From the NCBI GenBank assembly GCA_951406725.2, contig OX597829.1, forward strand, positions 45,322,001 through 45,386,000: a DNA stretch of 64,000 nt, written 5' to 3'. This document shows, piece after piece, positions 1 to 64,000 of this stretch (the stretch's first letter is position 1; every line of letters starts with the position of its first letter). Source of the DNA: Octopus vulgaris (taxonomy: Eukaryota). A model generated the notes under the pieces. The model made no database searches, had not been told where the DNA came from, and saw nothing but the letters and a program-made list of their open reading frames with translations. The position numbers and the translations under genes were made by a program.

Positions 1-292
1 CAAATTACTGTTTTTTTTTTGTGCAGATATTTTGGGGGAGGGCAAGGGAGTGTTCCACCTACAAAGAGAATTTTACCGAGTCGGGAAAACTTCTGTGAGG
101 TTACTTGACATAACAGAAACAGCAAAATAAGATTTCAAAGAAATAAGACCCCATCAGCTTAACAAGTAACAGTAGACATTATTGTCCTAGAGTGACTTGG
201 CAAAATCATTTGAGATGCAGACAAAATACCTCGTGGTATTTGCTTTAGCTCATTACGTTCTAAGTTCAAATCCCACTGAAGTTAACATTATG

Positions 293-640
293 AAGGTGTA
301 CGGTTCAGTTGTTAGTGTCTGGCTTACAATCATAAGGTAGTGAGTTCGATACTGGGACAGGGCTGTGTGTTTGTGTTCTTCAGCAAGGCACTTTATTTCA
401 CGTTTCTCCTGTTCACTCAGCTGTAGAAATGTGTTGCGATGTCACTGGTGCCAAGCTGTATCAGCCCATTTGCCTTTCTCTTGGATAACATCAGTGGCAT
501 GAAGAGGGGAGGATGTTGGTATGCATGGGTGACTGCTGGTCTTCCATAAACAACCTTGCCTGGACTTGTGCCTTGGAAGGGAACTTCCTTGGTGCAATCT
601 CATGGTCGTTCATAACCCAAGGGGTGGTTTTTACCCTGTA
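293..640 (+). mobile_element. Degenerate tRNA-derived SINE (related copies about 55470-55820 and 62180-62515 on - strand)
   Basis: B-box GAGTTCGATAC and the TTCTT(G/C)AGCAAG(G/A)CACTTTATTTCACGTT core are shared among copies. Confidence 0.7.
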
Positions 641-1149
641 ATCCTAGGGACCCTTAACTCGTTTGTTAACATATTATCTTGAGATACACTGCCTTTGCTC
701 CATTTAATTTTAAAAATAATGAATTTAGTCAAATAAATTTATTATTGAGCTGGTGTTTTAGAACATGAATTAACATCAAATTTTGATGGTAGGTTATAAT
801 TGAGATCACTTCAAAGTACTTTGTACCATAGAATCAAGAGAAGTTTCAGACAGGTTGATATCAAGAGTTAAAAAAAACAAAGTGGTGGTTGCTTGAATGC
901 CCTTGTTTTGGACTTATTGAAATGTGGAAGAGAAGATCTGGGACTTTTTTTTTTCAGAGATCTTACAAGACTGGCGAGAGAAGTTATCCTTAAGCCACAG
1001 AACTGATCCGTATATTTGTGACAGTGGCTTCTGCTAATGACACCCAAGGATCATGCAGTGGTGTTAAAACCAAGCAACAGATTAGGTCTGCCACTCTGAT
1101 TATAGATTAACTTAATGAGGGTTGACTTGTGGTAAAATACCTACATAGG

Positions 1150-1562
1150 TCATAGGCATGGCTGTGTGGTAAGAAGCTCGTTTCCCAACCACATGGTTCC
1201 TGTTTCAGTCCCACTGCATGGTATCTTGGGCATCTGCTACAACCTTGGACTGACCAAAGCCTTGAGTGGATTTAATAGATGGAAACTGAAAGAAGCCCGT
1301 CGTATATCTATGTATATATAATATAAATGTGTGTGTGTGTATATATTTTGTGTGTCTATGTTTGTCCCTCCCCCCACCATCACTTGACAACCGATGTTGG
1401 TATGTTTACATCCCCGTAACTTGGCAGTTCAGCAAAAGAGACTGATAGCGTAAATATTAGGCTTACAAAGAATAAGTCCTGGGGTTAAATTTATTTGACT
1501 AAAGGTGGTACTCCAGCATGGCCGCAATCAAATGACTGAAACAAGTAAATGAATAAAAGAAT
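1150..1562 (+). mobile_element. Abundant tRNA-derived SINE family (octopus OK-like)
   Basis: Head GGCTGTGTGGTAAG...TTCAGTCCCACTG, internal (TA/TG)n, tail GACTGAAACAAGTAAA; about 20 related copies or fragments in the window. Confidence 0.85.
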
Positions 1563-1874
1563 AGGTTTGCTCAACCAGTTGACCTCGGGCTAAAAACCAA
1601 TGTAAGTCTGGTCATTTAGGGTTAAACAGCAGGGTTAATCAGCAACATAGATTGTTCTGACAAAGCTGCCCCTTTCCTGCTAGCAGCTGAAAAAAATTAA
1701 AAAGTGCTCTTGTATAAGACACTGTCATCTTATCTCAAATGTTTTCATACTTATAGGTCTTGCTTATCATGGCTACCGAATAATTGTCACATATTACATT
1801 TACAGATAAATTCCTCTATTTACATAATATATCGAGGTCTCTTCCTTTCTTTTGTTGTCTTACCATTTTTATCA

Positions 1875-1915
<41 letters not shown>

Positions 1916-2130
1916 TATATAATTATTAATATTAGGGAAGTTATTTCCTAGTCCACAGGGGAGAGAAATCCAATTTAGTGGTATTTAAATGAATTTCTCG
2001 CTGTATTATATACATTTATAAAGACGGGTTTAATTTAATTTAATATATGATTCAGAATAGTAATTGTTGATATTAATTTTGATAAAATTTAATCTTATCT
2101 ATCATAGATAATGTCGTTCAATGTTATATG

Positions 2131-3273
2131 TTAGTTAGTTAATTTGGAGTTAAGTACAGGGTGGTGTTCATATAAAGAGTTCAGGCCACTTGAGGTCCAG
2201 GGAGGCTTTGAACAAAGCGGTCGTCGGCATCTTCACCATCTCGTCTGACAGCTTGTTCCACGGATCCGCAACCCGGACGGAGAAAGCTCCTCTCCTTCGA
2301 TTGAGATGAAATCGTCGCAGGTAGAGCTTTTCAGAATGACCCCGCAGCCGACGCTCCGGAGCAGGAGTGAAGAACAGCTCTTTCGAGAGGTTACACTTTC
2401 CGCTTATGATGCTGTGAGCAAGAATGAGATCACCACGGCGGCGGCGTTTTTCAAGAGAATAAAGGTCGAGCGTCCTCAGCCTTTCTTCGTAGGACAAATT
2501 TTTGAGACCATGAACCATGCGGGTAGCCAGCTTCTGGACTCTTTCGAGATGCTGTATGTCTTTGAGGAGATAAGGAGAAGAGGCTTGAATCCCATACTCC
2601 AATATGGGTCTCACCAGCGTGACATAGAGTGGCAGGAATATGGCAGCTGTGAGCATTCCGAATGACCGTCGAATCAAAAACAGAATTCCGCGCGCTTTGT
2701 TGGCAGCATGGACGCACTGGGCCGAAGGCGAAAAGGAGGAATCCACCAAGATACCCAGGTCCTTTACCTGATCGGTCCTCTCCAGCAGCAGACGACCCAG
2801 CTCGAAAGTTGAGTTGCAGGAGTAGAGCCGACAGGCAGATGACAGCACTTTGACACGTTCAGACACAGGTCCCAATCGTTAGACCACTTCCAAATTTGGT
2901 GGAGGCATCGACGAAGATCCTCTATACTACCGCGAGGAGCGACCAGTTTGATATCGTCGGCAAATAGAAGGGTGTGTTGCGTGAGGTCGTCGGGCAAGTC
3001 ATTTATGAAGACTAAGAACAACAAGGGCCCAAGCACTGAACCTTGAGGCACGCCACTGCTCGCACTGGAGACGTCGGACCGCGAACCATTAACTTGAACT
3101 TGGAAGGAGCGATCTGAGAGGAAGGCACCAACCCATCGTACAATATCCGGATGGAAACTATATGCTTGAAGCTTGACAAGTAGTAGGCGGTGGTTTACCG
3201 AGTCAAAAGCTTTGGCAAAGTCCAATAAAACGATGTCAACAGCATCACTATCATCGAGGATGCGCGTCACCAA
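2131..3273 (-). mobile_element. 5'-truncated CR1-clade LINE (RT and C-terminus), one frameshift near 2810-2830
   Basis: LDFAKAFDSV, GVPQGSVLGPLLF, FADD motifs; stop at 2168; (AACT)n tail. Confidence 0.9.
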
Positions 3274-3739
3274 TATAGGTTATGTCCAAATATATAAGAA
3301 GTAGACAAAGAAAATTAATTATCAAAATTAATATCAACAATTACTATTCTGAATCATATATATATATATATATATCATCATCATCATCATCATTTAGCGT
3401 CCGCTTTCCATGCTAGCATGGGTTGGACGGTTCAACTGGGGTCTGTGAAGCCGGAAGGCTGCATCAGGCCCAGTCTGATCTGGCAGTGTTTCTACAGCTG
3501 GATATATATATATATATAGGTTTATGTCCAAATCATAAGAAGTAGACAAAGAAAATTCTTTAACTCATCTTTAATGATTTGTTACAGTTGTTTCAGTACC
3601 AACTCTATTTGCATTGCTAGTTTACACAAAAATTTGAAGTGAAAATATACATCCTCAATTTACATGCTATCAGGACCTTAGAACTTTGCTCGCTCTATCT
3701 TTCTCTAACTATATATATATATATATATATATACATATA

Positions 3740-3930
3740 TGCTCTTTTACTTGTTTCAGTCATTTGACTGTGGCCATGCTGGAGCACCGCCTTTAGTTAG
3801 CAAATCGTCGACCCCAGGACTTATTCTTTTTAAACCTAGTACTTATTCTATTGGTATCTTCTGCTGAACTGCTAAGTTAGGGAGACATAAACTCACCACC
3901 ATCGGTTGTCAAGCGATGTAGGGGGGACAA

Positions 3931-3973
<43 letters not shown>

Positions 3974-4120
3974 TATATACGACGGGCTTCCTTCAGTTTC
4001 CGTCTACGAAATCTACTCACGAGTAGAAGACACTTGCCCAAGGTGCCATGCAATGGGAATGAACCCGGAACCATGTGATTGGTAAGCAAGCTACTTACCA
4101 CACAGCCACTCCTGCGCCTA
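3740..4120 (-). mobile_element. OK-like SINE
   Basis: Reverse complement of the 1150-1562 family. Confidence 0.8.
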
Positions 4121-5267
4121 TGCCTATACATACACACACACGTATGTATTTATGTATATATATATATATATATATATATAAAGTTACATAGCCTAATGGT
4201 TAACGTGTTGCACTCACGATCAAGTGGGCTCCCTGACTGGGTGGCGCTTTGTTTTCTTGAGCAAAACATTTCATTTCAAGTTGCTCCAGTCTACCTTTAG
4301 ATTAGTGGGGAATGTTGGCCAGAGTAGAACATTGCAAAGCGCATTGTGAGTGATGATGTGTAACAACATCTAATCGCCTGATTGTATATATAGTTGGCTT
4401 GCTACTTATATATATATACACACACACACATTTTTTTCAGTCTGCAGAGATATGGTTAAAATTTTCCCTGTTTATAATTACACCATATGTTTTATCTTTA
4501 TATATATAAAACTGAGAATGTCTGTCTGTCTGTCTGTGTGTTTCCCTAAAACTTGAGAACTACACAACCAATTTCATTCAAATTTTACACATGCCTTACT
4601 TAGGGTCCATGTAGTTTCATGGGCAAAAAAAAATGTTCAACTTCTTGCCTAGAGCGAGCCCATAGCAATATCATATCTTCTCCACTATTTCAGTATTACA
4701 TGTTAAAAGTGAAACAAAAGCATTTCTCTATTTTATGTCAGATGCTTTCACTTTAACAATAAAAATAATAATAACAATTGAATTATATGTAGTAAGTAAT
4801 AATTAAAATCAAACTAAAGTATAATATAATCGTAACATAACAAAAGTAAAAATAGCAATTGGTATAAAATTGCATCAATGATTTGAACTTGAATAAGTAG
4901 TTTCACATGAATGGGAATAAATTAAAAATAAAATTAGTGTGCAGAAATGGAATAGTCCAGATGGAAAATAAAAAATTAAATTAAAGAAAAGACTATTGTC
5001 TATAAAGTATACAATGTAGAGAAAAAAAGATTTGAACACATGGAGGAAATCAATTTATTGCGTTATTAGTAAGTTGATATATATTTTTGCTCTCATACTA
5101 CTTATCTCTGTTATTATATACTGTTGGTCTACCTTTTTTTGTCCATTGTTGTCTAACGGACGAAGTCAACCATCGCGCGAAGACTTCGCGTTGGTGTTCC
5201 CCCCTCAGTGGGGGAAAACTACAATCAATTTAGATTACCAAAGGCTTGTTAAAGCCATTTGTTCAAA

Positions 5268-6644
5268 ATGGAGTCCCCCATCACTTATTCGCCCGTGACG
5301 AGCGAGGATGAATACCCGGCGTTGTCGCCAAGTAAAAAAGAGGCGTTGTCGCCAAGAAAAAAGAGGCGCTGTCGCCGAAGAAAAAAGAGGCGGCGTCGCC
5401 CAAGAAAATGGTAAAACCAGTACCAGCATCAACTCCAGCAAAAAAATTCGCTGAAGTGGCTGGGAAGAAAATTAAAAAAATTAACGTGGACAACCTGGGA
5501 AAACATGCAGACTGTGTGTCAAAAGAGGGCACGGAAGTAACCGTGGCTTCAAACGCCAAAATACAGGAGGATATTTCGAATAGGAGAATAATCTATAAGA
5601 CATTCAGTATAACAAACAGAGCAATCCAAAAAATAGAGGAGAAAAAGATTGAAAACTGCTTAAAGCCAATAATGGATAAAATTACGTATATCAATCGAGG
5701 GAAGAAATACGGCACAGTGGAGGTGAGATTCACGTCAGAGGAGGTAGCGAAGAAGCTATCCATGGAACCCATAAAAGCGGAGGATATTGTTCTCCTACCC
5801 CTGTATAAAGGCAAGAGAACTTCCAAAATCACTATGAACAACATCCCGCCAGAAGCGGATGCCGAAGTCCTAGTGGCAGCAGTTATGGTAGGCCTGGAGG
5901 AAAAAATAAACATCCTCCAGGCCACCGTAGAAGAAGAAGAATTCTGGAAAGGGCAAAAGATAATAATAGCCATACAAGCAGAAGTACAAACCCTGGAAGA
6001 GATCCCAGAGACTCTTAGGATAAGCGAAGATGAAAGAGTCACAGTCTTCGTAGAGGGCAGAAAGCCGAGGTGCTTCGGCTGCGGTAAGAAGGGGCATGTA
6101 AGGGCGGAATGCCAGCCCCAACCCAAACCGCAGGAAGCACCTAAGCCAAAAGGAAAAGAAGACAATGTGTCACCAGAAGCAGCGTCAGACGGCCCAGATG
6201 GGAAGACTGAAGGTGTGGAGGTGATGGTAACAGCAGAACCAGCGGCGGAGAAAAAAAGAGCGAAGAAAAGATAAATGAGGAGGGGTGGGCAAAAATTATC
6301 GGAAAAAAAAAAAGAAAAACGGAAACCACCCCTCCCAGAGTAATTTTAAAAAGAAAAAAGAGTCAATGAACTCATATATGGCCGTAAAAGCATCAAATAG
6401 CAGACTCGGAAACGTGTTGGCAGCCATGGCCAATGTGAAGAGAGTAGAGAAAAAAAATGACTTTGCAATTTACAAAATAGACCGGAAGGATTACGGGCGG
6501 ATAAAGTCAGAATTCTTCCATGACGTAGGCCCACTTAGGTTGGATGTAACATCTCCACATATATTCGAGGGCCTACGTCAGACTCCCCCACGAGGCCCAG
6601 AAAAAGAGAAGGAAGAAGAAGAAAAAACCGAACCACTGATATAA
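5268..6644 (+). pseudogene. Tx1 ORF1 (gag-like, CX2CX4HX4C), frameshifts in A-runs
   Basis: ATG 5268; CFGCGKKGHVRAEC; frame breaks at homopolymers near 5360 and 6255-6320, which may be assembly errors. Confidence 0.8.
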
Positions 6645-6653
6645 AGGTAAGTA

Positions 6654-9600
6654 ATGGATTACATTTATGTTGGTTGTTTAAATGTGCGCGGCCTGGGAGC
6701 AGGCTGGAAGCAAGGTCGCTTCCTGCATGATATCAGGTCGCGTAATTTAGATGTTATTGTTGCTACAGAAACCCGGCTAGAGGGGCCAAGAGGTCTACTC
6801 CCGCTGTTTGACGGCTACGAGAGTTTTTTCTCTCCTGGCAGTCCTACAGGCGGGAGTGGGGTGTTGGTCCTATTAAAAAGAAACCGGGTTTCTGAGAAAA
6901 AGTTAATTTTTGCAGATCCAGAAGGTAGGCTGGTCGTCATGGATTTGACGTTCAGTAATGGTAAAGTTATCAGACTGGTTGCAATTTACGCACCCAACCA
7001 TACAGGGCAAAGTGATTATTTTCGTGAACTAGAAAACTTTCTTGGTACTTCGCATTCATTAGTGGTGCTAGGAGACTTTAACACAATTTGCAAAGCGGAT
7101 GTAGATTATGTTGGCTCGTGTCCAGATAGAAAAGGCAACAGTGGCTTCATGGAACTGCTAAGCCGCTTTGAGCTAGCAGATCCTTATAGGCTGGAATTTC
7201 CGAACGCTCCATTGTGGACATGGTCAAACAGCGACGGATCTTCCAGGTCGTATCTAGATAGAATACTAATTAGAAAAGTAGACAGTAAAATAGCTAAGTG
7301 TCCACAGTTTTACCCGATCAGCTACAGTGATCATAAAATGGTCACTTGTAAGCTTGACATAGATAAGGTTAAAAATAGAGGATCCGGTTACTGGAAACTT
7401 AATACGTCCCTTTTGGCGATTAAGGAGTACAAAGACCGGATTAGGAATATAATTCAGAGGGCACTATCTGGTACCATCATTAATAACAAATGGTGGTACA
7501 CCCTCAAACGAGCCATCAAGTTTGAGTCTATTAGATATAGCATAGGAGTAGTGGCTAGAGAGGCTAGAAGGGAAACTACTCTAGTTAAGGAATTAGAGGA
7601 AGCCATGAAAACTGGCTCTGCGGCTCAGGTGGCGGCCAAGAGACTGGTGTTAAACCAGCACCTCGAGGCCAAACACATGGGCTGCATTGTCAGGGCTAGA
7701 ATCCGTCATATGGGATGTGAAGGAATCAACGCCGTGAGATGGGCCCGAGTGGTGGAAGCTCAGCATGGTAACGATGCCACGATTCGATCTTTGACGAACC
7801 AACAAGGTGAGTTGATAAACGAACCCGAGGAGATGTGTGAGGCCTTTCAGGAGCACTTCGCTCAGCTTTTCGGTGAGTGCGGCGGACTGGATAGGGAGGA
7901 GGGCCTTTACGGACCTACTCGACGGTCTGCCGCGCTTATCGGGGCGAGATGCGGAGGGCTGTGAAGGGCCAATCACGCCTGAGGAGGTGGTTGAGGCAAT
8001 GGCGGACTGCGGCGCGGGCAAGGCGCCGGGTTTGGATGGTCTACCCTATGAGTTATATAAGAGTATGCCAGACTTGTTCGGGCACCTACTGGCGGAGGTC
8101 TACGCGAACTGGCAGCAGAACGGGCTTATACCCAGATCTGTGCGCCGGGGAGTAGTGACTCTCGTCAGAAAGGACCCGAGCAAGGGGGAGTGCATTGATA
8201 ATTTCAGGCCCATCACTCTGCTAAACACAGAGTTGAAGATTTTGGCCAAAGTGTTATCGAAAAGATTGGCGCGTGTCGCGGATGGTCTGATCGGAGGGGC
8301 ACAGACATGTGCCGTTCCGGGCAGATCCATTCAGGATAATCTCCATCTAATGCGGTACACTATAGAGGGGTTTAATAGTGATTCTGGCAAGGGTGGGGCA
8401 CTGGTCCATTTAGACCAATCTAAAGCTTTTGATAGGGTCGACCATCGTTACCTGGTATCTGCCCTGGCACAGTTCGGGCTGAGCCTTGGATTCCTCAGGT
8501 GGATTATCGAAATTTATGATAACATCGACTCGGTAGTTCGGGTGAACGGCTTCTTGTCGAAGCCGTTCAAAATCAAACGCTCGGTTCGTCAAGGGTGTCC
8601 GCTCTCCCCGCTTTTGTACGTGATGGCTCTTGAGCCATTACTGCGAAAACTGAGCGGCATCCCGAGACAGCCAGGTAATGGAAAATCAGTGTCAGCGTAC
8701 GCGGATGACATCACCATCATCGTAACCGAAATGGACCACCTATGTAAAGTAGGCAAGGCCATAGAGGTGTACGAGACGGTGACAGGAGCAAAAGTTAATC
8801 GCGAAAAGTCAGTCGGCTTGCAACTCGGCACCTGGAGAGGCAAGTCGATGCCTCTGACAGCGTCGTGGGACGTTGGACGGAGGGTCCGATTAAACTGCTA
8901 GGGGTCTGGTTCGGTCCAGACCTCCAAATAGAGAAGAATTGGGGCGAGGTAACGAGCAAGGTGGCTGCAGTAGCCAAGACCTGGTCTTGGCGGTGGCTAT
9001 CCCTGAAAGGGAGGGCGGAGGTGGCCAATGTGTTTATCGCATCGGTTATCACCTACCGCCTTTCCGTCGTTCCTTGCCCTGATTCGTGGTTGATCAAGTT
9101 GGAAAGACAGCTCTTCTACTTCTTGTGGAAGGGCGGGAAACCACTTGTGAAACGCTCTACTTGCTGTCAACAACCGTTAAAGGGTGGGCTAGGGATGCCT
9201 TGGCTGATGATGCGCAGACATGCGCTGAGGTTAAGACATCTGTGGCTCTACCTGGATGGTGAACGGGTGTGGTCTTCGCTAGCAAAACTGATGTTTCCCA
9301 AGTTCACTAGTTTCGGTGGATGGGAAACCTGGCTGAATCGTAGATCGAAACTTGGTACTTGGTACACGGAGTGTCGCAAGGCTCTCCTGCTATTCCGTCG
9401 CTCGGGCAACGCCTGCGGTGGGGGTTCCACCACTTTCTTCTATAGAGGGTTGGTAGAGGCGGAATGTGAAGATACCTTGGGGGAAACCCTAGGTCTCGAC
9501 GATAATCAGCTGGCCAGTCTGTTCCGACGTACGTTCGAGCCAAGGACACTGGACAACTTCCAGAAGTCTCTGGCATGGCAATGCTACAGAGGAGCTCTAC

Positions 9601-10049
9601 CTGTTCGGGATAAACTCGCAAGGCACGGTGGCCAAGACAGTCCGATATGTCCAAGATGCGGGCGGGATAGGGAAACCGTCCCGCACGCGATTGTTCATTG
9701 TCCGGACGTGTCTGAGGTGTGGGTTTATGCCGAACACCTGTTGTCAGGTACACGAAGAGTACAGCTGTCGACTGAGTCGATTACAAAAATTGACCCACCG
9801 GATTTCCTCGTGAATGAAGGTAAGTTTCGTTTTCTCGTTGTAGTAGCAATCGCGAAAGAGGTGATATGGAAGACGAGAATGAAAGGTTTACAGTCAGGCA
9901 AGTTCATCTCCGGCCCTGGTTTGATGAATTATTTCATCTTTCACCTGAAAAGGAAGATAGGGCTGGAGAGAATATGCCTGACTAGGAGAGCGTATGAAGA
10001 ACGATGGAAGGATGTAGCACGGAAGTTGCGAATGAAAGTTACAACATAA
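6654..10049 (+). pseudogene. Tx1 ORF2 endonuclease/reverse transcriptase with two frameshifts (about 7900 and 8850)
   Basis: LNVRGL, GDFN, SYLDR, SDH (APE); APGLDGLP, FRPITLLN, VRQGCPLSPLLY, AYADD (RT); CPRC..E...H...C. Confidence 0.92.
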
Positions 10050-10778
10050 ATGTAATACCAAGTGCAACCAAAAGTATCAGTGGGGAGGCGGGGCTCGTGG
10101 GGTCCGAGCTAAACCCGCACCCACTCCACCCGTAATGTCTTCCGGTCTGTCCTATCACTCGATTTTTGTCCATTTATTGTTATTCATGAAAATTTTTAAA
10201 CCCGATTTATTGTAAAAACCCATTCGTTTGTCTGACCCCATCATCAGAATGTATTGTCCCATCTGTGTTCGCCCCTTGTGGGTAATAATAAAACAACATG
10301 GAGGAAAGCACCTTTGAAAAGTGTCTTGGTGCGACAATGAAAGATATCTAATCAGAGGTGGTAAATTCGCCAGAATAGAAGCAAGGTTCGAGTCAACGGA
10401 GCACTCAACTCGAACTTGCAAAGTGGAAATATTTTATTTTTACCTTTATATCTGGGACGTAGGACGTCCCGGAAAAAAAATTTTAAATGCCCCCCCCCCA
10501 CCAGAAGTAGAGGTAGGCTGGATTGTAGCCACACTTCTATACAAAAGGGAGGACAAGATACAATTGATTGAAATTACAAGAGACAGGCTAACAATTCCAG
10601 TCTGTTATATATTTTGAGTATTGTTATCACTAGTGATATCAAGATATAACTTTGTATTTTGCATTTTATGTGTAGATGTATATATATATAGATGTACATG
10701 TAATATGTACACATATATATAAATACATATATACATGCCCTAGCACTATGACCCGGCAACGATGGGTCTTTAATGCTA

Positions 10779-10821
<43 letters not shown>

Positions 10822-10868
10822 TAATTTAATTGATATTGTTCTCATGTTTTAACCATTTCCTTCTGCAG

Positions 10869-56974
<46,106 letters not shown>

Positions 56975-57006
56975 ATTAGCTAAAATCTATACTCAATATT
57001 TTATTT

Positions 57007-57043
<37 letters not shown>

Positions 57044-57422
57044 ATGTGTGTATGTGTGTGCTCATGCGTGCAGTCTAACATGCATAAATTGAAATTACTT
57101 AAAGCTATAACCATAAAGGGTTATTTGTTGTGTTAAGCTCATCCCTTACTTGTTGATCTTTTCCATTTCTTTGTTATTCGCATTAAAGTGTTTTGAATTT
57201 TCTTTTTACTTTCTCCTCTTCTCTCTCTCCCTCCCTCCCTCTCTCTCGCTCTTTCTCTCATGGAAAAATCAAAAAATTAAGACCAAAATTTTAAAATTCA
57301 TTTTTTTTCAAGTCAGCCAAGAATGAAGCTGCTGCTGTCAATGGTACCTAACCAAACTAAATGCTAATTTGTAATTACTTCTTCTAAAAAGAAAAAGAGA
57401 AAAATTGTTTTGGTACAGCTCC

Positions 57423-57820
57423 ACAGGTATGGATGTATGGTAAGCAGCTTGCTTCCCAACCACGTAGTTCCGGGTTCAGTCCCACTGTGTTGTCACCTTG
57501 AGCTAGCGTCTTCGACTATAGCCTAAGGTTGACCAAAACCCAAGTGAATGTGGTAGACGGAAACTGAAAGAAGGCCATTGTATATGTGTGTGTAAAAAGC
57601 TTGCTTTGTAATCACATGGCTCCTGTTACAGTCTTACTGTGTGGCACCTTTGGCAAATGTCTTCTAGATTAGCTTCAGGCTGATCAAAGCCTTCAGAGTG
57701 GATCTGGTAAGACGGAAACTAAAAGAAGCCCATTGTATGTGTGTGCGTGTGTAAAAGAAGCTTGCTTCCCAACTACATGGTTCTGGTTCCAGTCCCACTG
57801 CATGGCACTTTAGTCTAGTG
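57423..57820 (+). mobile_element. Three consecutive OK-like SINE heads
   Basis: AAGC(A/T)..TTGCTT...CAGTC..ACTG repeated near 57445, 57597 and 57758. Confidence 0.65.
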
Positions 57821-58869
57821 TCTATAGACTGAAGCAAGCAAATAATAAAAGATTGTCGTCAAATGCTGACAAAGGTGGTTGACAAACCATGTATACTATG
57901 TACATTATTAATGAATATAATAAATTACTAATAACCCACTCTAATATCTAACCTTCAGCTTTGTACTTCATCATCATCATCATTATTTAATATCCGCTTT
58001 CCATGCTAGCATGGGTTGGACGATTTGACCGAGGACTGGCGAACCAGATGGCTGCACCAGACTCCAATTTGATCTGGCAGAATTTCTACAGCTTGATGCC
58101 CTTCCTAACGCCAACCACTCCGAGAGTGTAGTGCGTGCTTTTACGTGCCACCGGCACGAGGGCCAGTTTGGTGGTACTGGCAACGGCCACGCCCAAATGG
58201 TGCTTTTTACGTGCCACCTGCACAGGAGCCAATCCAGCGGCACTGGTGACGACCTTGCTCGAATGTTTCATGTGCCACCAGCACAAGTGCTAGTAAGGCG
58301 GCGCGGCAACAATCACACTCGAATTGTGTGCTCAACGTGCCATCGGCACGAAGGCCAGCTTGTTGCTCTGGCAACGATCTCACTTGTATGGTACCCTTAG
58401 CGCTCCACTAGCAACGGATGCCAGTCACCGAGTTTGTTTTCGACTTCATCATTTAATATCCACTTTCCATGCTAGCATGGATTGGACAAGCTATTTGTGT
58501 ATTAGTACTAGCATTATAGTGACATCATATTTTCTCTCTCTCTCTCTTAACATACAACCCTGTTTGACACCACTGCTACTTGTTACCATCGCCAATCATA
58601 TTTTCACTGTCGGCATAGCACAGCAGATCTTCAGGTATTTCTAACTGGGCACCATGCATGTCTGCTCGCCGTTCTGAAAAGACCTGTAAAGTTCATAGCA
58701 CTAACTTTTCACGTTCCTTCATTAAATTCTGTAACGACATGGGTGCCAGTTTATTATGCATTAACTTGACCATTTACTCTTTAGCTTGCAGTCGAACCCT
58801 GACCCCTAACACAACTCTGGTCATTTTCCTGTGTAAAAAGTACATTAACTGCATGCTAAAGTAGCACCC

Positions 58870-59062
58870 AATAATATCAATGTTTTCTGAGTATCAATGG
58901 TGTCTATTGCCCCTGTGCATCTGCCGCACACAAAAGCTATCTTCCCGGTTAATTTTCCTTTGATGTTGCTGCACCGCTTATGTGTCCATAGCTTACACTG
59001 GGTACATTTTATGGAGTTTCTACCTACACCTTTTCTACAGATCAAGCAGGGCCACCTACCTT
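58870..59062 (-). mobile_element. LINE fragment with Cys/His finger (RTE-associated PHD-like)
   Basis: WPCLICRKGVGRNSIKCTQCKLWTHKRC...CGRC. Confidence 0.7.
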
Positions 59063-59496
59063 AGTGAAATGAAATTCAGATGCTATGTTACAGTAATGCA
59101 AGGAGAAAAGGTATCATATAGAAGAATAGCTTAACCCTTTTGTTACTGTATTTATTTTGAGATGCTCTGTGTTTCTTTCAATTATTTTAAATATGACAAA
59201 GAATTTAGTAAAATAACTTAGTTATCATTCAGATAGTGTTTGGAACATAAATTGTGACTAAGGGTTGGTGGAATATTTTAATTCAGAACTTATGAAAACA
59301 AAACATTTATACTACAGAGCCAGTTTTGGCCGGGTTGGTAACAAAAGTGTTAAAGGAATGAGAAATGTTTTTGATACGGAATATCAGTAAGTTGTAGTGA
59401 AATGAATTTACAAATGCTGAATGGTGTCAGTGTTTTTGATGAAATTCTGACACTATATTACAGGAATGCAGGGCAAGGGGTTGTGTGGTTGCCTTT

Positions 59497-59728
59497 AGGC
59501 GGCGAGCTAGCAGAAACGTTAGCACGCCGGGCGAAATGCTTAGCAGTGTTTCGTCTGCCGTTACGTTCTGAGTTCAAATTTCGCCGAGGTCGACTTTGCC
59601 TTTCATCCTTTCGGGGTCGAATAAATAAGTACCAGTTACGCACTGGGGTCGATATAATCGACTTACTCCGTGTGTCTGTCCTTGTTTGTCCTCTCTGTGT
59701 TTAGCCCCTTGTGGGTAGTAAAGAAATA
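59497..59728 (+). mobile_element. Meta-domain-like SINE with Tx1-like 3' tail
   Basis: B-box GAGTTCAAAT; GCCTTTCATCCTTTCGGGGTCGA..AAGTACCAG core; TSD GGTTGCCTTT. Confidence 0.85.
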
Positions 59729-60837
59729 GGTTGCCTTTCTGTTGGTGTGTCAATGATTTGCATTTGGCTGTGAATTTGTGTCTGTGTCTGTGTACAGCTT
59801 CACTGTCAGATTATCTCTGTCTATGTGAAAGAAATTTGTATATTTATATCTTTGTGCTCTTGCTAGATTCTACAATCCAGAAGGCACCTGAACTTGTTTA
59901 AGTCTACTTGTATCATGTACAAGTTTTTTTTTGTTTTTTTTTCCTCTATGAAATGTTAAGTATTAAATATTAAAAACTTTCTGCTTTTAACACTTTACCA
60001 AAATTATTCTGTGAAATGTAATGTTTATTCATCCACATTGTTTCAAATTAATCGGACATTATCTCATAGCCTCAAGATTTTGTTGTGATTTTACTTATTT
60101 TTAGAATGAGATTGTAGGGTAGGTGTGAGAGTCTGGATCAAGCTGGTTTGAGCATAGACTAAGTAGAACATTTGGGCCTGATGTGGCTATTTTAAATGCT
60201 AAGTATGAGATTTTTTAGTCAAGAGGGAAAACTTGTGGAAACCTGGGCAGAATGCTTGCAACAAAGTAGACTCAATTAAAAGCAGCGAAGGTGCCAGGTA
60301 GTGGCAAATGATCAATTCCCTTATCCAAGTGGGTCATGGCAAGATTTGAGCTCAGACTGCAAAGATCCTGAATAAATACCACCAAGAATCTAGTCCAACA
60401 TGCTTCTGGTTTGGTATGTTTTTATCAACTCTAAAAGGATCACAAAATATACACATGCATGCACACACACATACACACTAGGTAAGCAAATCTGTGCAGA
60501 CTTTGGCCTTTTTTGTATGAATATGTGTAAAATATATATTTGTAGATATGTATATATATTATATATTTAAAATTACCATAAACTTTTTTTTAAATGAGTT
60601 GCTATATAAAATACTGAAATATTTTCATTTTGTTGTTTGTACAGTTTGAGAATTTTCAGGTATGTTTTTTGTACCCTTGTCTCAAAATACCCCAATTGAA
60701 AGTATCAATATAATTAGGACACACACCCGGCAATGCGCTGGGTCCTTTACATGCACAACCATAGCATGTATGGATTGGCATTGGGCCTCTAGAACTATGA
60801 GGACTTTGGGCAGTTGCCTAGCATACTGATCCCTGCA

Positions 60838-60868
<31 letters not shown>

Positions 60869-60960
60869 TTGTTTGAAGAGGGCAAAGTTGTTAGCAGAAA
60901 TAGCTAAGAAATAAATTTAAGCTTTCATACTTTGATTTCTTCTTCAAAATTGTTTTCCAT

Positions 60961-61010
<50 letters not shown>

Positions 61011-62537
61011 TCTTCTTATTACTATTTATTCTTTAACTGGTTCCAACCTGAGGGTTAACTGAATGTGTTTCATTTTGTTTTTTTCTTCTGTTCTCAACAA
61101 TAATAATAAAAAAAATCTGCAACATGTGCCAAGTGGTATTTGTCTTATAAGTAAAGCAGGCTCCCAGAAAAATTGATTATATATATATATATATATATAA
61201 TAATTACTAAATCTATGCCATGAAAAAAATCTTAATGACTAACTCTGGTTAGCCCTGTGCATTTCCTTAACTTCTGTTACTCACTCCTAGGAGTACATGC
61301 ACCCTGGTTATCAATCTTCTAGACTAGAGAAACATATAATATATTATGCCATGGATATTAAAAAAAAACAAACAAACATTATTTACATCAAGATGAGGAC
61401 AAATATCCGTCGAATGTAAATAATGTACATAATTTCTCATCTTTTAAATAATAGAACTATTATTTGCAGTACAGTAATGCCTCGACTATCGTGGGTGTTA
61501 CATCCCCCGCAATAGATGAAAGTCCCTGAAGTAGAAACAGTACTGTATTTTATTTTTAATTATTTTAATAGTCTATATATATTTATAATAAATGCAAAAT
61601 AACACCAGTCTGATCTGGCAGAGTTTCTACAGCTGGATGCCCTTCCTAACGCCAACCACTCCGTGAGTGTAGTGGGTGCCTTTTACGTGCCACCGGCACG
61701 GGCCAGAGGAGGCTGGAAACATCCACAATTGGTTAGAGCTTTTTACATGCCACTGGCATGGATGAGTATTGACAAAAATTTTATATGAATACTGAAAATT
61801 CATTCAATAAATTACAGCCCTCTCAAAATGTTTGTTGTCTTATCTTTGATTATTTTTTGTTTACCTTTTTTTTTTTTTTGCTGTTTCATATTTCTTGTAG
61901 CAAGAGTGACATGAGAATTATCTTCACAGCTCAGGTGCAACAAATATCTGAAAAGATTTTTATTTATCTTTCACTTGTATCAGTCATTGGACTATGGCCA
62001 TGCAAGGGCACAACCTCAAAGGGTTTTTGTCTGATAAATTGACCTCAGAACTTAGTGTTTTTTTAAAACCTAATACTTGTTCTGTTGGTCATTTTTGCCA
62101 AGCTACTCTCACAGAGATGTAAACAAACCAACACTGGTTATCAAGCAGTGGTCAAAGACATGCACATAAATATATAAAAGATCCCCTTTGGTCATTCATG
62201 ACCAAGGGATTGCACCTCAGAAGTTCCTATCTGAAATAAAAGTCCAGGTAAGGCTGGTTCTGGAAAACCAGCAGTCACTCATGCATACCAGCCTCCCCTC
62301 TTCACACCACTGATGTTATCCAAGGGGAAGGTAAAAACTGATATGACTTGGCACCTGTGATATTGCAACTCATTTCTACAGCTCAGTGAACTGGAGCAAC
62401 GTGAAATAAAAAGTCTTGCTCAAGAACACAACACACAGTCCGGTCCAGAAATCGAACTCGTTGTCTCATGATTGTGAGCCTGGAGCATGATGCTCTAACC
62501 ACTGAGCCATGTGTTTGTGTGTGTATATATACACACA

Positions 62538-62744
62538 CAGTAATCCCTTGACTATCATGGGTGTTATGTTCCCAAACCCTCCACGATAAGTGAAGACATG
62601 CGAAGTAGAAACAGTACGGTATATATATTTAAAAAAAATTATTTTTGTAATTTGTATATATTTATTTTATTATAAATGTAAAACAACACCACAGAGGAAT
62701 CGACAAGCTTAAATAATAAACCGTGATATGGCAAGGGATTACTG
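62538..62744. mobile_element. Tc1/pogo-type MITE (partial relative at 61472)
   Basis: TIRs CAGTAATCCCTTG / CAAGGGATTACTG followed by TA. Confidence 0.75.
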
Positions 62745-63328
62745 TATCTCACTCTCTCTATATATATATACACACACAAACATATATATATGATGGACTG
62801 TTCCGTTAGACGACGTATGAGGGTTCAACAATTTCTTGCCGAACAACAACATAGATGATTTGTTTATTGTGATCAAATGTTTGTGTAGACATAAGCTCGT
62901 TCCCTCCATCAGATTGACATTACCTGTACAGGTGCCACATGTCAGATTTCAAAATGATCGCAGAGCAACGTGAAATGAAGTGCTTTGCTCAAGAACTACA
63001 CAACCCCCAATCTGGAAATTGTGAATACAACACCTTAACCACTAAGCTATGTGCCTCCACAATACACACACACACACTGGGCTTTTTTTAGTTCTTGTCT
63101 TCCATTTCCACTCAAAGGATTTGGTTGGCCCAGGGTATTAGTAGACCAATATGGTTGGGAAGCAAACTTTTTACCACACAGCCACAACAATATTTATCAC
63201 ATTGCCTGTCACGTGTCTTAGTGGTTAGGACAATTTTTTATTGAAAAATTTCGTATTTTTATATATATCTATATTTTCTTATAAGATAATATACCTACAA
63301 GTATTTAATTATTTTATTGTTTTTATCT

Positions 63329-63413
63329 TGGACCTGATGAGTGACTATATTTAAATTGAATTGATTTTACTGTTATCAGTTTGAAAATATAGCCATGAGA
63401 CAGGTGTAGTCTA
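63329..63413 (+). ncRNA. Degenerate type I hammerhead ribozyme
   Basis: UGGAC CUGAUGA GUGACUAUAUUU...AAAUAUAGCCAU GAGAC AGGU GUA GUCUA; GAAA has changed to GAGA. Confidence 0.6.
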
Positions 63414-64000
63414 TTTACTATTTATATACTATCTATTTATAATTTCGTACTTTATTTAGTTCTAGGTAAATGTTTGAGCATATCTTTAATTTTTTGCTAT
63501 GTGGTATGACTTAAGTATATCATATCATTGTTGAATTGCTACATGGTGGTTCTTTTCTAATTTATATACATATATATATAATTTAGTTATAAGGATTCAT
63601 TAGTATCAAGGCACATCAACACAATAGGATGTCAGCAATGGCTAGGTATGATAACATACAGCTCACTGTGAGGTAAAACAATGTTGAAAAAACATCAAGT
63701 GTTAGTAGGATATTGTAGTAATGTAAGCACCAAATCCAGTTTAAGCTTTAGGGTTGGTCCTTGGTGTGGCACATGTATAAAAAGTAAGCATAAATAACGT
63801 ACCCCACAGAATTTTTTTAGTTTCCATCTCCCAAATGCACTTACAAGGTTTTGGTTGGTCTAAGGCACTTGCCTAAGATGCCATCTAGTGAGACTGAACT
63901 CAGGACCATGTATTCAGGAAGCAAGCTTCTTACCACACAGCATTTGAAAGAATATATTTCAATGATACTCTTAATGTCTAACTATTCCCATACGTCTTCT

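Follow-up and report, generated by a model that had tools for sequence, protein, structure and literature searches.

A full-length Tx1-type non-LTR retrotransposon of 5,246 bp was found at positions 5050-10295 of the Octopus vulgaris DNA analysed here (64,000 nucleotides of contig OX597829.1, termed the window), inserted into a dead Tx1-like ORF1 remnant that is itself carried by a short Helitron-like element. The arrangement is best explained, with a probability of about 0.68, as an ordinary one-off nesting, in which a recently active Tx1 entered an already decaying Helitron by ordinary TPRT with little or weak site preference. The nesting, its 12-bp duplication, a corresponding empty site, the domain set of the insert and damage to the Helitron terminator are all directly visible in the window; the interpretations placed on the nesting by the initial annotation, that it was targeted and that the composite might move, are mostly unsupported. 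All features described lie on the forward strand, and repeats make up at least 55% of the window.

The insert is bounded by exact copies of a 12-bp target-site duplication (ACATGGAGGAAA), which occurs in the window at 5038-5049 and 10296-10307 only. The empty site (ACCTGGAGGAAA), identical to the duplication at 11 of 12 bases, occurs only at 35025-35036, in a second Helitron-like copy, confirming that filled and empty sites are both present. In a randomisation, a 12-bp repeat around a 5.25-kb stretch arose in ~0.03% of placements. The duplication could be up to 16 bp long if two differences beside the 3' junction are allowed, as in relatives. When the insert was cut out in silico, the surrounding sequence became colinear with copy 2, with 55 substitutions in 976 aligned columns. 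The nested position and same-strand orientation were also borne out, as the insert lies on the strand of the remnant and an ORF1 profile matched on both sides of it, at 4966-5049, ending in the left duplication (E 1.6e-7; matching 34949-35036 in copy 2), and at 10296-10588 (E 1.5e-14).

ORF1 of the insert (5268-6644), delimited by tblastn with an intact Octopus sinensis ORF1 (P0005), contains three frameshifts and no in-frame stops. ORF2 (6654-10049) is likewise free of in-frame stops, with two frameshifts near 7903 and 8851, and retains its catalytic motifs. The APE endonuclease, RT and zf-RVT domains of ORF2 (PF03372, PF00078 and PF13966) all scored above the Pfam cut-off (E 3e-14, 6e-31 and 2e-9, respectively), while the ORF1 knuckle, a Cx2Cx4Hx4C motif (CFGCGKKGHVRAEC), scored by itself under the cut-off (E 0.045). 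A CCHC zinc knuckle in ORF1 is a feature of the Tx1 clade, and with this domain set the Tx1-type identity first proposed for the insert holds. The 5' end carries the GTAAG and C/G hairpin that full-length relatives have, and the 3' end carries AATAAA and a stem-loop with a CTTGT loop (10271-10283) common to relatives and to a SINE in the window; the duplication together with whole 5' and 3' ends marks a complete TPRT insertion. In a ten-row alignment whose register was picked by hand, two of the four stem pairs were altered on both sides and 97.5% of cells were paired. In a quick RT tree, whose sequences include neither L1 nor any named Tx1 reference, the insert fell among U1- and 5S-inserted elements, close to a protein that bears the automatic name TX1; it scored 268 bits against this full-length protein and 126 bits against human L1 ORF2. 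Searches of the window with the 3' end, the 5' end and the ORFs detected no further copies, the sole exception being the tail of the SINE. An exact 3'-end pattern likewise had 0 hits in genome_contigs, a collection without eukaryotic genomes.

This SINE (59497-59728) matches the 3' end of the insert at 31 of 36 columns of its own 3' tail and is flanked by a 10-bp duplication, GGTTGCCTTT, at 59487-59496 and 59729-59738. The null frequency for such a duplication was 165 of 27,403 outside a 247-bp array, and 0.08 with the array included, a value that the array inflates. Because the tail is just 86% identical, another family may have mobilised the SINE.

The host is a Helitron-like element of the non-autonomous type. 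Copy 1 measured 1,027 bp until the insert arrived and now spans 4495-10779; it has both expected ends, beginning A^TC at 4495 and closing with a hairpin and CTAG^T (10740-10779), and at this one locus it is flanked by A and T, which would suit A^T insertion. Copy 2 (33946-35503) lacks the first 30 bp and has the 3' end only, with a perfect hairpin at 35465-35503. Canonical Helitrons, as set out in the accessible text of PMC4067079, have a 5' TC, a 3' CTRR, a subterminal palindrome and an A^T site without target-site duplication. The host resembles non-autonomous Helitrons with captured fragments described there in its 5' TC, 3' CTRR, palindrome and probable A^T site without duplication, but its palindrome extends to the very end and an autonomous partner was not seen in the window; likewise, no RepHel coding sequence or domain was seen among the 15 window translations scanned. 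Helentron or DINE-1 traits, namely subterminal inverted repeats and a TT insertion site, were not recognised, since none of the 25 longest of 43 inverted pairs in copy 2 was terminal and the flanks are A and T. An Rfam search around copy 2 returned TA-repeat noise only, and an Atlas look-up of host gene identity gave weak leads only (best score 0.84).

The initial description of the Helitron ends as intact was overstated. Besides the 30 bp absent from copy 2, the 3' arm of the copy 1 hairpin has three lesions private to that copy, and its predicted stability was -8.0 kcal/mol (z -2.8) compared with -15.9 kcal/mol (z -7.0) for copy 2. A further 556 bp of copy 2 (34393-34948) are missing from copy 1; they comprise the T-rich, 5' UTR-like sequence of the ORF1 remnant together with its first ~50 codons. 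A spliced intron was ruled out as the source of this loss because the right end of the segment has no AG. It was also considered that a short retro-element, truncated differently at its 5' end, could have inserted separately to give each of the two copies; this was rejected because the copies have in common a stop, a frameshift and a 3' truncation of the remnant, and no Tx1 tail.

In copy 2 the remnant occupies 34801-35322 and represents the N-terminal ~170 codons of an ORF1, with no knuckle, ORF2 or Tx1 3' end. It is 27% identical to ORF1 of the insert (tblastn, E 7.5e-12), and the two fell on separate branches, with SH-aLRT support of 99 each, in a quick tree that kept 50 of the 146 relatives, those spanning the region. 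Predicted proteins spanning the junction were not recognised among the ORF1 relatives, and the best remnant match was 42% over 128 residues. At 50% identity the relatives collapsed into 878 clusters, with knuckle-only matches among the 150 listed, and of 10 looked up, seven were named or labelled, six as Octopus and one uninformatively; such debris is thus common.

The remnant had been described as captured. Capture by Helitron machinery is one of two origins for it, and an earlier Tx1 insertion into the Helitron followed by internal deletion fits equally well; the latter is given somewhat less than even odds. The remnant lies on the same strand and includes 5' UTR-like sequence, the composition switches abruptly at 34364-34394, both Helitron ends look canonical and no old terminator was seen upstream of the remnant, all of which would suit an insertion. 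Against this, the remnant has no Tx1 3' stem-loop, tail or second copy of a duplication, and its UTR GTAAG lies ~190 bp from the switch, whereas full-length elements have theirs 19-104 bp from the 5' end or spacer; this hints that flanking DNA was carried along, as in capture. If the remnant is an older insertion, one Helitron family would have suffered two Tx1 strikes.

The insert appears to be much younger than the divergence of the Helitron copies. Because no stop was found in 1,579 codons, its decay is bounded at <1.9% (95%), less than the 2.8% that each lineage of the Helitron pair has undergone (P 0.011). The test is an exact expectation in which the counted segments end at frameshifts, so a stop there could be missed, and the age argument would be weakened if the Helitron copies came from different subfamilies. 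Three terminator lesions at 1.9% decay would have a probability of 0.04, and the terminator of copy 1 was probably damaged before the young insert arrived. These data bear on whether the 6.3-kb composite moves, or has moved, as a unit by Helitron transposase acting in trans, a matter separate from targeting. The 5' TC and 3' CTAG persist, the inner six hairpin pairs of copy 1 still fold (z -2.8), and at least two sites did receive the older Tx1 scrap through this Helitron family. Even so, such movement is very unlikely, given the damaged, copy-specific terminator, the insert being younger than the Helitron pair, and the single filled copy with no second composite in the window.

It had also been proposed that the insert might be specific for rival ORF1s; it would then seek out the ORF1 genes of other Tx1 families and disable them. 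The insertion does lie within an ORF1 on the same strand, the homologous codons of the insert itself show 3 differences in 12 bases when read from the sequence, and protein fragments of relatives begin somewhat oftener at profile positions 118-125 (18 of 146). However, ORF1 varies more at the target codons than almost anywhere else, profile positions 122-126 ranking 161st for conservation among 167 five-residue windows (146 relatives), which disfavours this specificity. Moreover, predicted start codons at V/I/M columns could account for the excess of fragment starts, the remnant had long been dead and no sister-clade flank is an ORF, leaving the idea extremely improbable. Before the insertion, same-strand ORF1 remnants covered only 0.75% of the window and the Helitron 4.4%, which weighs against a chance nesting. 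On the side of chance, published O. vulgaris figures (80 L1-Tx1 families, 13 of them recently active with 421 insertions; PMC13282606) lead one to expect ~4.3 recent L1-Tx1 insertions in Helitrons by chance, and ~4.2 in L1-Tx1 sequence of the same strand.

Targeting of DNA transposons has been described before for Tx1 families. The precedent invoked in the initial annotation, Tx1L in Tx1D of Xenopus laevis, is correct and, in the accessible text of PMC4494074 and PMC1950540, is alike in placing a two-ORF APE Tx1 in a non-autonomous DNA transposon. It differs in that Tx1D is a piggyBac element and the targeting was shown biochemically, whereas here there is one event in a Helitron-like host; the endonuclease loop of the insert also aligns gap-free to human L1, while that of Tx1L, as described in those sources, is 11 residues with a more extended tip. 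In the same part of PMC4494074, the crocodilian Tx1-Mar, Tx1-9_AMi and Tx1-8_Crp / Tx1-4_AMi sit in Mariner, Harbinger or LTR elements, a target-specific family is one with >20% of copies in the same flanking sequence (the Kojima threshold), and the partner SINEs of the SINEU group serve as a read-out of target, 13-90% of copies being flanked by a shared target. The word 'Helitron' is absent from that paper, and a literature search, with Repbase Reports outside its reach, returned no paper on Tx1 inserting preferentially into Helitrons.

Against this background the insert's family could be targeting this particular site of the Helitron family, just as Tx1L targets Tx1D and Tx1-Mar targets Mariner-N4. 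Targets among DNA transposons or LTR elements are described for several Tx1 groups (PMC4494074, accessible text), the RT of the insert groups with those of U1- and 5S-inserted elements, and the Helitron, present twice in 64 kb, may be an abundant safe target. In contrast to SINEU, however, the one tail-sharing octopus SINE has no shared target flank and lies in unrelated DNA (9/30 and 7/30 matches to the target; no Helitron match past a 13-mer). In addition, the insert occurs singly and has not re-inserted in tandem, one of the 12 bases of the empty site is different, and none of nine sister-clade flanks lies in a Helitron or Tx1. Site specificity of this kind is therefore unlikely.

The sister clade, with an RT tree support of 100, consists of head-to-tail Tx1-like arrays in record set CAXXMW01 (L001-L060, L063-L065). 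These resemble the insert in RT (49-52%), in a homologous ORF1 (32%), in the same 3' stem-loop, in an AATAAA end without poly(A) and in duplications of 12-18 bp, and differ in forming tandem units with family-specific spacers where the window has a single copy. Outer array flanks matched ORF1, ORF2 or the Helitron in 0 of 9 cases, in a test that does detect the window's own flanks. On the side of site preference, the families return repeatedly to their own spacers, 56 of 65 junctions beginning with G, and family-specific spacers recur inside arrays, including before 5'-truncated units (L033, L019/L020). However, nine spacer types had a mean mutual match of 3.0/12, and eight array loci with endonucleases 91-97% identical, and a target-reading loop that is the same save for one residue in L014, have unrelated junction sequences. 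Also to be weighed against the preferred reading, deeper relatives occupy RNA genes, L062 in U1 snRNA and L067 and L068 in 5S rRNA; they belong to the same RT group as the insert (35-41% identical) but branch more deeply, and their RNA-gene targets set them apart. Rfam gave no RNA-gene match in the window at gathering score, and none for the SINE or one array spacer.

There are some signs of a weak sequence preference. A second target-like site (34382-34401, 14/20) lies at the left end of the 556-bp segment, at a switch from A-rich to T-rich sequence, and in one relative (L047) the site agrees with the target in 16 of 20 columns. The insert might accordingly read a short motif, approximately TGAAC..(T)GGAG..AAG, anywhere in the genome, via its endonuclease or RNA-end pairing, the Helitron having done no more than offer a match; the 556-bp deletion might then also stem from a cut at the second near-match. 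The recurrence of family-specific spacers within arrays, also before truncated units, is in keeping with this. Note, however, that both likenesses were spotted post hoc. The position of the best second match at the deletion end has P 0.004 for one landmark, rising to 0.05-0.08 for 6-8 landmarks and to 0.34 for anywhere in the element, and the L047 likeness has P 0.06 as the best of ten spacers (0/4,000 when three upstream bases were added, again post hoc). Near-identical endonucleases, moreover, accompany unrelated spacers, and the deletion end coincides with the composition switch, which gives another reason for a breakpoint there. Motif reading is thus unlikely.

Under the preferred reading of a one-off nesting, the order of events may be sketched as follows. 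The 5' end of an old Tx1 would have come to lie in a short Helitron, either captured or inserted and then pared down by deletion, and would have died there. The Helitron with its scrap would have been copied as a Helitron ~8 million years ago, at a borrowed rate, after which copy 1 may have shed 556 bp while its terminator took lesions. Finally, the young Tx1 would have made a cut inside the remnant, staggered by 12-16 bp. At present the locus is probably an immobile landing pad, and renewed movement would be open to the Tx1 alone, provided that its five frameshifts reflect assembly errors.

A one-off nesting in itself matters little. It does date a still-young octopus L1-Tx1 family, the shared 3' tail points to a likely LINE partner for an octopus SINE, and the locus exemplifies the carriage of retrotransposon debris by a Helitron. 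Should the family prove Helitron-specific, Helitrons would join the list of Tx1 targets. More speculatively, and with low odds, the octopus family could be the first Helitron-homing Tx1, acting through a short motif that the Helitron spread with an older Tx1 ORF1, and in the wider lineage the RNA-carried spacer, not the endonuclease, would pick the site; this would explain how near-identical endonucleases occur with self-rebuilt, unrelated sites and head-to-tail arrays. The sister-clade arrays would matter more than the nesting, because their near-identical endonucleases with unrelated, self-repeated sites would allow the basis of target choice in such elements to be tested directly.

The 12-bp target-site duplication flanking the Tx1-type non-LTR retrotransposon at 5050-10295 (plus strand), ACATGGAGGAAA, was found exactly twice, at 5038 and 10296, and a variant, ACCTGGAGGAAA, once, at 35025. 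Excision of 5038-10295 in silico left a sequence colinear with 33946-35503, confirming that, as the initial annotation had claimed, the filled and the empty site lie in one window. The Helitron-like element split by the insert (copy 1, 4495-10779) was then aligned, with the insert excised, to the one carrying the empty site (copy 2, 33946-35503), giving 976 columns with 38 transitions, 17 transversions and 13 indel events (K2P 0.059). Divergence was 18/522 to the left of the insert (4525-5049) and 37/454 to its right (10308-10779; P 0.002), a difference that would reflect either a mosaic of subfamilies or DNA richer in CpG decaying faster. A 556-bp stretch of copy 2 (34393-34948) is absent from copy 1. 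The Helitron ends had been called intact, and copy 1 does retain an A^TC start at 4495 and a hairpin-CTAG^T end at 10779, the pattern described as canonical in PMC4067079; however, its 3' hairpin carries two substitutions and one extra base, all on one arm (-8.0 kcal/mol, z -2.8), and copy 2 is without its first 30 bp. Copy 2 has a near-perfect hairpin (-15.9 kcal/mol, z -7.0), and the self-complementarity of the stem allows the lesions to be placed in copy 1. Directly adjoining copy 2, at the end that is missing 30 bp, is a 226-bp (TC)n tract (33718-33943).

The insert encodes an ORF1 with a CCHC knuckle (5268-6644) and an ORF2 with APE endonuclease, RT and zf-RVT domains (6654-10049). Five of seven database matches to ORF1 were named Octopus sinensis or O. 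vulgaris (identity up to 93%), and the closest named match to the RT was from Argonauta (63%). The element looks full length, judging from its 5' end, where GTAAG lies nearby and the leader contains a C/G hairpin, as in full-length relatives, and from a stem-loop with compensatory changes followed by AATAAA at its 3' end. The two ORFs are interrupted by five frameshifts, every one of which could stem from a single-base change within or next to a base run; they may be long-read errors or real. No in-frame stop was present in 1,579 codons; since the mutation spectrum of the Helitron pair predicts 161 stops per unit divergence, decay of the insert was placed below 1.9% (95%), with 2.8% decay having P 0.011. 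One database protein (P0010) joins the N-terminal half of ORF1 (matching 5558-6004) to an off-frame late-ORF2 piece (8999-9145), which suggests that internally deleted derivatives of this lineage exist.

A rate of 0.0036 per site per million years, borrowed from PMC13282606, would place the split of the Helitron copies at ~8 million years ago and make the insert less than ~5 million years old. Three terminator lesions are improbable within that maximum age (P 0.04), so the host Helitron was probably already decaying. A non-autonomous Helitron requires RepHel in trans, and none was seen in the window. Movement of the 6.3-kb composite as a unit, as had been suggested, is unlikely.

Both Helitron copies carry, across the target site, an ORF1 remnant, which in copy 2 comprises the N-terminal ~170 codons and leader-like DNA. 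Its stop, frameshift and 3' cut-off are common to the two copies, and it therefore died once and later spread with the Helitron. The remnant had been described as a captured ORF1 of the insert's own relative. It is a Tx1-like homologue (27% identical to the insert ORF1, E 7.5e-12), but a distant one: a quick tree (54 rows) placed the two on different branches (support 99 each), and a profile search gave 878 ORF1-like clusters at 50% identity, making the 'own relative' one of very many distant cousins. Six of ten ORF1-like relatives looked up were named Octopus, and some were embedded in unrelated gene models. As to its origin, capture fits the data, and insertion followed by deletion fits them as well.

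Elsewhere in the window, a tandem array of a 247-bp unit, repeated 21 times at about 99.7% identity, occupies 47785-52989, and the DNA after it has a 39-bp piece in common with 13257-13295. A 125-bp duplication (98%) at 12670-13249 flanks a T30 run (13086-13115); this arrangement may represent a minus-strand retro-insertion in tandem. An unrelated second LINE, read here as CR1-like, has a 949-codon EN+RT frame (15501-18835, minus strand), and an RT fragment lies at 2168-3279 (minus strand). Putative plus-strand exons bounded by AG/GT lie at 10869-10924, 33663-33696 and 36749-37654 and show an open frame of 301 codons; one putative gene may house the two Helitron copies in its introns, with the Tx1 in sense.

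Targeting of the site was assessed by three proxies: conservation at the cut, a tail-sharing SINE, and the junctions and flanks of relatives from an RT scan. The 3' end of the insert's family had no match in genome_contigs, which is not a eukaryotic genome collection. Specificity for rival Tx1 ORF1s had been suggested; the cut falls at ORF1 profile positions 122-126, which rank 161/167 for conservation among 146 relatives, and these codons are a poor handle for such an attack. The SINE at 59497-59728 matches the insert in 31/36 columns of the tail (E 2.4e-5) and, because the Tx1 3' stem-loop tail is common to both, was likely mobilised by the insert's lineage; SINEs are considered to use the machinery of the LINE whose tail they share (PMC4824008), and SINEU is described as mirroring the Tx1-Mar target (PMC4494074). 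It bears its own 10-bp duplication (chance 0.6%), and the surrounding DNA resembles neither the Helitron nor the target, although this proxy is a single copy that could have used a sister family. The middle part of the SINE also matches 28518-28598 (77%).

The RT scan yielded 69 loci in genome_contigs, and 63 of these (L001-L060, L063-L065) lie on 16 contigs of record set CAXXMW01, titled bacterial MAG and presumably eukaryotic contamination. These are Tx1-like elements of 6.4-6.9 kb, most of them intact, arrayed head to tail, with neighbours 96-99.9% identical and up to 12 junctions on one contig; they fall in the sister clade of the cephalopod branch (RT tree, support 100), and their ORF1 is homologous to that of the insert. 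At 65 distinct 3' junctions, every family repeats its own 12-18-bp spacer. Nine spacer types compared pairwise averaged 3.0/12 matches (maximum 6), despite endonucleases 91-97% identical in eight of nine loci compared. The nine visible outer flanks (seven contigs) gave no match to ORF1 (best E 0.028), to proteins of the arrays or to the Helitron; compared with one another, they matched solely in microsatellites and in one repeat stopping short of the junctions. In some arrays 5'-truncated units sit behind the spacer, which suggests that the arrays arose by repeated insertion at a rebuilt site, a route to tandems described in Drosophila (PMC5932611). Among the remaining six loci, one Tx1-like element lies in a U1 snRNA gene (L062, 1814-8948, where ~163 bp comprising U1 and its flank recurs on either side of the element) and 5S rRNA genes harbour two more (L067, 4422-4534; L068, 2726-2844), likewise within records titled bacterial MAG; deeper relatives are therefore target-specific.

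Overall, an ordinary one-off nesting with little or weak site preference was favoured, at a probability of roughly two in three. The published shares for O. vulgaris (1.02% Helitron, 2.0% L1-Tx1, 421 recent L1-Tx1 insertions; PMC13282606) would, without targeting, put ~4.3 recent insertions per genome into Helitrons and 4.2 into L1-Tx1 of the same strand, and at least 55% of the window is repeat. The triple coincidence is rarer than either single chance nesting, though it was not specified beforehand, and same-strand ORF1 remnants made up only 0.75% of the pre-insertion window. That share, the arrays with 5'-truncated units and the 56 of 65 array junctions starting with G leave room for the insert's element to have a weak motif preference, as do two target-like sites. 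One (14/20; copy 2, 34382-34401) coincides with the end of the 556-bp deletion and a composition switch. Corrected for window choice, this score is reached at 17/128,006 positions (P 0.004 when a single landmark is considered), but P rises to 0.05-0.08 for 6-8 landmarks and 0.34 anywhere in the Helitron element, and is 0.06-0.13 on the duplication and upstream bases alone. The other, at array locus L047, matches 16/20 columns (P 0.06 as best of ten); with three more upstream bases the match was equalled in 0/4,000, but those bases were picked post hoc.

The nested insertion is real and well preserved, and Tx1 elements inside other mobile elements are already known: families are described within piggyBac, Mariner, Harbinger and LTR elements (PMC4494074, PMC1950540), and a literature search largely without subscription journals and Repbase Reports found no publication on a Helitron-targeting Tx1. 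The head-to-tail arrays are probably of more interest than the nested insertion itself.
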